The position numbers were made by a program, and so were the translations under genes. The notes beneath the pieces were generated by a model. It saw nothing but the letters and a program-made list of their open reading frames with translations, searched no databases and was not told the origin of the DNA. From Acidimicrobiia bacterium (GTDB lineage Bacteria > Actinomycetota > Acidimicrobiia > Acidimicrobiales > Bin134): a stretch of DNA of 64,000 nucleotides. The stretch spans positions 152,731 through 216,730 of the forward strand of contig JAJDYE010000016.1 in NCBI GenBank assembly GCA_022822905.1, read 5' to 3'. Below are positions 1 through 64,000 of this stretch, in pieces (the first letter of the stretch is position 1; each line of letters begins with the position of its first letter).

Positions 1-615
1 TCCGGCAACGACTACGGGCAGGTCGAGTTGCACTGATCGGTGGGTTGCACCGACGACCGCCGCCAGTTCTTTGTCCTTCAGGTACTGAAGTTCGTCTATG
101 GCCAGCAGCAATCCAGAGTCGCATGTATCTGCCGCCTGTCCGACTGCCACGAGCAGATCAGTGAGATCCTCAGAAAAAACACCTGAGTCCGCTTGACCGG
201 CCAGCGGCTCGACACTCACAGCGACGGATGAGCCATCAACGAAGGTGTGGGTAAACGACACGAGTACCGAGAGAGCCCGTCTCACCGCTGAGAGCGCGCG
301 GCGAGCCGCGCCTTGCTCAAGCTCCAGTAGAATTCTCCTCAAACGGACGGCTAGCAGCTCGGGAAAACCTCCGCCTTCCGATGCTTCGATGAATCCAACC
401 TTCACTTCTTGTCGCTCCGCAATCTGCGAGAAGCGGTTCAGGAGCACCGTTTTGCCGACTCCCCGCAAACCCAGAAGCACGCAACTCTTTCCGGGCCGCC
501 TGTCCAGGGCTCTTCGCACGGTTATCTCAAAGTCGTCAATAAGATCGTCACGCCCCACAAGTGCAGGAGGTGCCGATCCTGCTCCCGGCCGGTAGGGATT
601 TTCGAAGCGATCCAT
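1..615 (-). CDS. AAA+/STAND-type ATP-binding protein, N-terminal ~205 codons (3' end runs off the window)
   Basis: Absent from the ORF track because no stop lies in the window. Hand translation of the reverse strand from ATG at 615 gives MDRFENPYRPGAGSAPPALVGRDDLIDDFEITVRRALDRRPGKSCVLLGLRGVGKTVLLNRF. Walker A is GLRGVGKT (about 448-471) and Walker B-like LLLAIDE lies at about 85-105. Confidence 0.7.
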   Translation of the reverse strand, partial: MDRFENPYRPGAGSAPPALVGRDDLIDDFEITVRRALDRRPGKSCVLLGLRGVGKTVLLNRFSQIAERQEVKVGFIEASEGGGFPELLAVRLRRILLELEQGAARRALSAVRRALSVLVSFTHTFVDGSSVAVSVEPLAGQADSGVFSEDLTDLLVAVGQAADTCDSGLLLAIDELQYLKDKELAAVVGATHRSVQLDLPVVVAG

Positions 616-822
616 TTCAATAGATCTTATCTAATATTATGGAGTTTATCAACAGCAGCTATAACATTGGAATACGTTCGTCGAACATTGACTGATCCCC
701 GTCCCCAACTGCTGAATGACAGGGAAGACGCGGCTGACGTCGAAGCCTGTTGAGATGACAAGGGCGCAAGGTCAGCACTGTGTAGCCTTCCTTTGGCCAA
801 TCTCATTCAGGGGAGGACCTAG

Positions 823-3819
823 TTGAGCACGGAGTCGCACATCACCTCGAGCATGGTCGGGCCGATGCTGCGCACTTTGAGCCCCCGCTGGTCAGGGAAC
901 AGTTTCCGCATCGAGCAGACACAAGTGCTGGACGGAAAGCCGTCTGACAGGCCTGACATCCTGGTTTGCCCAAAAGGCCATGCCCCCGTGATCGTCGAAG
1001 CGAAGTTCGACCAGAACACGGCCGCCTTGGAAGACCAGTGCAGAGAGAGGCTTGAAACAACGGTCGGCGGGCAGCCTGTCGAAACGGTCATAATGCTCAC
1101 TTATCCCTCAGGCTGGGCATCAGAGACCGACGATGCCATTTGGGCCGCGCTGCAAGAAGAAGGCGGCGGAAGTTTGGCATGGGCCATGCTCACCCATGCT
1201 GGCCGCTTCCCCGACGACGGGTGGATTCCGACCTCTCTACACGGACTTGCCGACATCATCGAGTTGAGCGGAGTGTCTGCCTCCCAAGTCCAAGCCGCGG
1301 CCGATGTGCTCGCTGAAACCATCAGAAAGGCCGGCAGCCGCATTGAAGACACAGGCCAGGCCACCGCTATTGCCGAACTGCTGAGACAGCACCACGATCC
1401 CGAAGCGACCACCGCCCAAGCATCCCGCATGGCCGCGATGCTCGTCGTCAACGCGTTTGTATTCCAAGACATTCTTGCCACGCAGAAAGGGAGCTCCCGC
1501 CTAAACATTCGGCCAGTTCAGGCGTTGCGAAGCGACCTGACGATCGGGCCCGACGGCGAGGAGAAGCTCTTGCCGACCGTCGAAGCGGTGTGCTTGCAGT
1601 GGGCGCAAATACTGAAAACCGACTGGAGGCCAATCTACGGCATTGCCAAACGCATAGTCGAGACGCTGCCGCCGCTGGAGGCGCCGCTCATCTTGGACGA
1701 AACGATTGGGGGTGCTCGAAGAATGCTGTCCGCCAATCTGGGAAGCGTGCAAGACATGGCGGGCCAGATGTTCGGCAAAATGGTTACCGACAGGGACTTG
1801 CTAAAGGCCCACTACACGCGGCCGGAAGCTGCTGCCTTGCTGTCCGAGATTGCGGTGAGGCAACTCGATCGCCAGCGGATTTGGGGCGATCCCGACACAG
1901 TCACCGCGATCCGGGTTGCCGATTTCGCCTGCGGAACAGGGATGCTGCTGTCGGCCGCGTATCGGCGCATCGCATCTAGAATGAGGCGAAACGGTCTCGA
2001 CGACGCTGACATTCACAGACAGATGATCGAGGAATGCATCATCGGCTTGGACGTTCTACCGTCAGCAGCGCACCTCACTGCTATGGCAGTTTCAGCCGCC
2101 CACCCTGACCAGATTTACACCAAGTCCAACATTCACCTTGTGCCGTTCCGAGTCGAAACGAACACCAAGGGAAAGCAGGTGGCGAAAATTGGCTCCCTGG
2201 AACTGCTGGACACCGATGTAAAGGGCACCGCGTCCCTATTCGGTAGGCAATCAGATCAACAGGTCGCAGGAACACCGGACGGCGCTGAGGGCGGCGACTT
2301 CCTGGCCGTCATCGAAAGCGGATCCTGCGACCTGGTGATAATGAACCCTCCTTATGGTCGGGCGACGAAACACAGCCGAGCGTCAGCCACGCACGCTGGC
2401 CGGACAGTAGAACTAATACCGCCGTTCGCAGCGTTCGGAGCATCACCCGAAGACCAAAGAGCCATGGCTGACCGGCTGAACAAAATCGTAAAGCGCTCAC
2501 GGGGTGCTGCCCATGGGAACGCTGGGATGGGTTCCTATTTCTTCGACCTCGCACACGCGAAGGTGAAGCCTGGCGGCGTGGTGGCACTGGTGCTGCCCCT
2601 CACCTCTGCTACCGGCAAGGACTGGAGTGGGCTCAGAAGCCTCCTTGCATCCCATTACGACGACATCGTGTTCGTTGGATTAGCAGGAGCCACCGATGAT
2701 GAACGCCAATTCTCAGCCGACACTGGCATAGCCGAAACCCTGCTGATAGCAACAAGACGGCATCAGGCACGTGGGACAGACGACGAGCCCGCAAAAGTGA
2801 GGTGGGCGAGCCTAGATACGAGACCACCTTCTGAACCAGAAGCGGTGATCGCAGCCAGGATCGTCTCCGAAGATCGTCCTGAGAGCGCTTTCGCATCATT
2901 ACGCCTAGGTTCAACGGAGATCGGGCGTGTTCTCGTGGCTGGGATCGAAGATGGTGGACTGCTCGCTGTGAAGTCTCAGACGGTAGCCGAAGCGTGCGCG
3001 GGCATCACCGTCGGGGAATTGCGGCTTCAACGCTTCGCGCCAGCGAGCTTGCCGATTATCCCTTTGGGCGACGTAGGGAAAAGGGGGCCATACCACCTCG
3101 ACATTGCCGCCCGCCGAGACTCACAGGGATCGAAGAGCGACCGCGCCCCGTTCTTCATCGACGAACCAGGACCGCCAGGCAGCGATCCGTTCCCGATGCT
3201 CTGGGAGCACGACGCAGTTAGCGGGCGAGAATCGTCAATAGAAACACATCCAGACACAGCAGGGAGCATCAGAAAGGGGAAGAACGAGGCGGCTCGCCAA
3301 CTATTCAAGAAATGGTCTGTGCATCTCCACATCAACCAAGACTTTGACTTCGGGTCGCAGATGCTCGCCGCTGCTGTCACCCCGATGAAGGCTCTCGGTG
3401 GCAGAGCGTGGCCCGGTTTCAAACCGTCGAACGCTGCGCATACCGAGTTTCTTGCCCTGTGGATGAACACCACGCTCGGCCTCTTTGCCTTCTGGAGCAC
3501 TGGCAGCCGCCAGCAGAAACGGAGGTCGATACACACGGTAACCAGCCTCCCACAGCTACCTGTGTACGACCCGCGGTCACTTAGCACAGCCCAGGCCGAA
3601 AAGGCCGCCACCTTGTTCGACGAGATGAAGTCATGGAAGTTATTGCCAGCGAACCAGGCCGACATCGACGAGAACCGGGTACGCCTGGACCGTGAGGTTT
3701 TCTGCGGACTACTCGGCTTGCCGCTCCTATGCAATGCGACCGACGACGAGTTCATGGAAGCGCTGGCCGTGTTGAGAACCGCATGGTGCGCTGAACCGCA
3801 CATCGCCAGACGGGCCTAG
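823..3819 (+). CDS. Single-chain restriction-modification-like enzyme: N-terminal PD-(D/E)xK nuclease motif fused to gamma-class N6-adenine DNA methyltransferase (Type IIG/IIL-like)
   Basis: 998-aa ORF. The nuclease motif is PDILVCPKGHAPVIVEAKF (D45...E59-x-K61). SAM motif I is DFACGTGMLL (nt 1921-1950) and catalytic motif IV is NPPY in VIMNPPYGRA (nt 2344-2355). TTG start at 823 follows GGGAGGA (811-817). The ~450-aa C-terminal region is unassigned and may be a target-recognition domain. Confidence 0.75.
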   Translation: MSTESHITSSMVGPMLRTLSPRWSGNSFRIEQTQVLDGKPSDRPDILVCPKGHAPVIVEAKFDQNTAALEDQCRERLETTVGGQPVETVIMLTYPSGWASETDDAIWAALQEEGGGSLAWAMLTHAGRFPDDGWIPTSLHGLADIIELSGVSASQVQAAADVLAETIRKAGSRIEDTGQATAIAELLRQHHDPEATTAQASRMAAMLVVNAFVFQDILATQKGSSRLNIRPVQALRSDLTIGPDGEEKLLPTVEAVCLQWAQILKTDWRPIYGIAKRIVETLPPLEAPLILDETIGGARRMLSANLGSVQDMAGQMFGKMVTDRDLLKAHYTRPEAAALLSEIAVRQLDRQRIWGDPDTVTAIRVADFACGTGMLLSAAYRRIASRMRRNGLDDADIHRQMIEECIIGLDVLPSAAHLTAMAVSAAHPDQIYTKSNIHLVPFRVETNTKGKQVAKIGSLELLDTDVKGTASLFGRQSDQQVAGTPDGAEGGDFLAVIESGSCDLVIMNPPYGRATKHSRASATHAGRTVELIPPFAAFGASPEDQRAMADRLNKIVKRSRGAAHGNAGMGSYFFDLAHAKVKPGGVVALVLPLTSATGKDWSGLRSLLASHYDDIVFVGLAGATDDERQFSADTGIAETLLIATRRHQARGTDDEPAKVRWASLDTRPPSEPEAVIAARIVSEDRPESAFASLRLGSTEIGRVLVAGIEDGGLLAVKSQTVAEACAGITVGELRLQRFAPASLPIIPLGDVGKRGPYHLDIAARRDSQGSKSDRAPFFIDEPGPPGSDPFPMLWEHDAVSGRESSIETHPDTAGSIRKGKNEAARQLFKKWSVHLHINQDFDFGSQMLAAAVTPMKALGGRAWPGFKPSNAAHTEFLALWMNTTLGLFAFWSTGSRQQKRRSIHTVTSLPQLPVYDPRSLSTAQAEKAATLFDEMKSWKLLPANQADIDENRVRLDREVFCGLLGLPLLCNATDDEFMEALAVLRTAWCAEPHIARRA

Positions 3820-3932
3820 CTGCAACCACCGCTCTCCACGAACCATCCGATTCTCCTCGTCAATTCACCCTTTCCATCTCTCGGGTAACATTCACCGCTT
3901 TCCCCGTCGACACTGCTAGCGTTTCCTCTCCC

Positions 3933-5042
3933 ATGGCTGCTCCTCGCGACACGATATGGACGCTCGAACCGCACACTGCGGCAAAACATGACCTTCTCAG
4001 GCACTATCTGAAGGCTTGGTATCCGATTCTCGCACGACATTCAGGACGTGTCATTTTCCTGGACGGTTTCGCTGGACCAGGGATCTACAAAGGCGGTCAA
4101 TCTGGCTCACCAATAATCGCCATCAATACTCTTCTCGAACACAGCTATTTTCCAAATCTAAATGAATGCGAGTTTGTTTTCTTGTTTATCGAAAACAATA
4201 GCGAGAGACTAGGCCGTCTGGAGACCGAGCTACGTGGCCTGTACCCCCTACCATCCAATATCAATGTTGAGACAATCGAGGGAGAATTCCAAGATGTAAT
4301 TGAGGAAATAGTGGGAAAACTGGCAGAAGAAGAAGCGAGACTAGCTCCAACACTTGCATTCATTGACCCATTTGGCTTTTCCGGAGTTCCGATGGATACT
4401 ATTCGGCGATTTCTAAGCGCACCAAAGTGTGAATTGATAATGATCCTAATGGTAGATCATCTCAACCGATTCAAGTCACATAGCCCAGTGAAGATGCGGT
4501 TTGAAACTCTTTATGGAACTGTCAATTTTGACGGTGTGGAAGCTGCTGATGATGCTGTACCTGTGTTAGTTGAGAAATATAAGAGTCAACTGAAGAGAGT
4601 CGCTGGATTTTCGTTTGCATTAGACTTTCAAATGGTACGATCTGACGGTCACGATGCCTATTTCATAATTTACGCCACAAGGAACATCACTGGGGTCAGA
4701 AAATTCAAAGACGCAATGTGGACAGTCGATCCTGCAGGTGGTCAGCAATTCTCAGATATGCACTGGAACCAAGTGCCTCTGTTTACGGGGTCTAATGTAG
4801 ATACAACTTTGCTCCAACAAGAACTTAGCAAGGAATTTTCGGGGAAGACTGTGGGTATCGAAGAAATTGAAGAGTATGTTCTGCTCAAAACACCTTACAA
4901 AGAATCCCATATAAGGCGCATGACTTTGGTACCCTTGGAGACTGCAGGAAGAATAGTAGTAGTTGAATCTACCAAAAACCGCAGAATTAGCACTTTTCCC
5001 CCGGGAACGAAAATACTCTTTCAGCCCACTTTAGGCATCTGA
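3933..5042 (+). CDS. Three-Cys-motif partner protein TcmP family (TIGR04474-like; RlmJ-like methyltransferase-fold N-terminus)
   Basis: 369-aa ORF. N-terminus is WTLEPHTAAKHDLLRHYLKAWYPILARHSGRVIFLDGFAGPGIYKGGQSGSPIIA, followed by AFIDPFGF. It lies next to a DUF5131 gene and has markedly low G+C. Confidence 0.7.
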   Translation: MAAPRDTIWTLEPHTAAKHDLLRHYLKAWYPILARHSGRVIFLDGFAGPGIYKGGQSGSPIIAINTLLEHSYFPNLNECEFVFLFIENNSERLGRLETELRGLYPLPSNINVETIEGEFQDVIEEIVGKLAEEEARLAPTLAFIDPFGFSGVPMDTIRRFLSAPKCELIMILMVDHLNRFKSHSPVKMRFETLYGTVNFDGVEAADDAVPVLVEKYKSQLKRVAGFSFALDFQMVRSDGHDAYFIIYATRNITGVRKFKDAMWTVDPAGGQQFSDMHWNQVPLFTGSNVDTTLLQQELSKEFSGKTVGIEEIEEYVLLKTPYKESHIRRMTLVPLETAGRIVVVESTKNRRISTFPPGTKILFQPTLGI

Positions 5043-5875
5043 TCCCAAGTTCTTCCCTCAAGCTCGCGACCTGCCTCACTCTTACTGACTCTACGCATTA
5101 GGATAGGAGATCCAGGGATAGGGGTAGAGTCTGGTTCGGCGACAAACGTCCCATCATTCACCACTAGGACCGCATTATCATCGTCCCTCGGAGTCCATGC
5201 TCCCCATTGCTTGAAGAAGAATGCTGTATCGGACTCTAGGCATCTATCCCGAAGGTCAAACACCCATGAAGGATGCATAGGGCGGGCGTTCGCTCCCGAT
5301 TCACCTCCAGCTATGACCCAATCTATGGCATCAAGACTAAGTGAAGGCAACTCTCCCAAAAGAGGCTCAGCGGATACGAAGCGAATGACTGACGGCACTT
5401 CACTCAAGTGATCGACTCGAAAGCAATAGCGATCTGTCTCCACACTCACACCCATCCAAATATTCTCAGGCCAAGGAAGGCGTGTTGCAAGCTTGACAAG
5501 ACGTTGCGAACGTTTGGTGAGTACCTGATACGTATGTCGAGGAGTGTCAGCCATAACCTGAAATACATCTTCAATAAACTGATCAGGAACTTCAGGATGG
5601 AATAGATCACTCATGGAGTTCACGAAAATCACCCGTGGAGATTTCCAGCGATATGGAAGAGCTAGCTCATCCTTGTGAAGCGTCAAGGCAAATCCGGGAC
5701 CGCTGGTTCGTGGGTCTCCATCGTCTTGATATTTCGGATTGCCCATAGCCTTGAGCCGCTTGGCGAGGGTAAGCGCGTAGCAGTTGTCGCAGCCAGGCGA
5801 TACCTGGTCGCATCCCGTTGTGGGATTCCAAGTAGCCTCGGTCCACTCGATCGTTGACCGGTCGCTCACAGGCAC
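5021..5875 (-). CDS. Phage Gp37/Gp68 family protein (DUF5131, PF07505), three-Cys motif protein
   Basis: 284-aa ORF. N-terminus is STIEWTEATWNPTTGCDQVSPGCDNCYA (Cx6CxxC, nt about 5780-5812). GTG start at 5875 follows GAGGAAG. The 3' end overlaps TcmP by 22 nt in convergent orientation. Confidence 0.75.
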   Translation of the reverse strand: MPVSDRSTIEWTEATWNPTTGCDQVSPGCDNCYALTLAKRLKAMGNPKYQDDGDPRTSGPGFALTLHKDELALPYRWKSPRVIFVNSMSDLFHPEVPDQFIEDVFQVMADTPRHTYQVLTKRSQRLVKLATRLPWPENIWMGVSVETDRYCFRVDHLSEVPSVIRFVSAEPLLGELPSLSLDAIDWVIAGGESGANARPMHPSWVFDLRDRCLESDTAFFFKQWGAWTPRDDDNAVLVVNDGTFVAEPDSTPIPGSPILMRRVSKSEAGRELEGRTWDQMPKVG

Positions 5876-6038
5876 CTTCCTCGTTCAGCGCAGATTTGGC
5901 GGGATACAGCATAGAGAAGGAGAGCGACAGTTGACCTGTTGGATGAATGGTCAAGGATCCTGAAGAAGGAACAGGTGCAGCAGCGACGGCTAGTTTTCGT
6001 CAGGGGTGGACACCAGATGTTCACGGTGGTTTACAGAC

Positions 6039-7193
6039 TTAGGTAGACGTTTCCACGTGGGCTTTGATGCCGTTTACTACTGCCTGCATGTTGGTTCGGT
6101 GGACTTTGAGGCGGTTGGCGATGATTCGGGGCTCTTTTTCGGGGTTCTGCTCGATGAACATGTTCAGGCCGGAGGGGCCGGGGCCGAGGATGAGGCGGTA
6201 GATGAGGCGGGTGCCTCCGCCCATGAGGGGCTGGAGTTCGAAGCGCCACCTTGCGCCGGGGTTGTCGGGGTCGGAAGTACACCAGCCGAAAGCCACCGGC
6301 TCCTGGCACACGTCTACGAAGCAGGGGACCTCCCAGTCGCCCATCACTTCTAGGTGGTTGCGGCCGGTGAATGTGGCGCCCAGCGAGGGGCCGTCGAAAC
6401 CGTCGTCCCAGGTGGCGCCGGTGAACTCGTCGGAGAACTGGGCGGGGAGGTCGATGTCGGTGACCGCGGCCCACACCTCGTCGATCCCAGCGGCGATGTC
6501 GGTTTCCACCATCGTGCCGGGGCCGTCGGCCATCTTCACGGGGGTTCCCGGACCGGACTCGTAGGTGCGGCCGTAGCCGTCGAAGAAAGTGATGTTTCGG
6601 GCTGGATCGCGGCGGGCGGGACGGAAATCGGTGCCCTTGGTCCACGCCACCGGGAACATGGCGATCTCTGTGATCTCCTCGGGGATGCCGAGCAGCTCCT
6701 TCAACTCGGGTGCCTTGGCCAACACGGCGGTGGTCCAGGCGGTACCCAGTCCCCGGGCTCGCAGGGCCACACAGAAGCTCCACCCGCTCTGGATCACCGA
6801 GTCGAACAGGCCGGGAGCGCCACTGCCGTCGTGGCGGCCCATGATGGTGGGTATGACGATCACCGGCACTTCGGCCAAGTGCTCCACCAAGTAGGCCGAC
6901 GAGCTCACTGTCCGAGCCCGGGGGTGGTCGGTGCCCTCCAAGCGGTCGCTGGCCTCCAGCATGAAACCGCCCACTACTTCGCGGTACAGCCGGGCCAGCT
7001 CCTGTTTGATCTCAGGGTCGCGCACCACGATCCACCGCCGGCTGGTTTGGTTGCCCCCGGTGGGTGCCTGCTCGGCGATGTCGATGCAGTCGAGGATGAT
7101 CTGATCATCCACCGGCCGCTCTAGATCCAGCCGCTTCCGCACCGCCCTCGTTGTGGTCAGCGCCAGGTCCACCGCTTCAGTGTCGATGCTCAT
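6039..7193 (-). CDS. Nitroreductase family protein fused to a C-terminal SRPBCC (polyketide cyclase/START-like) domain
   Basis: 384 aa. The N-terminal half reads RAVRKRLDLERPVDDQIILDCIDIAEQAPTGGNQTSRRWIVV, typical of nitroreductases. The C-terminal ~150 aa (ETDIAAGIDEVWAAVTDIDLPAQFSDEF...) is SRPBCC-like. The ATG overlaps the stop of the upstream gene by 4 nt. Confidence 0.65.
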   Translation of the reverse strand: MSIDTEAVDLALTTTRAVRKRLDLERPVDDQIILDCIDIAEQAPTGGNQTSRRWIVVRDPEIKQELARLYREVVGGFMLEASDRLEGTDHPRARTVSSSAYLVEHLAEVPVIVIPTIMGRHDGSGAPGLFDSVIQSGWSFCVALRARGLGTAWTTAVLAKAPELKELLGIPEEITEIAMFPVAWTKGTDFRPARRDPARNITFFDGYGRTYESGPGTPVKMADGPGTMVETDIAAGIDEVWAAVTDIDLPAQFSDEFTGATWDDGFDGPSLGATFTGRNHLEVMGDWEVPCFVDVCQEPVAFGWCTSDPDNPGARWRFELQPLMGGGTRLIYRLILGPGPSGLNMFIEQNPEKEPRIIANRLKVHRTNMQAVVNGIKAHVETST

Positions 7194-8452
7194 GTCTTGC
7201 TCGCGTCATTGTAGATGCCGCGGGACATCAGGGATTGCTCTTGGTCTCTCCGCTTCTGGTACACCGCGGCCCGCTGCTCGAACACGCCAGGGGCGTCGGG
7301 CGCGGCTTGGGCGGCCCATTCAGCGAGATGGCAGGCAAGCCGCAAATCGCCAGCTTCGGAGAGCTCGATGGCCCGGCTTGCCAGTTCGGAAGCCCCTCCG
7401 GCCAGCCGGGCGACTTCCGCAGCCACCGCCTGATCCGGGGCGGGCTTGAGGCGGGCGGGGTTGCCGTCGTACCAGCCGCCGTAGAGGCGCCAGATGTTGC
7501 GAACCACGAACTCGGGCTCGTCGTAGCCGGCTCGCAGGTAGGGCTTGGCCATCAGGTCGTCGGGAACCCGCACCTGGTGGATGATGTCGTTAAGGCGGGC
7601 CCCGGCGTTCATCATCTCCAGCGTGTCGGCTACTAATCCCTCCAGCGCGGTGGCCACATCGTCGAGCACCATGGCGATGCGCTCCTCCCCTTCGATGGGC
7701 AGGCCGTGGGCCGGCAGCAACAGCGCAGGGCGCAGGTCGATTATCCGGCGAAGGGCCGCGGCCCACTCGGCGGGATACCGCTGCACCTTCTGGGGATTGC
7801 CCGCGTTGGGGAAGTACCAGATGAACAGATCGCCGGCGAACAGCGCCCGCTGGTGGGGCAGCCACACCAAGGTGTGGTCGTCGGTCTCCCCCTCGGCATG
7901 GAAAAGCCGCAGCGACGTACCACCCACCTCCAACTCCAGCTCGGCGGCATAGTCAGTGGTGGGGCGCACCCAGTCGTCGGCGAACATGTCCATCACGCCG
8001 CTTCGCCCGAACTGGCGGCGATTTATGAGCCGGTTGTAGTCCTGGGTGAGGGTGTAGCGGTCGAACCGGCGATCCACAGCCTCGTGGGCCACCACCTGGG
8101 GGGCGGCCCTCCCCTGCTGTTGGGCGTCTTCGACGAAGGCGGGGGCTCCGCCGACGTGATCCATGTGGCCGTGGGTGTAGACGATGGTATGCACCGGCAT
8201 ACCCTTCCACCGGCGGAGGTGGTCTAGCGCGATGGGGGCGAACGCCGGAAGCGAGGTATCGATGGCCACCAACCCCTCTTCGGTGGCCACCGACCACACA
8301 TGTGAGAAAGCGCACACTATGGATACGTCGTCGGCAATCTCGTGGAACGATCCGTCCATAGGGTGGATCGCCTGCTGCCCTTCATCAACGCCCTCGTCGA
8401 TGATTCGGGCCGACCGTTCCAGCAGCGTCATACCGCCCTGCACCCTATCCAA
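7190..8452 (-). CDS. MBL-fold metallo-hydrolase (alkyl/aryl-sulfatase-like, with C-terminal dimerisation-type extension)
   Basis: 420 aa with the HxHxDH motif TIVYTHGHMDHVGG. Overall layout resembles alkyl sulfatase family proteins. Confidence 0.6.
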   Translation of the reverse strand: MDRVQGGMTLLERSARIIDEGVDEGQQAIHPMDGSFHEIADDVSIVCAFSHVWSVATEEGLVAIDTSLPAFAPIALDHLRRWKGMPVHTIVYTHGHMDHVGGAPAFVEDAQQQGRAAPQVVAHEAVDRRFDRYTLTQDYNRLINRRQFGRSGVMDMFADDWVRPTTDYAAELELEVGGTSLRLFHAEGETDDHTLVWLPHQRALFAGDLFIWYFPNAGNPQKVQRYPAEWAAALRRIIDLRPALLLPAHGLPIEGEERIAMVLDDVATALEGLVADTLEMMNAGARLNDIIHQVRVPDDLMAKPYLRAGYDEPEFVVRNIWRLYGGWYDGNPARLKPAPDQAVAAEVARLAGGASELASRAIELSEAGDLRLACHLAEWAAQAAPDAPGVFEQRAAVYQKRRDQEQSLMSRGIYNDASKT

Positions 8453-8471
8453 TCCCCTGTAAACCAGCCCT

Positions 8472-9923
8472 CTAGCCGCGGCGGGAATTGAGGAGCTGGG
8501 TGACGGCCTTTCCGTCGGCTCGGCCCTGGGTGGCCTTCATCACCTGCCCGACGAAGAAGCCGGTCAGCTTGGCGTCGCCATCGCAAAAGCGGGACCACTC
8601 ATCAGCGTGCTCGGCAATGAGGCTGTCCACCAGGGACTCCAGCTCGTCGGTGTCCATGGCCTCGAATCCCAGGGTCTGGGCCGCGTCTTGAGGCGATCCC
8701 CCGCCCTCCACCAGCACAGCCAGCACTTTCTTGGCCTGGGTAGCGGTCAGCTCGCCCGCCTCCTCCATGCCAACCAGTTCGGCGAGCGCCTCGGGGGTCA
8801 GCTGGCCAGACCCATCGGCCAAGTTCTGCACGATGTGGGTCATCACCCGCTCTGCTGCCCCTCCCCCGCTGATGGCCGCCAACGCCAGCTCGTCCATCGA
8901 GCGCTCGACGGCCAGCGCAATGTTGTCGATGTCCACCGATGGGGCGGCCTCCGCCAAATTCATCCGGCGGTCCCGGGGCAAGGCAGGCAGCGCATGGCGA
9001 ATCTGCTCCACCCACTCGGTGCTGGGGTTGAGCGGCAGCAGATCGGGCTCGGGGAAATAGCGGTAGTCGTAGTCCTCCTCCTTGGAGCGCAAAGCATGAG
9101 TGCGCCCGTCATCCTCGTTCCAGTGCCGGGTTTGCTGCTCTATGGCCTGCCCGCTGGTCAATTGGTCGATTTGGCGACGGGCCTCATACTCGATGGCCCG
9201 ACCCAAAGAGCGCAGCGAGTTCACGTTCTTGATCTCGCACCGGGTGCCCAGCCGGTCGCTTCCCACCGGCCTAACCGAAACATTGCAATCCACCCGCAGG
9301 GAACCCTCCTCCATCTTGCCGTCGGACGCCCCCACCGCCACCAGGATGGACCGCAATTCAGAAACGTATTGGCGGGCCTCCTCGGCTGAACGCAGTTCGG
9401 GATGGCCCACGATCTCGATGAGCGGCACCCCGGCCCGGTTGTAGTCCACCAGCGAGTACCCGGCCTCGTGGATGCGCCCTCCCCCGCCGATATGGACGGT
9501 CTTGCCGGTGTCCTCCTCCAGATGGGCCCGCTCGATGCCGACCCGCTTGCCCGAGGGCAGCTCCAGCCAGCCGTCCACGTTGATGGGCTGGTCGTATTGG
9601 CTGATCTGAAAGTCCTTGGGCATGTCGGGGTAGAAGTAGTTCTTGCGGGCGAACACCGATGGCTGAATCCGGCAGTTGAGAGCCAGGCCCACCCGAATGG
9701 CCAGCTCCACCGCTTTCTCGTTGAGCACGGGAAGCGAACCGGGCAAGCCGAGCGACACCGGGTCGATGTGGGTGTTGGGCTCGCCGCCGAACCGGTTGGG
9801 GCTGGCGCTGAACAGCTTGGTGGCAGTGGCCAACTCGGCGTGGACTTCCAGGCCCACCACTGTCTCCCACTCGGTGTCAGCCGGGGCACCGAGTCCGGGG
9901 ATGGTCTGGGCTTCGTCGCTCAT
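8472..9923 (-). CDS. gatB: Asp-tRNA(Asn)/Glu-tRNA(Gln) amidotransferase subunit B
   Basis: Conserved GatB N-terminus [10 protein letters not shown]...WETVVGLEVHAELAT. Start trimmed to the ATG at 9923, which forms an ATGA overlap with the gatA stop. The upstream 86 codons of the track ORF are Arg/Gly-rich read-through. Confidence 0.9.
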   Translation of the reverse strand: MSDEAQTIPGLGAPADTEWETVVGLEVHAELATATKLFSASPNRFGGEPNTHIDPVSLGLPGSLPVLNEKAVELAIRVGLALNCRIQPSVFARKNYFYPDMPKDFQISQYDQPINVDGWLELPSGKRVGIERAHLEEDTGKTVHIGGGGRIHEAGYSLVDYNRAGVPLIEIVGHPELRSAEEARQYVSELRSILVAVGASDGKMEEGSLRVDCNVSVRPVGSDRLGTRCEIKNVNSLRSLGRAIEYEARRQIDQLTSGQAIEQQTRHWNEDDGRTHALRSKEEDYDYRYFPEPDLLPLNPSTEWVEQIRHALPALPRDRRMNLAEAAPSVDIDNIALAVERSMDELALAAISGGGAAERVMTHIVQNLADGSGQLTPEALAELVGMEEAGELTATQAKKVLAVLVEGGGSPQDAAQTLGFEAMDTDELESLVDSLIAEHADEWSRFCDGDAKLTGFFVGQVMKATQGRADGKAVTQLLNSRRG

Positions 9924-11338
9924 CACAAACTCGCTTCCAGCACCGCGGCGGCCCGGAACATGACCGGTTCGCCCAGAGCGGGGGCCATGATCTGCACGCC
10001 CACCGGCAGGCCGTCGTCTCCGACGCCGTAGGGCACCGACATGGCGGCCTGTCCGGTGAGGTTCACCGGCACGGTACACACGTCGCTCATGTACATGGCC
10101 ATGGGGTCGGCGGTGCGCTCTCCCAGCGGGAACGCGGTGGTGGGCGACGTGGGACTCACCAGCAGGTCGAACCGCTCCCACACGGAGGCGAAGTCATTGA
10201 TGATGAGCGTGCGCACCTTTTGGGCCTTGCCGTAGTAGGCGTCGTAGTACCCGGCCGACAGGGCGTAGGTGCCGATCATGATGCGGCGCTTGACCTCATC
10301 GCCGAAGCCAGCCGAGCGGGTGGCGGTGTTCATGTCGGGAGTGCTGGGCCCGTCCACCCGCAACCCGTAGCGGACGCCGTCGTAGCGGGCCAGGTTGCTG
10401 GACGCCTCGGCCGGTGCGATCAGGTAGTAGGCCGATAGTCCGTAGACCGCAGCCGGCGCGCTGGCCTCGGCGACGCTGGCCCCGGCCGATTCCAGCGCTC
10501 TCACCGCAGCCTGCAATTGTGCGGCCACATCGGGGGCGATGCCGTTGCCGCTCAACTCAGTCAGCACTCCCACCCTGAGCCCATCAATCCCGTCGGCCAG
10601 CGTGTGCGACACCGGGGGCTGGGGTTCGCTGATGCTGGTGGAGTCGCGGGCATCGGGGCCGCTGATCACGTCCAATACGGCCGCCGCATCGGCCACCGTG
10701 GTGGTGAATGGACCGATCTGGTCCAGCGACGATGCGAACGCCACCAGGCCGTAGCGGGACACCAGGCCGTAGGTGGGCTTGACTCCGACCACCCCGCACA
10801 GCGCGGCGGGCTGGCGGATTGACCCTCCGGTGTCGCTGCCCAGCGCCACCGGGGCGAACCCGGCGGCCACCGCAGCGGCGCTGCCCCCCGATGAGCCCCC
10901 CGGCACGCGGCTGGTGTCGCACGGGTTGCAGGTGGGGCCGAACGCCGAGTTCTCGGTGGAACTGCCCATGGCGAACTCGTCCATGTTGGTCTTGCCCACC
11001 ACCACGGCACCGGCATTGTGGAGCTGCTCCACCACGGAGGCGTCATAGGGCGGTGCCCAGTCCTCCAAGATGCGAGAGGAGCAGGTGGTGGCCAGCCCTC
11101 GGGTACACAGGTTGTCCTTGAGGGCGACGGGGACGCCGGCCAAGGGGCCGGGATCGCTGCCGGCGGCCACTGCGCCATCGATCTCGTCGGCGCGAGCCCG
11201 GGCCTGGTCTGCGGCCACCAGGTTGAAGGCATGGATGTCAGCGTCACCGCCGGCGATCACATCCAAGTGCTCATCGACCACTGAGCGAGCCGACCGCTGC
11301 CCTGATCGCACGGCGGCGGCAATCTCGACTGCGGTCAC
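9923..11338 (-). CDS. gatA: Asp-tRNA(Asn)/Glu-tRNA(Gln) amidotransferase subunit A
   Basis: 471 aa with the amidase signature [14 protein letters not shown]...[13 protein letters not shown]. It sits between gatC and gatB. Confidence 0.9.
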
Positions 11339-11640
11339 GGTGCCTCCCCCAGAACCGGGGGAACCCGAAATTGGCCGTCCTCGGCAAACGGCGCCTGCGC
11401 CAGAACTTCATCGCGGTCCAGTACCTCGCCGGGAGTGTCGGGGCGAAGCAAGTTGGCGATGGGAAGGGCGTGCATCGTGGGGGGAAGGGCCTCCAAGTCC
11501 AGCGCCTCCACCTCTGCCACGTGGTCCAAGAGCTCGTCGAGCTGGCCGGTGAAACGGTCCAGCTCCTCGTCGGTCAGCTCCAAGCGGGCCAAAGCGGCCA
11601 CATGGGCGCATTCAGCCCGGGTGATGCGTTGCTGGCCCAT
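11335..11640 (-). CDS. gatC: Asp-tRNA(Asn)/Glu-tRNA(Gln) amidotransferase subunit C
   Basis: [41 protein letters not shown] is typical of GatC. ATG at 11640. There is a 4-nt overlap with gatA. Confidence 0.85.
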
Positions 11641-11712
11641 ACCGAAGCGAATGGTACCGCCCCAATTGCCGGTTTCCCGCGCCGGAGTCGCTCGGTGGCC
11701 TACGTTGCCGGG

Positions 11713-12144
11713 GTGGGGTCGCACCCATTTCTCAGCCCTGAGTGGATCGAAGCGGCCATGGCGCTGCGAGAAGAGCTGGCCTCAGCCGCGCCCGATCCCG
11801 TTCACATCGCCAGGGTCAATCTTGTGGTTACAGACACCCCCTTCGGCGATGGCCAGTTCCGGGCCTACATCGACACCGAGGCCGGAGGACCGCTACCGGT
11901 TTCGGGCCGCCTGAACGACCCCGACGCCACCGTGATCCTCGACTACCCCGCAGCCCTCGCCGCATTCGTGACCGACGACCCCGACATCGTGGCCCATGGC
12001 TTTCTGACCGGTGCCCTGCGGGTAGACGGCGACTTGGCCCTAGTCCTCATCCTGTTCGGAGAGGGCATGACCGATGAGCAGGCCGCTTTCGCCCGCCATG
12101 CCCAATCTCGGCTTCGGGCCCTCACCGCACTCGAATCAGCTTGA
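11713..12144 (+). CDS. SCP2 sterol-binding domain protein
   Basis: FLSPEWIEAAMALREELASAAPDP...LTGALRVDGDLALVLIL is SCP2-like. The GTG at 11713 was chosen because the upstream part of the track ORF is antisense to gatC. The start is uncertain. Confidence 0.5.
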   Translation: MGSHPFLSPEWIEAAMALREELASAAPDPVHIARVNLVVTDTPFGDGQFRAYIDTEAGGPLPVSGRLNDPDATVILDYPAALAAFVTDDPDIVAHGFLTGALRVDGDLALVLILFGEGMTDEQAAFARHAQSRLRALTALESA

Positions 12145-12155
12145 GCCCGACTCTC

Positions 12156-14120
12156 TCAGCCCTCTTGCGGGCTCTGCTCCGCTCCCTCTTCAGGTCTGGT
12201 GATCACGCTCACGCACGTCCCAAAGTCCACAACGGTGTCGGCGAGCGGGTTGGACGCCAGGATCTCAGAATCCAGTGGGCCGTCCACCTCGCCCAGGCAG
12301 AGGCCGGCTTGCTCAAGAACGTTCGAAGCCTCTCCCACTCCCAGGGTGGCAAGGAACGGCACCCGCACCTTCTCAGGCCCGTCGGAGACCACCACCGTGA
12401 TCACCGAGTCGGCCGCCACCTCGGTTCCCGGCAACGGCTCCACCCTCACCACCCGGCCTGCTGCTACCACATTGTCGGGCACCTGCCACTCGAGCACGCC
12501 CAAGCCGAGAGCCTCCAGCCGCTCACGAGCCACGACAAGCGATGAACCGGTAGTGATGTCGGGCACCACGCGGGGCGCTGGCCCGAGCGAGACCACCAAA
12601 TCCACGCTGCTGCCCGGCTCGACCTCGGAGAACAGCTCGTCTACTTCGATTACCACTCCCTCTATCGCAGTCTCGTCAAAGCGCTCGTTGACATCCCCCA
12701 CCGACAAGCCCACTGCGGCCAGCGATACTGCGGCGTCTTCCACCGCAAGGCCGGCGAGGTTGCCGGGAATCACAACCAGCTCAGGGCCCAAGGACACCCA
12801 CACTGTGACGGTCTCTCCCCGTTCGAGACCAGTTCCCGCCAGCGGCGCCTGGCCGAGTATCTGACCGGCCACGGTGCCGTCTTGGCGCCGTTCGAGGCGT
12901 TCGAGCACCCAGCCGGATTCGCCCAGGATGCGGGACAGGTGGGCCTCGTCTACCTCGGCCAGGTCGGGCACCGGCTGAGGATCGGTGCCGAACTGGCTGT
13001 CCCAAAGGGCGTAGGCCCCGAATCCCGCAGCCCCCAGCACCACGAGCGCCACCACCGCCGCCAGCAGCCTTCGGAGTGCCGATCGGCCTTCCCGGGATGT
13101 CGAACCGCCTTCCCGGGGTGCGGAACGGTTCTTGCGATATGGCATACGGCCTTTCGCCTTTGGGGCAGCCTCCCCTGAGTGCCTGTCGGGTGCCGCCGCG
13201 GCCGCGGACTCACCGGTGTCGGGGATCTCCGGCCCCGGCTTGATCAGAGGAAGCGGGGCGGGGCGGGGCAGTGTCTCGGCCGCAGCCAGCAGCCCATGGC
13301 CCAGTTCGCGAGCAGAGGGACGGTCGTCCCGCTCCGGTCGTCCCGCCTGCTCCAACACCCGACCCAGGCGGGAGAATTGGCCGGCCAGGTCGAGCTGTCG
13401 GCTCATCTTGGCCATCTGGGTGTACTCAGGGTCGTCAGACTCGAATGGCACCCGGCCCGACAGCGCCTCGGTGAGCACCAAAACCAGGGAATAGACGTCG
13501 CTCTTGTGGTCGGGGGTCAGGCCCTGGGCTTGCTCCGGGGAGGCGTAGCGCACCGCGTCGATGGCTGAAAATACCGACCTCGCCATCAGTGCTCCCCCGG
13601 TCTCCGACGAAGTCAAGGCCCATGATGTGCCCAGATCAGCCAGCCGAGCTCGGCCGCGACGCGAGAACAAGATGTTGGAGGGCCGGATGTCGCCGTGGAT
13701 GATCCCCTGGTCGTGGATGTGCTCCAACCCTCGAGACGCGTCAAGGCCGACCATGAGCACCTGCGATGGAGACAGCATGTGCCCGGCATCCATCATCCCC
13801 AGCAGACTCCCGCCCTCCATGTAGTCGCTCACCACGTAGAGACCGAGGTCGGAGTCTCCCCAATTGTGAGCGGCCACCACATGGGGATGGCTTACTGCGG
13901 CGGCTTCCTCGGCGGCCTCCAGGAAACGGCCGACAAAGGCCCCTTCCCCAATCCATCCGTCGGGCAGGACATCCTCGGAGAGCAGTTTGACCGCTACTCG
14001 ACGCGACTGGGACAGGTCGTAGGCGAGGTACACGTTGGTGAACCGCCCGGTGCCAATGTGGGTTACGAGCCGATAACGCCCGCCCAGAACTCGGCCGATC
14101 TCGCCGCGGTCATTGGCCAC
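12156..14120 (-). CDS. Ser/Thr protein kinase with transmembrane segment and C-terminal PASTA repeats (PknB-like)
   Basis: The kinase core reads GGRYRLVTHIGTGRFTNVYLAYD...AVKLL...HGDIRPSNILF...DLGTS. The TM segment is LLAAVVALVVLGAAGFGAYAL, followed by about four PASTA-like repeats. The GTG at 14120 was chosen because the upstream part of the track ORF overlaps a divergent gene. Confidence 0.8.
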   Translation of the reverse strand: MANDRGEIGRVLGGRYRLVTHIGTGRFTNVYLAYDLSQSRRVAVKLLSEDVLPDGWIGEGAFVGRFLEAAEEAAAVSHPHVVAAHNWGDSDLGLYVVSDYMEGGSLLGMMDAGHMLSPSQVLMVGLDASRGLEHIHDQGIIHGDIRPSNILFSRRGRARLADLGTSWALTSSETGGALMARSVFSAIDAVRYASPEQAQGLTPDHKSDVYSLVLVLTEALSGRVPFESDDPEYTQMAKMSRQLDLAGQFSRLGRVLEQAGRPERDDRPSARELGHGLLAAAETLPRPAPLPLIKPGPEIPDTGESAAAAAPDRHSGEAAPKAKGRMPYRKNRSAPREGGSTSREGRSALRRLLAAVVALVVLGAAGFGAYALWDSQFGTDPQPVPDLAEVDEAHLSRILGESGWVLERLERRQDGTVAGQILGQAPLAGTGLERGETVTVWVSLGPELVVIPGNLAGLAVEDAAVSLAAVGLSVGDVNERFDETAIEGVVIEVDELFSEVEPGSSVDLVVSLGPAPRVVPDITTGSSLVVARERLEALGLGVLEWQVPDNVVAAGRVVRVEPLPGTEVAADSVITVVVSDGPEKVRVPFLATLGVGEASNVLEQAGLCLGEVDGPLDSEILASNPLADTVVDFGTCVSVITRPEEGAEQSPQEG

Positions 14121-14201
14121 GCATTGAGGGTACTTGCCTAGCGATTCAGATCTGCGCCACTCAGGGTGTCTCCGGCCTTGGCCAGCGGGCACACTGGGTA
14201 G

Positions 14202-14621
14202 GTGCTGGAGTCGGTTGTTCTGCGCCGGGTGCTGTTGGGCCTCGCCGCCCTGGCGGGGGCCGTGGCCATCGTGCTGGCCCTGCTGCTGGCCGACACCGAC
14301 AACAACGACGTGACCGTTACCGGCAACGCCGCGGTAGACGAGCTCATACCCCCTCGCAGCGCTGAGGTCCTCGCCCAAGAAACCGTCGGCATCGACCTCG
14401 CCCCTGGCTACGACGCCCGGCTGACCATCAACGGAGTGGACATCCCCCCCGACCAATTACGCCACCTGCCCAACCTCAACCGCTTCACCTTCCGTCCTGA
14501 TCAGGGCAAGGTGATCGAGCGACTCCAAGCCGAGCAGAACTGCGCCCTAGTGACCTACTGGCGCCAAGAAGTGCGACCCGCAGAGGCCGACACCATCTCC
14601 TGGTGCTTTACTGCGTCCTAA
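14202..14621 (+). CDS. Hypothetical membrane-anchored protein
   Basis: 139 aa with an N-terminal hydrophobic helix (VLLGLAALAGAVAIVLALLLA). Coding-like composition. No recognisable motif. Confidence 0.4.
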   Translation: MLESVVLRRVLLGLAALAGAVAIVLALLLADTDNNDVTVTGNAAVDELIPPRSAEVLAQETVGIDLAPGYDARLTINGVDIPPDQLRHLPNLNRFTFRPDQGKVIERLQAEQNCALVTYWRQEVRPAEADTISWCFTAS

Positions 14622-15145
14622 TCGACTCGGCCTTCTCCCTGCATCTGCCCATCGAGGGAGCGAAGTGACGCCTCCAGCCGGCGTAAATAGCCGGCGAAAT
14701 CCTCCGACTCTCCGTCGTGCAACCACTCCAGCCGGGTGCGCCCGCGATCTAGGTGCTCGCCCATGAGCTGATCGATCAACTCTCTGCCTTCCGGGCTGAG
14801 TTGGGCCATCATGACCCGGCGATCATCAGGATCAGGCACCCGACGGACCAGATTCAGATTCTCGAGTTGGTCCACTCGCCCGGTCATGCCCCCGGAAGTG
14901 AGCATGGTCATGGCCGCCAGCTCACTCGGCTTGGCTTGAAACGGCTCGCCGTTCCGCCGCAATGCCGCCAACACGTCGAACAACCCCAAAGTGAGGCCAT
15001 GGGGACGGAGGAACTCCGCCATGGACTGTTCGAACAAACGGTCGATGCGAGAGATCCGCCCGAAGATCCCGATAGGCGACGCATCCAGATCAGGGCGTTC
15101 GCCAGCCCACTGCTTCAAAATCGAGTCAACTCGGTCGTAGGTCAC
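14618..15145 (-). CDS. MarR family transcriptional regulator
   Basis: 175 aa. LGLFDVLAALRRNGEPFQAKPSELAAMTMLTSGGMTGRVDQLENLNLVRRVPDPDDRR is a winged-HTH MarR pattern. It is the last gene of the long minus-strand operon and has a 4-nt overlap with the upstream gene. Confidence 0.8.
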   Translation of the reverse strand: MTYDRVDSILKQWAGERPDLDASPIGIFGRISRIDRLFEQSMAEFLRPHGLTLGLFDVLAALRRNGEPFQAKPSELAAMTMLTSGGMTGRVDQLENLNLVRRVPDPDDRRVMMAQLSPEGRELIDQLMGEHLDRGRTRLEWLHDGESEDFAGYLRRLEASLRSLDGQMQGEGRVD

Positions 15146-16383
15146 GACATCTCCTCCAGCACAGTTCCAATCGTTTCGACCACTCGGTCCGCCTCTGCGG
15201 CTGTGAACGTGAATGGCGGGTAGATGCCCAGGTGGTCGGCTTGAGCCCGCACCAGCACCCCGGCCGATTGAATGCGCCGCTGGGCGTCGGCCACCAGGGG
15301 CTCCGGGCTGTCGCCCGACAGCTCAACGGCGGCCAGCATCCCCTCGCCCCTAGCCTCAGCCACCGCGGGCAAGGCGCCCAGCGTGGCGACTCGCTTTTGA
15401 AGGTATTTTCCAGTCTGGCAACTGTGGTCGACCAGGCCTTCCCGCTCGAGAATCTCGATTACCTTCAGCCCCGCGATACAGGCCGCGGGGTGCCCGCTGT
15501 ACGTGTAGCCGTGCATCAGCTCGATGGCCCCCCCGGGGTCGACGAACGCCTCGTGAATATGGCTGCCAGCGATGGCCGCCCCCATCGGGATATAGGCAGA
15601 CGTGAGGCCCTTGGCCACGGTCATGATGTCGGGAACCACCCCATAGCGGTGACCGCCGAACCAGTGGCCCAGGCGTCCGAATCCGCACACCACCTCGTCC
15701 AGCACCAGCAGCACATCGAAGCGGTTGCACACCTCCCTGACCTGGGACAGGTAATCCTCCGGGGGCGGGTAGACACCGCCGGCCGCTTGCACCGGCTCCA
15801 TGATCACGGCGGCGACAGTGCTGGGGTCGCGGTAGGCCAGCTCTTGCTCCAAAGCGTTGATGTCATGAGCTGGTACCTGGGTGCATCCTTCCAGCAGCGG
15901 ACCGAATCCCGACCGGTTCTCGGTGAGGCCGCCCACCGAGATTCCGCCCAGGTTCATGCCGTGATACCCGCGGTGCAGCGACACGAAACCGGTCTTGGAG
16001 GCCTGACCGACCCGGCGCCAGTAGCCTCGGGCGATCTTGAGGGCGGTCTCCACCGCCTCAGAGCCAGAGTTTGTGAAAAAGACGTGGTTCAGATCGCCGG
16101 GGGTTCGGGCGGACACCGCTTCTGCCAGCTCTTCAGCCCGAGGATGGCTGTAACCGAACAGGCAGTGGTATTCGAGGGTGCGGAGCTGGTCGGCCACCGC
16201 GTCGGCGATCTCGGTTCGGCCATGGCCCAGGATCACGCAGGCCACCCCGCCGGCCGTAGCGTCGAGCAGTCGGGCGCCGTCTTCGGTCTCCACATAGTTC
16301 CCGTCTCCGGCCACCACCACCGCCGGTTTGCCGCCACCAGCTGAGGTGAACGGCATCCACAATGGTCCGGTCGCGCTGCTCAC
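15142..16383 (-). CDS. Class III (omega) aminotransferase, PLP-dependent
   Basis: 413 aa with FTNSGSEAVETALKIARGYW, DEVVCGFGRLG and PDIMTVAKGLTSAYIPMG (Schiff-base Lys). Confidence 0.8.
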   Translation of the reverse strand: MSSATGPLWMPFTSAGGGKPAVVVAGDGNYVETEDGARLLDATAGGVACVILGHGRTEIADAVADQLRTLEYHCLFGYSHPRAEELAEAVSARTPGDLNHVFFTNSGSEAVETALKIARGYWRRVGQASKTGFVSLHRGYHGMNLGGISVGGLTENRSGFGPLLEGCTQVPAHDINALEQELAYRDPSTVAAVIMEPVQAAGGVYPPPEDYLSQVREVCNRFDVLLVLDEVVCGFGRLGHWFGGHRYGVVPDIMTVAKGLTSAYIPMGAAIAGSHIHEAFVDPGGAIELMHGYTYSGHPAACIAGLKVIEILEREGLVDHSCQTGKYLQKRVATLGALPAVAEARGEGMLAAVELSGDSPEPLVADAQRRIQSAGVLVRAQADHLGIYPPFTFTAAEADRVVETIGTVLEEMS

Positions 16384-17156
16384 GGCCCGCTCCGAGCATC
16401 CCGCCAGGCCAAGAAAGACCCCATCTCTTCGATCCGATAGTCAGGGCCTGACCGCACCAAGATGAGGTGCTCGGCCCCTGCGGCCGCGTAGTCATCATAA
16501 GTGGCATCACTGGCGGTCTCGAACAATGCCACCGTCCGCTCCACTTGGGACGGATCGCGTTCGGCCCGCTCGCACCAGCTGTCCAGCACCCCGTTGAGGT
16601 GGGCGATCTCATCAGGCGTGCCCCAACCGTTCCAGGCATCGGCCAATCGAGCGCACACGTCCAAGGTCATCCGCTCCCCCAACCCGCCGATCAGAATGGG
16701 AAGCGGGCCCACCGGGCCAGGCCGGAGCTGGGCCAGCCGATGGCGGACGCGGTGGATGGCCACCTCCATCTCCCGGATTCGATCGGCGTCTCGGGACATG
16801 GCGAAGCCGTAAGACTGGTAGTCGCGCTCCAACCATCCCGAACCCAGGCCGAGCACCAACCGGCCCCCGGATGCGTGGTCCACCGTGCGGGCCATGTCGG
16901 CCAGCAGATCGGGATTGCGGAATCCGGTGCAGGTGACCAGCGGGCCGATCTGAGCCCTCTTGGTGACCGACGCCATGGCGGCCAGCGTGGACCAACACTC
17001 AAAGGCGGTGCCCTCGGGATCGCCGTCGATGGGGAAGAAGTGGTCGAATGTCCAGATGCTGTCGGCACCGGCCTCGTCGGCGTATCGCCAAGCAGCTGCC
17101 ATCTCGTCCCAGCTCACATGATTGGGGCGGATCTGCACTCCCACCTTCGGCGCCAT
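16380..17156 (-). CDS. LLM-class (luciferase-like) flavin/F420-dependent oxidoreductase
   Basis: MAPKVGVQIRPNHVSWDEMAAAWRYADEAGADSIWTFDHFFP... is a typical LLM N-terminus. Start trimmed to the ATG at 17156, just downstream of the upstream stop. Confidence 0.7.
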   Translation of the reverse strand: MAPKVGVQIRPNHVSWDEMAAAWRYADEAGADSIWTFDHFFPIDGDPEGTAFECWSTLAAMASVTKRAQIGPLVTCTGFRNPDLLADMARTVDHASGGRLVLGLGSGWLERDYQSYGFAMSRDADRIREMEVAIHRVRHRLAQLRPGPVGPLPILIGGLGERMTLDVCARLADAWNGWGTPDEIAHLNGVLDSWCERAERDPSQVERTVALFETASDATYDDYAAAGAEHLILVRSGPDYRIEEMGSFLAWRDARSGP

Positions 17157-17157
17157 C

Positions 17158-17973
17158 TCACGCCCCTTCATGGGACGCGGCCAAACCGGTGATGAGTGAC
17201 ACCAACTTCTGGGCGTCGGTGCTGTGGGCATCCAGCAGCTCGATGAGCTGCCCCCGGCGCATGACCGCTATCCGGTCGGCAAGCCGGAACACCTGGTCGA
17301 GGTTGTGGCTCACCACCACGATGGTCAGATTGCGCTCTCGCAGCGTTGTGATGAGGTCTTCCACCCGTGCGGTCTCGGCGATGCCGAGCGCGGCGGTGGG
17401 CTCGTCCATGACGATCACCTCGTTGCCCCAGTTCATGGCCCGGGCGATGGCCACGCCCTGGCGCTGGCCTCCGGAGAAGTGCTGGACCGGGATGCGGACC
17501 GAGGGGATCTTGATGTTGAGCCGACGGATGATCTGCTCGGTGTCGCGGCGCATGGCCCGGCGCCGCAGGAAGGTGAGCGGCCCCCAGCCCACCTTGAGCT
17601 CCCGCCCCATGAACAGGTTCTGGGCTGCATCGAGGTTGTCGGCCAGGGCCAGGTCTTGGTACACGGTTTCGATGCCGGCCGTGCGGGCGTCCAGCGGCGA
17701 CCGGAAACGACGGACCTCGCCGTGCAGCACCACCTGTCCCGCGTCGGGCTGCTCCGCTCCGGAGATCACCTTCAACAGGGTGCTCTTGCCAGCCCCGTTG
17801 TCGCCCACAATGGCGGTGAGCGTGCCGGTGGGGAAATCCAGCGAAACGTCCCGAAGCGCGACCACCCCGCCGTAGCGCTTGTGGATCCCCGACACGCTCA
17901 GCGCGACGTCCGACGACGGGGAGCCCTCAGGGCGGGGGGCGTCGACGACTGATCCAGGTTGGCTTGCGGTCAT
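17158..17973 (-). CDS. ABC transporter ATP-binding protein (single-NBD sugar/ribose-type)
   Basis: Walker A is GDNGAGKST. The signature is FSGGQRQGVAIARAM. Walker B is VIVMDEPTAAL. ATGA overlap with the upstream gene. Confidence 0.85.
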   Translation of the reverse strand: MTASQPGSVVDAPRPEGSPSSDVALSVSGIHKRYGGVVALRDVSLDFPTGTLTAIVGDNGAGKSTLLKVISGAEQPDAGQVVLHGEVRRFRSPLDARTAGIETVYQDLALADNLDAAQNLFMGRELKVGWGPLTFLRRRAMRRDTEQIIRRLNIKIPSVRIPVQHFSGGQRQGVAIARAMNWGNEVIVMDEPTAALGIAETARVEDLITTLRERNLTIVVVSHNLDQVFRLADRIAVMRRGQLIELLDAHSTDAQKLVSLITGLAASHEGA

Positions 17974-20291
17974 GATCCTGCTCCCTGCAATTGGTCGAAC
18001 AAGTACTCAGGCGCCACCGGCACCCGGTTTACTTGGACACCCAACTCGGACAGGGCGTCCTCAATGGCGTTGGCCACCGCGGCCGGCGGCGAAATAGCTC
18101 CAGCCTCCCCCACACCCTTGATGCCCAGAGGGTTGAGCGGAGATGGAGTCTCCAAATGGGCGACGGCCAATTCGGGCACCCCGGCGGCATCGGGCACCAG
18201 ATAGTCGGCCAGGCTGGGATTCTGGGGTTGGCCGTCGGCATCGTACGCCGCCTGCTCAAACAGCGCCGCTCCGATCCCCTGAGCCACTCCCCCGGCGATC
18301 TGGCCGTCGACGATCATGGGAGAAAGCAGCGGTCCGCAGTCATGGGCCACCACGTAGTCCAAAACCTCCGTCGCGCCCGTGGACGGATCGACGGCCACCC
18401 GGGCCACATGCACCCCAGCGGCAAAGGTGACCGTAGGCGGCTCGAAGCAGACCACCTCGTCCAAGCCAGCGTTGCTGCCGTTGGCAAATACGCCTCCGGG
18501 GGCAAAGCCCGTAGCCACTTCGGCCAGCCCCATGCGCCGAGTGGGCGTTCCCACCACCTCTACCATGCCGTTTCGGATGCACAGGTCGGCGGGGGCCAGT
18601 TCCCACTGCTCCGCCACCGCGTCCACAATCCGGTTGCGCAACACGTTGGCCGCTTCGTGGATCGCACTGCCTGCTACCACCGCGCTGCGGCTGGCCAGCG
18701 TGCCCCAACCATGCTCTACCGCAGCGGTGTCACCCCCGATCACCGTCACCTGCTCGGGATCGACGCCCAGCGCCTGCGCGCACACTTCGGCGAACACAGT
18801 CTCATGTCCCTGACCCTGCGAACACGCGCCGGTGGCCACTTCAACCCAGCCGGTCTCGTCCACCCGCACCCGGGCGCTCTCGAAGGGTCCGACACCGGTG
18901 CCCTCCACATAGGTGGACATACCGACGCCGACTAGCCGACCGTTGTCGTCCTGCGCCCCTCCCCGCAATCCATCGTCGATTTCGCCCAACTCCACGGCCT
19001 CCTCGAAGCATGCGTAGAAGTCACCGCTGTCGTAGGTCATGGGAGTGCCATCCCGGTAGTTGAGACCCACCGAATAGGGCATCTCGTCGGCGGTGATGAG
19101 ATTGAGGCGGCGAAGCTCCACCGGATCGATGCCCACCTCCCGGGCGGCCACGTCGATAATGCGGTCCATGGCGAAAACTGCTTCGGGCCTCCCCGCTCCC
19201 CGATAGGGGGAGACCGGGGCTTTGTTGGTGACCACCGCAGTAGCCTCCACATCCAGCGCCGGCACCCGGTAGCACCCGCACAGATGGGCCAACGTGTTGT
19301 AGGGCTGGACCACCCCGAGGGGATTGGCCGCCCCGTTGTCCACCACGAAGCGGTCGCGTACTCCCAGGATGCGGGCGTCGACATCGAGAGCGATCTCGAT
19401 GTCGTGGATCTGGTCGCGTGACTGAATGGCGGCCAATCCGTGTTCGCTTCGCTGCTCCACCCATTTCAGCGGGACGCCTGTCTCCAGGGCAAGGTAGGCC
19501 ATGATCAGCTCCTCGGCGTAGGGAATGGCCTTGACGCCGAAGCCGCCACCCACATCGGGAGCCACCACCCGTATCCGGTGGGCAGGCCGACCCAAAGCCT
19601 TGGCTAGGGCGGTGCGCAGCGGGTGGGGAATCTGCGTGCTGCTCCACACGGTGAGCAGGTCGGTGCGGGGATCGTGTGCCGCCACCACGCCCCTGGGCTC
19701 CATGGGGTGACAGGCCAGCCGGCCCGAGTGCAGCCGGCGGCGACTCACATGGGCGGCTTCGGCGAAGGCAGAGTCGATGTCGCCGAAGCCGGCGGCAACA
19801 AGCAGCGAGCGGTTGTCGGGCCAATGGTCGTATAGCCGGGGAGCGTCGGCGGCCAGCGCGGCGAAGGGATCCACCACCGCCGGGCGGGGGACCAGGTCTA
19901 GGAGCACCCGGTCGGCCGCGTCGGCGGCCGCGTAAAGAGAGTCGGCGACGACCACTGCAATCGGATCGCCCACGTGCCGTACCCGGTCTACCGCCAGAAG
20001 CGGGCGGCCCTCGTGGCGCACAAAGAGCCGGTCGTCGCCCAAGGATTCCAGCAGTTTGTCCTGGTAAACCCCGCCATCAGCCTCGTTGGGGGCCATCGTG
20101 TCTATGCGCCCGATCAGGTCTTTCCCTGTCCACCCGACAACGCCGGGGGGAAGCTCCACCCCGTTCAGGTCGGCATGAGCCACCGGGCTGCGCACGAACG
20201 CGGCGTAGCGCATCGACGGCAGTTCGATGTCGGCCACATAGCGGCCGTTGCCCCTCAGCAGTCGGGGATCCTCGCGGCGCAGGGTTCTCAC
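17970..20291 (-). CDS. Xanthine dehydrogenase/CoxL family molybdopterin-binding large subunit (form II CoxL-like PYRGAGR motif)
   Basis: The N-terminus VRTLRREDPRLLRGNGRYVADI and the VSPYRGAGRPEAVF motif fit the family, as does the size (about 770 aa). The GTG at 20291 gives a GTGA overlap with the aldolase stop. No CoxS/CoxM-type partner genes are in the window. Confidence 0.8.
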   Translation of the reverse strand: MRTLRREDPRLLRGNGRYVADIELPSMRYAAFVRSPVAHADLNGVELPPGVVGWTGKDLIGRIDTMAPNEADGGVYQDKLLESLGDDRLFVRHEGRPLLAVDRVRHVGDPIAVVVADSLYAAADAADRVLLDLVPRPAVVDPFAALAADAPRLYDHWPDNRSLLVAAGFGDIDSAFAEAAHVSRRRLHSGRLACHPMEPRGVVAAHDPRTDLLTVWSSTQIPHPLRTALAKALGRPAHRIRVVAPDVGGGFGVKAIPYAEELIMAYLALETGVPLKWVEQRSEHGLAAIQSRDQIHDIEIALDVDARILGVRDRFVVDNGAANPLGVVQPYNTLAHLCGCYRVPALDVEATAVVTNKAPVSPYRGAGRPEAVFAMDRIIDVAAREVGIDPVELRRLNLITADEMPYSVGLNYRDGTPMTYDSGDFYACFEEAVELGEIDDGLRGGAQDDNGRLVGVGMSTYVEGTGVGPFESARVRVDETGWVEVATGACSQGQGHETVFAEVCAQALGVDPEQVTVIGGDTAAVEHGWGTLASRSAVVAGSAIHEAANVLRNRIVDAVAEQWELAPADLCIRNGMVEVVGTPTRRMGLAEVATGFAPGGVFANGSNAGLDEVVCFEPPTVTFAAGVHVARVAVDPSTGATEVLDYVVAHDCGPLLSPMIVDGQIAGGVAQGIGAALFEQAAYDADGQPQNPSLADYLVPDAAGVPELAVAHLETPSPLNPLGIKGVGEAGAISPPAAVANAIEDALSELGVQVNRVPVAPEYLFDQLQGAGS

Positions 20292-21004
20292 CGGGCCAAC
20301 TCCACGGCCCAGTAGTCCCACTGGGTATGGGTGTACTCCTCCAGGGTCAAGCCGTCGGTGAGCAGTTCGTCGGTGAGCTCCGAACGATCGATGGCCTCCA
20401 CCGAGCCGATGCCCTGGGCCATGATCTGCAACCGGGCCGAGCGCTCGAGGTTGACGGCGCTCACGGTTGCCTCCTCGATGGTCGACCCCACCACGGTCAG
20501 CCCGTGGCCCTTCAACAGGATGCCCTTCCGGTCGGCCAGGGCCGCGGCCACCGCTCGGCCGCGCTCGGGGTTGTCGATCTGCACCGCGGAGTCATACACC
20601 GGCACGCCATCAGCGAACAGCGTGCATAGGTGCCAGACCGGAGCGAGGGGAACATCGGTCATCGAGAACGCGATGCAGTGCATGGGGTGGGCGTGGATCA
20701 CCGCCCCCACATCAGGACGCGCCCGGTAGATCTCAGTGTGCATGAACCGCTCACCGGGGGCATCCATCGATCCCTCGACCACTTCGCCGTCCAGGTCCAT
20801 CACCACCACGTCACTCGGCTCGGTCTCGGCCAGATCCTTCACGTCGTCATGGGTGTGGCCCAGCACCGCCACCAAGTCGGTGCCCGGAATCCGGGCCGAG
20901 GGATGGCCGAAGGGACCGATCAGCCGTTCGCGGACCAAGATCCGTGTCGAGGTGGCGATCTTCTCTTTGAGAACCGTGATGGCCTCGGTGTTGTTGCTGC
21001 TCAT
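20288..21004 (-). CDS. Class II aldolase/adducin family protein
   Basis: MSSNNTEAITVLKEKIATSTRILV...GHPSARIPG...HTEIYRARPDVGAVIHAHP. The ATG at 21004 overlaps the ALDH stop (ATGA). Confidence 0.75.
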   Translation of the reverse strand: MSSNNTEAITVLKEKIATSTRILVRERLIGPFGHPSARIPGTDLVAVLGHTHDDVKDLAETEPSDVVVMDLDGEVVEGSMDAPGERFMHTEIYRARPDVGAVIHAHPMHCIAFSMTDVPLAPVWHLCTLFADGVPVYDSAVQIDNPERGRAVAAALADRKGILLKGHGLTVVGSTIEEATVSAVNLERSARLQIMAQGIGSVEAIDRSELTDELLTDGLTLEEYTHTQWDYWAVELAR

Positions 21005-22482
21005 TGGCGCGCTCCGATATCGAGAATGTGGACGACCTTTGTCCGGGTGTAGCTGAGCAACGACTCCATCGACCCCTCTGACCCCAGCCCAGAGTCCTTG
21101 TATCCGCCAAATGGCGTTTCCAGGAAGTGCTGGCCTCGCCCGTTGATCCACACACATCCGGCCTGCACGCGGCGGGCGGCGTCCATGGCCCAGTCCAAGT
21201 CGTTGGTGATGATGTTGGCGGTGAGCCCATAACGCGTGGCGTTGGCCTGGGCGATGAGATCGTCCCGATCCTGCCACTCAAGCACCGACAGCACCGGCCC
21301 GAATATCTCCTCGGTGGCGATCACCTGTCCGGACTCCACCTGGTCGAACAGCGTCGGCGCCAGGTAGTACCCGCCCTCGGGCACGCCCTCTGGGGAGCCC
21401 CCGCCCCTGACCAGCCGGGCACCCTCCGATCGCCCAGCCTCCACAAAGTTCTGCACTCGGCTGAGCTGGGGCTCGGAGACCAGGGGCCCCATTGTGGTGG
21501 CTGTATCGAGGGGGTCGCCCACCCTGATCTGATCGAGTCGGGCGGCCACCGCGTCCACGATCTCGTCGTGCAGATGAGCAGGGGCGTAAAGCCGGGAAGT
21601 CGACCCGCAAGACTGCCCCTGAGAAGACTCGAAGTTCATTCCCCCCACGGCCTGTTCAGCCACGAATGCGGGATCGGCATCGGGCGCCACCAATAGGGGG
21701 TTCTTGCCCCCCAGTTCCACGGTCACGTGCTTCACTCGTCCCGACGCCGCGGCGGCCTCCATGACCCGCAGTCCGGTAGTCCCCCGCCCGGTGAATCCGA
21801 TGCGGCTGATGCCTGGGTGGGCCACTAGGGCCTCGCCGGTGGTGGCGCCGTTTCCAGTGAGCACGGTGAGCACGCCGGGAGGCAGGATCTCCGCGGCCAG
21901 ATAGGCCACCTCCAGGGGGGACACGGGGGTTTGGTCGGGGGCCTTCACGATGACGGTGTTGCCCGCAGCCAGAGGAGCGGCTGCATGGAAGAGGGTAAAC
22001 ATCAGCGGGTGGTTGAAGGGCAGGATGCGGGCCACCACGCCGTAGGGCTCCCGCAATGTCAGATGGAGGCTGTTTGCCGACGCCGGCAGGGTCTTGCCGT
22101 GCAGCTCTCGGGCGATGCCGGCAAAGTAATCCAGGGCATCGGCCCCGTAGGCCACGTCGTTGCGCATGGCGGCCACGGGATTGCCGCTGTCCATGGCGTC
22201 GATCCGGGCCAGACGCTCGGTTTGAAACCGCACCGAATCGGCCAGGGCGTGCAGATAACGGCCTCGCTCCGCAGCGGAAAGCGCAGCCCACGCTGGTTGG
22301 GCTGCGGTAGCCGCACCGACGGCACCATCCACTGTCGCAGCATCGGCCAGCGGCACCTCGGCCACCGTCTCACCGGTGCCCGGGGCGATGGCCGCCATCA
22401 TGTCGCCATCGGCTACCTCGCGGTCGCCCACCAGAAGCGGATAGCGGTCACGGAGGTCGGCGGCCAGCAGTTCGGCAGTCAT
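21001..22482 (-). CDS. NAD(P)-dependent aldehyde dehydrogenase family protein
   Basis: VTVELGGKNPLLV and SQGQSCGSTSR (catalytic Glu/Cys regions), plus EEIFGPVLSV. The ATG at 22482 overlaps the ADH stop. Confidence 0.85.
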   Translation of the reverse strand: MTAELLAADLRDRYPLLVGDREVADGDMMAAIAPGTGETVAEVPLADAATVDGAVGAATAAQPAWAALSAAERGRYLHALADSVRFQTERLARIDAMDSGNPVAAMRNDVAYGADALDYFAGIARELHGKTLPASANSLHLTLREPYGVVARILPFNHPLMFTLFHAAAPLAAGNTVIVKAPDQTPVSPLEVAYLAAEILPPGVLTVLTGNGATTGEALVAHPGISRIGFTGRGTTGLRVMEAAAASGRVKHVTVELGGKNPLLVAPDADPAFVAEQAVGGMNFESSQGQSCGSTSRLYAPAHLHDEIVDAVAARLDQIRVGDPLDTATTMGPLVSEPQLSRVQNFVEAGRSEGARLVRGGGSPEGVPEGGYYLAPTLFDQVESGQVIATEEIFGPVLSVLEWQDRDDLIAQANATRYGLTANIITNDLDWAMDAARRVQAGCVWINGRGQHFLETPFGGYKDSGLGSEGSMESLLSYTRTKVVHILDIGARQ

Positions 22483-23567
22483 GGGATGATCACCGGCTTC
22501 ATCTCGGCACCGGCTCGCATGGCGGCTAAGGCGTCGGTTACCTGATCCAACGAATAAGTGGTTGAGCACACCGCAGATTCCAACCACAGTTCGGCGCTGT
22601 GGCGGTCCAAGAACCGGAGGGCGTCGTGGAAGTGGGAGATGTCGGCCGACAGCGAAGTCCTCACCGTGAGCTGGCGGACTTTCATGGCCGTGGTCGCCAC
22701 CGGCACCGTTTCGCCATGGGCTTGGCCGATAACCATGAGCGTGCCGCCGGCTCGCACCATCTCCATTCCCTCGGTAAAGGCGCTGGGAGGCCCCGCGCAT
22801 TCGAGCACGATGTCAGCGCCCCGGCCCCCGGTCAGGCTGCGGACTGCGTCGATTCTCTCGTCGGGCTCGGTGTGATCGATGTCGATGCGGTCGGCCAAAT
22901 CCCACTCCTTCGTGGCCGCTAGCCGGGATGCGGGTGCACCGATGAGGACCACTTGGCTCGCTCCGCTTCGCAGAGCCGCCGCCGCGGCCAGAATCCCGAC
23001 GGGCCCGGCCCCGAGAACCACCACCGAGTCGCTGAACCGGATGCGGGGCATGCGATCTAAGGCGTGCATCACCGTGCGCAGGGCGCAAGTGGCCGCCGAG
23101 GCGAGCGGACTGGACACGCTGTCGGGCACTCTCAGCACCCGGGAATCGGGCGACACGTGCAGGTGTTCGGAGAACGTCCCATTGACGGCGCCCTCCTCAT
23201 AGGGCCCCCACCCATAGCCCATGGTGTTCTCGCACAGGGTGGGCTGTTTGGCCACCGCGCAGAAGTAGCACCGGCCGCACCAATTGTGAGCCCAGACGAT
23301 GCGGTCACCACGCCGAAGCGGCTGTCCCAAAGCGTCCGTCATCAAGCCCGCACCCAGTTCGACAACCGTGCCTGTGCCCTCGTGGCCCATCACCAAGGGC
23401 AGACGGGCCAGCTGCTCGAAGACGCCATCGCAGATGTGTACGTCGGTGCCGCACACGGTGGCGGCGTCAACCCGCACCAGCGCGCCCCCCGGCAGAACCG
23501 GTCCCAAATCGAGCGTTTCCACCGCGGGTCCGTGGCTGTAATCCGCCAAGATCACTGCCCGGCTCAT
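22479..23567 (-). CDS. Zinc-binding medium-chain alcohol dehydrogenase family protein
   Basis: CGTDVHICDG...MGHEGTG, and GAGPVGILAAAAA as the Rossmann motif. The ATG at 23567 overlaps the upstream stop. Confidence 0.8.
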   Translation of the reverse strand: MSRAVILADYSHGPAVETLDLGPVLPGGALVRVDAATVCGTDVHICDGVFEQLARLPLVMGHEGTGTVVELGAGLMTDALGQPLRRGDRIVWAHNWCGRCYFCAVAKQPTLCENTMGYGWGPYEEGAVNGTFSEHLHVSPDSRVLRVPDSVSSPLASAATCALRTVMHALDRMPRIRFSDSVVVLGAGPVGILAAAAALRSGASQVVLIGAPASRLAATKEWDLADRIDIDHTEPDERIDAVRSLTGGRGADIVLECAGPPSAFTEGMEMVRAGGTLMVIGQAHGETVPVATTAMKVRQLTVRTSLSADISHFHDALRFLDRHSAELWLESAVCSTTYSLDQVTDALAAMRAGAEMKPVIIP

Positions 23568-24007
23568 GCTGGTGCCTCCCGCCAGATCGGACCCCGGCCG
23601 ACAACCGGATCGAGCAGACCCTCGGCCACCCACTCTGTGTAGGCGAAGGGATCGTAGGTTTTGGCCACTTGGCCCGGATACCCGATCAGCTCGCGAACCA
23701 CCGGGCTGAGGTAATAGCACGCCGCCACCGCGGTGGTGAGCGCGACGTAGGCGTCTTCGTCCTCTTCGTGAAGGGCCAACAGCCGGTCGACGGTGAATGA
23801 AGACGGATCAAGCGCATCCACTGCCCGGACCAGAGGCTGGAGCAGATCATTGCGCCAGCCCAAGACTTGAGCCAGGTAAGACTCCACTGCCCTTACGTCA
23901 GAGACCGCGGGCATACCGTGGGCTGCGGGCAGCATCACGTCGGCGAGAGCGGTCAGCCGACCGAGGTCGATATCGGCTGTCGCCACTGGCGAGGGCGGAG
24001 CAGTCAT
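23564..24007 (-). CDS. Small subunit-like protein accompanying the GMC oxidoreductase (gluconate 2-dehydrogenase subunit 3-like)
   Basis: 147 aa, translationally coupled on both sides. The assignment rests on size, position next to a GMC enzyme and weak resemblance only. Confidence 0.4.
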   Translation of the reverse strand: MTAPPSPVATADIDLGRLTALADVMLPAAHGMPAVSDVRAVESYLAQVLGWRNDLLQPLVRAVDALDPSSFTVDRLLALHEEDEDAYVALTTAVAACYYLSPVVRELIGYPGQVAKTYDPFAYTEWVAEGLLDPVVGRGPIWREAPA

Positions 24008-25614
24008 GCCGGAACCCTTTGCTCGCTGCGGTGCTGAACCAGCAAGTCGGCAGTTCGCAGGGCCAGCGCAGTGATAGTGCAGGTGGGATTCACTCCAGAG
24101 CTGGTCACGAACACGCTGGCGTCGGCGATGTATAGGTTGGGCACATCATGGGCCTGCTGGCGGGAGTTGACCACTGAGGAAGCCGGGTCATTCCCCATTC
24201 GAGCGGTTCCCATCAAATGCCATCCCGAATAGGGAATCAAGCTGGCCACCGCAGTCTCTCGGCACCCCGATGCCGCCAGTGATTCTTCGGCCTTGGCTTC
24301 CTGGAAGGCCATCAGCCACCGGGAGTGGTCGGATATTCGGTAGCTCACTCGTGGCGCGGGAATGCTGTGGGTGTCAGTGCGGTCTGGGTCGAGTTCCACC
24401 CGGTTGGACTCCTCAGGGAGATCCTCGCCAAAGATGGCCCAGCTCGCCCCCCGTCCGAATGTACGACCCATTAGCTCGTGATGATCGGGGCCCCACACCT
24501 CGTTGCCGGCACGCATGGGCAAGATGTGATTGAGGGGGCCGCCGACCGGCGAGAGGGCCCACTTGGCCCCTCGCACGAATCCGCGGTCGGGATCGGTCTC
24601 GTAAAATTGGTAGCTGGTGATGCTGGCCCCGAAGTGGCCCTGCCAGCCCTCCACCTGGTCGTCCCACCACCCAGTGACCACCGAGAACGGGTGCATCATC
24701 AAGCGTCGACCCACCAAGCCGCTGGAGTTGGCCAGCCCGTCGGGACAGTGGCGGTCGTCAGCCGATAGCAACAGCAGCCGCGCCGTGCCCACCGCATTGG
24801 CGGCCAGGATCACCACGTCAGCTTCCTGGTGGTGCTCGACACCAGAGCGATCCAGCCAGACAGCCCCAGTGGCCAGCCCTCGCGGGCTCATCGTGATCCG
24901 GCTGACTCGGGCCCCGGTGATGAGCTGGGCGCCAGCCGCGGTCGCCTTGGGCCAGTGAGTCAGATCGGTGGAGGCCTTGGCCCCCTCGGCGCATCCCGAT
25001 GTACACACCCCCCGCTGCACGCAGGGTCTCCGCCCGTCGTAGGGTGCGGACAAGATGGCGTTGGGCTCGGGCCACCAGTGCCATCCCAGGCGGTTGTGTC
25101 CTTCGGCCACCCGCCGACCGGCCGCGCCCAAGGGCAGCGGCGGCAGCGGATAGTCATCGTGGGGCGGATAGGCCGGGTCTCCGGCCAAGCCGGACACGCC
25201 GATCTGCTGGTCAATGGCGTTGTAGTAGGGAACCAGGTCGGAATAGGAGATGGGCCAGTCGTCGGCCACCCCGTCCATAGTCCGCACCCGGAAGTCCGAT
25301 GGGAGCATCCGGGGCCACGTCCCCGCGTAGATGATCATGCTGCCCCCCACTGCGTTGTACATGAGCGGCTCGATGTCGGAATCGTCATGGACCACCGGGT
25401 AGTCCTCCGGGCGACTCCGCACATTGGGGCTCATGGCCCAGTCCTTGCGGATGGCCAGCTCCCAGTCGGGGCGAGCGCCGGGGAACGCGGACCTATCGGG
25501 CCAATCGCCCTGCTCGAGGCATACAACATCGAAGCCGTGCTCGGCCAGGTGGCGCGCGGCCACCCCGCCGGAGGCACCGGCGCCAATGATGAGGACGTCG
25601 GCCCGATAGGTCAT
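24004..25614 (-). CDS. GMC family FAD-dependent oxidoreductase
   Basis: 536 aa. The N-terminal FAD motif is DVLIIGAGASGGVAARHLAE. The C-terminal GMC pattern is HLMGTARMG...NLYIADASVF. Confidence 0.85.
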   Translation of the reverse strand: MTYRADVLIIGAGASGGVAARHLAEHGFDVVCLEQGDWPDRSAFPGARPDWELAIRKDWAMSPNVRSRPEDYPVVHDDSDIEPLMYNAVGGSMIIYAGTWPRMLPSDFRVRTMDGVADDWPISYSDLVPYYNAIDQQIGVSGLAGDPAYPPHDDYPLPPLPLGAAGRRVAEGHNRLGWHWWPEPNAILSAPYDGRRPCVQRGVCTSGCAEGAKASTDLTHWPKATAAGAQLITGARVSRITMSPRGLATGAVWLDRSGVEHHQEADVVILAANAVGTARLLLLSADDRHCPDGLANSSGLVGRRLMMHPFSVVTGWWDDQVEGWQGHFGASITSYQFYETDPDRGFVRGAKWALSPVGGPLNHILPMRAGNEVWGPDHHELMGRTFGRGASWAIFGEDLPEESNRVELDPDRTDTHSIPAPRVSYRISDHSRWLMAFQEAKAEESLAASGCRETAVASLIPYSGWHLMGTARMGNDPASSVVNSRQQAHDVPNLYIADASVFVTSSGVNPTCTITALALRTADLLVQHRSEQRVPA

Positions 25615-25647
25615 GTTCGCTAGTGGGTTACCGGAGGGTGAGTACCC

Positions 25648-26643
25648 CTACCGGAGATCGGCGTTGGTCATGCCTTCGATGGTGTCGGCATCCACCACGA
25701 AGGTGGGGGCCTGGATGAAGTACCCCTGGCCGGTGCTGCCGGTAGTGAGGTACTGGTGAGCGACCTCGGCAGTCTGCCAACCCCACTGGTAGCCCCGCAG
25801 GGCGATGGTCATGTCCACGCCGGACCCGGCCCGGATTTGGTCGAAGACCGCGGGCTCGCCGTCGGTCCCGCTGATGAGGATGTCGGCGTGGTCAATGCCA
25901 GCCTCTTCCACGGCGGTGGCCGCACCCAATGCCAGAGCATCGCTGTCGGCCCAGATGCCGTCGAGGTCGGGATTGGCGGTCAAGGCGTCTTGGGCCAGCC
26001 GGAGGCCTTCCTCAGCCGTGAAGCTGTTGGCGCTCTGGTTGAACACCACTTCGATGCCAGGGTTGTTTTCCATGGTGTGCTCGAAGCCCTCGCGGCGCTT
26101 CTCCACGTACTCGCTGGCACCCGGGCCGCCAATGCGGGCGATCTTGCCCGATCCGCCGAGTTGCTCGACCATCCACTCGGTCTGCTTGGTGCCCTCAACA
26201 CCCCAATCGGTGCCGATGAAGCCGATCTCCGGGGCAGCCTCCTGAACGCTGTCGCCGGTGGACAGCATGGGAATGCCAGCGGCCGCGGCGGCCTCATAGG
26301 CGGGAATGAGCGCTTGGCGGTCGCCCGGCGAGGCGATGATTAGATCAACCCCCTGGGTCACGAAGTCCTCAATCTGAGCCACCTGGTCTTCGATCACGTA
26401 CGCGGCATCCGCGGCGACAAAGTTCCAGCAGTTCTGGGCGCCGAAATCACGCAGCCCGGCTTCGAGGTCGCGGAAGTACAAGATGAAGGTGGCCAAGTTG
26501 GCGTACCGCACCTCGTGGATTTCTTCGCAGCCCCCGTCGCCCGACGCGGTGTCGTCGTCATCGTCGTTGCCGCACGCCGATGCCACCAGTCCAAAGACCA
26601 ACATCAGCGCTAGCAGCTTTATCAATAGGTTTTTGGTTTTCAT
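25648..26643 (-). CDS. Sugar ABC transporter substrate-binding lipoprotein (periplasmic binding protein type I fold)
   Basis: Lipoprotein signal MKTKNLLIKLLALMLVFGLVASAC followed by a GNDDDDD linker. PBP-like body. Confidence 0.8.
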   Translation of the reverse strand: MKTKNLLIKLLALMLVFGLVASACGNDDDDDTASGDGGCEEIHEVRYANLATFILYFRDLEAGLRDFGAQNCWNFVAADAAYVIEDQVAQIEDFVTQGVDLIIASPGDRQALIPAYEAAAAAGIPMLSTGDSVQEAAPEIGFIGTDWGVEGTKQTEWMVEQLGGSGKIARIGGPGASEYVEKRREGFEHTMENNPGIEVVFNQSANSFTAEEGLRLAQDALTANPDLDGIWADSDALALGAATAVEEAGIDHADILISGTDGEPAVFDQIRAGSGVDMTIALRGYQWGWQTAEVAHQYLTTGSTGQGYFIQAPTFVVDADTIEGMTNADLR

Positions 26644-26662
26644 TGTGTTCCCCTCCGGGTGT

Positions 26663-27808
26663 TTATGGTTGCTCCAACGTCGAGGGGGCCGATTGCTCGG
26701 CCTGCTCCACGTCTTGGAGTTCTTGGTCTGCCGAGCGAGCCGATTGCTCGGCTAGCTCGATGGCGCGACGTTCTTCGTCGAGTTCGTGCTCCACTTCGAC
26801 TTCGATTGCGGTGTCCTCGCTCCGGTTGGCCCACCGCTCCAGGTAGCGGCGCAAGAACTGAGAGGTCATTGCCAGCACGAACACCACACCGAGCCAAACG
26901 TCCTGCATGTTGGAGGACACATTGAGGAGATTCAGGCTGTTGCGAATCACCCCGATCAGTAGGACGCCGGCCAGGGTTCGGGGAATCGAGCCCCGTCCTC
27001 CGAACAGATTGGTACCCCCGAGCACCACGGCGGCCACCGCGTATAGCTCGGTAAGCACCGCGGCATTGGGCTGGCCGACGTTGACCCGCCCCAACAAGGT
27101 GAAGCCGCCGACGGCAACAGCCAGGCCCCCCAAAACAAACACCGTGACCCGCACCCGGGTGACGTTGATGCCAGCTCGGCGGGCTGCTTCGGCGTTTCCC
27201 CCCACTGCGTAGATCCGCAATCCGAACCGGGAATATCGAAGGATGATGTGGTAGACGACGCCAAGGCCTAGAGCCACCCAGATGGGCATTCGCAAGCCGA
27301 TGAAGTCCTCGCTCCACCATGCCTTCCATCCGCCGGGGAGGTTGCCCACGGTGTTGCCCGCGGTGATCTCCCGAGCCAGGCCTCGGGCCATGATCAGCAG
27401 CCCCAAGGTGGTGATGAACGAGGGAACTTTCAGCACCGCAGTGACGAGTCCGTTGAACAGACCGGCGGCAATGCCCACACCCACCCCAGCCAACAGGCCG
27501 AGCACGATGCTGTTATTGCGCACCATGGTCTCGGCCGCCACCACGCCGATCAGGGCCAACACCGACCCCTGGGATAGGTCCAACTCGGCCGCGATGATCA
27601 CCAGGGTCATCCCGAAGGCGGCGCAGGCCAAGAATGATGTTTGCAGCAGGATGTTCTGAAGATTTCCAGTGGTCAGGAACACGTCGGACTTCACGGTCAT
27701 CACCGCGCCCAGGATGACGACCACGAAGATCGCGAATCCGGCCTCCACCACCCGGGGAATGGCAACCCGGATCCTGTCCCAGCCAATGGCGGCCGCAGGC
27801 TGGGTCAT
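26663..27808 (-). CDS. ABC transporter permease (ribose/branched-chain type) with acidic C-terminal tail
   Basis: 381 aa with multiple TM helices. The conserved segment is YAVGGNAEAARRAGINV. The last ~55 aa are Glu/Gln/Ala-rich. Confidence 0.8.
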   Translation of the reverse strand: MTQPAAAIGWDRIRVAIPRVVEAGFAIFVVVILGAVMTVKSDVFLTTGNLQNILLQTSFLACAAFGMTLVIIAAELDLSQGSVLALIGVVAAETMVRNNSIVLGLLAGVGVGIAAGLFNGLVTAVLKVPSFITTLGLLIMARGLAREITAGNTVGNLPGGWKAWWSEDFIGLRMPIWVALGLGVVYHIILRYSRFGLRIYAVGGNAEAARRAGINVTRVRVTVFVLGGLAVAVGGFTLLGRVNVGQPNAAVLTELYAVAAVVLGGTNLFGGRGSIPRTLAGVLLIGVIRNSLNLLNVSSNMQDVWLGVVFVLAMTSQFLRRYLERWANRSEDTAIEVEVEHELDEERRAIELAEQSARSADQELQDVEQAEQSAPSTLEQP

Positions 27809-28572
27809 GGGGCCACCCGATCGTTTGATCGGCTGCGGTGGGCAGTGATGCCCTCGACTACCAGGCTGACCAACGCGTCGAGATAGAGCTCGCCGGCATC
27901 GGCCGTGGATCCCCGGGGGTCGCCGATGACACCGACCGGCGACAGGGCGGCCATGCCCTCAGAGCGCAGCTTGGCACTGGCCGACGCGGCCGGTCCCACA
28001 TGACCGGCGACTGCCGACGCCATGTCCACCCGATCAGGGGCGATGGCCAGCATGATGCTGGTCTCGAAGTGCCCTCCATGGGTTCCAACCAGCTCTCGAT
28101 CCAAACTGAGCTGATCCTCGGCTACCCGATGGACGGCATCCCGTTGGGCGGGCCAGTCGTCGAACGAGACCACCCGGCTCTGCTCGGTGGGGCCCAACTC
28201 GGCCATAGCTGCGGCCATTGCCCCCACATTTCCGGCATGGCCAGTAACCACGTAGGCGCTCCGGAAACCGTGGCTCAGCAGGGTTTGGATCACTTCCGCA
28301 AGCACCGCCTGAAGAGTGGTGTCGCTCAGGCTGGCCGTGCCGGGAAATGCCAGATGGTGATGGGAGGCACCAACGGGAAGGCAGGGCACCACCGCACACT
28401 CCCCCGCTTGAAGGGCCGCCCGGTCGGCCACTGCCTCAGCGATGAGTGCGTCGGTATCCAGGGGTAGATGAGGACCGTGCTGCTCCAAGGCACCCAGCGG
28501 GATCATCACATCCAGCGGACCCTGTTCGAGCCGCTCGCCCAGAGTCGTCCAGCTCATCGCTCCCAGTCGCAC
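27805..28572 (-). CDS. Creatininase (creatinine amidohydrolase) family protein
   Basis: IPLGALEQHGPHLPLDTD and VTGHAGN are typical of the creatininase/MftE family. Confidence 0.75.
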   Translation of the reverse strand: MRLGAMSWTTLGERLEQGPLDVMIPLGALEQHGPHLPLDTDALIAEAVADRAALQAGECAVVPCLPVGASHHHLAFPGTASLSDTTLQAVLAEVIQTLLSHGFRSAYVVTGHAGNVGAMAAAMAELGPTEQSRVVSFDDWPAQRDAVHRVAEDQLSLDRELVGTHGGHFETSIMLAIAPDRVDMASAVAGHVGPAASASAKLRSEGMAALSPVGVIGDPRGSTADAGELYLDALVSLVVEGITAHRSRSNDRVAP

Positions 28573-28579
28573 GGGCGCC

Positions 28580-29059
28580 TCAGAGGTCGGTGAGAGTGGC
28601 GTCGAGGTAGGTGGGCTTTTGCGGGCGGCCGACGCCGATCACCACCTGCACCAGGGCTTCCTTATCAGTGTGGTTGCGCAAACCGTGCATGATCCCGGCG
28701 GGGCTGTAGATCATCTCCCGTTCTCCCAAGACCGTATCGACGATCCGCCCGTCGTCGTCCTCCCACCATGCGGTCAGCTCTCCCTTGACCACGAAGAAGA
28801 CCTCTTCTACCTCGTGGGCATGCGACGGGGCCACGGCCCCGGGGGGCATCATCATCACCGACAAAGTGAAGTTGTCGGCCGTGACCGTTCCGGGCTCGTA
28901 GTGCTTGCCGGTAATGCTCGCCCCCACCATCCGCACATGGGCCCGGCGGTATTCCTCCTTCAAGTCCCCTTGGGCGGCAAACGGCTCCCAGTCCAGTTCC
29001 TTGCTCCCGTACCGCTGGACATGCTCGGAGAATTCAGCATCAGTGAACTGACTCGCCAT
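28580..29059 (-). CDS. Cupin domain protein
   Basis: 159 aa with the cupin metal motif PSHAHEVEEVFFVVKG...GIMHGLRN. It is the first gene of the operon, with GGAGG-like GGGAGGG upstream. Confidence 0.7.
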   Translation of the reverse strand: MASQFTDAEFSEHVQRYGSKELDWEPFAAQGDLKEEYRRAHVRMVGASITGKHYEPGTVTADNFTLSVMMMPPGAVAPSHAHEVEEVFFVVKGELTAWWEDDDGRIVDTVLGEREMIYSPAGIMHGLRNHTDKEALVQVVIGVGRPQKPTYLDATLTDL

Positions 29060-29097
29060 GCTCGTCCCTCCCCCCTAGTTGCTTCAGTGCTCGGTAT

Positions 29098-29110
29098 CTT
29101 AGTTTCTAAG
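29098..29110. promoter_or_regulatory. Short palindrome (CTTAG-n3-CTAAG) in the leader/promoter region of the 15-gene minus-strand operon; possible operator
   Basis: cttagtttctaag lies 39 bp upstream of the cupin ATG (29059), in the only AT-richer stretch of the 98-bp spacer. Confidence 0.25.
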
Positions 29111-29157
29111 TGTTGTCGGCGCTCAGGGACTCCCAATCCGACAAACTGGGGACGGCC

Positions 29158-30093
29158 CTAGGCGAGTTGTCGCTGGCGGGCGAGGGTGATCGTTTGGCCC
29201 GGTCGGGATGGCGCAATCAAGACGGCGCCGGCTTGGACTTCCTGGTTGCTGCTCTTTCGTTTCGTCGGAGGAGAAAGGGTGATCGGCTGGTTCATGGTCA
29301 ATTCCAAGATCAACCCAGCCGCGCCCTGCGTGAGGTCCAGGGCTTCGGAGTCCCGCTGGGCTGGACCGAAGTTGGCTACTGCTCGACGACGGAGCAGTAC
29401 GGGGTCTTGGACGGCAAGGTGGTCGTGAAGCACGACGCCAGCGGGAACGAACACCAGCCATCGCCTCGTGAGTGAATGGAGAGATCGGGCCCCGACCACC
29501 GCCAACGCTCCGCCTGCCACTGCCACGGCCACTCCAGCCGCCCAATGCTCGGCAGCCAACAGCAGCGGTCCGCTGACGGTGCCGCCCACCGTGATCGCGG
29601 CCGCCACCGGCACCGGCCCGGCCAGCAGCAGCGCCGGTGGCCGCAGCAGGAGCCGTACTTCGTCGCCGTAGGAGATGCCGTTCACAAACACATGGCCCAC
29701 CGGGGCGCTCAGCGCCACTGCGGCTACCGCGGCGGTAACGGCGGCCACCAATGCGACCTCACCCCAGTCGGCACCCTGCCTCCCCGCCCAAACCAGGGCC
29801 ACCACCGCGGCGGGTACGGCCAATCGGACAATGACCAGTGTGGCCGGATGCACCAACAGAGAGCCCACCAGCACCACGCCCCACAGCACCCAAAGCCCCA
29901 CTGAAGCAGTCGAGCGCCAAGCCGCGGCGGTCTCGTGCAGCCCATCGGCCAACACCGGCCCAGCAGTAAACGGCAACGCCGCCCACCACACTCGCACCAC
30001 CCAGGCCCAAACTCGATCCCCCCCGAGACCCCTCACCCACCCCACTACAGCATCTCCTCTTTCAAGACCAAAACCAGCCTTTCTCTTGGGCAT
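29158..30093 (-). CDS. Hypothetical polytopic membrane protein
   Basis: Start trimmed to the ATG at 30093 (MPKRKAGFG...). It has several Ala/Val/Leu/Trp-rich helices and no recognisable catalytic motif. Confidence 0.45.
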   Translation of the reverse strand: MPKRKAGFGLERGDAVVGWVRGLGGDRVWAWVVRVWWAALPFTAGPVLADGLHETAAAWRSTASVGLWVLWGVVLVGSLLVHPATLVIVRLAVPAAVVALVWAGRQGADWGEVALVAAVTAAVAAVALSAPVGHVFVNGISYGDEVRLLLRPPALLLAGPVPVAAAITVGGTVSGPLLLAAEHWAAGVAVAVAGGALAVVGARSLHSLTRRWLVFVPAGVVLHDHLAVQDPVLLRRRAVANFGPAQRDSEALDLTQGAAGLILELTMNQPITLSPPTKRKSSNQEVQAGAVLIAPSRPGQTITLARQRQLA

Positions 30094-30112
30094 TGAGTGA
30101 CCACCACCGGGT

Positions 30113-30535
30113 CTAGAGGCCGTCAAGAACTGGGTTGAAGGGAGTGCCGTCGGGCAAGCGGTACGTGTTGAAGCCCCTGCGGTCCAAGGTGAGGATGTTT
30201 GGCACAGCCAGCCGCTCTGCCAGCAGCACCAGGGTGGCATCGGCAAAGTCCATGGGAGTGTCGGCGTAGCGCTGCATCAACTCGGTGGCAGCCTGGATGT
30301 CGGCAGACTCACACATCCCGTTTACTTGCATTCCACTTTGAGAGATGAACTCGCTGACGGCCATGGCTCCGTAGCGGGCGCGGCGGACGAAATGCATGGC
30401 TTCGGTTACCACTGCGGCCGTGGTAGCCAGCATGCCCGTGAACCCGTCCATGATCTCGCCGACTTGGTCATGTTCGATCTCGCTGGAATCGAGGTAGGCG
30501 ACCAATGGTCCAGTATCGACCAGCCAAGTGTTCAC
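30113..30535 (-). CDS. vapC: PIN-domain ribonuclease toxin (VapC family)
   Basis: MNTWLVDTGPLVAYLD... (first acidic residue), then TTAAVVTEA and FADATLV. There is a 4-nt overlap with an upstream RHH gene. Confidence 0.75.
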   Translation of the reverse strand: MNTWLVDTGPLVAYLDSSEIEHDQVGEIMDGFTGMLATTAAVVTEAMHFVRRARYGAMAVSEFISQSGMQVNGMCESADIQAATELMQRYADTPMDFADATLVLLAERLAVPNILTLDRRGFNTYRLPDGTPFNPVLDGL

Positions 30536-30780
30536 GAGCGCCAGTTGTGGGCGCGTATCTCAGATTGCCAGTCGTCTTGGGGGGCGTCGGCGGTATCGGC
30601 TTGGATCAAGCCCCGGAGAAGGCCGACACGATCGCCCAGAGGACGAGCTGCCACCGCGTCGCTCAAGGCCTCCCGCACCACCTGTGAAACCGAAGTGCCC
30701 AATGCTTCAGCCCGGCGTACAGCCGCGTCCCACAACTCGGTCTCCACCCGCACAGTCAGCAACTTCGTAGTCATTGCCAC
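30532..30780 (-). CDS. vapB: Ribbon-helix-helix antitoxin (VapB/CopG-like)
   Basis: 82 aa. LTVRVETELWDAAVRRAEALGTSVSQVVREAL is a typical RHH. Confidence 0.7.
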   Translation of the reverse strand: MAMTTKLLTVRVETELWDAAVRRAEALGTSVSQVVREALSDAVAARPLGDRVGLLRGLIQADTADAPQDDWQSEIRAHNWRS

Positions 30781-30784
30781 ACAG

Positions 30785-30804
30785 TGTACGACACTTGTAC
30801 GACA
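30785..30804. promoter_or_regulatory. Tandem direct repeat TGTACGACA x2 (11-bp period) immediately upstream of vapB; putative antitoxin operator
   Basis: The copies lie at 30785-30793 and 30796-30804, starting 5 bp upstream of the vapB start codon at 30780. Confidence 0.35.
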
Positions 30805-30947
30805 ACACTACCGAGAATTGGGAAATCGTCCTCAGCAGCCGCAACTCAATCCGTCGGACCGCCTCCACACCCCCGGTCACAGACCTGTCAAGTGCCTACG
30901 CTGTCGAACGCCTTTCAGCTCAATCTGATTGCCTGATCTCAGATGAA

Positions 30948-30961
30948 TCAAGATAACTTGA
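30948..30961. repeat. 14-bp direct repeat TCAAGATAACTTGA, left copy
   Basis: An identical 14-mer recurs at 32448-32461, exactly 1500 bp away. Together they bracket the DUF222-HNH gene. Confidence 0.6.
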
Positions 30962-30977
30962 GAAACGTAGCCCAACT

Positions 30978-31014
30978 GCCCAATGCTCATCGGCTTGTGC
31001 TCTGGGGATGGCAG
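30978..31014 (+). pseudogene. 37-bp relic/duplicate of the 5' part of the DEDDh exonuclease gene (att-like repeat, left copy)
   Basis: gcccaaTgctcatcggcttgtgctctggggatGgcag matches 33037-33073 at 35/37 positions, with a 25-nt exact core. The reading frame hits a stop just after the match. Confidence 0.6.
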
Positions 31015-31088
31015 TTTAGGCACCCAACGTATTTCCGCCTTCCGGAGATGCAAGATCAAACTGTCACTGGTGTCGGTAGACTAGTGGC

Positions 31089-32456
31089 ATGGATTTAGGT
31101 GGCCTCACCAGGGGAAATGCCACACCGAATGGCAAAACCCCCGCGGTCCGCGAAAGCAGTTGCGTGGGTGTCGAGTTTGCTGATTTTGCCGATTTGGGGT
31201 CTGGTGAACTGGTCAAGCTGATCTTGCAGGCAGATAGCGCTAGGCGTCAGCTGGACGGCTATCTGACTGCCCTCTTGGGCCGTTTCGGTGATTTGGAGGG
31301 CCAGGACGCAGCTGAAGAGTTGTGTCGCCAGTTCGGCCTCGGCCGTCACCGGGCCCGCCGACAGGCCAAGACCGCCAGCGCGCTCAACGCACTACCCAAC
31401 ACGCTAGATGCAGCCAAACAAGGTTGGATCTCCATCGACCACGCCCAAGCGATGGGCGAGTCGCACCAACGGGCCCCGTTGTCAACCGAGCAAGAATTGG
31501 CACTCATTACCGCGGCAATCACCGAGGATCTCGATGAGTTCAAGAAGACCGTGGCCCGCGACGAGGACCAACGCCAGGCCGACGATGGATTGACCCGCAA
31601 TGAACGGCAGCGGCAAAGACGTAGTGGCAAGGTGTTCGACGGCGACAACGACATGGTTGTCCTGCACGCCGAGTTCGACCGCGCCGCAGGCGAGCGAGTC
31701 AAGACGTCGCTGTTTGCCCTAGCCGACCGAATGTTCAGAGAAGACGCCAAGACCGGATCAGACCGCACCCATGAGCAACGCACGGCTGATGCCATGGTCG
31801 CCCTCATCACCCAACAGCCCGAAAGAGCCGACAAGGCTGGCAGCGATGCCAGCAGTGACGGCTACAGCATTGGCGACACCGGTGATGACCAATCGGGATG
31901 CGGCGAACTCACCCCGCAAGCCACCACATTGATCGTCACTGTGGACTACGACACATTGAGCGGTCAGCTCAAGAACGCCGGGCTCATCAACGGCACCCCA
32001 ATCGAAGTCGACGAACTCCGACACATCGCCTGCGACGCCGGAATTGTGCCCGCTATTTTCGCGGCCGACGGCCAACCCCTCTACATGGGAAGAAAACAAC
32101 GAGCCGCCACCGCCGCCCAGAAACTCGCCCTCTGCGTCCGCGACAAGCGCTGCGTCGGCTGCGGCATGCGAGCCAGCGCATGCGACGCTCACCACATCAA
32201 TTGGTGGGACGACGACGGCCCCACCGATATCACCAACCTCGTGCTGCTCTGCCCCAAATGCCACAAGAAGGTCCACAAACACGGTTACTTGGTGAATCAA
32301 GACTCCGGCGGGAGACATCAGCTTCGCCCGCCATCCCGCACAAGAGCTCGCAGCCCGGACAATGCGACCGACTACCCACCGGGAATCACCCTGCACCAAC
32401 CCCTAGACACAAGGGCACTCTCACCTGACAGAGGGGTCAGCCATGTGTCAAGATAA
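31089..32456 (+). CDS. DUF222 domain / HNH endonuclease (REP13E12-type protein)
   Basis: 455 aa. The C-terminal HNH is CVGCGMRASACDAHHINWWDDDGPTDITNLVLLCPKCHKKVH. The N-terminal helical region resembles the mycobacterial 13E12 repeat family. Confidence 0.8.
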   Translation: MDLGGLTRGNATPNGKTPAVRESSCVGVEFADFADLGSGELVKLILQADSARRQLDGYLTALLGRFGDLEGQDAAEELCRQFGLGRHRARRQAKTASALNALPNTLDAAKQGWISIDHAQAMGESHQRAPLSTEQELALITAAITEDLDEFKKTVARDEDQRQADDGLTRNERQRQRRSGKVFDGDNDMVVLHAEFDRAAGERVKTSLFALADRMFREDAKTGSDRTHEQRTADAMVALITQQPERADKAGSDASSDGYSIGDTGDDQSGCGELTPQATTLIVTVDYDTLSGQLKNAGLINGTPIEVDELRHIACDAGIVPAIFAADGQPLYMGRKQRAATAAQKLALCVRDKRCVGCGMRASACDAHHINWWDDDGPTDITNLVLLCPKCHKKVHKHGYLVNQDSGGRHQLRPPSRTRARSPDNATDYPPGITLHQPLDTRALSPDRGVSHVSR

Positions 32457-32461
32457 CTTGA
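32448..32461. repeat. 14-bp direct repeat TCAAGATAACTTGA, right copy (contains the HNH gene stop codon)
   Basis: Exact copy of 30948-30961. Confidence 0.6.
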
Positions 32462-32465
32462 CCCC

Positions 32466-32687
32466 GTGGATCCCGTAATCCTGGAATGCGCCCGGAGGCA
32501 CGGGATCTCTGACCAACGTATGCTGCATGCCTACCGCAACCCGATCCGAGTCTTCGAAGACGGGGACCTCGTCATCCTTATAGGATGCGACGAGGCCGCT
32601 CGACTGCTGGAGGTGGGGGTGGCCGTGGGCGAGGGTATCGAGTTCATTGTTCACGCTATGCCAGCAAGACCTAGGTTCCTGGAGTGA
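32466..32687 (+). CDS. Small toxin-like protein (actinobacterial family ending ...HAMPARPRFL)
   Basis: 73 aa, reading ILECARRHGISDQRMLHAYRNPIRVFEDGDLVILIGCDEAARLLEVGV...IVHAMPARPRFLE. GTGA overlap with the next small gene. Confidence 0.45.
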   Translation: MDPVILECARRHGISDQRMLHAYRNPIRVFEDGDLVILIGCDEAARLLEVGVAVGEGIEFIVHAMPARPRFLE

Positions 32688-32977
32688 GCGCTATGCCCCG
32701 ATCCATTCAAGACATCCTCGACCATGCCGATGAGCTGGCCCAGAGGTTCGAAGACTACGTACCGACAGAAGGCGACGAAGTGCCTGTGGAGGAGTACTTG
32801 TTGAAGCGAGCTGTCATGGCCCGGGCTCGCTGCGAAGCAGATATCGTAGAAGCCGTTGCTGCGGCCCGGACGAAGGGCATCACCTGGAGCCGGGTAGGAG
32901 AGATGCTGGGAACATCACCGCAAGCCGCACAACAGCGCTACGGCACGCTCATCGAACAAACCGGCGCGAAGCTCTGA
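32684..32977 (+). CDS. Small antitoxin-like/HTH protein
   Basis: 97 aa. The C-terminal KGITWSRVGEMLGTSPQAAQQRYG looks like an HTH. It is translationally coupled to both neighbours. Confidence 0.4.
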   Translation: MSAMPRSIQDILDHADELAQRFEDYVPTEGDEVPVEEYLLKRAVMARARCEADIVEAVAAARTKGITWSRVGEMLGTSPQAAQQRYGTLIEQTGAKL

Positions 32978-33933
32978 TGCCCACGCACCATCAGCAAATC
33001 CCCTCCTTCGCAGCCATCGACTTTGAAACTGCCACCGCCCAACGCTCATCGGCTTGTGCTCTGGGGATAGCAGCTGTTGATGACGGGATCATCGTCGATG
33101 AGCAGAGTTGGCTAATTCGACCGCCACATAACGAATACGACGATTTCAATACTTGGCTGCATGGGATCAGCGCTGCTGACACCAGGGACGCCCCAGCATT
33201 CGATGAGGTGTGGTCACAAGCAACTGCATTGATAGGAGATCGTGTGCTCGTTGCTCACAACGCAGCGTTTGATATGTCAGTTGTTCGTCACTCTGCGATC
33301 TCTTGCGACTACACCCCTCCCGAAGCATCATTCCTATGTACGTACCGTCTAGCGCGTAGCTGCTGGCCAGATCTTGGATCATGGAGATTGCCTGATGTGT
33401 GCGAGGCGCTAGGTATAGGTGACCTCAACCATCATGATGCTATGTCGGACGCGCGTGCAGCCGCCAGGGTGTTGATGGCCATGTGCGAATCAACCAGCAA
33501 AAGCGTTATCGAAGTGTGCGAGACCTTGGGCTACAGAATTGGCCTCCTGTCGAGTCACCGCTATGCACCCTTCTCAAACGCGACAGGTGCCCGTATATCC
33601 GACATCAAACCAACCGTTGATGAAATCGACCCAGATGGTCAGCTGTTCGGTAAGCGGATTGCCTTCACGGGCACCCTGGATTCAATGACCCGCAATGCGG
33701 CCTTTCAAGCCACGGTCAACTCGGGTGGAGAGCCCTCCACTTCGGTTTCCAAACGTACCCACTTTCTGGTAATCGGGATGACCGACTATACCAAAGTCGG
33801 TGCTGATGGAATGTCTTCCAAGCTGCGGAAGGCGATGGAGCTCAACGAGTCAGGATCGGCCATTGAGATCATCAACGAAAACGACTTCCTCCGTATGGCC
33901 GATCCCGCTGCCTTCTCTCACGACAGCGATTAG
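32977..33933 (+). CDS. DEDDh 3'-5' exonuclease (DnaQ/epsilon-like) fused to a C-terminal BRCT domain
   Basis: Exo I is AAIDFETA, Exo II is LVAHNAAFDMSVV and Exo III is HHDAMSDARAAARV. The BRCT-like C-terminus is GKRIAFTGTLDSMTRNAAFQATVNSGGEPSTSVSKRTHFLVIG. Confidence 0.8.
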   Translation: MPTHHQQIPSFAAIDFETATAQRSSACALGIAAVDDGIIVDEQSWLIRPPHNEYDDFNTWLHGISAADTRDAPAFDEVWSQATALIGDRVLVAHNAAFDMSVVRHSAISCDYTPPEASFLCTYRLARSCWPDLGSWRLPDVCEALGIGDLNHHDAMSDARAAARVLMAMCESTSKSVIEVCETLGYRIGLLSSHRYAPFSNATGARISDIKPTVDEIDPDGQLFGKRIAFTGTLDSMTRNAAFQATVNSGGEPSTSVSKRTHFLVIGMTDYTKVGADGMSSKLRKAMELNESGSAIEIINENDFLRMADPAAFSHDSD

Positions 33934-36915
<2,982 letters not shown>

Positions 36916-36980
36916 GCTTGAAGCTGAGCCAACCCCCGTCGCCGCCAGAAACTCCCGTCCCGCCAACGCACACACAATAG

Positions 36981-36994
36981 CCGTACAAGTACGG
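36981..36994. promoter_or_regulatory. Inverted repeat CCGTAC-aa-GTACGG upstream of an antitoxin gene; putative operator overlapping a TATGAT -10-like hexamer
   Basis: The IR lies at 36981-36994. The hexamer ttatgat follows at 36995-37001. The ATG is at 37013. Confidence 0.35.
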
Positions 36995-37012
36995 TTATGA
37001 TACCATATTTGT

Positions 37013-37258
37013 ATGGCCAGCAAGACAACCATCAACTTCGACAACGAGATGGAGGCTGCGCTCGCGGAATTGGTGGCGATGGACGGCACGAAGAAGTTAG
37101 CCATCAAGCGATCTCTCCTCGCCGAGGTTAAGCGGCGCCGCCGCAGCCAGGCGATACTCAACATGATCTCCTCATGGGAAGCAGACGAAGGCCCTATCGA
37201 CGATGAGCACCTCGAGTGGGCCGATACAGTTCTCGACCGGCAAGGGGTCGATCATTGA
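37013..37258 (+). CDS. Type II antitoxin-like protein
   Basis: 81 aa. It is located directly upstream of, and overlapping, a PIN-domain gene. No strong motif. Confidence 0.45.
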   Translation: MASKTTINFDNEMEAALAELVAMDGTKKLAIKRSLLAEVKRRRRSQAILNMISSWEADEGPIDDEHLEWADTVLDRQGVDH

Positions 37259-37608
37259 TCGTCGACGCGGGCCCCTTCATTGTCGACGGCGAGAACCTGA
37301 ACTCTCGACTCTGGGCAATGATCAAAAGGGCAGCCGAGCGTGGCGAAGACCTGCACACAACCCACCCAGTGCTGGCCCAGGTCTGGCGTGAACCAGCAAA
37401 ACAGGCGAATCTGGCCCGAGCACTGCGCCACTTCGACATCCACCCCCTCGATGAATCAGTAACCATCGGGCGCAGGCTGGCCAAGTCCGGAACCTCTGAC
37501 GTCGTCGATGCCCACCTCGCCGTGGTCGCGGAGGGTCTGGGCACATTCATCCTCACCTCAGACCGTGAAGACATGTTGCGGCTGAACGCCCGCGTGGAAG
37601 CCTACTGA
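37216..37608 (+). CDS. PIN-domain toxin-like protein (VapC-like)
   Basis: LIVDAGPFIVDGE... (N-terminal Asp), then SDVVDAHLAVVAE and ILTSDREDM. The true start may be the TTG at 37255, which overlaps the antitoxin stop. Confidence 0.55.
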   Translation: MGRYSSRPARGRSLIVDAGPFIVDGENLNSRLWAMIKRAAERGEDLHTTHPVLAQVWREPAKQANLARALRHFDIHPLDESVTIGRRLAKSGTSDVVDAHLAVVAEGLGTFILTSDREDMLRLNARVEAY

Positions 37609-37647
37609 TTGGAGAATCATCATGATTGACATGATTGAAGAGACGCC

Positions 37648-38295
37648 ATGATCGAAGCAGTGTTCTGGGATTTTGGCGGGGTGTTCACCGGGTCGCCGTT
37701 TCATCTCGACGACTACGCCCGTTCGCTGGGCACCACCAACGAGCGGCTTCTGGAGCACGTTTTCGGGCGGTACGAAGCGAATGTCGACCACCCCTGGCAC
37801 CGGCTGGAGCGGGGCGAGGGCACCCTGGCTGAGGCACTAGAGGCGGCGGATGAGGCCTGCCGGGCTGACGGAATCGAGGGGTTCAGCTCCGAGGGGTTCT
37901 TCAAGGCCATGAGCAGCGCTAGCAGCGATGAGCGCCGCGATAAGGCGGTGGCCAAAGTGCGGGAGTTGAACGAGGCAGGCATTAGACAGGCCATCATCAC
38001 CAACAACGCCAAAGAGTTCGGTGACATGTGGCGCTCTCTCATCCCGGTTGACGAGTTGTTCGAGGCGGTGATCGACTCCAGCGCGGTGGGCCTGCGCAAG
38101 CCCGATCCGAGGATCTACCAGCTGGCCCTTCAGCAATTGGAGATTTCTCGCCCCGAAACGAGTGCCTTTTTGGACGATTTCGAGCCCAACGTGGCCGCGG
38201 CCCGAGAGCTCGGCATGCACGGTGTACTGGTAGGAGACGACATCGCCCCCGCTCTGGCCGAACTCGACCGGATACTGGCCGAATTTACGGCTTGA
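37648..38295 (+). CDS. HAD-superfamily hydrolase (subfamily IA)
   Basis: The motif I variant is AVFWDFGGVF. Motifs II-IV are ITNN, GLRKPDPRIY and FLDDFEPNV. Confidence 0.75.
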   Translation: MIEAVFWDFGGVFTGSPFHLDDYARSLGTTNERLLEHVFGRYEANVDHPWHRLERGEGTLAEALEAADEACRADGIEGFSSEGFFKAMSSASSDERRDKAVAKVRELNEAGIRQAIITNNAKEFGDMWRSLIPVDELFEAVIDSSAVGLRKPDPRIYQLALQQLEISRPETSAFLDDFEPNVAAARELGMHGVLVGDDIAPALAELDRILAEFTA

Positions 38296-38364
38296 CCCCC
38301 CCAGCAATCAGCCATAAGACTGTCGGTTTGGAGGGGCGTCAGAAGGGGATACGCGGGCGCGCAC

Positions 38365-39291
38365 ATGACACTGCTAGAGCGAATTGCCACCGCGCCCATC
38401 AGTTGGGGTGTCTGCGAGATGCCGGGATGGGGATACCAGCTTCCCGTTGACGCTGTGCTCAAAGAGATGTCCGCCACCGGGTTCACCCATACTGAACTGG
38501 GATCGCTCGGCTATCTGCCCATCGAGCCTGCTCAGCTCAGGGCCGTCCTCAACCAGCACGATCTGTCGTTGCTGGGCGGCTTCGTCCCTTTGGTACTGCA
38601 CGACCCCTCGCAGATCCAGAGCACTCGAACAGCGGCGACTGAGGCCGCGGAGCTCATTTCCGGTGGCGGCGGTCGCTTTTTTGTCTCCTGCGCGGTCAGC
38701 CATCCCGACAACTGGCGTCAGGCGCCGCCCGGTGAGCACGAGTGGTCGGCAGTGGCCGATGCCCTGGCCGAGGTCGAGAGGATCGCCGCCGAACACGGCC
38801 TCATTCAGGCCTTCCACCCCCACTTCGGGTCGCTAGTGGAAACCAATACGGAGATCGAGCAGGTGCTGCATGCCAGCGATACCGCACTGGTGCTCGACAC
38901 CGCGCACCTTCTCCTCGGGGGCGGCGATGCAGCCGAGACGGCCAAGCGCTACCTGGATCGCATCGCACTCGTACACATCAAAGACGTAAACCTGGGCATC
39001 GCGGCCCAGGTTACGGCGGGAAAGCTGTCGCTCATGCAGGGCGTTCAGCAGGGCCTATTCCCGCCCTTAGGCCAGGGAGGACTGCCGATCGCCGAGATCG
39101 TCGACCTCCTTGAAAAATCAGGGCGCGACCTCTGGTACGTCCTGGAGCAGGATGCAGCGATAGCGGAGGGAGATCCTTCCGCCATAGCTCGGCTGAGGTT
39201 CGACGCCTGCCAGAGCATCGATTTCCTGCGAAGTCTGGAACCCGTTCTCGCGGGTGCCGGAGCCTCACACAAACAACAACAACTACCTTGA
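38365..39291 (+). CDS. Xylose isomerase-like TIM-barrel protein, probable inosose dehydratase (IolE-like)
   Basis: 308 aa. IATAPISWGVCEMPGWG resembles the IolE N-terminus. The gene heads an inositol cluster. Confidence 0.55.
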   Translation: MTLLERIATAPISWGVCEMPGWGYQLPVDAVLKEMSATGFTHTELGSLGYLPIEPAQLRAVLNQHDLSLLGGFVPLVLHDPSQIQSTRTAATEAAELISGGGGRFFVSCAVSHPDNWRQAPPGEHEWSAVADALAEVERIAAEHGLIQAFHPHFGSLVETNTEIEQVLHASDTALVLDTAHLLLGGGDAAETAKRYLDRIALVHIKDVNLGIAAQVTAGKLSLMQGVQQGLFPPLGQGGLPIAEIVDLLEKSGRDLWYVLEQDAAIAEGDPSAIARLRFDACQSIDFLRSLEPVLAGAGASHKQQQLP

Positions 39292-39306
39292 GAGGGGTAA
39301 TCCAAA

Positions 39307-40350
39307 ATGAGAAAGCTATGGAAGCTGTTTGCACTGCTTCTGGCGTTCACTCTCGTAGCCGCAGCATGCGGCAACGATGACGACGACTCCAGCGAGCCCG
39401 CATCCAGCGAGCCAACCGAAGCAGCGGCACCTGCCACTGAAGCACCAGAGCCGACCGAGGTCGTGGAAGTAGACCCAACCCAGGGCTGCGACAAGACCTA
39501 CCACGTCATCACCCACGGTGACTCCGGCACCTTCTGGTCAGTGGTCGAGGTGGCCGTGCGCGACGCCGCCGCAGCCATCGGCTGCGACGTGGTCTACTTC
39601 GGCTCCAACAACGACGCCCTGAGGCAAGCCCAGGAGATTGAGGCGGCCATCGCCGCCGGCTCCGACGGCATCGCCATCTCGCTGGCCGACCCGGCCGGCG
39701 TCCAGTCGGCTGCTGAGGCCGTGGTTGCCGCGGGCATCCCGCTGTACACGCTGAACTCCGGTGTGAACAACTACAAGGACCTCGGCGCCACCACCCACAT
39801 CGGCCAAACCGAGACGGTGGCCGGTAACGGCGCGGGCGAGCGGTTCAACGCTCTGGGCGCCACCCACGTGCTCTGCGCCCGCCAGGAGCAGACCAACGTG
39901 GCTCTCGAAGAGCGCTGCAACGGTCTGGCCGAAACCTTCAGCGGCCAGGTGACCTCGGAGTTCGTCGGTCTCGACGCCACCCCCGATGAGCAGCAGAACA
40001 CCATTGCCGCCATCCTCCAGGGCGATGAGAGCATCGACGGCGTGCTCGGCGTCGGTCCGAACCTGCCCCTGCGGGCTCTCGCTGCCGGTGAGCAAGCCGG
40101 TAGGGACCTCATCATCGGCGGCTTCGACCTGTCCAGCGACCTCATCGATGAGATCGAGGCGGGCAACGTGGCCTTCACCGTCGACCAGCAGCAGTACCTC
40201 CAGGGCTACCTGCCGGTCATCCTGATGCACCTGCAAGCCACCAACCTGAACACCGCGGGCGGCGGCCTGCCCATCCTCACCGGTCCGGGCTTTGTCGACA
40301 CCGCCAACGCGGCAGAGGTCAAGGCGCTGGTGTCCCAGGGAACCCGCTAA
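39307..40350 (+). CDS. Sugar (inositol-type) ABC transporter substrate-binding lipoprotein
   Basis: Lipoprotein signal MRKLWKLFALLLAFTLVAAAC followed by a GNDDDDS linker. PBP type I body. Confidence 0.8.
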   Translation: MRKLWKLFALLLAFTLVAAACGNDDDDSSEPASSEPTEAAAPATEAPEPTEVVEVDPTQGCDKTYHVITHGDSGTFWSVVEVAVRDAAAAIGCDVVYFGSNNDALRQAQEIEAAIAAGSDGIAISLADPAGVQSAAEAVVAAGIPLYTLNSGVNNYKDLGATTHIGQTETVAGNGAGERFNALGATHVLCARQEQTNVALEERCNGLAETFSGQVTSEFVGLDATPDEQQNTIAAILQGDESIDGVLGVGPNLPLRALAAGEQAGRDLIIGGFDLSSDLIDEIEAGNVAFTVDQQQYLQGYLPVILMHLQATNLNTAGGGLPILTGPGFVDTANAAEVKALVSQGTR

Positions 40351-40392
40351 ACCCCATAACTGACGTGCGGCGCTGATCGCGTCGCATACAAG

Positions 40393-40440
40393 AAAGGAGC
40401 GCTGTCCGGGGCATCCGGGCAGCGCTCCTTTCATTTGGTC
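40393..40440 (+). terminator. Strong hairpin (17-bp stem, 5-nt loop) plus T-rich tail after the binding-protein gene; intra-operon terminator/attenuator
   Basis: aaaggagcgctgtccgg-ggcat-ccgggcagcgctccttt (one G-U pair), followed by catttgg. Confidence 0.6.
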
Positions 40441-40498
40441 TACAGTCAAGGAAATTCATTACTCGGGTACATCGCCCAGGTTGAGAGGGGGGACTCTC

Positions 40499-42727
40499 GT
40501 GGCCGAAGTGACCACCACGAATGACTCTGCGGCTGATTCGTCGCCAGCGCAAGACGAGCGATTAGCCCATCGAGGCCCGGTCCAGCAGCTGCTGACCAGA
40601 CCCGAGATCGGCGCTCTGATCGGAGCCGTCGGGGTATGGCTGTTGTTCTGGCTGGTTTCGGCACCGTTCGGAACCGCGGGCGGCACGGCCAACTACTTGG
40701 ATGTGGCCGCCACCCTCGGCTTGATGGCGGTGCCGGTGGCCCTGTTGATGATCGGGGGTGAATTCGACCTCTCCTCGGGCTCCATGACCGGCGCCACCGC
40801 GGTGATTGTGGTCCTGTTGAGCAGCGACACCGCCGAGTTGGGCGGCGCCGGGCTCAGCTTGCACCTTGCGGTGCCGCTCTCGCTGGCCTTTGCCTTGGCC
40901 ATCGGCTGGTTCAACGGCACGCTGGTGGACAAAACCTCGCTGCCCAGCTTCATCGTCACGCTGGGCACTTTCTTCATCCTCATCGGAGCAAAACTCGGAT
41001 TCACCAAGCTGTTCACCAACAAGGTGATTGCCGAGGGTCTCGACCGGTCGGGCGGCTACGAGTTTTGGGACAACATTTTCGGCGCCTCCTGGATTCGCAA
41101 CGGCCACGTCTGGGACAACCGAGACTGGGCCTGGAGCGGCATGCTGATCATCGGCGCGGTGGTGTTGATCTTGGGCACCATGGAGTTGGCCTACGCCCGC
41201 CGGGAGCACCCCAACCGCGGCGGCTACCTGATTTCTGCGGTGGGGGCCGCAGTCGGGGCAATCGGCTATATCCTGCTTCACAACCAGGACGGGAAGGGCT
41301 CCAACTGGGTCTTCGGGATCATCACCGGGGCGGGAGTACTGGTGGCGGTGGCCGGCTGGTGCCTGGCCCGCTACCAACCGGCTGAACGGGAATCCAGCCA
41401 GGAGGAGCGCAACCCGCGTATCGTCCAGTACTTCGTCGTTGGGTTGGTGGCGATCGTGGGAGCGATTCTCATCGCCTGGGTAATGGACTCCAACAACGAA
41501 GACCGCCTCGACTTCTTGACCGGCACTCCGGGCCGCGTGTTCCTAGCCATCGGCATCGGCACCACCGGTGTGCTGGCCGTTTTGGCCGCGTTGGGCCGGG
41601 TCAGCGTGGGATACCCGGCTATCGGTGCGGTGATCGCCCTCATCCCCGGAATCAGCTACATGATCACCGTGCAGGGCGCCCGAGCCATCCTCTTCGGCGG
41701 GCTGGCCATCGCCGGTGTGGTGGTGCTCAGCATTGCCGCCAGACGTCGCGGGCTGGCAGCGGTGTTCACACTGCTCACCGCAGGGGCCGTCGCAGGGCTG
41801 GCCTTCTTCATCCAGTCCGAAGCCGATTCCCGCAAGCTGCGGGTGGAATTGTTCACCGCCCTGCTGTTGATCGCGCTCCTGCTGGCCGCATCAGCAGTCA
41901 CCCGGTTGATCGCCGCCCGGCGCACCACCGCCCCGCCGCCACCGATACACGGCCCGCTCGCGCGGCAAATCGGGACAGCCGTCGGCTTGGTCGCAGGACT
42001 GTTGTCGTTGATCCTGGAATTAGCCGATGGCGACGGCATCCTCTACAGCATCATCATGGCGGTGGCCAAGGGAGGCATTGCCGCCTTCGCGGTCTTTGCC
42101 TTGGCAACCCTCTACCGCACCCTGTTCACCCCCGACGAGAGCGTGGGCCGATCCCTGGTCTTCGTCGGTCTCGGTTCAGTGATGCTGGGCATTGCGGCCA
42201 AACTGATGTTCATAACCAGCGAGGAACTGGCGAACACCCGGGCAGAGACCCGGTTCGGAGTGGGTGTGATGCTGTTCCTGGCGTTCGCGGTGCTCGGCGC
42301 TTGGGTGCTGGCCCGCACCCAGTTCGGCAACTGGGTCTTCGCGGTGGGCGGCAACAAGGACGCCTCTCGCTCGGTGGGTGTGCCTGCCGCCCGTACCAAG
42401 ACCACGCTGTTCATGCTGGTGTCGGCATCGGCATGGATTACTGGCATGGTGATCGCTTTCCGGCTCAACTCAGTACAGGCCAACGTGGGCGACGGCAACG
42501 AGTTCCGCTACATCATCGTGGCCGTGGTTGGCGGCTGCCTGCTCACCGGCGGCTACGGATCGGCCATCGGTGCGGCCATCGGCGCCGTGATCTGGGGCAT
42601 GATCACCTCCGGTATCGGCTTCGCCACCTGGAACAGCGACTGGCGCTTCTTGGTGCTGGGCGCCCTGTTGCTGGTGGCGGTGCTAGTGAACAACTACGTG
42701 CGCTCTCAAGCGGAGAAGGTCCGATGA
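40499..42727 (+). CDS. ABC transporter permease (ribose type), oversized (~742 aa) with a large extra multi-helix insertion
   Basis: The conserved N-terminal block reaches ...[13 protein letters not shown]. The C-terminal block is [28 protein letters not shown].... The two are separated by about 400 aa of additional hydrophobic helices. The GTG at 40499 follows GAGGGGGG. Confidence 0.7.
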
Positions 42728-42779
42728 CCCGTTCTTCGCAATCCGCTCCGAAAGCCAAAACCCTCAAGGAGGCCTGCTG

Positions 42780-43559
42780 ATGGCTGAATTCCTCGAACTC
42801 AACAACATCTCGAAGTTCTACGGGAACATCATCGCCCTCACCGGGGTCACCACCACGGTGAATCCCGGTGAGGTCACCTGCGTGCTCGGCGACAACGGCG
42901 CGGGCAAGTCCACCTTCATCAAGATCCTGGCCGGCGTACACCAGTACGACGAGGGCACGCTCTTGATGGAGGGCGAGGAGGTGCGATTCAACTCGCCCCG
43001 CGAGGCGCTGGGCCGAGGCATCGCCACCGTGTACCAGGACTTGGCCATGGTGCCGCTCATGTCGGTGTGGCGGAACTTCTTCCTCGGGTCGGAACCCAAG
43101 ACCGGCATTTGGCCCTTCCGCCAGATCGACATCGAGGGCGCCAAGCGAATCGCCAAAGAGGAGATGGCCAAGATGGGCATCGACATCCGCGATGTCGAGC
43201 AGCCCGTTGGCACACTCTCCGGCGGTGAGCGGCAATCGGTGGCCATCGCCCGGGCCAGCTACTTCGGCGCTCGGGTGCTGATCCTCGACGAGCCCACCTC
43301 GGCGTTGGGCGTGAAGCAGTCAGGAGTAGTGCTGAGGCGCATCGTGGAAGCTCGAGACCAGGGATTGGCGGTGATCTTCATTACCCACAATCCCAACCAC
43401 GCCTACCCGGTGGGAGACCGCTTTGTGATCCTCAACCGGGGAGTGTCCATGGGGAATTGGGCCAAAGAAGAGCTGTCCCAGGCTGATCTGACCCAGCTCA
43501 TGGCCGGCGGCGCCGAACTTGAAGCTCTCCAGCACGAGCTGGCTGGAGCTGGTACGTAG
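42780..43559 (+). CDS. ABC transporter ATP-binding protein
   Basis: Walker A is GDNGAGKST. The signature is [14 protein letters not shown]. Walker B is [11 protein letters not shown]. Confidence 0.85.
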
Positions 43560-43591
43560 TCGTCGCTCCTGACCACAACTAACATCTCTGC

Positions 43592-44572
43592 GTGACTGAC
43601 GCACCGGGGACCGACATCGCCCGCGATTCGTCGGATATCGAGGTGCTGACCATCGGACGGGTCAGCGTCGATCTGTATCCCCAGCAAAGCGGGGTGCCGC
43701 TGAGCAGGGTGGAGTCGTTTGCCAAATCCGTCGGCGGCTCCCCCACCAACGTGGCCGTGGCCTGTGCCCGGCTGGGCCGGCGGGCCGCGGTGGTTACCCG
43801 GGTTGGCGACGACGGCTTCGGGGAGTACATCCGGAACGAGCTGGCCGAGGTGTTCGGCGTGGAGAATCGCTATGTGTCCACCGACCCCGAGCTGCGCACC
43901 GCCCTGGCCTTTTGCGCCCTCGACCCACCGACCGACCCGCCGCTGCTGTTTTACCGCGAGCCTCGGGGCCCGGAGATGAACTTGCTGCCCGACGACATCC
44001 CCGACATCGCCGCCACGGTGCCGGTGCTGTGGACAGCAGGATCTCGCTTCGCCCAAGAGCCGTCCCGCTCCACCGTGATGGAAGTGCTCCAGCGCCGGAA
44101 CCGCCGTCCCCATACTGTGCTCGACTTGGACTACCGGCCCAGCTTCTGGTCCTACTCCCAGGAGGCCGGCGAGCACATCGGGCAGGCCGTGGAGTTGGCC
44201 ACTGTGGCGGTGGGCAACCGAACCGAGTGCGAGATCGCCGTGGGCACCGCCGACCCCCATGCCGCCGCCGACCGGCTGCTGGACCGGGGAGTGTCGCTGG
44301 CCATTGTGAAGCAGGGGGAAGCCGGGGTGCTGGTGGCCACCCCGGAGAGCAGGGCGGAGGTGCCGCCCATCCCGGTGGAGGTGGTGTGCGGATTGGGCGC
44401 TGGGGATGCTTTCGGGGGCTCGTTGGCCGACGGGCTATTGGCCGACCTCGACCCGGTGGCAATCGTCACCCGGGCCAACGCAGCCGGAGCTATTGTGGCC
44501 GGTCGCCTGGCATGTTCACACGCCATGCCAACCCCTTCCGAGATCGACGAGATGCTGGCCCCACACCAGTGA
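43592..44572 (+). CDS. iolC: 5-dehydro-2-deoxygluconokinase (PfkB family)
   Basis: VLTIGRVSVDLYPQQSGVPLSRVESFAKSVGGSPTNVAVACARLG and GAGDAFGG. Inositol-cluster context. Confidence 0.75.
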   Translation: MTDAPGTDIARDSSDIEVLTIGRVSVDLYPQQSGVPLSRVESFAKSVGGSPTNVAVACARLGRRAAVVTRVGDDGFGEYIRNELAEVFGVENRYVSTDPELRTALAFCALDPPTDPPLLFYREPRGPEMNLLPDDIPDIAATVPVLWTAGSRFAQEPSRSTVMEVLQRRNRRPHTVLDLDYRPSFWSYSQEAGEHIGQAVELATVAVGNRTECEIAVGTADPHAAADRLLDRGVSLAIVKQGEAGVLVATPESRAEVPPIPVEVVCGLGAGDAFGGSLADGLLADLDPVAIVTRANAAGAIVAGRLACSHAMPTPSEIDEMLAPHQ

Positions 44573-44591
44573 CCCCCGCTGAGGCGAGAGC

Positions 44592-45572
44592 ATGACCGGA
44601 TCCAACACCAAAATCCGCATCTGGATCGACCGGACACCCCCGCCCGGGGTCGAGATCCCCTCTGACGTGGAGTTGGTTGACGGCCCCGACCACGCCGACG
44701 GCGTGGTGGTGGCCGCCGATCGGCCCTGGGATGACGATGCCTGTCGGCGGCTGCCCCAGCTCAAAGTTGTGGCCCGCTCGGGCATCGGCTACGACAACGT
44801 GGACGTTGCTGCCTGCGCCGCCCACGGCGTGGCGGCCTGCAACACCCCCGACGCCCCCACTGTCTCCACCGCCGAGCACGCGCTGGCCCTGATGCTGGCG
44901 GTGACCAAGCGCCTCAAGGGCTCCGAAGCACGCTTGGCTGCGGGTACCGCGGGCGGGCCGGGAAGGCTCACCGGCCCCGGCGCTCTGGAGCTGGACGGAC
45001 GAAGCTTGGGGCTGGTGGGGTGCGGACGGATCGGCGGCCTTCTTGGCCGCTATGCCGAGGCGATGGGAATGACCGTGCTGGTTTACGACCCGTATTTGGA
45101 TGCCGCGCCAATGGGCAAGCTGGTCGACCTAGACCAACTCTGGGCCGAGTCAGACGTAGTGTCGCTGCACGCCCCCGCCACCGCGGAGACCCGCCACGTC
45201 GTCAACACCGACTCCCTGGCTGCCATGCGCCCCGGCGTTGTCATCATCAACTGCGCCCGGGGAGCGTTGGTCGACCAAGAGGCCCTGCTGGCCGCCCTCG
45301 ACTCCGGCCACGTAGCCGGAGCAGGCCTCGACGTGACCGAACCCGAGCCGCTGCCCCCCGACCACCCGCTACTGGGCCGCGACAACGTGTTCGTCACCCC
45401 CCATGTGGCTTCAACCACCACGGTGGGCATTGTCCGCCTCGTGGGGCAGGCGCTGGAACAGGCCCTCATTTGGCTGCGGGGCGGGACCCCTGAGCACCTG
45501 CTCGACCCCGCGGCCGCCCACCCCGCGGTGGACCGCAGAATCGCCCACGCCGACACCCCCCGCGCCTCATGA
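44592..45572 (+). CDS. D-isomer-specific 2-hydroxyacid dehydrogenase family protein
   Basis: The NAD motif is GLVGCGRIGG. Also present are NCARGALVD and TPHVAS. Confidence 0.75.
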   Translation: MTGSNTKIRIWIDRTPPPGVEIPSDVELVDGPDHADGVVVAADRPWDDDACRRLPQLKVVARSGIGYDNVDVAACAAHGVAACNTPDAPTVSTAEHALALMLAVTKRLKGSEARLAAGTAGGPGRLTGPGALELDGRSLGLVGCGRIGGLLGRYAEAMGMTVLVYDPYLDAAPMGKLVDLDQLWAESDVVSLHAPATAETRHVVNTDSLAAMRPGVVIINCARGALVDQEALLAALDSGHVAGAGLDVTEPEPLPPDHPLLGRDNVFVTPHVASTTTVGIVRLVGQALEQALIWLRGGTPEHLLDPAAAHPAVDRRIAHADTPRAS

Positions 45573-46744
45573 CCTCTCGGCGACGCCTTGGCATTGCCGT
45601 GGTGGGATTCGGCTGGATGGGGCAAGCCCACTCCCGCTCCTACCTGCGGCTGCCCACGCTGTTCGAAGACCGGCCCTACGACGTTGACCTGGTGATCTGT
45701 TCCGACAATATGGAAGCCCGACGAGGCATTGCCGAGAGCGACTTCGGATTCCAGGAGACCACCGACGATTGGCGGCCCGCCGTCGAGCACCCCGACGTCG
45801 ATGCGGTGATCATCTGCGCTCCCAACATGCTGCACGAGCCCTTGGCCGTTGCTGCGGCCACCGCCGGAAAGCACGTGTTCTGCGAGAAGCCGGTGGGGGG
45901 AACCCCGGGCCAGACCGCCCGGATCGAGCAAGCCTGCCGCCGGGCCGGGATCGTCACCGGGGTGGGCTACAACTACCGTTTCGCCCCGCTGGTGCTCTAT
46001 GCCCAAGAGCTCATCGCCGCCGGCGAACTGGGGCAGATCACCAACTATCGGGGCCGGTTCTTCTCGATGTACGGGGCCGACCCCATGGGCCTGCTCTCCT
46101 GGCGCTTTCTCATCGACCAAGCCGGGCACGGTGCCACCACCGACATCTTGAGCCATGCGGTGGATCTGGCCCTGATGCTGAACGGCCCCATCACCCGGGT
46201 GGTGGGCATCGGCGAGACCTTCATAAAAGAGCGCCCGCTGCCGTCGGGGGCGGGGACCCACTACGACCGAGGCAGCCCCGGCGACCCCACCGGCGAGGTC
46301 ACCAACGAGGACTACTTCGGCGCGCTCGCCGTGTTCGCCAACGGCAGCCACGGGATGTTCGAGGCCAGCCGGGCCATCGTCGGCCCCCAAAGCCAAATGG
46401 CCTTCGACGTCTACGGCACCGAGGGCGCTTTGAGCTGGAACCACGAGACATTGAACGAACTCCAGCTTTTCCGGGCGTCCGACCCGCAGCAGGGCTACAC
46501 CACCGTTCGGGCCAGCGATCGCCACCCCTTCCACGGCGCCTTCGTACCGGGCGACGCCAACTCCATTGGCTTCGAGGACATGGTGGCCATCCAAGACCAC
46601 GAGTTCCTCGCCGCGGTGGCCGAGGGGCGGCCTCACACTGCGGGCATGGAGCAGGCTCTGGCCTGCGTGAGTGTGCAAGCGGCCATGCTGAAGAGCTGGG
46701 AGACCGGCACCTGGGAAGATGTGGTATCGCTGAGGATCGATTGA
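45569..46744 (+). CDS. Gfo/Idh/MocA family oxidoreductase
   Basis: The N-terminal Rossmann motif is LGIAVVGFGWMGQAHS, and EKP occurs in VFCEKPVG. Confidence 0.75.
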   Translation: MTSRRRLGIAVVGFGWMGQAHSRSYLRLPTLFEDRPYDVDLVICSDNMEARRGIAESDFGFQETTDDWRPAVEHPDVDAVIICAPNMLHEPLAVAAATAGKHVFCEKPVGGTPGQTARIEQACRRAGIVTGVGYNYRFAPLVLYAQELIAAGELGQITNYRGRFFSMYGADPMGLLSWRFLIDQAGHGATTDILSHAVDLALMLNGPITRVVGIGETFIKERPLPSGAGTHYDRGSPGDPTGEVTNEDYFGALAVFANGSHGMFEASRAIVGPQSQMAFDVYGTEGALSWNHETLNELQLFRASDPQQGYTTVRASDRHPFHGAFVPGDANSIGFEDMVAIQDHEFLAAVAEGRPHTAGMEQALACVSVQAAMLKSWETGTWEDVVSLRID

Positions 46745-46757
46745 AGGGAGGGCAGCC

Positions 46758-48647
46758 ATGGAAACCATCCGTATGACAACCTCCGGGGCCGTGGTGCGCT
46801 ATCTGGCGGCCCAGCGCATCGAGGTCGACGGCCAGGCTGTTCCCCTGTTCGCAGGAGTGTTCGCCATCTTCGGCCACGGCAACGTCACCTGTCTGGGCCA
46901 TGAGCTGGAGCAGGCCGGCGAGGCGCTGCCCACCTGGCGAGGTCAGAACGAGCAAGGCATGGCCCTGGCCGCGGTGGCCTACGCCAAGGCCAACCGCCGC
47001 CGCCGTATCATGGCCGCCACCAGCTCCATCGGCCCCGGTGCCACCAACATGGTGACCGCGGCTGCGGTGGCCATGGCCAACCGGATGCCGCTGCTGCTGT
47101 TGGCCGGTGACACCTTCAACAGCCGCATCCCCGACCCCGTGCTCCAGCAGGTGGAGCACTTCGGCAATCCGACTGTGACGGTAAACGACGCCTTCCGACC
47201 CGTGGTCCGCTACTGGGATCGCATCACCGCGCCCGAGCAGCTGGTCCAGTCGCTCCCCAACGCCGTCAATACCATGCTCGACCCCGGCGACTGCGGTCCG
47301 GCCTTCATCGGTCTGCCCCAAGACATCCAGGGCGAGGCTTACGACTTCCCCGCCCGTTTCTTCGAGGAGGCCATCCACGAGATCCGCCGTCCCCGGCCCG
47401 ACACCCGCGAGCTTCGTCGGGCCGCGGCCGCGCTGGTTGCCGCTGAGCGGCCTTTGATCGTGGCCGGCGGCGGGGTCCACTGGTCGCTGGCTGAAGACGA
47501 GCTGCGCTCTTTCGCTGAGATCCACAACATCCCGGTAGTGGAGACGGTGGCCGGGCGCACCTCGCTGGTGGCCGACCACCGGCTGAATTGCGGCCCCATC
47601 GGCGTCACCGGGTGCACCTCGGCCAATGCCATGGCTGCCGAGGCCGATGTGGTGCTGGCGGTGGGCACCCGCCTGGGCGACTTCGTCACCGGATCGTGGA
47701 CGGTGTTCGGCGGGGGCGACGACGTGCAGATCATCGGTCTGAACGCGGCCCGCTTCGACGCCACCAAGCATCGCTCGCTGCCGCTGGTGGCCGACGCCCG
47801 CGAGGGCCTCACCGAGCTGGGAGCGGCCCTGGGCGATTGCCGGGCCCCCGAGGAGTGGTCAGACCGGGCCTCTTCGGAGACTTCGCAATACCACGCCTAC
47901 ATCGACAAGATCGCCGCCCCCGAGACGGTGGCAGCGGCCGGACGATCTGCCGACAACGCCGAGGCCGACGCCGATCTGCCCACCTATGCCCAGGTCGTGG
48001 GAGTGGTGGACCGGGCCGCCGATGAGTCCACCTATGTGCTGGCCGCGGCCGGGGGATTCCCCGGCGAGCTGGTCAACGGATGGCGGGGCCAGGCCGTCCA
48101 TTCCTTCGATTGCGAATACGGCTATTCCTGCATGGGCTACGAAATCTCCGGCGGATGGGGGGCCAAGATGGCCCTCCCCGACCGGGAGGTGGTGGTGCTG
48201 GTTGGAGACGGCTCATACCTCATGATGAACAGCGACCTGTACAGCACGGTGCTCACCGGCCACAAGCTCATCGTGATCGTGTGCGACAACGGCGGGTACG
48301 CGGTGATCAACCGCCTGCAACTGGCCCAGGGCGGCGTGCCGTTCAACAACCTCTTCGCCGACTCCCGCGTGCAGCAAGTAACTCCGGTCGACTTCGCGGC
48401 TCACGCCGCCTCTATGGGCTGTGGGGCCGAGACCGTGACCTCCATCACCGAACTCGAGGCCGCCTTCGGCCGGGCTAGGGCCTCAGACCGCACCTACGTG
48501 ATCGCGCTCAACACCCATGCCTACCGCTGGACCGAGGGCGGATCGTTCTGGGAGGTGGGCGTGCCCGAGGTGAGCGCCAGCGCCGATGTGCGAGCAGCCC
48601 GAGCCGCCATGGACACCGGCAAAGCCGATCAACGGGTGGGATGGTGA
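46758..48647 (+). CDS. iolD: 3D-(3,5/4)-trihydroxycyclohexane-1,2-dione acylhydrolase (TPP-dependent)
   Basis: The N-terminus TSGAVVRYLAAQRIEVDG...IFGHGNV...WRGQNEQGMALAAVAYAK is typical of IolD. The size (629 aa) also fits. Confidence 0.8.
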   Translation: METIRMTTSGAVVRYLAAQRIEVDGQAVPLFAGVFAIFGHGNVTCLGHELEQAGEALPTWRGQNEQGMALAAVAYAKANRRRRIMAATSSIGPGATNMVTAAAVAMANRMPLLLLAGDTFNSRIPDPVLQQVEHFGNPTVTVNDAFRPVVRYWDRITAPEQLVQSLPNAVNTMLDPGDCGPAFIGLPQDIQGEAYDFPARFFEEAIHEIRRPRPDTRELRRAAAALVAAERPLIVAGGGVHWSLAEDELRSFAEIHNIPVVETVAGRTSLVADHRLNCGPIGVTGCTSANAMAAEADVVLAVGTRLGDFVTGSWTVFGGGDDVQIIGLNAARFDATKHRSLPLVADAREGLTELGAALGDCRAPEEWSDRASSETSQYHAYIDKIAAPETVAAAGRSADNAEADADLPTYAQVVGVVDRAADESTYVLAAAGGFPGELVNGWRGQAVHSFDCEYGYSCMGYEISGGWGAKMALPDREVVVLVGDGSYLMMNSDLYSTVLTGHKLIVIVCDNGGYAVINRLQLAQGGVPFNNLFADSRVQQVTPVDFAAHAASMGCGAETVTSITELEAAFGRARASDRTYVIALNTHAYRWTEGGSFWEVGVPEVSASADVRAARAAMDTGKADQRVGW

Positions 48648-48677
48648 ACCGATGAGCCGGGTGGGCCGGGCGAAGAA

Positions 48678-50105
48678 GTGAACACCGAGCGGCGCGACTA
48701 CCGGGTCGGTGGCCCCGAGGCTGACCGGGCCGCGACCGCTGGCCTGGTCGAAGCCGAGTGGTTCCGCCCTCCCATCGATCCTGAGCGCCTGCGCGAGCTG
48801 CAAGTCAGGGGCAACGCCCGGGCCGCCATCGACACGGTTGCCTGGCTCGGGCTCTTGGCCGGTTTCGGCTACCTGGCGTTCCTCTCTCTGGGCACTTGGT
48901 GGGCGATCCCCGCCTTCGCCGCCTACGGCGCACTGTACGGCGGCGCCGGCGATTCCCGCTGGCACGAGTGCGGCCACGGCACGGCCTTCAGAACCAAGTG
49001 GCTCAACGATGTGGTGTACTACCTGGCCTCGTTCATGCTGCTGCGCCAGCCGACCCTGTGGCGCTGGTCGCACGTCCGCCACCACACCGACACCATCGTG
49101 GTGGGACGCGACGCCGAGATCATCTTTCCCCGCCCCTCATCCCCCACGGGAGTAGCACTGGTCTTCTTGCCGCTGGTGAACGTGCCCCGGCTGGTAGCCC
49201 GGGCCGCCAAGCACGCCATCGGGCACATCGACGACGAGGCCCGCTCCTTCATTCCTGCCGACGAGCTGGGCAAGCTGAAATGGGAGTCTCGGGCCTATAT
49301 CGCCATCCTGGCCGGCGTGACGGCCTGGTCGATTGCCATCTGGTCCATTGTGCCGTTGCTCTACGTCGGCCTGCCCACCGTCTATGGGGCCTGGCTGATG
49401 GTGTTCTTCGCCATCACCCAGCACGCCGGATTGCAGGAGAACGTGCTCGACCACCGCCTCAACACCCGCACCGTGTACATGAATCCCGTCTTCCGGTTCT
49501 TGTACTCCAACATGAACTACCACGTGGAACACCACATCTTCCCCACCGTGCCCTACTACGGCCTGCCCGCTTTGCACCAGGAGGTGAAGGAGTACCTGGC
49601 TCCGGCGTCGCCCAACACCTGGTCGGCCTATCGGCAGATTCTGTCCACCCTGCGCCGCCAGTGGCGCGACCCGGCTCACGAGGAGCCCCGCGGCGATCTG
49701 CCCGCGGCCACCGACGGCGGTCGCTACTTTGTCAACACCGGGCACACCATGTGGGCCGGCGACCGCCACGACGGCCTGATCGACCTCGGGCCGGCCAACG
49801 CGCTCACCCCCGGATCGGCCCGGCAAGTGGAAGTGGGCGACGAGGCCTACGCCCTGTTCCGCTTGGGCGACGGCACTTTGGTGTGTGCCGAGGGGCTGTG
49901 TACTCACGGCCAGGCCTACCTGGCCGAGGGCGTGGTGCTCGACTGCCTGGTGGAGTGTCCCAAGCACAACGGCCGCTTCGACCTACGCACCGGGGAAGCG
50001 GTTCGGTATCCAGCCACCGACCCCCTTACCTTGTACCCCGTGGAGATACGAAACGGCCGGGTGGTCTCAAGCCTGCACGCTGAATCCGAGGAGTCCGGAG
50101 TATGA
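48678..50105 (+). CDS. Membrane fatty-acid-desaturase-family di-iron protein fused to a C-terminal Rieske [2Fe-2S] ferredoxin domain
   Basis: The His boxes are HECGHG, HVRHH and HVEHHIF. The Rieske motif is CTHGQAYL...CPKHNGRFDLRTGE. GTG start at 48678. Confidence 0.75.
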   Translation: MNTERRDYRVGGPEADRAATAGLVEAEWFRPPIDPERLRELQVRGNARAAIDTVAWLGLLAGFGYLAFLSLGTWWAIPAFAAYGALYGGAGDSRWHECGHGTAFRTKWLNDVVYYLASFMLLRQPTLWRWSHVRHHTDTIVVGRDAEIIFPRPSSPTGVALVFLPLVNVPRLVARAAKHAIGHIDDEARSFIPADELGKLKWESRAYIAILAGVTAWSIAIWSIVPLLYVGLPTVYGAWLMVFFAITQHAGLQENVLDHRLNTRTVYMNPVFRFLYSNMNYHVEHHIFPTVPYYGLPALHQEVKEYLAPASPNTWSAYRQILSTLRRQWRDPAHEEPRGDLPAATDGGRYFVNTGHTMWAGDRHDGLIDLGPANALTPGSARQVEVGDEAYALFRLGDGTLVCAEGLCTHGQAYLAEGVVLDCLVECPKHNGRFDLRTGEAVRYPATDPLTLYPVEIRNGRVVSSLHAESEESGV

Positions 50106-51109
50106 GCCCGGTGCGCATCGGGGTTCTGGGCTGCGGGCGGATCGGGCGGATGCACGCCGAGCTGATCGCCAAGCAGGTGCCCAACACCGAGGTGACGGCG
50201 GTCTATGACGTGGTGGCCAACGCTTCGGCAGCTCTGGCCAGCGAACTGAGGGTTCGCCAAGCCGCGGACCCGGCCGAGATTCTAAGTGCTGACGATGTGG
50301 ATGCAGTGGCCATCTGCTCCTCTACCCACACCCATATCGACCTGCTGGTGGCGGCGGCTGAGGCCGGCAAGGCCGTCTTCGTGGAGAAGCCGCTGGCCCT
50401 CAATTTGGCCGATGTGGATCGGGGCATCGCCGCCGCCGAGGCTGCCGGCATCCCCGTGCAGGTGGGATTCAACCGGCGCTTCGATCCCAGCCACCGCTAT
50501 GTGCGCGACCGAGTGGAGGCCGGAGAGGTGGGCGACGTCCACCTCGTTCGCATCTCCAGCCGCGATCCGGAGCCTCCGCCGCTGATGTATCTGGACGAGT
50601 CCGGCGGCATCTTCTGCGACATGACCATCCACGATTTCGACATGATCCGGTTCATCACCGGAAGCGAGGTTGCCGAGGTGTACGCCACCGGCGCGGTGCT
50701 GGTCGACCAGGCCATCGGCGAGGTCGGCGACCTCGACACCGCGGTTATCGTCTGCACCCACGAGAACGGCGCCATAAGCACCATCGACAACAGCCGCCAG
50801 GCGGTCTACGGCTACGACCAGCGGGTGGAGGCGTTCGGCTCAGCGGGGATGGCGGCCTCTGAGAACCCCCTGACCGCAACCGCGGTAACCCGCACCGCCG
50901 ACGGCGCCCACGCACCCACGCTGCCCTACTTCTTCTTGGAGCGGTATATTCCCTCGTATCTGGCCGAGTGGGACGCGTTCGTGGAGATGATGGAGGGCGC
51001 TCCGTCGCCGGTCACCCTGGCCGACGGCCGGGCCCCGCTGGTGATCGGCCTAGCCGCGTGGAAGTCAGTCCGCGAGCACCGCCCGGTGCGGATCGACGAG
51101 ATCGGCTGA
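50102..51109 (+). CDS. iolG: Inositol 2-dehydrogenase (Gfo/Idh/MocA family)
   Basis: VRIGVLGCGRIGRMHA, FVEKPLA and GFNRRFDPS. Cluster context. Confidence 0.7.
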   Translation: MSPVRIGVLGCGRIGRMHAELIAKQVPNTEVTAVYDVVANASAALASELRVRQAADPAEILSADDVDAVAICSSTHTHIDLLVAAAEAGKAVFVEKPLALNLADVDRGIAAAEAAGIPVQVGFNRRFDPSHRYVRDRVEAGEVGDVHLVRISSRDPEPPPLMYLDESGGIFCDMTIHDFDMIRFITGSEVAEVYATGAVLVDQAIGEVGDLDTAVIVCTHENGAISTIDNSRQAVYGYDQRVEAFGSAGMAASENPLTATAVTRTADGAHAPTLPYFFLERYIPSYLAEWDAFVEMMEGAPSPVTLADGRAPLVIGLAAWKSVREHRPVRIDEIG

Positions 51110-51179
51110 GCCGGAAATGGAGCACCCCATAAGACCACCAGAGGCCACCGCCGACCGCCGCCGCGAGATCGGCTGAGCG

Positions 51180-52178
51180 ATGCGGGCCTACGTCACCGGG
51201 GGGACCGGCTTCATCGGCTCCAACATCGTCAAGGTGTTCACCCAGCGCCACGGGGCGACAGTCCACTGCCCGGTCCACTCCTTCATCCCCGACGGTCCCC
51301 AGCGCTACACCACCGAACCGCTCGATCTGCTCGACCGCGAGGCCGCGCTGGCCAGCGTGGCCCACTTCGATCCCGACGTGATCGTCCACTCCATGATCCT
51401 CAACGACCTCGACGGCATTTACGCCCAGCGGGAGCTGGCCTGGCGCAGCTACGTGGATGCCACGCTCACCCTGGCCGAGGCAGCCAACCGGTCCGGGGCC
51501 AAGCTGATTGTGGTGTCTACCGACTGGGTGTTCGACGGCACCCAAGCCAGCGCCGATGAGCACACTCCCCCCAACCCGGTGAACTACTACGGCGTGCTCA
51601 AGGCCATCAGCGAGCAGGCCGCCCTGCTGCGGGCCGACCAGGCTGCGGTGGCCCGGGTGTCGGCGGTGAACGGTGTCCACTGGGCCCGGTCCGAGATGCC
51701 CCGAGGCCAAGACCCCGGCTTCGGCTATTTCGTGACCACCGTGCTCAACGCCGTGTCGCAGGGCGAGCCCTTCGGGGTGTGGGAGAGCAACGACATCAAC
51801 ATGACGGCGACGTCGAGCCTGGCCAGCGAGTGCGCCGAGGCCATGTGGCTGATCGCCGCAAACCCCGACGCCGAAGGCATCTTCCACTGTTGCGGGGCCG
51901 AGCCAGTGGGCCGCATGGAGCTGGCCCGAACGGCCTGCGACGTGTTCGGCCACGACCCGTCGTTGCTGCGGTCGGTGCCGCCTGACTCGGAAATGATGGC
52001 ATCGCTAGGCGGCGCCCGCATCCCTTACGACAGCTCTCTGGGCACGCCTCGCACCAGGGAGGTCTTGGGCTATGAGCCGTTGGGCACCCGGGCGCTGCTG
52101 GAGCGATTCAAACAAGAGATGGATGCCGGCGATCTGGTGCCGGCGGTCACCGGAACAAACACAGCGAAAGGAGGCTGA
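51180..52178 (+). CDS. NAD-dependent epimerase/reductase (RmlD substrate-binding-like SDR)
   Basis: The N-terminal motif is MRAYVTGGTGFIGSNI. YGVLK is a YxxxK-like motif. Confidence 0.65.
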   Translation: MRAYVTGGTGFIGSNIVKVFTQRHGATVHCPVHSFIPDGPQRYTTEPLDLLDREAALASVAHFDPDVIVHSMILNDLDGIYAQRELAWRSYVDATLTLAEAANRSGAKLIVVSTDWVFDGTQASADEHTPPNPVNYYGVLKAISEQAALLRADQAAVARVSAVNGVHWARSEMPRGQDPGFGYFVTTVLNAVSQGEPFGVWESNDINMTATSSLASECAEAMWLIAANPDAEGIFHCCGAEPVGRMELARTACDVFGHDPSLLRSVPPDSEMMASLGGARIPYDSSLGTPRTREVLGYEPLGTRALLERFKQEMDAGDLVPAVTGTNTAKGG

Positions 52179-52180
52179 CC

Positions 52181-53047
52181 ATGGCCTATACCCCCACCGC
52201 ATCCGCATCAGGCCCCATCCGCCCCCAGCCGGGACCGGGGCGAATCCTGAACATCACCCCGGAATCGGCCGGTTGGGAAAACGTGGCCTTTTCGGTGGTG
52301 GAGCTCACCCCGTCAGAGCCGTGGTCGGGAGTCGAGTCCGATCGGGAGACCGCCATTGTCCCTCTCTCGGGCTCGGGCCGGGTTCTAGCTGGGGAGATAG
52401 ACACCCCCATCAGCCGCACATCGGTGTTCGAGGAGCTGGGGCGCATCGTGTACCTGCCGCCGGACACGCCCTACGAGATCTCAACCGAGGGCTCGCTGAC
52501 GGCCGCGGTGGGCTCGGCCCCGGCCGAGGGCCGCTACCCGGCCCGGGTCTTCGAGCCGTCCGAGATGAAGGTGGAGATCCGCGGCGGCGGCCAAGCCTAC
52601 CGCCAGGTGGTCCACTCCCTGGCCCATCCCCTTCCCGCCGAGAAGCTCATCCTCTATGAGGTGTTCGTCCCCCGGGGCACTTGGTCGGGGTGGCCGCCCC
52701 ACTGCCACGACGGCCGCGACGGCTCGCCCTATCTGGAAGAGGTGTACTACTTCCGTCTGGATCGTCCCGAGGGCTATTGCATGCACCGGAATTGGCGCTC
52801 CGAGGAGGGTTTCGACGAGGCGGTAGTGGCCCGCGACAGCGATGCGGTGCTCGTGCCCAAAGGCTACCACACGTCGGTGGCCTGTCCCAGCTCCAACATG
52901 TACTTCCTGAACTATCTGGCCGGCGAGCTGATCGGCGAAGAGCGACGCACTCCCCCCTGTTTCGCCGCAGAGCACACCTGGATCGAAGCCGATTGGGGCG
53001 TCGGCGCGTGGACCCTGCCGGTGGCCGGCGCGGTGCCCTCTAGCTGA
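52181..53047 (+). CDS. iolB: 5-deoxy-glucuronate isomerase
   Basis: GTWSGWPPHCHDG...PYLEEVYYF and VLVPKGYH are typical of IolB. Confidence 0.8.
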   Translation: MAYTPTASASGPIRPQPGPGRILNITPESAGWENVAFSVVELTPSEPWSGVESDRETAIVPLSGSGRVLAGEIDTPISRTSVFEELGRIVYLPPDTPYEISTEGSLTAAVGSAPAEGRYPARVFEPSEMKVEIRGGGQAYRQVVHSLAHPLPAEKLILYEVFVPRGTWSGWPPHCHDGRDGSPYLEEVYYFRLDRPEGYCMHRNWRSEEGFDEAVVARDSDAVLVPKGYHTSVACPSSNMYFLNYLAGELIGEERRTPPCFAAEHTWIEADWGVGAWTLPVAGAVPSS

Positions 53048-53062
53048 CATGCCTCAACTCAT

Positions 53063-53911
53063 ATGACAGTGGCCGACCTCGCCCACAACGGGCGGTTCGC
53101 GGTGCTGGCCATCGACCACCGCGACTCGCTGCGGGCGGTCCTCGCGCCAGACGATCCCGATTCGGTTACCAGCGAGGCCATCGTCGACCTCAAACGCGAC
53201 CTGGTTGCCGGTCTGGCCCACCAGGCCACCGGGGTGATGCTCGAACCCGAGTACTCCATCCCCCACCTGCTCGATGGCACCCTGCCCCCTGGTGTGGGCT
53301 TCACCGCCGCACTGGAGACTCAGGGATACATGGCCGACCCCGAAGCCGCCCCCGTCGCCCTCCTCGACGGATGGTCGGTACGGGCCGCGGCCGATTGCGG
53401 CGCCGCCGCAGCCAAGCTACTGGTGCTCTACCGTCCCGACCGGCCCCACGCCGCCGCCCAAGAGCAGGCCGCGGCCGACATCCTGGCCGAGTGCCGCCAT
53501 GTGGGCATCCCCCTGCTGGTGGAACCGCTGTTTTACGCCCTCGACGACCCAACGGTTCGCCCCCAGATCGTGCTCGACACCGTGGACCGCTTCGCCCCCA
53601 TGGGATTCGACGTGCTGAAGCTGCCGTTCCCCGTCGATGCCCACCACGATGCCGACCGGACCCGGTGGGCCGCAGCCTGCGCAGAAATCTCCGCCCGTTG
53701 CCACATGCCCTGGACATTGCTGTCCGGCGGCGGCACCTTCGAGACCTACCACTCCCAACTAGAAGTCGCCATGGCCTCAGGCTGCGCCGGATTCACCGTC
53801 GGCCGAGCCCTATGGGGCGAAGCCGCCCTGGCCGCCCCCACCGACCGCCCCGCAGTGATTGACGACTTGATTGCCCCTCGACTCGCCGCGCTGCGGAATT
53901 TGGTGATCTAA
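53063..53911 (+). CDS. Class I aldolase-fold protein (DUF2090/LacD-like), probable 5-dehydro-2-deoxyphosphogluconate aldolase
   Basis: FAVLAIDHRDSLRAVL...VMLEPEY...LKLPFP. It is the last gene of the inositol cluster. Confidence 0.55.
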   Translation: MTVADLAHNGRFAVLAIDHRDSLRAVLAPDDPDSVTSEAIVDLKRDLVAGLAHQATGVMLEPEYSIPHLLDGTLPPGVGFTAALETQGYMADPEAAPVALLDGWSVRAAADCGAAAAKLLVLYRPDRPHAAAQEQAAADILAECRHVGIPLLVEPLFYALDDPTVRPQIVLDTVDRFAPMGFDVLKLPFPVDAHHDADRTRWAAACAEISARCHMPWTLLSGGGTFETYHSQLEVAMASGCAGFTVGRALWGEAALAAPTDRPAVIDDLIAPRLAALRNLVI

Positions 53912-54936
53912 GCGGCCACTGCGCCTCCGACTACCAGATCACCCTGGTAGAAGACCACTGCTTGGCCGGGGGCTACTCGGCGCTGGGGTTCGGCCCAGAC
54001 GACTCGATCAGATTGGTCCACCACCCCGACCACGGGGGTGCCGTGGGCGCTCACCTGGACGTCAACCGGGCCATCCACCTCTCCGTCGGCCCACTGGATG
54101 TCGGTCACATCCTGGGCTGGCGTGTACAAATCGTCTCGCCGACCGACCGTCACCCGACCCGCGGCGATGTCCACATCGGTCACGTAGCGGGGCTCGTCGG
54201 TGCCGCCGAGGTTGAGACCCCGGCGCTGGCCGATGGTCACCGCTTGCACGGCCTCGACGGTTGCCAGTTCAGTGCCGTCGGCGTCCACCACGGAGGCGGG
54301 CGACTCCCCCAAGCGGCGGGATAGGAAGCCCTGCCGTCCCCCGGCTCGATTGGCGATGAAACACACGTCCTGGCTGTCGGGCTTGGCCGAGTTCCGCAGG
54401 CCCAACTCGGCAGCCCGCTCCCGAACCTCGGCCTTGGTCAGGTGGCCGATGGGCAAGAGCAGCCGGGCCATCTGCTCTTGGCCCAACATGTAGAGCACAT
54501 AGGACTGGTCTTTGGCCTCATCCACTCCCCGACGCACTCGAAACCCAGTGCCCGCCGCCTCGAGCCGGGCGTGATGGCCGGTGGCCACCACATCGAAGCC
54601 CAGCGCTTCGGCTCGCACCATCAGCTTGTCGAACTTGATGTGGCGATTGCACTCAATACACGGGTTGGGGGTCAACCCCACGGCATGGTCGTCCACGTAC
54701 GGGGCCACCACCCGCTGGTCGAAGGCATCGCCGAAGTTGAACACATGGTGCTGCAACCCCAGAAGGTCGGCCACCCGGCGGGCATCCTCCACATCCGACA
54801 CCGAGCAGCATCCGGTGTCGGACTCGCCGCCCCACAACTTGAGGGTGACGCCCACCACCTCGTGCCCCTGCTCGGCCAGCATGGCGGCCGCCACCGAGGA
54901 GTCCACGCCCCCCGACATGGCCGCCAGAACTCGCAT
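53908..54936 (-). CDS. mnmA: tRNA 2-thiouridine(34) synthase
   Basis: MRVLAAMSGGVDSSVAA is the PP-loop, followed by CCSVSDVEDARRVA. Start trimmed to the ATG at 54936. Confidence 0.9.
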   Translation of the reverse strand: MRVLAAMSGGVDSSVAAAMLAEQGHEVVGVTLKLWGGESDTGCCSVSDVEDARRVADLLGLQHHVFNFGDAFDQRVVAPYVDDHAVGLTPNPCIECNRHIKFDKLMVRAEALGFDVVATGHHARLEAAGTGFRVRRGVDEAKDQSYVLYMLGQEQMARLLLPIGHLTKAEVRERAAELGLRNSAKPDSQDVCFIANRAGGRQGFLSRRLGESPASVVDADGTELATVEAVQAVTIGQRRGLNLGGTDEPRYVTDVDIAAGRVTVGRRDDLYTPAQDVTDIQWADGEVDGPVDVQVSAHGTPVVGVVDQSDRVVWAEPQRRVAPGQAVVFYQGDLVVGGAVAA

Positions 54937-54952
54937 TTCTCGGCCCGTCCCC

Positions 54953-56095
54953 TCAGCCCTTGCCGTAGGCCCGCAGCCGGGCCACCGCATCGGGGATCAC
55001 CGCCAACGCCTGATCGATATCGGCGTCCGCGGTCTCATAGCCCAGCGAGAGCCGCAGCGATCCCCCGGCCAGCATCCGGTCGTAGCCCATAGCGGCCAGC
55101 ACATGGGACGGATCCTGCGCGCCGCTAGAGCACGACGATGCCGCCGACGCATACACCCCGGCATCTTCCAACAGGAACAGCAGCGCCTCCGACTCGATGT
55201 CCTCGAAGCACAGGTGGGCCGACCCGGCCACCTTGCCCGACCGCTCTCCGGTCTCCACCGTGTTGGGCACCGCAGTCAGAATCCCGTCCGCCAGCCGGTC
55301 CCGCAACCCGGCCAGGCGCTCCACCTGCTCAGCCCGGCTCTTCAGCACAACCTCGGCGGCCGCGGCCATGCCCGCGATTCCCGCGGCGTTGTGGGTGCCC
55401 GATCGCAGCCCCCGTTCCTGACCACCCCCCAACATCAGCGGCGACAGCTCCACTCCCTCGCGCACCACCAGCGCGCCCACCCCCTTGGGACCGCCGAATT
55501 TGTGGGCACTGACCGAGATCAGATCGGCGTCCGCCGCCAGCGAAGCCACGTCCAACCAGGGGAAAGCCTGCACTGCATCGGTGTGGAGTACGGCATTGGA
55601 GGCCGACGAGCGGACCACATCGGCCACCTGCCCCAAAGGCTGGACCATGCCGGTCTCGTTGTTGGCCAGCATCACCGACACCACGGTCACGCTGTCGTCG
55701 AGGGCCGCAGCCAGCGCACCGAGGTCGATGACCCCAGCGGCGTCTACCGCCACCACCCGGCCGCCCAAGTGCTCCACCGGCTCCAGCACGGCATGGTGTT
55801 CGATGGCCGAGCACACCGTCACCCCGCCCACCTGCATATGCCGTCCGACTACTGCCATGTTGTCGCCCTCGGTGCCCCCGCCGGTGAACACGATCTCCCC
55901 CGGCTCTGAGCCCAGAGCCTTAGCCATCACATCCCGGGCATCGTCTATGCCGCGGCGGGTGTCCCGGGCCATCCGGTGCGCCCCGGTCGGGTTGGCATAC
56001 AGCTCCCGATACAGGGGTGCCATGGCCTCCACTGCCTCGGGACACAGCGGAGTGGATGCCGCGTTGTCGAGGTAGACAATCCTCTCGGGGGCCAT
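54953..56095 (-). CDS. Cysteine desulfurase (class V aminotransferase, IscS/NifS-like)
   Basis: YLDNAASTP, SAHKFGGPKGVGAL (PLP Lys) and SSCSSGA (catalytic Cys loop). Confidence 0.85.
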   Translation of the reverse strand: MAPERIVYLDNAASTPLCPEAVEAMAPLYRELYANPTGAHRMARDTRRGIDDARDVMAKALGSEPGEIVFTGGGTEGDNMAVVGRHMQVGGVTVCSAIEHHAVLEPVEHLGGRVVAVDAAGVIDLGALAAALDDSVTVVSVMLANNETGMVQPLGQVADVVRSSASNAVLHTDAVQAFPWLDVASLAADADLISVSAHKFGGPKGVGALVVREGVELSPLMLGGGQERGLRSGTHNAAGIAGMAAAAEVVLKSRAEQVERLAGLRDRLADGILTAVPNTVETGERSGKVAGSAHLCFEDIESEALLFLLEDAGVYASAASSCSSGAQDPSHVLAAMGYDRMLAGGSLRLSLGYETADADIDQALAVIPDAVARLRAYGKG

Positions 56096-56116
56096 TGCCG
56101 ATCCTCCTGCTTCCCT

Positions 56117-56773
56117 CTATACCTGGGGGAACACCAGATCGTCGCGCTTGGAGCGCTTGAGCTCGGCGAACGACGGCCACTCGGCCAAGGTCACCACCGC
56201 ATCCCATAGGCGCACGGCCTCTTCCGTGGGCGGAATCTGGCTCACCACCGGACCGAAGAACGACGTCGTGTCGCCGTTGTGGTGAAAGGAGATGATCGGG
56301 GTGCCCACGTCCCGCCCGGTGCGGCTCAGCGCCTCCATAGTGGACTCCCGCAGGGCTTCATCCAGCGACTCGTCCTCGGCCCGGTCGGCAAGCTCGCCAG
56401 GCAGGCCAGCGCGCTCCAAGGCGGCCTTCAAATGCTGGTCGGAGGCCACCTCGCCTATCGTCGAGCGGACATCCGCATCGGGATTCCAGATGGTGGATCC
56501 GTAGGCGGTGTAGAGCTCACCGGCTGCGGCCGCACCGTGCTCATTGCGAACCGCCTGGGCCACCCGCAGCATGCGGCGGCCCTTGTGATGAAGTTCCTGA
56601 TAGCCCTCGGGGAAGTCCTCGTAGTCGCTGTCCTCGTTGAGGATCGACAAGCAGATCAGCCGCCAGTCCACGGTGTAATCGCGCTGGCGGGCAACGTCAG
56701 TTACCCACCGTGAAGTGAGCCACGCGAACGGGCAAATCGGATCCCAAAAGAACTCGATGTCGGCATCGGGCAT
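56117..56773 (-). CDS. DsbA-like thioredoxin-fold protein
   Basis: The N-terminus FFWDPICPFAWLTSRW is typical of actinobacterial DsbA-family proteins. Confidence 0.65.
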   Translation of the reverse strand: MPDADIEFFWDPICPFAWLTSRWVTDVARQRDYTVDWRLICLSILNEDSDYEDFPEGYQELHHKGRRMLRVAQAVRNEHGAAAAGELYTAYGSTIWNPDADVRSTIGEVASDQHLKAALERAGLPGELADRAEDESLDEALRESTMEALSRTGRDVGTPIISFHHNGDTTSFFGPVVSQIPPTEEAVRLWDAVVTLAEWPSFAELKRSKRDDLVFPQV

Positions 56774-56827
56774 CCTCCAATCCTACGGCCCTCCAGCAAG
56801 ACCCACGAGTCGCTTTAGACTCAGGTT

Positions 56828-57262
56828 GTGGCCAAGATCAGGGTTTCCACCACCATCGAAGCGCCATTGGACGCCGTGTGGGAGTACGTGCGCCGCATCG
56901 ACTCTCACACCGAGTGGATGGCCGACGCCGAGTCGATCGCCTTTCAAGGAACCCAGACCGAGGGAGTGGGCACCGCCTTCGAGTGCCGCACCAAGATCGG
57001 CCCCCTGCGGCTCACTGATGCCATGGTTATCACCGAATGGGCAGATAAGGCTTCCATCGGCGTGCGCCACACTGGACTGGTCACCGGAGAAGGGCGCTTC
57101 ACCCTCGCCCCCGCCGGTACCGACCGCACCGAGTTCTGCTGGACCGAAGAGCTGAACTTTCCCTGGTGGATGGGTGGCCTGCTGGGTGACATCGTCGGCG
57201 CCCGTATCCTCGAATGGGTGTGGCGCCGCAACCTGAAAGCGCTGCGGGCCCAGTTCGCCTAG
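56828..57262 (+). CDS. SRPBCC family protein (polyketide cyclase/dehydrase-like)
   Basis: 144 aa. STTIEAPLDAVWEYVRRIDSHTEWM fits the family. GTG start. Confidence 0.65.
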   Translation: MAKIRVSTTIEAPLDAVWEYVRRIDSHTEWMADAESIAFQGTQTEGVGTAFECRTKIGPLRLTDAMVITEWADKASIGVRHTGLVTGEGRFTLAPAGTDRTEFCWTEELNFPWWMGGLLGDIVGARILEWVWRRNLKALRAQFA

Positions 57263-57266
57263 TTCG

Positions 57267-57962
57267 CTAGCCGACGATAAGTACCACGGTGGAGCGACTG
57301 GCAGCCCACAGGGCGCCAACAAAGGAAGCCCCAGCCACCACTACCGCGGCAAGCACCGGAATCACGGTCGTCTGCTGTTGTCGGCGGATGGCATAGGCGG
57401 CGGCGGCACCCACCAAGAAGCCGCCAATGAGACCGCCGATGTGGCCACCCAGCGAAACGGACCGCACAGTGAAGCTGATAACCAGATTTATGGCGAGAAT
57501 CGGCCCTATCGGAGTCTGGAACAACCCCACCCCTTGGGCCAGCGACAGGGCGGCGTAGGCACCCAACAAGCCGAAGATGGCCCCCGAAGCCCCCGCAATC
57601 AGCGAATTCGGCGTCTCGATCAGCGCTCCGAACGACCCACTCACCAGCGAGGCGAAATAGACCGCCATGAACTGGACCTTTCCCAGCGACCGCTCCAAGG
57701 CCAAGCCCAGGACATAGAGCGAGAACATGTTCACCGCCAGGTGGATGAAGCCATGGTGCAAGAACCCGCCGGTGAACACCCGCCACCACTCGTTCAAGTA
57801 TTCGATGTTCCCGCCCAGGGTGGCAGCACGGTAAACCAGACCGTCTCCATCGCCCCCGCCAACGAAGTCGTCCCCCATCGCGATGCCGACGATGAACACC
57901 GCCGCGTTGGCGGCAATCAGCCCATAGCTGACGTACCAGGTATCGGTTCGCTGAGGGACCAT
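57267..57962 (-). CDS. Rhomboid family intramembrane serine protease
   Basis: HLAVNM, GASGAIFGLLGA (catalytic Ser) and GGHIGGL (His). Start trimmed to the ATG at 57962. Confidence 0.8.
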   Translation of the reverse strand: MVPQRTDTWYVSYGLIAANAAVFIVGIAMGDDFVGGGDGDGLVYRAATLGGNIEYLNEWWRVFTGGFLHHGFIHLAVNMFSLYVLGLALERSLGKVQFMAVYFASLVSGSFGALIETPNSLIAGASGAIFGLLGAYAALSLAQGVGLFQTPIGPILAINLVISFTVRSVSLGGHIGGLIGGFLVGAAAAYAIRRQQQTTVIPVLAAVVVAGASFVGALWAASRSTVVLIVG

Positions 57963-57982
57963 GAAGCGAGGTTCGACGGTCG

Positions 57983-58282
57983 CTACAAGCCCACCGGTGA
58001 GCCGTCGCTCAGCAGGTTCTGGCCCACGTTCACCACCTCGGTAACCCCATCCACCCGGTCTTTGAGGATCCGCTCCACTCCGGCCTTGAGCGTGACCGTA
58101 GAGGCTGGGCAGCTCACACATGCACCCACCAGTTCCACGCTGACTACTCCGGTTTCCTCATCCACTCCCCGCAAGAAGATGTCTCCGTCATCGGCCTGCA
58201 CCGCAGGGCGGATGGCCTCGATCACCTGGGCGACGGCATCCTGCATACCCACCATTCTCTCAGCAAACGGCCCGTTCGCCAA
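57983..58282 (-). CDS. NifU C-terminal-domain-like Fe-S cluster assembly protein
   Basis: IRPAVQADDGDIFLRGVDEETGVVSVELVGACVSCPASTVTLKAGVE contains the CxxC. The start is uncertain (TTG at 58282 or internal ATGs). Confidence 0.75.
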   Translation of the reverse strand: MANGPFAERMVGMQDAVAQVIEAIRPAVQADDGDIFLRGVDEETGVVSVELVGACVSCPASTVTLKAGVERILKDRVDGVTEVVNVGQNLLSDGSPVGL

Positions 58283-58310
58283 CCCTCGCCACGACCAAAT
58301 GGTCCAGCCT

Positions 58311-58367
58311 CTGACAGAATCGACGTCCCGTTCCCCGAAAATGCCGGTGGCCTGACAGAATCGACGT
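58311..58367. repeat. Two exact 16-bp direct repeats CTGACAGAATCGACGT spaced 41 bp
   Basis: The copies lie at 58311-58326 and 58352-58367, in the 174-bp spacer between the NifU-like gene and murA. Confidence 0.7.
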
Positions 58368-58456
58368 TGTGGAACTGCTGGCCCACCAGGGAGGCTGGGA
58401 CGAGATTCTCTTGGTGGCCGCGCCGTTGGCCTTGCTGGCCGGCCTGCTGTTCCTGG

Positions 58457-59749
58457 CTAATCGCCGGGCCTCTCGTGGCAGACGTCAGCGCCGAGAGCGC
58501 TGAGCTTGCCGGCGAAGTCCTCGTAGCCCCGGTCGATGTGATGGGGGTCGGACACCACGGTGACACCGTCGGCAGCCAGGCCGGCTACCACCAGCGCCGC
58601 CCCCGCCCGGATGTCGGACGCCCGAACCGGCGCCCCGCTGAGCCGGTCCACACCCCGGATCACCGCGTGGTGGCCCTCGGTGCGGATGTCGGCGCCCATG
58701 CGCACCAGCTCGTCCACATAGCGAAACCGGCCTGAAAACAGGTTCTCAGTAACGATCCCCACCCCTTCGGCCACCGACAACATGGCCACCAGCAGCGGCT
58801 TGCAGTCGGTGGGCAAGCCGGGATAGGGCAGCGTGGACACATCGGCGGAACGGAGGCGACCGCTGCACATGGCCCAAACACCATCGGGATCAGACGAGGT
58901 CCGCACCCCCATCTCGCCCAGCTTGCGGCACAGTATCGCCATATGGTCGAGGCGGGCACCCACCAGGGTGATCTCGCCGGTGGCCACACCGAGAGCAGCC
59001 AAGAACGTGGCGGCTTCGATCCGGTCGCTCACCACCGTGTACTCCACCGGGCGGAGCTCCTCTACCCCCTCCACCGTGATGGTGGACGTACCCGCCCCGA
59101 GTACATGGCCACCCATGTGGTTCAAGAATCCGGCCAGATCGGCAATCTCCGGTTCCCGGGCGGCGTTGTCGATGACCGTGGTTCCCTTGGCCCGGACGGC
59201 AGCCATCATCACATTCTCGGTGGCTCCCACGCTGGGATACTCCAATAGCACTGAGTTGCCCACCAGATTGTCGGTAGCGGCGTGGACGTCCCCGCCGGAA
59301 ATCTCGAACCGACAGCCGATTGCCTCCAGTCCGGCAATGTGCATGTCGATGGGCCGAGGGCCGAAATCGTCTCCTCCGGGCAAGGCCACCCGGGCATGCC
59401 CGATCCCGGCCAGCAGGGGTCCCAAAACCGCCGTGGAAGCTCGTAGCTGCTCGGTCAGCGCATAGGGCGCCTCGGGGATTATGGCCTCGGGGCGTTCAAT
59501 GGCGAGGGCGTCGCCCACTCGGCTAACAGAGACGCCCATGGCCCGCAGCACATCGGCCATCACCGCCACATCGTGGATGTCGGGCACATTGCGGATCACA
59601 AACGTGCCCTCCGTGAGCAGGCAGGCGGCCATAAGCTTCAGCACCGAGTTTTTGGCCCCGCCGATGGCCACTGTGCCCTCCAGGGGACCATTGGCCCTCA
59701 CCTCAATGCGATCCTGCCGCTCGAAGTCCTCCTGATGGCCTCGCTCCAC
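58457..59749 (-). CDS. murA: UDP-N-acetylglucosamine 1-carboxyvinyltransferase
   Basis: 430 aa. GGAKNSVLKLMAACLL and the overall EPSP-synthase-like pattern fit MurA. Confidence 0.9.
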   Translation of the reverse strand: MERGHQEDFERQDRIEVRANGPLEGTVAIGGAKNSVLKLMAACLLTEGTFVIRNVPDIHDVAVMADVLRAMGVSVSRVGDALAIERPEAIIPEAPYALTEQLRASTAVLGPLLAGIGHARVALPGGDDFGPRPIDMHIAGLEAIGCRFEISGGDVHAATDNLVGNSVLLEYPSVGATENVMMAAVRAKGTTVIDNAAREPEIADLAGFLNHMGGHVLGAGTSTITVEGVEELRPVEYTVVSDRIEAATFLAALGVATGEITLVGARLDHMAILCRKLGEMGVRTSSDPDGVWAMCSGRLRSADVSTLPYPGLPTDCKPLLVAMLSVAEGVGIVTENLFSGRFRYVDELVRMGADIRTEGHHAVIRGVDRLSGAPVRASDIRAGAALVVAGLAADGVTVVSDPHHIDRGYEDFAGKLSALGADVCHERPGD

Positions 59750-59838
59750 CCGACAAGTATGGTCCCCTCGCCGCCGGCAGCACAGTCATGGTGTGGTCGC
59801 GGGGTGGAGCCGCAACAAAAGTAAGCTGCCTCCAGCCC

Positions 59839-61350
59839 ATGCCCCGAGTGATCTCTCGTCGCGTTCTGAGCACCGATACCGCCGATGGCGTGCTGAACGG
59901 CCCCAGCGGCCTGCTATCCCCTCGAACCGACATCGTCTTGGAACGCGCTGAGGGCGACGCCGTCTTTTCCGCCGCCGAGGGACCGGTCTCGCAATACCAA
60001 CGCACGGTCACCGTCGAGCCGGTGGGCTCTGATCAGGTAGAGGTCACCGAGCAGTTCGACTATCGCCTGGCCATCCCGGTTTGGTGGGTGCTCTTCACCG
60101 TCCCCTTCAGCCGGGCCCTCCGCCAAGGACGGGAGTGGCCCTGGTGGCACCCCCCAGACCGTTTCACCTCCCGACAGGCCCGGATTGTGGCGTTGCTGGC
60201 CACCCTGGCCGTGATCGCCGGATTCTTGGGCACACTGCTCGGCCAAACCATCACCTTCGCCCGAGAGGAGTTCGGAGAGAGCAAGTCGGCTCAGGGCATC
60301 GCCCTTTCGCTGATCCGGCTCAGCATTTTGATCACGGTGGCAGTGGCCGCGTTCGCCGACCGGAAAGGGCGGCGGCGCACCCTGCTCTACGCGGCAGCCG
60401 GTGCCATTTTGGCCTCAGCGGCGACATCGCTGGTGGCCAACCTGGCCACCCTGACCGCGGTCCAGGCAATTTCCCGGGGACTGTCCCACGCCATGGCGCT
60501 GCTCATCTTTGTGTTCGCGCTCGAAGAAGCCCCCGCCGGCTCACGGGCCTTTGTGGCCTCCATGCTGGGACTGGCCGCCGGGTTGGGCTCGGGAATTGCC
60601 GTCGGTTCGGTGCCCCTCGCCGACCTGGGGGACACTGCGTGGCGGCTCAGTTTCCTCCTCGCGCTGGCTGGACTGCCCCTGGTGTTTTTCGCGGCCCGTC
60701 GGTTGCCCGAATCCCAGCGGTTTGAGACTGCCCGTCGACAGCCCCGAACCCGACCGCCCCAGCAGTACCGCTTCCGACTGGTGCTCCTGGCTGTGACCTC
60801 GTTTGCCGTGCTGCTGTTCGCCGCACCGGCCTCTCAACTGCAAAACGACTTTCTGCGTGACGAACGGGGCTTTAGCGCCACCAAGATCACGGTGTTCACC
60901 CTGCTCACCGCCTGGACGGCGGGACCGGGCATGCTCATCGCCGGCAAGCTGGCCGACCTTCGGGGCCGACGGGTCCTCGCCTCCATCGGTGTGAGCGGCG
61001 GCGCACTGTTCGCCTTCTGGCACTTCACCCTGGCGGGATGGCCCATGTGGGTTCTGATCGCAATTGGAACGCTCATGACCGCCACTACTGTGCCGACGCT
61101 GGGGGTGTACCGGGCCGAGATGTTCGGCACGATTCGCCGGTCGGAGTCCAACGGATTCCTCGGCGTAGCCGGAGTCGCCGGCAGTGCCGCCGGCCTCGCA
61201 GCCGCCGGGTTCATGGCCGACGCCTGGGGCTACGGCACCGCGTTCGCCGTCCTCATAGCCGGCCCAATCCTCGTCGCCATCCTGATACTCCTCTACTACC
61301 CCGAAACAACGCGCCGCTCCCTGGAAGAACTAAACCCCGAGGACTCCTAG
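59839..61350 (+). CDS. MFS transporter with ~110-130 aa non-MFS N-terminal extension
   Basis: About 12 TM helices with the FADRKGRRRT loop motif. The ATG at 59839 is preferred over the track start at 59788. The start is uncertain. Confidence 0.65.
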   Translation: MPRVISRRVLSTDTADGVLNGPSGLLSPRTDIVLERAEGDAVFSAAEGPVSQYQRTVTVEPVGSDQVEVTEQFDYRLAIPVWWVLFTVPFSRALRQGREWPWWHPPDRFTSRQARIVALLATLAVIAGFLGTLLGQTITFAREEFGESKSAQGIALSLIRLSILITVAVAAFADRKGRRRTLLYAAAGAILASAATSLVANLATLTAVQAISRGLSHAMALLIFVFALEEAPAGSRAFVASMLGLAAGLGSGIAVGSVPLADLGDTAWRLSFLLALAGLPLVFFAARRLPESQRFETARRQPRTRPPQQYRFRLVLLAVTSFAVLLFAAPASQLQNDFLRDERGFSATKITVFTLLTAWTAGPGMLIAGKLADLRGRRVLASIGVSGGALFAFWHFTLAGWPMWVLIAIGTLMTATTVPTLGVYRAEMFGTIRRSESNGFLGVAGVAGSAAGLAAAGFMADAWGYGTAFAVLIAGPILVAILILLYYPETTRRSLEELNPEDS

Positions 61351-61919
61351 AGCGCCTCCAACCAGCTGGCCACTGCGTCCACAATCACAGCATCAGACCT
61401 CCTCGGATCGTGGCGCTCACCTTCTAGCCACACGACAGTCACCGGGCCGTTGATGGCGGGCAAATGCTGATCGAACTCCTCGGGCGTGCCGAAGGAATCG
61501 CGGTCACCCGAGATGAACAGGCAAGGCACGTCAATTTCCGGAAAATGCCCAGTCCGCAGACTTTCCGGCTTCTTCGGCGGATGCAGCGGATAGCTCAGCA
61601 GCACCAAGCCCGCGGCGGGCATCCCGTCGGCCACGGCCATAGAGCACATCCTCCCGCCCATCGACCGGCCCCCCAGCACTAGGCGCCCCGGTTCGGTTCC
61701 CAGACGTGTGGCGATGGCCGGGACCTCCTCATCGAGGAAGGCCAGCAGCTTGGGGGCTCGATCGGGAGGTCGGCGACCCTGATTCCGGTAGGGGAAGTTG
61801 ACCCGTTCCACCGGCAAGGGGGCCAGCCCCTCGGCAATGGCCACCAATGTGTGCTGATCGCGATCCCCGCCCGCGCCGTGAAAGAGCACCAACCCGTCCA
61901 CTGCTGGTCCAGCCATCAC
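61347..61919 (-). CDS. Alpha/beta hydrolase (KANL3/Tex30-like, dienelactone hydrolase fold)
   Basis: LVLFHGAGGD, and GGRSMGGRM as the nucleophile-elbow-like motif. Confidence 0.65.
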   Translation of the reverse strand: MMAGPAVDGLVLFHGAGGDRDQHTLVAIAEGLAPLPVERVNFPYRNQGRRPPDRAPKLLAFLDEEVPAIATRLGTEPGRLVLGGRSMGGRMCSMAVADGMPAAGLVLLSYPLHPPKKPESLRTGHFPEIDVPCLFISGDRDSFGTPEEFDQHLPAINGPVTVVWLEGERHDPRRSDAVIVDAVASWLEAL

Positions 61920-62731
61920 ATATACCGGCGCAGCAATTCCCGCAGAGCCCCTGCGGCTTGCTCGGCCGCGGCATCGCCTTCAACCGGGTCGGGTCCGGCC
62001 ACCAGGGCCTCCCGCAGACTGTCGGCGGCCTCCAGCATTGCCCGCCAGAAATCAGGCTCGTACCCCCACGGCAGGCTGAGCTGCACCACCTGTTCGTGGG
62101 CCAACGCGAAGTCCTCCACCGCCTTGGAATCAGACGTGTTGCGGTGCAGCCGGTCGGCGGAGAAGAACAGCGCCTCCAGCACCTGATAGGGCTCCACCCC
62201 GGGCAAGCCCGGTCCGAACTGGCGTTCGGAAACGGCGCTGGAGAGTCGGTCGAACAGCGCGTCCACCGCCTCCTCGTCGGCTTCGGCCACCTCCAGGTTG
62301 CCGGCGTAGTCCACTTCGTGGGCGATGCCCTCCGACAACAGCTCGCTCAGTACGTTGGCCTTGTGGGCATCGTCGAAGTCTCTCAACTCGTACACCACCG
62401 CAGGCAGGCTCTTGTCGAACTTCGGGAGCTGCTCTCGCAGCACCGCCTCCACGGCCTGGTCCACCACCTCCTCGTCGCGCTCACACATAATCAGCGTCGG
62501 TCCCAGCCAGGCGTGCTCCAACTCCTGGGCTCGCAGCGCTGCCTCCAAGCGACTGCGGGCGTCGTAGGACCATTCGTGAAACTCGTAGGCAAGCTGCTCG
62601 TCGTCTGGCCCACCCACCTCTTCGGGCTGCTGGGGCTGGGTGGGAAACGTGGCCACGCCACACTCAGCGCACTCCGACACGTCGTCGTCGTAGGGGGCGC
62701 CGCATTGAAAGCACCAAACCATGCCGAACAT
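61916..62731 (-). CDS. Hypothetical protein with N-terminal zinc-ribbon (CxxC...CxxC)
   Basis: The N-terminus is WCFQCGAPYDDDVSECAECG. The rest is acidic and helical. Confidence 0.45.
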   Translation of the reverse strand: MFGMVWCFQCGAPYDDDVSECAECGVATFPTQPQQPEEVGGPDDEQLAYEFHEWSYDARSRLEAALRAQELEHAWLGPTLIMCERDEEVVDQAVEAVLREQLPKFDKSLPAVVYELRDFDDAHKANVLSELLSEGIAHEVDYAGNLEVAEADEEAVDALFDRLSSAVSERQFGPGLPGVEPYQVLEALFFSADRLHRNTSDSKAVEDFALAHEQVVQLSLPWGYEPDFWRAMLEAADSLREALVAGPDPVEGDAAAEQAAGALRELLRRYM

Positions 62732-62773
62732 GGTCTCAGATAACGGGGCAGCGGTCGCATCGCAGCACTACGG

Positions 62774-63781
62774 TTGGGCAACGTGAACGCATCGCCCGAG
62801 ACCCCCGACCGCAACCTGGCGATGGAGCTGGTCCGAGTGACCGAAGTTGCCGCTCTGGCCGCTTCCCGTTGGATGGGTAGGGGCGACAAGGAGGGGGCCG
62901 ACGGCGCCGCGGTGGAGGCCATGCGGGTGCTGCTGCGGACCGTGCCGATGGACGGGATCGTGGTGATCGGCGAGGGCGAGAAGGACGAAGCCCCCATGCT
63001 CTTCAACGGGGAGCTGATCGGCGACGGAACGCCTCCCGAATGCGACATCGCGGTAGACCCCATCGACGGCACCACGCTCACCTCGCTGGGCCGGGCCAAC
63101 GCCCTGTCGGTGATCGCGGTGTCCGACCGGGGCACCATGTTCAACCCCGGACCCTGCGTGTACATGGAGAAGATCGCCTACGGTCCCGAATGCGTGGGCT
63201 ATGGCATCTCGATGGACAACTCCCCCACCCGCAACCTCGAGCTGGTGGCCGAGGCCAAGAGCGAGCCGGTGAGGGATGTGACCGCGGTGATCCTCGACCG
63301 CGACCGCCACTCGGAGCTGATCGCCGAGGTGCGCGACGCCGGCGCCCGTATCCGGCTCATTCCCGACGGCGATGTGGCCGGGGCCATCTCCACCGCGTGG
63401 CCCGACTCAGGGGCCGACATACTGTTCGGCATCGGGGGAACCCCCGAGGGCGTCATCTCTGCGGCCGCCCTCAAGTGCATGGGCGGTGAGCAACTCGGGA
63501 GGCTTTGGCCCCGCAACGACAGGGAGCGCAAGGAGGCGGAGAAGCTGGGTCGGGATGTGACTCAGGTGCTCACCGCCGACGACTTGGTTCAAGGCGACAA
63601 CTGTTTCTTCGCCGCCACCGGGATTACCGACGGCGACCTGCTCAGGGGCGTCCACTACTACAAGAACCACGCCAGCACTCAGTCGCTGGTCATGCGGTCG
63701 AAGTCGGGCACCGTGCGGCTGGTGACCGCCGACCACCAATTGGACAAGCTGAACAGCTTCTCCGCCATCGAGTTCGGCTAG
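62774..63781 (+). CDS. glpX: Class II fructose-1,6-bisphosphatase
   Basis: [38 protein letters not shown]...[13 protein letters not shown]...DPIDGT is typical of GlpX. Confidence 0.9.
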
Positions 63782-63783
63782 CG

Positions 63784-63806
63784 TCCTGCCCCTGAAAGCG
63801 GCAGGA
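63784..63806. terminator. Weak hairpin between convergent genes (7-bp stem TCCTGCC/GGCAGGA, 9-nt loop)
   Basis: Seen directly after the glpX stop. There is no clear U-tract. Confidence 0.25.
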
Positions 63807-63823
63807 TGAGTTCGGCTAGCCGC

Positions 63824-64000
63824 TTACTGATCGGTTCGGTACAGGTAACGCAGATCCCAGTAGCCGTACAGCGTCGGCGTGGTGTTGCCGAACACGTTGC
63901 GGACCGCCCCCAAACGCTCAGACTGGGTGGTGTAGATGAGCGGCACGTTCTCGGCGACAATTGTCTGCGCATCCCAGTAGTGCTGCACCCGCTGCTCGTG
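63824..64000 (-). CDS. C-terminal fragment of an ABC transporter family-5 (peptide/nickel type) substrate-binding protein; 5' part outside window
   Basis: Hand translation of the reverse strand gives HEQRVQHYWDAQTIVAENVPLIYTTQSERLGAVRNVFGNTTPTLYGYWDLRYLYRTDQ*. This is typical of an SBP_bac_5 C-terminus. Confidence 0.5.
   Translation of the reverse strand, partial: HEQRVQHYWDAQTIVAENVPLIYTTQSERLGAVRNVFGNTTPTLYGYWDLRYLYRTDQ

What the first reader, a model, noticed from the sequence alone, without database searches (positions are those of the whole stretch)
1..5954. Compositionally foreign four-gene island (STAND ATPase, nuclease-methyltransferase fusion, TcmP, DUF5131): candidate undescribed defence/DNA-modification system
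Seen in sequence:
- An ATPase gene (minus strand, Walker A/B, truncated by the window edge) is divergent from a 998-aa PD-(D/E)xK + NPPY methyltransferase gene across a 207-bp AT-rich spacer (616-822).
- TcmP starts 113 bp after the fusion gene.
- A DUF5131 three-Cys gene converges on TcmP with a 22-nt overlap.
- Hand counts of single 60-nt lines give about 28-48% G+C at 4.1-5.5 kb, against about 63% in gatB. Region 823-3819 looks intermediate, so the island appears mosaic.
- The next gene (6039 onward) returns to host-like composition.

None of the four genes is housekeeping. The combination of an NTPase, a nuclease/methylase and a putative modification pair is the architecture typical of defence islands. 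I do not know of a described system built from these four parts, and the island may continue beyond position 1.
Basis: partly seen in the sequence, partly recalled or inferred. Interest (0 to 1): 0.85.

Follow-up and report, generated by a model that had tools for sequence, protein, structure and literature searches.

The report
Patchwork defence island, not one system
The low-GC island is real, but its four genes are three unrelated mobile modules sitting side by side: a lone ATPase, a self-contained restriction-and-methylation enzyme, and an already catalogued but uncharacterised radical-SAM/methyltransferase pair.

Summary
The island is larger than the window shows, about 7.9 kb between a MatE gene and a nitroreductase gene.

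- Among 80 genome loci with a homolog of the 998-aa protein, no neighbour is conserved. TcmP+DUF5131 are nearby in only 2 loci and a related ATPase in 4.
- Among 80 metagenome loci with TcmP, none has the methylase or the ATPase. DUF5131 is adjacent in 50 of 65 informative loci.

The 998-aa protein looks like a solitary Type IIG (BpuSI/MmeI-like) restriction-modification enzyme. It has an N-terminal PD-x13-ExK nuclease, a gamma-class N6-adenine methylase (DFACGTG, NPPY) and a variable C-terminal recognition region. It belongs to a family without a curated profile that is abundant in sponge-symbiont genomes.

TcmP+DUF5131 match PADLOC candidates PDC-M30/M41. TcmP models as a Trm1/RlmJ-like methyltransferase with a winged helix. 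DUF5131 keeps a CX6CX2C plus GGE radical-SAM signature.

The ATPase is a solitary, plasmid-borne AAA_16 protein.

Verdict: a composite accessory island built from known kinds of parts. Interest is modest.

The parts
1..615 (-). N-terminal 205 codons of a 394-aa AAA_16 P-loop ATPase. The C-terminal ~70 aa look like a winged helix by eye. The gene continues left of the window (full gene at L001 4346-5530). It is a solitary accessory gene.
   Evidence: Translation with Walker A/B. AAA_16 at 9e-15 and 4e-14. Full gene found on L001. Homologs of ~50% identity on 118 plasmids across phyla, with no conserved neighbour. Only weak PADLOC matches: mad8 2e-5, PDC-S27 5e-3.
616..822 (.). 207-bp divergent intergenic spacer, relatively AT-rich, between the ATPase and the restriction-methylase gene. 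It presumably holds both promoters (not tested).
   Evidence: Sequence read directly; GGGGAGGA lies upstream of the TTG start at 823. G+C is 0.53 in the windows covering it.
823..3819 (+). 998-aa single-chain Type IIG-like restriction-modification enzyme, with no curated family profile.
   Evidence: ORF. 619 homologs, mostly ~950-1050 aa and called 'hypothetical protein'. AlphaFold2 model with pLDDT 74. Best Foldseek PDB hits are BpuSI Type IIG (E 4e-15, full length), PglX/BrxX, DrdV Type IIL, CamA, BsaXI and LlaBIII.
823..1242 (+). N-terminal PD-(D/E)xK nuclease domain (aa 1-140). P44-D45 at 952-957, E59 at 997-999, K61 at 1003-1005.
   Evidence: Motif RPD45-x13-E59-A-K61. D45 and E59 are invariant in 84 of 84 family members; position 61 is E in 78 and K in 6. 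The predicted alpha-beta-beta-beta-alpha-beta topology places D45 before strand 2 and ExK on strand 3, with pLDDT 83-92. No sequence-profile match to any known nuclease.
1813..2742 (+). Gamma-class N6-adenine DNA methyltransferase domain (aa 331-640). Motif I D367-F-A-C-G-T-G373 at 1921-1941; motif IV N508-P-P-Y511 at 2344-2355.
   Evidence: DxACGTG and NPP[FY] are invariant in 84 of 84. The profile aligns motifs I-II to BrxX/PglX and motif IV to M.TaqI. Weak PADLOC matches to MTase_II, PglX and REase_MTase_IIG.
2743..3819 (+). C-terminal region (aa 641-998), the presumed target-recognition domain. Its most variable part is aa 641-800.
   Evidence: Lowest family conservation at aa 641-720. Tandem paralogs in L043 and L026 diverge mainly here: 0.71 and 0.32 identity against 0.95-0.99 and 0.6-0.7 elsewhere.
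3933..5042 (+). TcmP (369 aa): class I SAM-methyltransferase fold (Trm1/RlmJ-like) plus a C-terminal winged helix. It is the partner of the radical-SAM-like protein.
   Evidence: TIGR04474 at 3e-52. PADLOC PDC-M30A at 9e-57. GMT-wHTH at 6e-5. AlphaFold2 pLDDT 89. Foldseek hits Trm1 and RlmJ at E 4e-6 to 7e-6. Invariant D44-x-FAGPG50, E87 and D145-P-F-G148 in 32 of 32.
5021..5875 (-). DUF5131 / Gp37-Gp68 protein (284 aa), a radical-SAM-like enzyme. The three-Cys motif C22-x6-C29-x2-C32 is at 5780-5812.
   Evidence: PF07505 at 5.5e-102. PADLOC PDC-M41B at 2e-104 and PDC-M30B at 1.5e-100. phrog_2045 at 2e-101. C22, C29, C32 and G190-G-E-S-G194 are invariant in 46 of 46. DUF5131 is listed as a radical SAM subgroup next to spore photoproduct lyase in PMC9477430.
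5876..6038 (.). Right edge of the island: spacer before the host nitroreductase-SRPBCC gene (6039-7193, minus strand).
   Evidence: G+C rises from ~0.50 to 0.62-0.68. Nitroreductase family at 3e-14. The same junction is conserved in L003.

Best explanation
Window 1-5954 is the right-hand three quarters of a ~7.9-kb accessory island. It sits between a MatE transporter gene and a nitroreductase gene in a sponge-associated Acidimicrobiia genome (closest genome match: Ca. Poriferisocius). The island is a patchwork of at least three functionally independent, separately acquired modules.

(1) A solitary 394-aa AAA_16 ATPase (with an apparent C-terminal winged helix) of a plasmid-borne family. Its role is unknown. 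I infer a nucleotide-dependent DNA-binding switch or sensor.

(2) A single-polypeptide Type IIG-like restriction-modification enzyme.
- Shown: the domain order, the conserved catalytic motifs and the structural resemblance to BpuSI.
- Inferred: the variable C-terminal region reads an asymmetric DNA site, the gamma-class NPPY domain N6-methylates an adenine in host copies of that site, and the N-terminal PD-x13-ExK nuclease cuts unmethylated incoming DNA at a distance.

(3) The TcmP/DUF5131 pair, equal to PADLOC candidates PDC-M30/M41.
- Shown: TcmP has a methyltransferase fold and intact motifs, and its partner is nearly always a radical-SAM-type protein.
- Inferred: a [4Fe-4S]/SAM radical enzyme of the spore-photoproduct-lyase neighbourhood works with an amino-methyltransferase-like protein carrying a winged helix. 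Together they chemically modify nucleic acid, most likely DNA, and the module is expressed for the benefit of the carrier cell.

The modules are neighbours because accessory and defence genes pile up at the same permissive spot, not because they work together.
For: Independence of the modules:
- tblastn of all island proteins against 80 methylase-family loci finds TcmP and DUF5131 in 2 loci, the ATPase in 4, and p209/p79/p98 in none.
- All-against-all clustering of 1378 ORFs finds no neighbour family in more than 12 of 80 loci.
- No conserved small upstream ORF exists.
- Homologs P0005 and P0012 are single insertions among housekeeping genes.
- Of 80 TcmP loci, none carries the methylase or the ATPase. 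DUF5131 is adjacent in 50 of the 65 loci with room to judge.
- The ATPase is solitary on plasmids.

Separate acquisition: there are three G+C levels, 56-61%, 41-52% and 42-50%, against a host at 63-72%.

Age of the island: Ca. Poriferisocius L003 has the same ATPase-methylase-TcmP-DUF5131 block at ~86% nucleotide identity, the same as the flanks. The leftmost segment there is replaced by a DUF222-HNH gene.

Type IIG reading. The published architectures of MmeI (PMC2582602) and BpuSI (PD-x15-ExK, PMC3185434), as listed, agree.

TcmP/DUF5131 reading.
- Alternative TcmP partners are canonical radical SAM proteins of the SPL/PA0069/Rv2578c type.
- In the temperate Gordonia phage Easley the pair lies between the integrase and the immunity repressor, with TcmP co-oriented directly behind the repressor gene.
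Against: - No activity has been measured for any of the parts.
- The nuclease domain has no sequence-profile match to known nucleases. In 78 of 84 relatives the motif is ExE, not ExK.
- The model of the 998-aa protein is only moderately confident (pLDDT 74), and Foldseek TM-scores are low (0.3-0.4) because of its multi-domain geometry.
- One independent lineage (L068, Vicinamibacterales) also places DUF5131-TcmP directly next to a methylase homolog. That is more than random placement predicts and leaves room for occasional cooperation.
- A related ATPase is directly adjacent to the methylase homolog in L004.
- DUF5131 occurs without TcmP in most of 179 phages, so the pair's function may differ from that of DUF5131 alone.
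Confidence: 0.8

Rival explanations
1. The ATPase, the nuclease-methylase, TcmP and DUF5131 form one integrated four-gene defence or DNA-modification system. The ATPase senses or powers, the fusion protein restricts, and the pair installs an additional self-mark.
For: The four genes are contiguous. ATPase and methylase share a divergent 207-bp control region. The whole block is conserved at ~86% identity in Ca. Poriferisocius L003.
Against: - L003 is the same lineage and its flanks are equally conserved, so it is vertical inheritance rather than independent co-occurrence.
- No other locus among 80 methylase loci or 80 TcmP loci has all four families.
- The parts have different G+C levels.
- Each part occurs alone elsewhere.
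Confidence: 0.04
2. Partial coupling. The TcmP/DUF5131 pair and the Type IIG-like enzyme cooperate when they are together. For example, the pair might add a second modification that tunes or shields restriction. They would form an optional three-gene combination.
For: There are two independent adjacencies with different gene orders. In the window lineage the order is methylase-> TcmP-> <-DUF5131. In L068 it is <-TcmP <-DUF5131 methylase-> inside a lower-GC patch.
Against: - 77 of 79 other methylase loci lack the pair, and 80 of 80 TcmP loci lack the methylase.
- Defence genes are known to cluster, which by itself explains rare repeated adjacency.
- In the window the two modules differ in G+C by ~12 points.
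Confidence: 0.08
3. The TcmP/DUF5131 module is not host defence. It is instead a self-protection or repair function of mobile elements: DNA hypermodification to evade restriction, or SPL-like repair of DNA lesions.
For: - DUF5131 is found in 179 phage genomes and matches phrog_2045 at 2e-101.
- The pair occurs on plasmids and on a conjugative P. aeruginosa plasmid carrying ICE-type transfer genes.
- The radical SAM neighbourhood includes spore photoproduct lyase, a DNA repair enzyme.
- The module has no obvious toxic effector.
Against: - In Gordonia phage Easley the pair sits in the integrase-repressor cassette, co-oriented with the repressor. That region is normally expressed in lysogens rather than during lytic DNA synthesis.
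- PADLOC models it as a defence candidate.
- A P. aeruginosa survey reported PDC-M30 more often in phage-resistant strains (68.8% of 32), which is only a correlation (PMC10855318).
- In S. meliloti TcmP is listed with the Hna defence gene, under consecutive odd locus tags SMa2243 and SMa2245 (PMC12445080).
Confidence: 0.3
4. The 998-aa protein is only an orphan methyltransferase whose N-terminal domain is a non-catalytic relic. The island would then contain no restriction activity.
For: The N-terminal domain matches no nuclease profile. Most relatives have ExE instead of ExK. Distant plasmid relatives lacking this N-terminus are annotated simply as N-6 DNA methylase.
Against: - D45 and E59 are invariant in 84 of 84 members across at least 10 phyla, and E87 in 81 of 84. 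Such conservation is not expected for a relic.
- The window protein has the canonical PD...ExK motif.
- The fold topology fits the nuclease core.
- The best structural match is a bifunctional Type IIG enzyme.
Confidence: 0.15

Closest known systems
Type IIG / IIL single-chain restriction-modification enzymes (BpuSI, MmeI, DrdV)
   Same: One ~900-1000-aa polypeptide with the order N-terminal PD-(D/E)xK nuclease, helical connector, gamma-class N6-adenine methylase (NPPY), C-terminal recognition domain. It is encoded as a solitary gene. BpuSI is the best PDB match (E 4e-15). BpuSI has PD-x15-ExK (PMC3185434); this protein has PD-x13-ExK.
   Different: - Sequence similarity is confined to the methylase motifs. 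The Eco57I Pfam match is below threshold, no NCBIfam model applies, and PADLOC REase_MTase_IIG scores only 7e-5.
- The nuclease domain has no profile match.
- Most family members carry ExE.
- Cleavage, recognition site and strand modification are untested.
BREX PglX/BrxX methyltransferase
   Same: Related gamma-class methylase core. Motifs I-II align (E 0.003) and there is structural similarity (E 1.5e-11).
   Different: PglX has no N-terminal nuclease and works only with PglZ, BrxC, BrxL and other partners. None of those genes is present here or near the 80 homologs.
PADLOC phage-defence candidates PDC-M30 and PDC-M41 (TcmP + DUF5131; TIGR04474 + PF07505)
   Same: Both window proteins match the models end to end: PDC-M30A 9e-57, PDC-M30B 1.5e-100, PDC-M41B 2e-104. 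The genes are adjacent, as in 50 of 65 metagenome loci.
   Different: Nothing distinguishes the window pair from the family. The family itself is only a bioinformatic candidate, and I found no experimental paper on it.
Radical SAM enzymes of the spore-photoproduct-lyase neighbourhood
   Same: DUF5131 is listed as a radical SAM subgroup (Megacluster-5-2) beside SPL (5-3) in PMC9477430. It has an invariant three-Cys motif and a GGE-like motif. TcmP's alternative partners hit SPL/PA0069/Rv2578c models.
   Different: The Cys spacing is CX6CX2C rather than CX3CX2C. DUF5131 does not hit the Pfam Radical_SAM model, and its only NCBIfam hit (TIGR04471, radical SAM mobile pair protein A) is far below cut-off. 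No substrate is known.
MADS (methylation-associated defence system)
   Same: Weak PADLOC matches of the ATPase to mad8 (2e-5) and of the methylase to mad2 (2e-6).
   Different: The matches cover only generic P-loop and methylase cores. None of the island genes matches any other mad model, and MADS, as I recall it, is an eight-gene system. The ATPase-methylase pairing is not conserved.

Membership tests
Type IIG restriction-modification enzyme | Nuclease and methyltransferase in one polypeptide, with a recognition domain, encoded without a separate methylase or specificity gene | tested here: met
   Domain order from motifs and the AlphaFold2 model. Full-length structural match to BpuSI. No conserved partner gene in 80 loci.
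Type IIG restriction-modification enzyme | Gamma-class amino-methyltransferase motifs: motif I FxGxG before motif IV NPP[YF], with the recognition domain C-terminal | tested here: met
   DFACGTG at aa 367-373 and NPPY at aa 508-511, both invariant in 84 of 84. The variable C-terminal region is aa 641-800.
Type IIG restriction-modification enzyme | Catalytically competent PD-(D/E)xK nuclease domain | tested here: inconclusive
   The PD45-x13-E59-x-K61 motif, the conservation and the predicted topology all fit. No profile match to known nucleases exists, and most relatives have ExE.
Type IIG restriction-modification enzyme | Site-specific DNA cleavage and SAM-dependent methylation of the same site | not testable with these tools
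   Requires enzyme assays or methylome sequencing.
TcmP / DUF5131 pair (TIGR04474 + PF07505; PADLOC PDC-M30/M41) | TcmP scores above the curated cut-off of TIGR04474 | tested here: met
   178 bits against a cut-off of 53.
TcmP / DUF5131 pair (TIGR04474 + PF07505; PADLOC PDC-M30/M41) | Adjacent PF07505 protein with the three-Cys motif | tested here: met
   340.9 bits against a cut-off of 28.9. The genes are convergent with a 22-nt overlap. C22, C29 and C32 are present and invariant in the family.
TcmP / DUF5131 pair (TIGR04474 + PF07505; PADLOC PDC-M30/M41) | Anti-phage activity | not testable with these tools
   It is only a candidate in PADLOC. No experimental report was found in the library.
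Radical SAM superfamily (for DUF5131) | Three-Cys [4Fe-4S] site plus SAM-binding GGE-type motif in a partial TIM barrel | tested here: inconclusive
   CX6CX2C and GGESG are invariant, and the superfamily listing is in PMC9477430. There is no Pfam Radical_SAM hit, only a weak TIGR04471 match (5.5e-18, far below cut-off). No structure was predicted.
STAND NTPase (for the ATPase) | NACHT/NB-ARC-type NTPase with helical arm plus C-terminal sensor repeats | tested here: not met
   The protein is 394 aa with AAA_16 only. nSTAND1 scores E 0.006, below cut-off. The C-terminus has no repeat domain; it reads as a short helix-turn-helix-like stretch.
BREX | PglX accompanied by PglZ, BrxC and other core genes | tested here: not met
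   Only a weak PglX motif-I match (NF033452 6e-4, cut-off 500 bits). No PglZ or BrxC is present in the island or in the 80 loci.
MADS | Multi-gene mad cluster | tested here: not met
   Only partial mad2 and mad8 matches. None of the other island proteins matches a mad model.

The most novel reading that the evidence does not exclude
The TcmP/radical-SAM pair could be a truly new kind of immunity. In this reading, a DNA-directed radical SAM enzyme and a Trm1/RlmJ-like methyltransferase with a winged helix install or exploit an unusual nucleic-acid modification. The module would be expressed from prophages and islands to block incoming phage. In the sponge-symbiont lineages seen here (window and L068) it might be combined with a private family of single-chain restriction enzymes. 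The evidence does not exclude this. It would not be a discovery of this window, however, because the pair is already a listed PADLOC candidate.
Probability: 0.3. Interest if true: 0.65.

Novelty: new member of a known kind. Interest (0 to 1): 0.3.

Why it matters
The result warns against reading contiguity plus foreign composition as evidence of a system. The four genes here fall apart as soon as neighbourhoods are compared.

Two leads remain useful:
- A large, unannotated family of Type IIG-like enzymes. It is spread by horizontal transfer through sponge symbionts of at least ten phyla, and is sometimes present as near-identical tandem copies. It could yield new restriction specificities and help explain gene-flow barriers inside sponge microbiomes.
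- The TcmP/radical-SAM pairing. It is consistent enough, across three different radical-SAM partner families, to deserve biochemical work as a possible new nucleic-acid modification chemistry.

Tried and rejected
- **Conserved partner of the methylase.** I looked for any conserved neighbour by clustering ORFs from 80 loci and running phmmer on the small upstream ORFs. None was found.
- **Second gene of an ATPase operon.** I tested whether the 209-aa membrane-anchored protein left of the ATPase (L001 3688-4317) plays this role. It has no homolog in any locus and no family match, and in L003 it is replaced by a DUF222-HNH gene.
- **MADS and BREX.** The matches are to generic cores only.
- **Nuclease confirmation by sequence.** A 16-sequence N-terminal profile found nothing in the PDB or Pfam. 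The best match was HSDR_N at E 0.1, which is not significant.
- **Island borders.** I looked for attachment-site repeats, tRNA genes or integrases. Only short chance-level repeats and no tRNA were found.
- **Literature.** Searches for DUF5131, TcmP, PF07505, TIGR04474, PDC-M30/M41 and Gp37/Gp68 gave only passing mentions. My recollection that Trm1 uses a DPFG motif IV could not be verified in the library, so I treat it as a lead only.
- **Distant plasmid relatives.** Relatives of the methylase that lack the nuclease (Aminobacter, Sulfuricystis) were inspected. They sit among plasmid transfer and maintenance genes and are too distant (24% identity) to inform this locus.
Full report
**1. Observation**

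- A minus-strand P-loop ATPase gene runs off the window at 1-615.
- A 207-bp spacer (616-822) separates it from a 998-aa ORF at 823-3819.
- TcmP (3933-5042) starts 113 bp after that ORF.
- A DUF5131 gene (5021-5875, minus strand) converges on TcmP with a 22-nt overlap.

Profile searches confirm the families. AAA_16 scores 9e-15, TIGR04474 TcmP 3e-52 and PF07505 DUF5131 5.5e-102. The methylase gives only sub-threshold Eco57I/PglX-type matches.

Composition is clearly foreign and mosaic. The host is 63-72% G+C, the ATPase plus methylase are 53-62%, and TcmP plus DUF5131 are 43-52%. Host values return from about 6200.

**2. Extent of the island**

The exact 998-aa protein occurs on a 59-kb metagenome scaffold (L001), which extends the view leftwards.
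- The ATPase is 394 aa.
- Beyond it lies a 1.3-kb segment of 42-50% G+C with small unannotatable ORFs, including a 209-aa protein with an N-terminal hydrophobic stretch that looks like a membrane anchor.
- A host MatE gene follows.

The island is therefore about 7.9 kb, between MatE and a nitroreductase gene. It has no tRNA, integrase or flanking repeats.

A complete Ca. Poriferisocius chromosome (L003) carries the same ATPase-methylase-TcmP-DUF5131 block at about 86% nucleotide identity. That equals the identity of the flanking host genes, so the block is old and vertically inherited in this genus. Only the leftmost segment differs, being replaced by a DUF222-HNH gene.

**3. Is it one system?**

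No. I fetched 80 genome loci encoding relatives of the 998-aa protein (31-91% identity, at least 10 phyla).
- tblastn with every island protein finds TcmP and DUF5131 in only two loci: L003, which is the same lineage, and L068.
- It finds an ATPase relative within 10 kb in four loci, in inconsistent positions.
- Clustering all 1378 ORFs of these loci gives no neighbour family in more than 12 of 80 loci.
- There is no conserved small upstream gene.
- Two homologs of 52-55% identity are single-gene insertions among housekeeping genes.

From the other side, 80 metagenome loci with TcmP contain the methylase family zero times and the ATPase family zero times. DUF5131 is adjacent in 50 of the 65 loci with enough flanking sequence.

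The ATPase family has about 50% identical members on 118 plasmids from many phyla. In the four plasmids I inspected it sits alone among variable neighbours.

**4. The 998-aa protein**

It belongs to a full-length family of at least 619 proteins, nearly all called hypothetical.

Motifs:
- The family alignment shows DFACGTG (motif I), a GxDVxPxAxHLT motif II region and NPP[YF] (motif IV). All are invariant in 84 of 84 members.
- The N-terminal residues D45 and E59 are also invariant in 84 of 84.
- The window protein reads RPD45-x13-E59-A-K61, a canonical PD-(D/E)xK motif. Most relatives have ExE at that position.

Structure:
- The AlphaFold2 model has pLDDT 74, and 83-92 in the N-terminal domain.
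- It gives the alpha-beta-beta-beta-alpha-beta nuclease core, with D45 ahead of strand 2 and ExK on strand 3.
- Foldseek against the PDB puts the Type IIG enzyme BpuSI first (E 4e-15, aligned over the full length). PglX/BrxX, the Type IIL enzyme DrdV, CamA, BsaXI and LlaBIII follow.

The least conserved stretch is aa 641-800. Diverged tandem paralogs in L043 and L026 differ mainly there, as expected of a recognition domain.

Published descriptions match this layout. MmeI has an N-terminal endonuclease, a central methylase and a C-terminal recognition domain in a single protein (PMC2582602). BpuSI has a PD-x15-ExK motif (PMC3185434).

I therefore read the gene as a solitary Type IIG-like restriction-modification enzyme. 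Cleavage itself remains inferred, because the nuclease domain has no sequence-profile match.

**5. TcmP and DUF5131**

Both match PADLOC candidate models end to end: PDC-M30A at 9e-57, PDC-M30B at 1.5e-100 and PDC-M41B at 2e-104.

TcmP:
- It models with high confidence (pLDDT 89) as a class I SAM-methyltransferase fold.
- Its closest PDB matches are tRNA m2,2G methylase Trm1 and rRNA m6A methylase RlmJ.
- Invariant residues sit where methylase motifs belong: D44-x-FAGPG after strand 1, E87 at the end of strand 2, and D145-P-F-G after strand 4. The last is the position of the (D/N)PP(Y/F) motif of amino-methyltransferases.
- The C-terminus is a winged helix (GMT-wHTH).

DUF5131:
- It keeps C22-x6-C29-x2-C32 and a GGESG motif in 46 of 46 members.
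- It is listed as a radical SAM subgroup next to spore photoproduct lyase (PMC9477430).
- Where TcmP lacks DUF5131, its neighbour is a canonical radical SAM protein of the SPL/PA0069/Rv2578c type, seen in 13 plus 5 loci. The functional link is therefore between TcmP and a radical SAM enzyme.

Distribution:
- The pair occurs on actinobacterial and proteobacterial plasmids with otherwise unrelated neighbours.
- It also occurs in temperate Gordonia phages. There it lies between integrase and immunity repressor, with TcmP directly behind and co-oriented with the repressor gene. That placement suggests expression in lysogens.
- DUF5131 alone is much commoner in phages, with 179 records against 12 for TcmP.

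I found no experimental study of the pair. The only mentions are a correlative one in P. aeruginosa (PMC10855318) and a listing of TcmP beside the Hna defence gene in S. meliloti (PMC12445080).

My committed reading is a two-enzyme nucleic-acid modification module, probably acting on DNA and probably serving the carrier cell. The target and the outcome are inferred, not shown.

**6. The ATPase**

It is a 394-aa AAA_16 P-loop protein. Its C-terminus reads as a helix-turn-helix or winged-helix stretch; this is my reading of the sequence, not a profile hit. It is not a STAND protein in the strict sense and matches no defence model convincingly. Its wide, solitary occurrence on plasmids marks it as another independent accessory gene.

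**7. Residual doubt**

L068, a Vicinamibacterales MAG, places DUF5131-TcmP immediately upstream of, and divergent from, a 34% identical methylase homolog inside a lower-GC patch. This is a second, independent adjacency. It fits defence-island clustering, but it keeps a small probability for occasional cooperation between the two modules.

**8. Verdict**

The feature is real, but it is a composite accessory or defence island made of known kinds of parts. The proposed four-gene system is not supported.

Novelty is limited to membership. The window adds a new, unprofiled family within the Type IIG architecture and one more instance of an uncharacterised PADLOC candidate pair. Interest is modest. 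The most valuable leads are the sponge-symbiont spread and tandem copies of the restriction-enzyme family, and the unexplored chemistry of the TcmP/radical-SAM pairs.

Noticed in passing
L003-L082 (genome loci with homologs of window 823-3819): Judging by record titles and isolate names, most of the 80 best genome hits of the 998-aa family appear to be sponge-associated MAGs. They span at least 10 phyla, including Acidimicrobiia, Chloroflexota, Alpha- and Gammaproteobacteria, Acidobacteriota, Latescibacterota, Cyanobacteria and Gemmatimonadota. One Hyphomonadaceae genome has four separate loci. This suggests extensive horizontal spread within sponge microbiomes.
   Followed up: partly
L032 6108-19167; L059 1437-12856; L011 9953-15844: The ~3-kb methylase-family gene occurs as near-identical tandem copies (98-100% amino-acid identity): four, three and two copies respectively. 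This is either real gene amplification or a long-read assembly artefact.
   Followed up: partly
L068 7898-12910: There is a second, independent adjacency of DUF5131-TcmP to a methylase-family gene, with a different gene order, inside a lower-GC patch of a Vicinamibacterales MAG.
   Followed up: partly
L001 3046-4373 versus L003 7096-8637: The leftmost island segment is variable between two species of the genus. In L001 it holds small low-GC ORFs, including a 209-aa protein with an N-terminal hydrophobic stretch. In L003 it holds a 443-aa DUF222-HNH endonuclease gene.
   Followed up: yes
L133 3899-4771; L142 7169-7999 (and 16 further metagenome loci): Where TcmP lacks DUF5131, it is paired with canonical radical SAM proteins of the spore-photoproduct-lyase / PA0069 / Rv2578c type. 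TcmP's partner is therefore nearly always a radical-SAM-type protein.
   Followed up: partly
L176 (Gordonia phage Easley) 4998-6865: The phage copy of the pair (gp38 DUF5131, gp39 TcmP annotated as 'methyltransferase') lies between the tyrosine integrase gp35 and the immunity repressor gp40. This is the lysogenic cassette, where prophage-encoded defence genes of actinobacteriophages usually sit.
   Followed up: partly
L093 12989-17044 and four other TcmP loci; S. meliloti SMa2243/SMa2245: A large helicase with an MrfA-type zinc-binding domain recurs near TcmP in 5 metagenome loci. In S. meliloti, TcmP is listed with the Hna helicase defence gene under consecutive odd locus tags (PMC12445080).
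   Followed up: no
window 6039-7193 (-): The first host gene after the island encodes a 384-aa fusion of a nitroreductase domain with an SRPBCC/polyketide-cyclase-like domain.
   Followed up: no
window 8472-10181 (-): The mechanical gatB ORF is 569 aa, whereas the gene called on the scaffold is 483 aa. The first ~86 codons are an Arg/Gly/His-rich extension that is probably not translated.
   Followed up: no
L173 6410-9253; L174 6377-9292: Distant relatives (24% identity) of the methylase and C-terminal regions, with a different N-terminus, sit among transfer and maintenance genes of two mobilizable plasmids, near zincin-like metallopeptidase and PRTRC genes. They may be plasmid anti-restriction methylases.
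   Followed up: no
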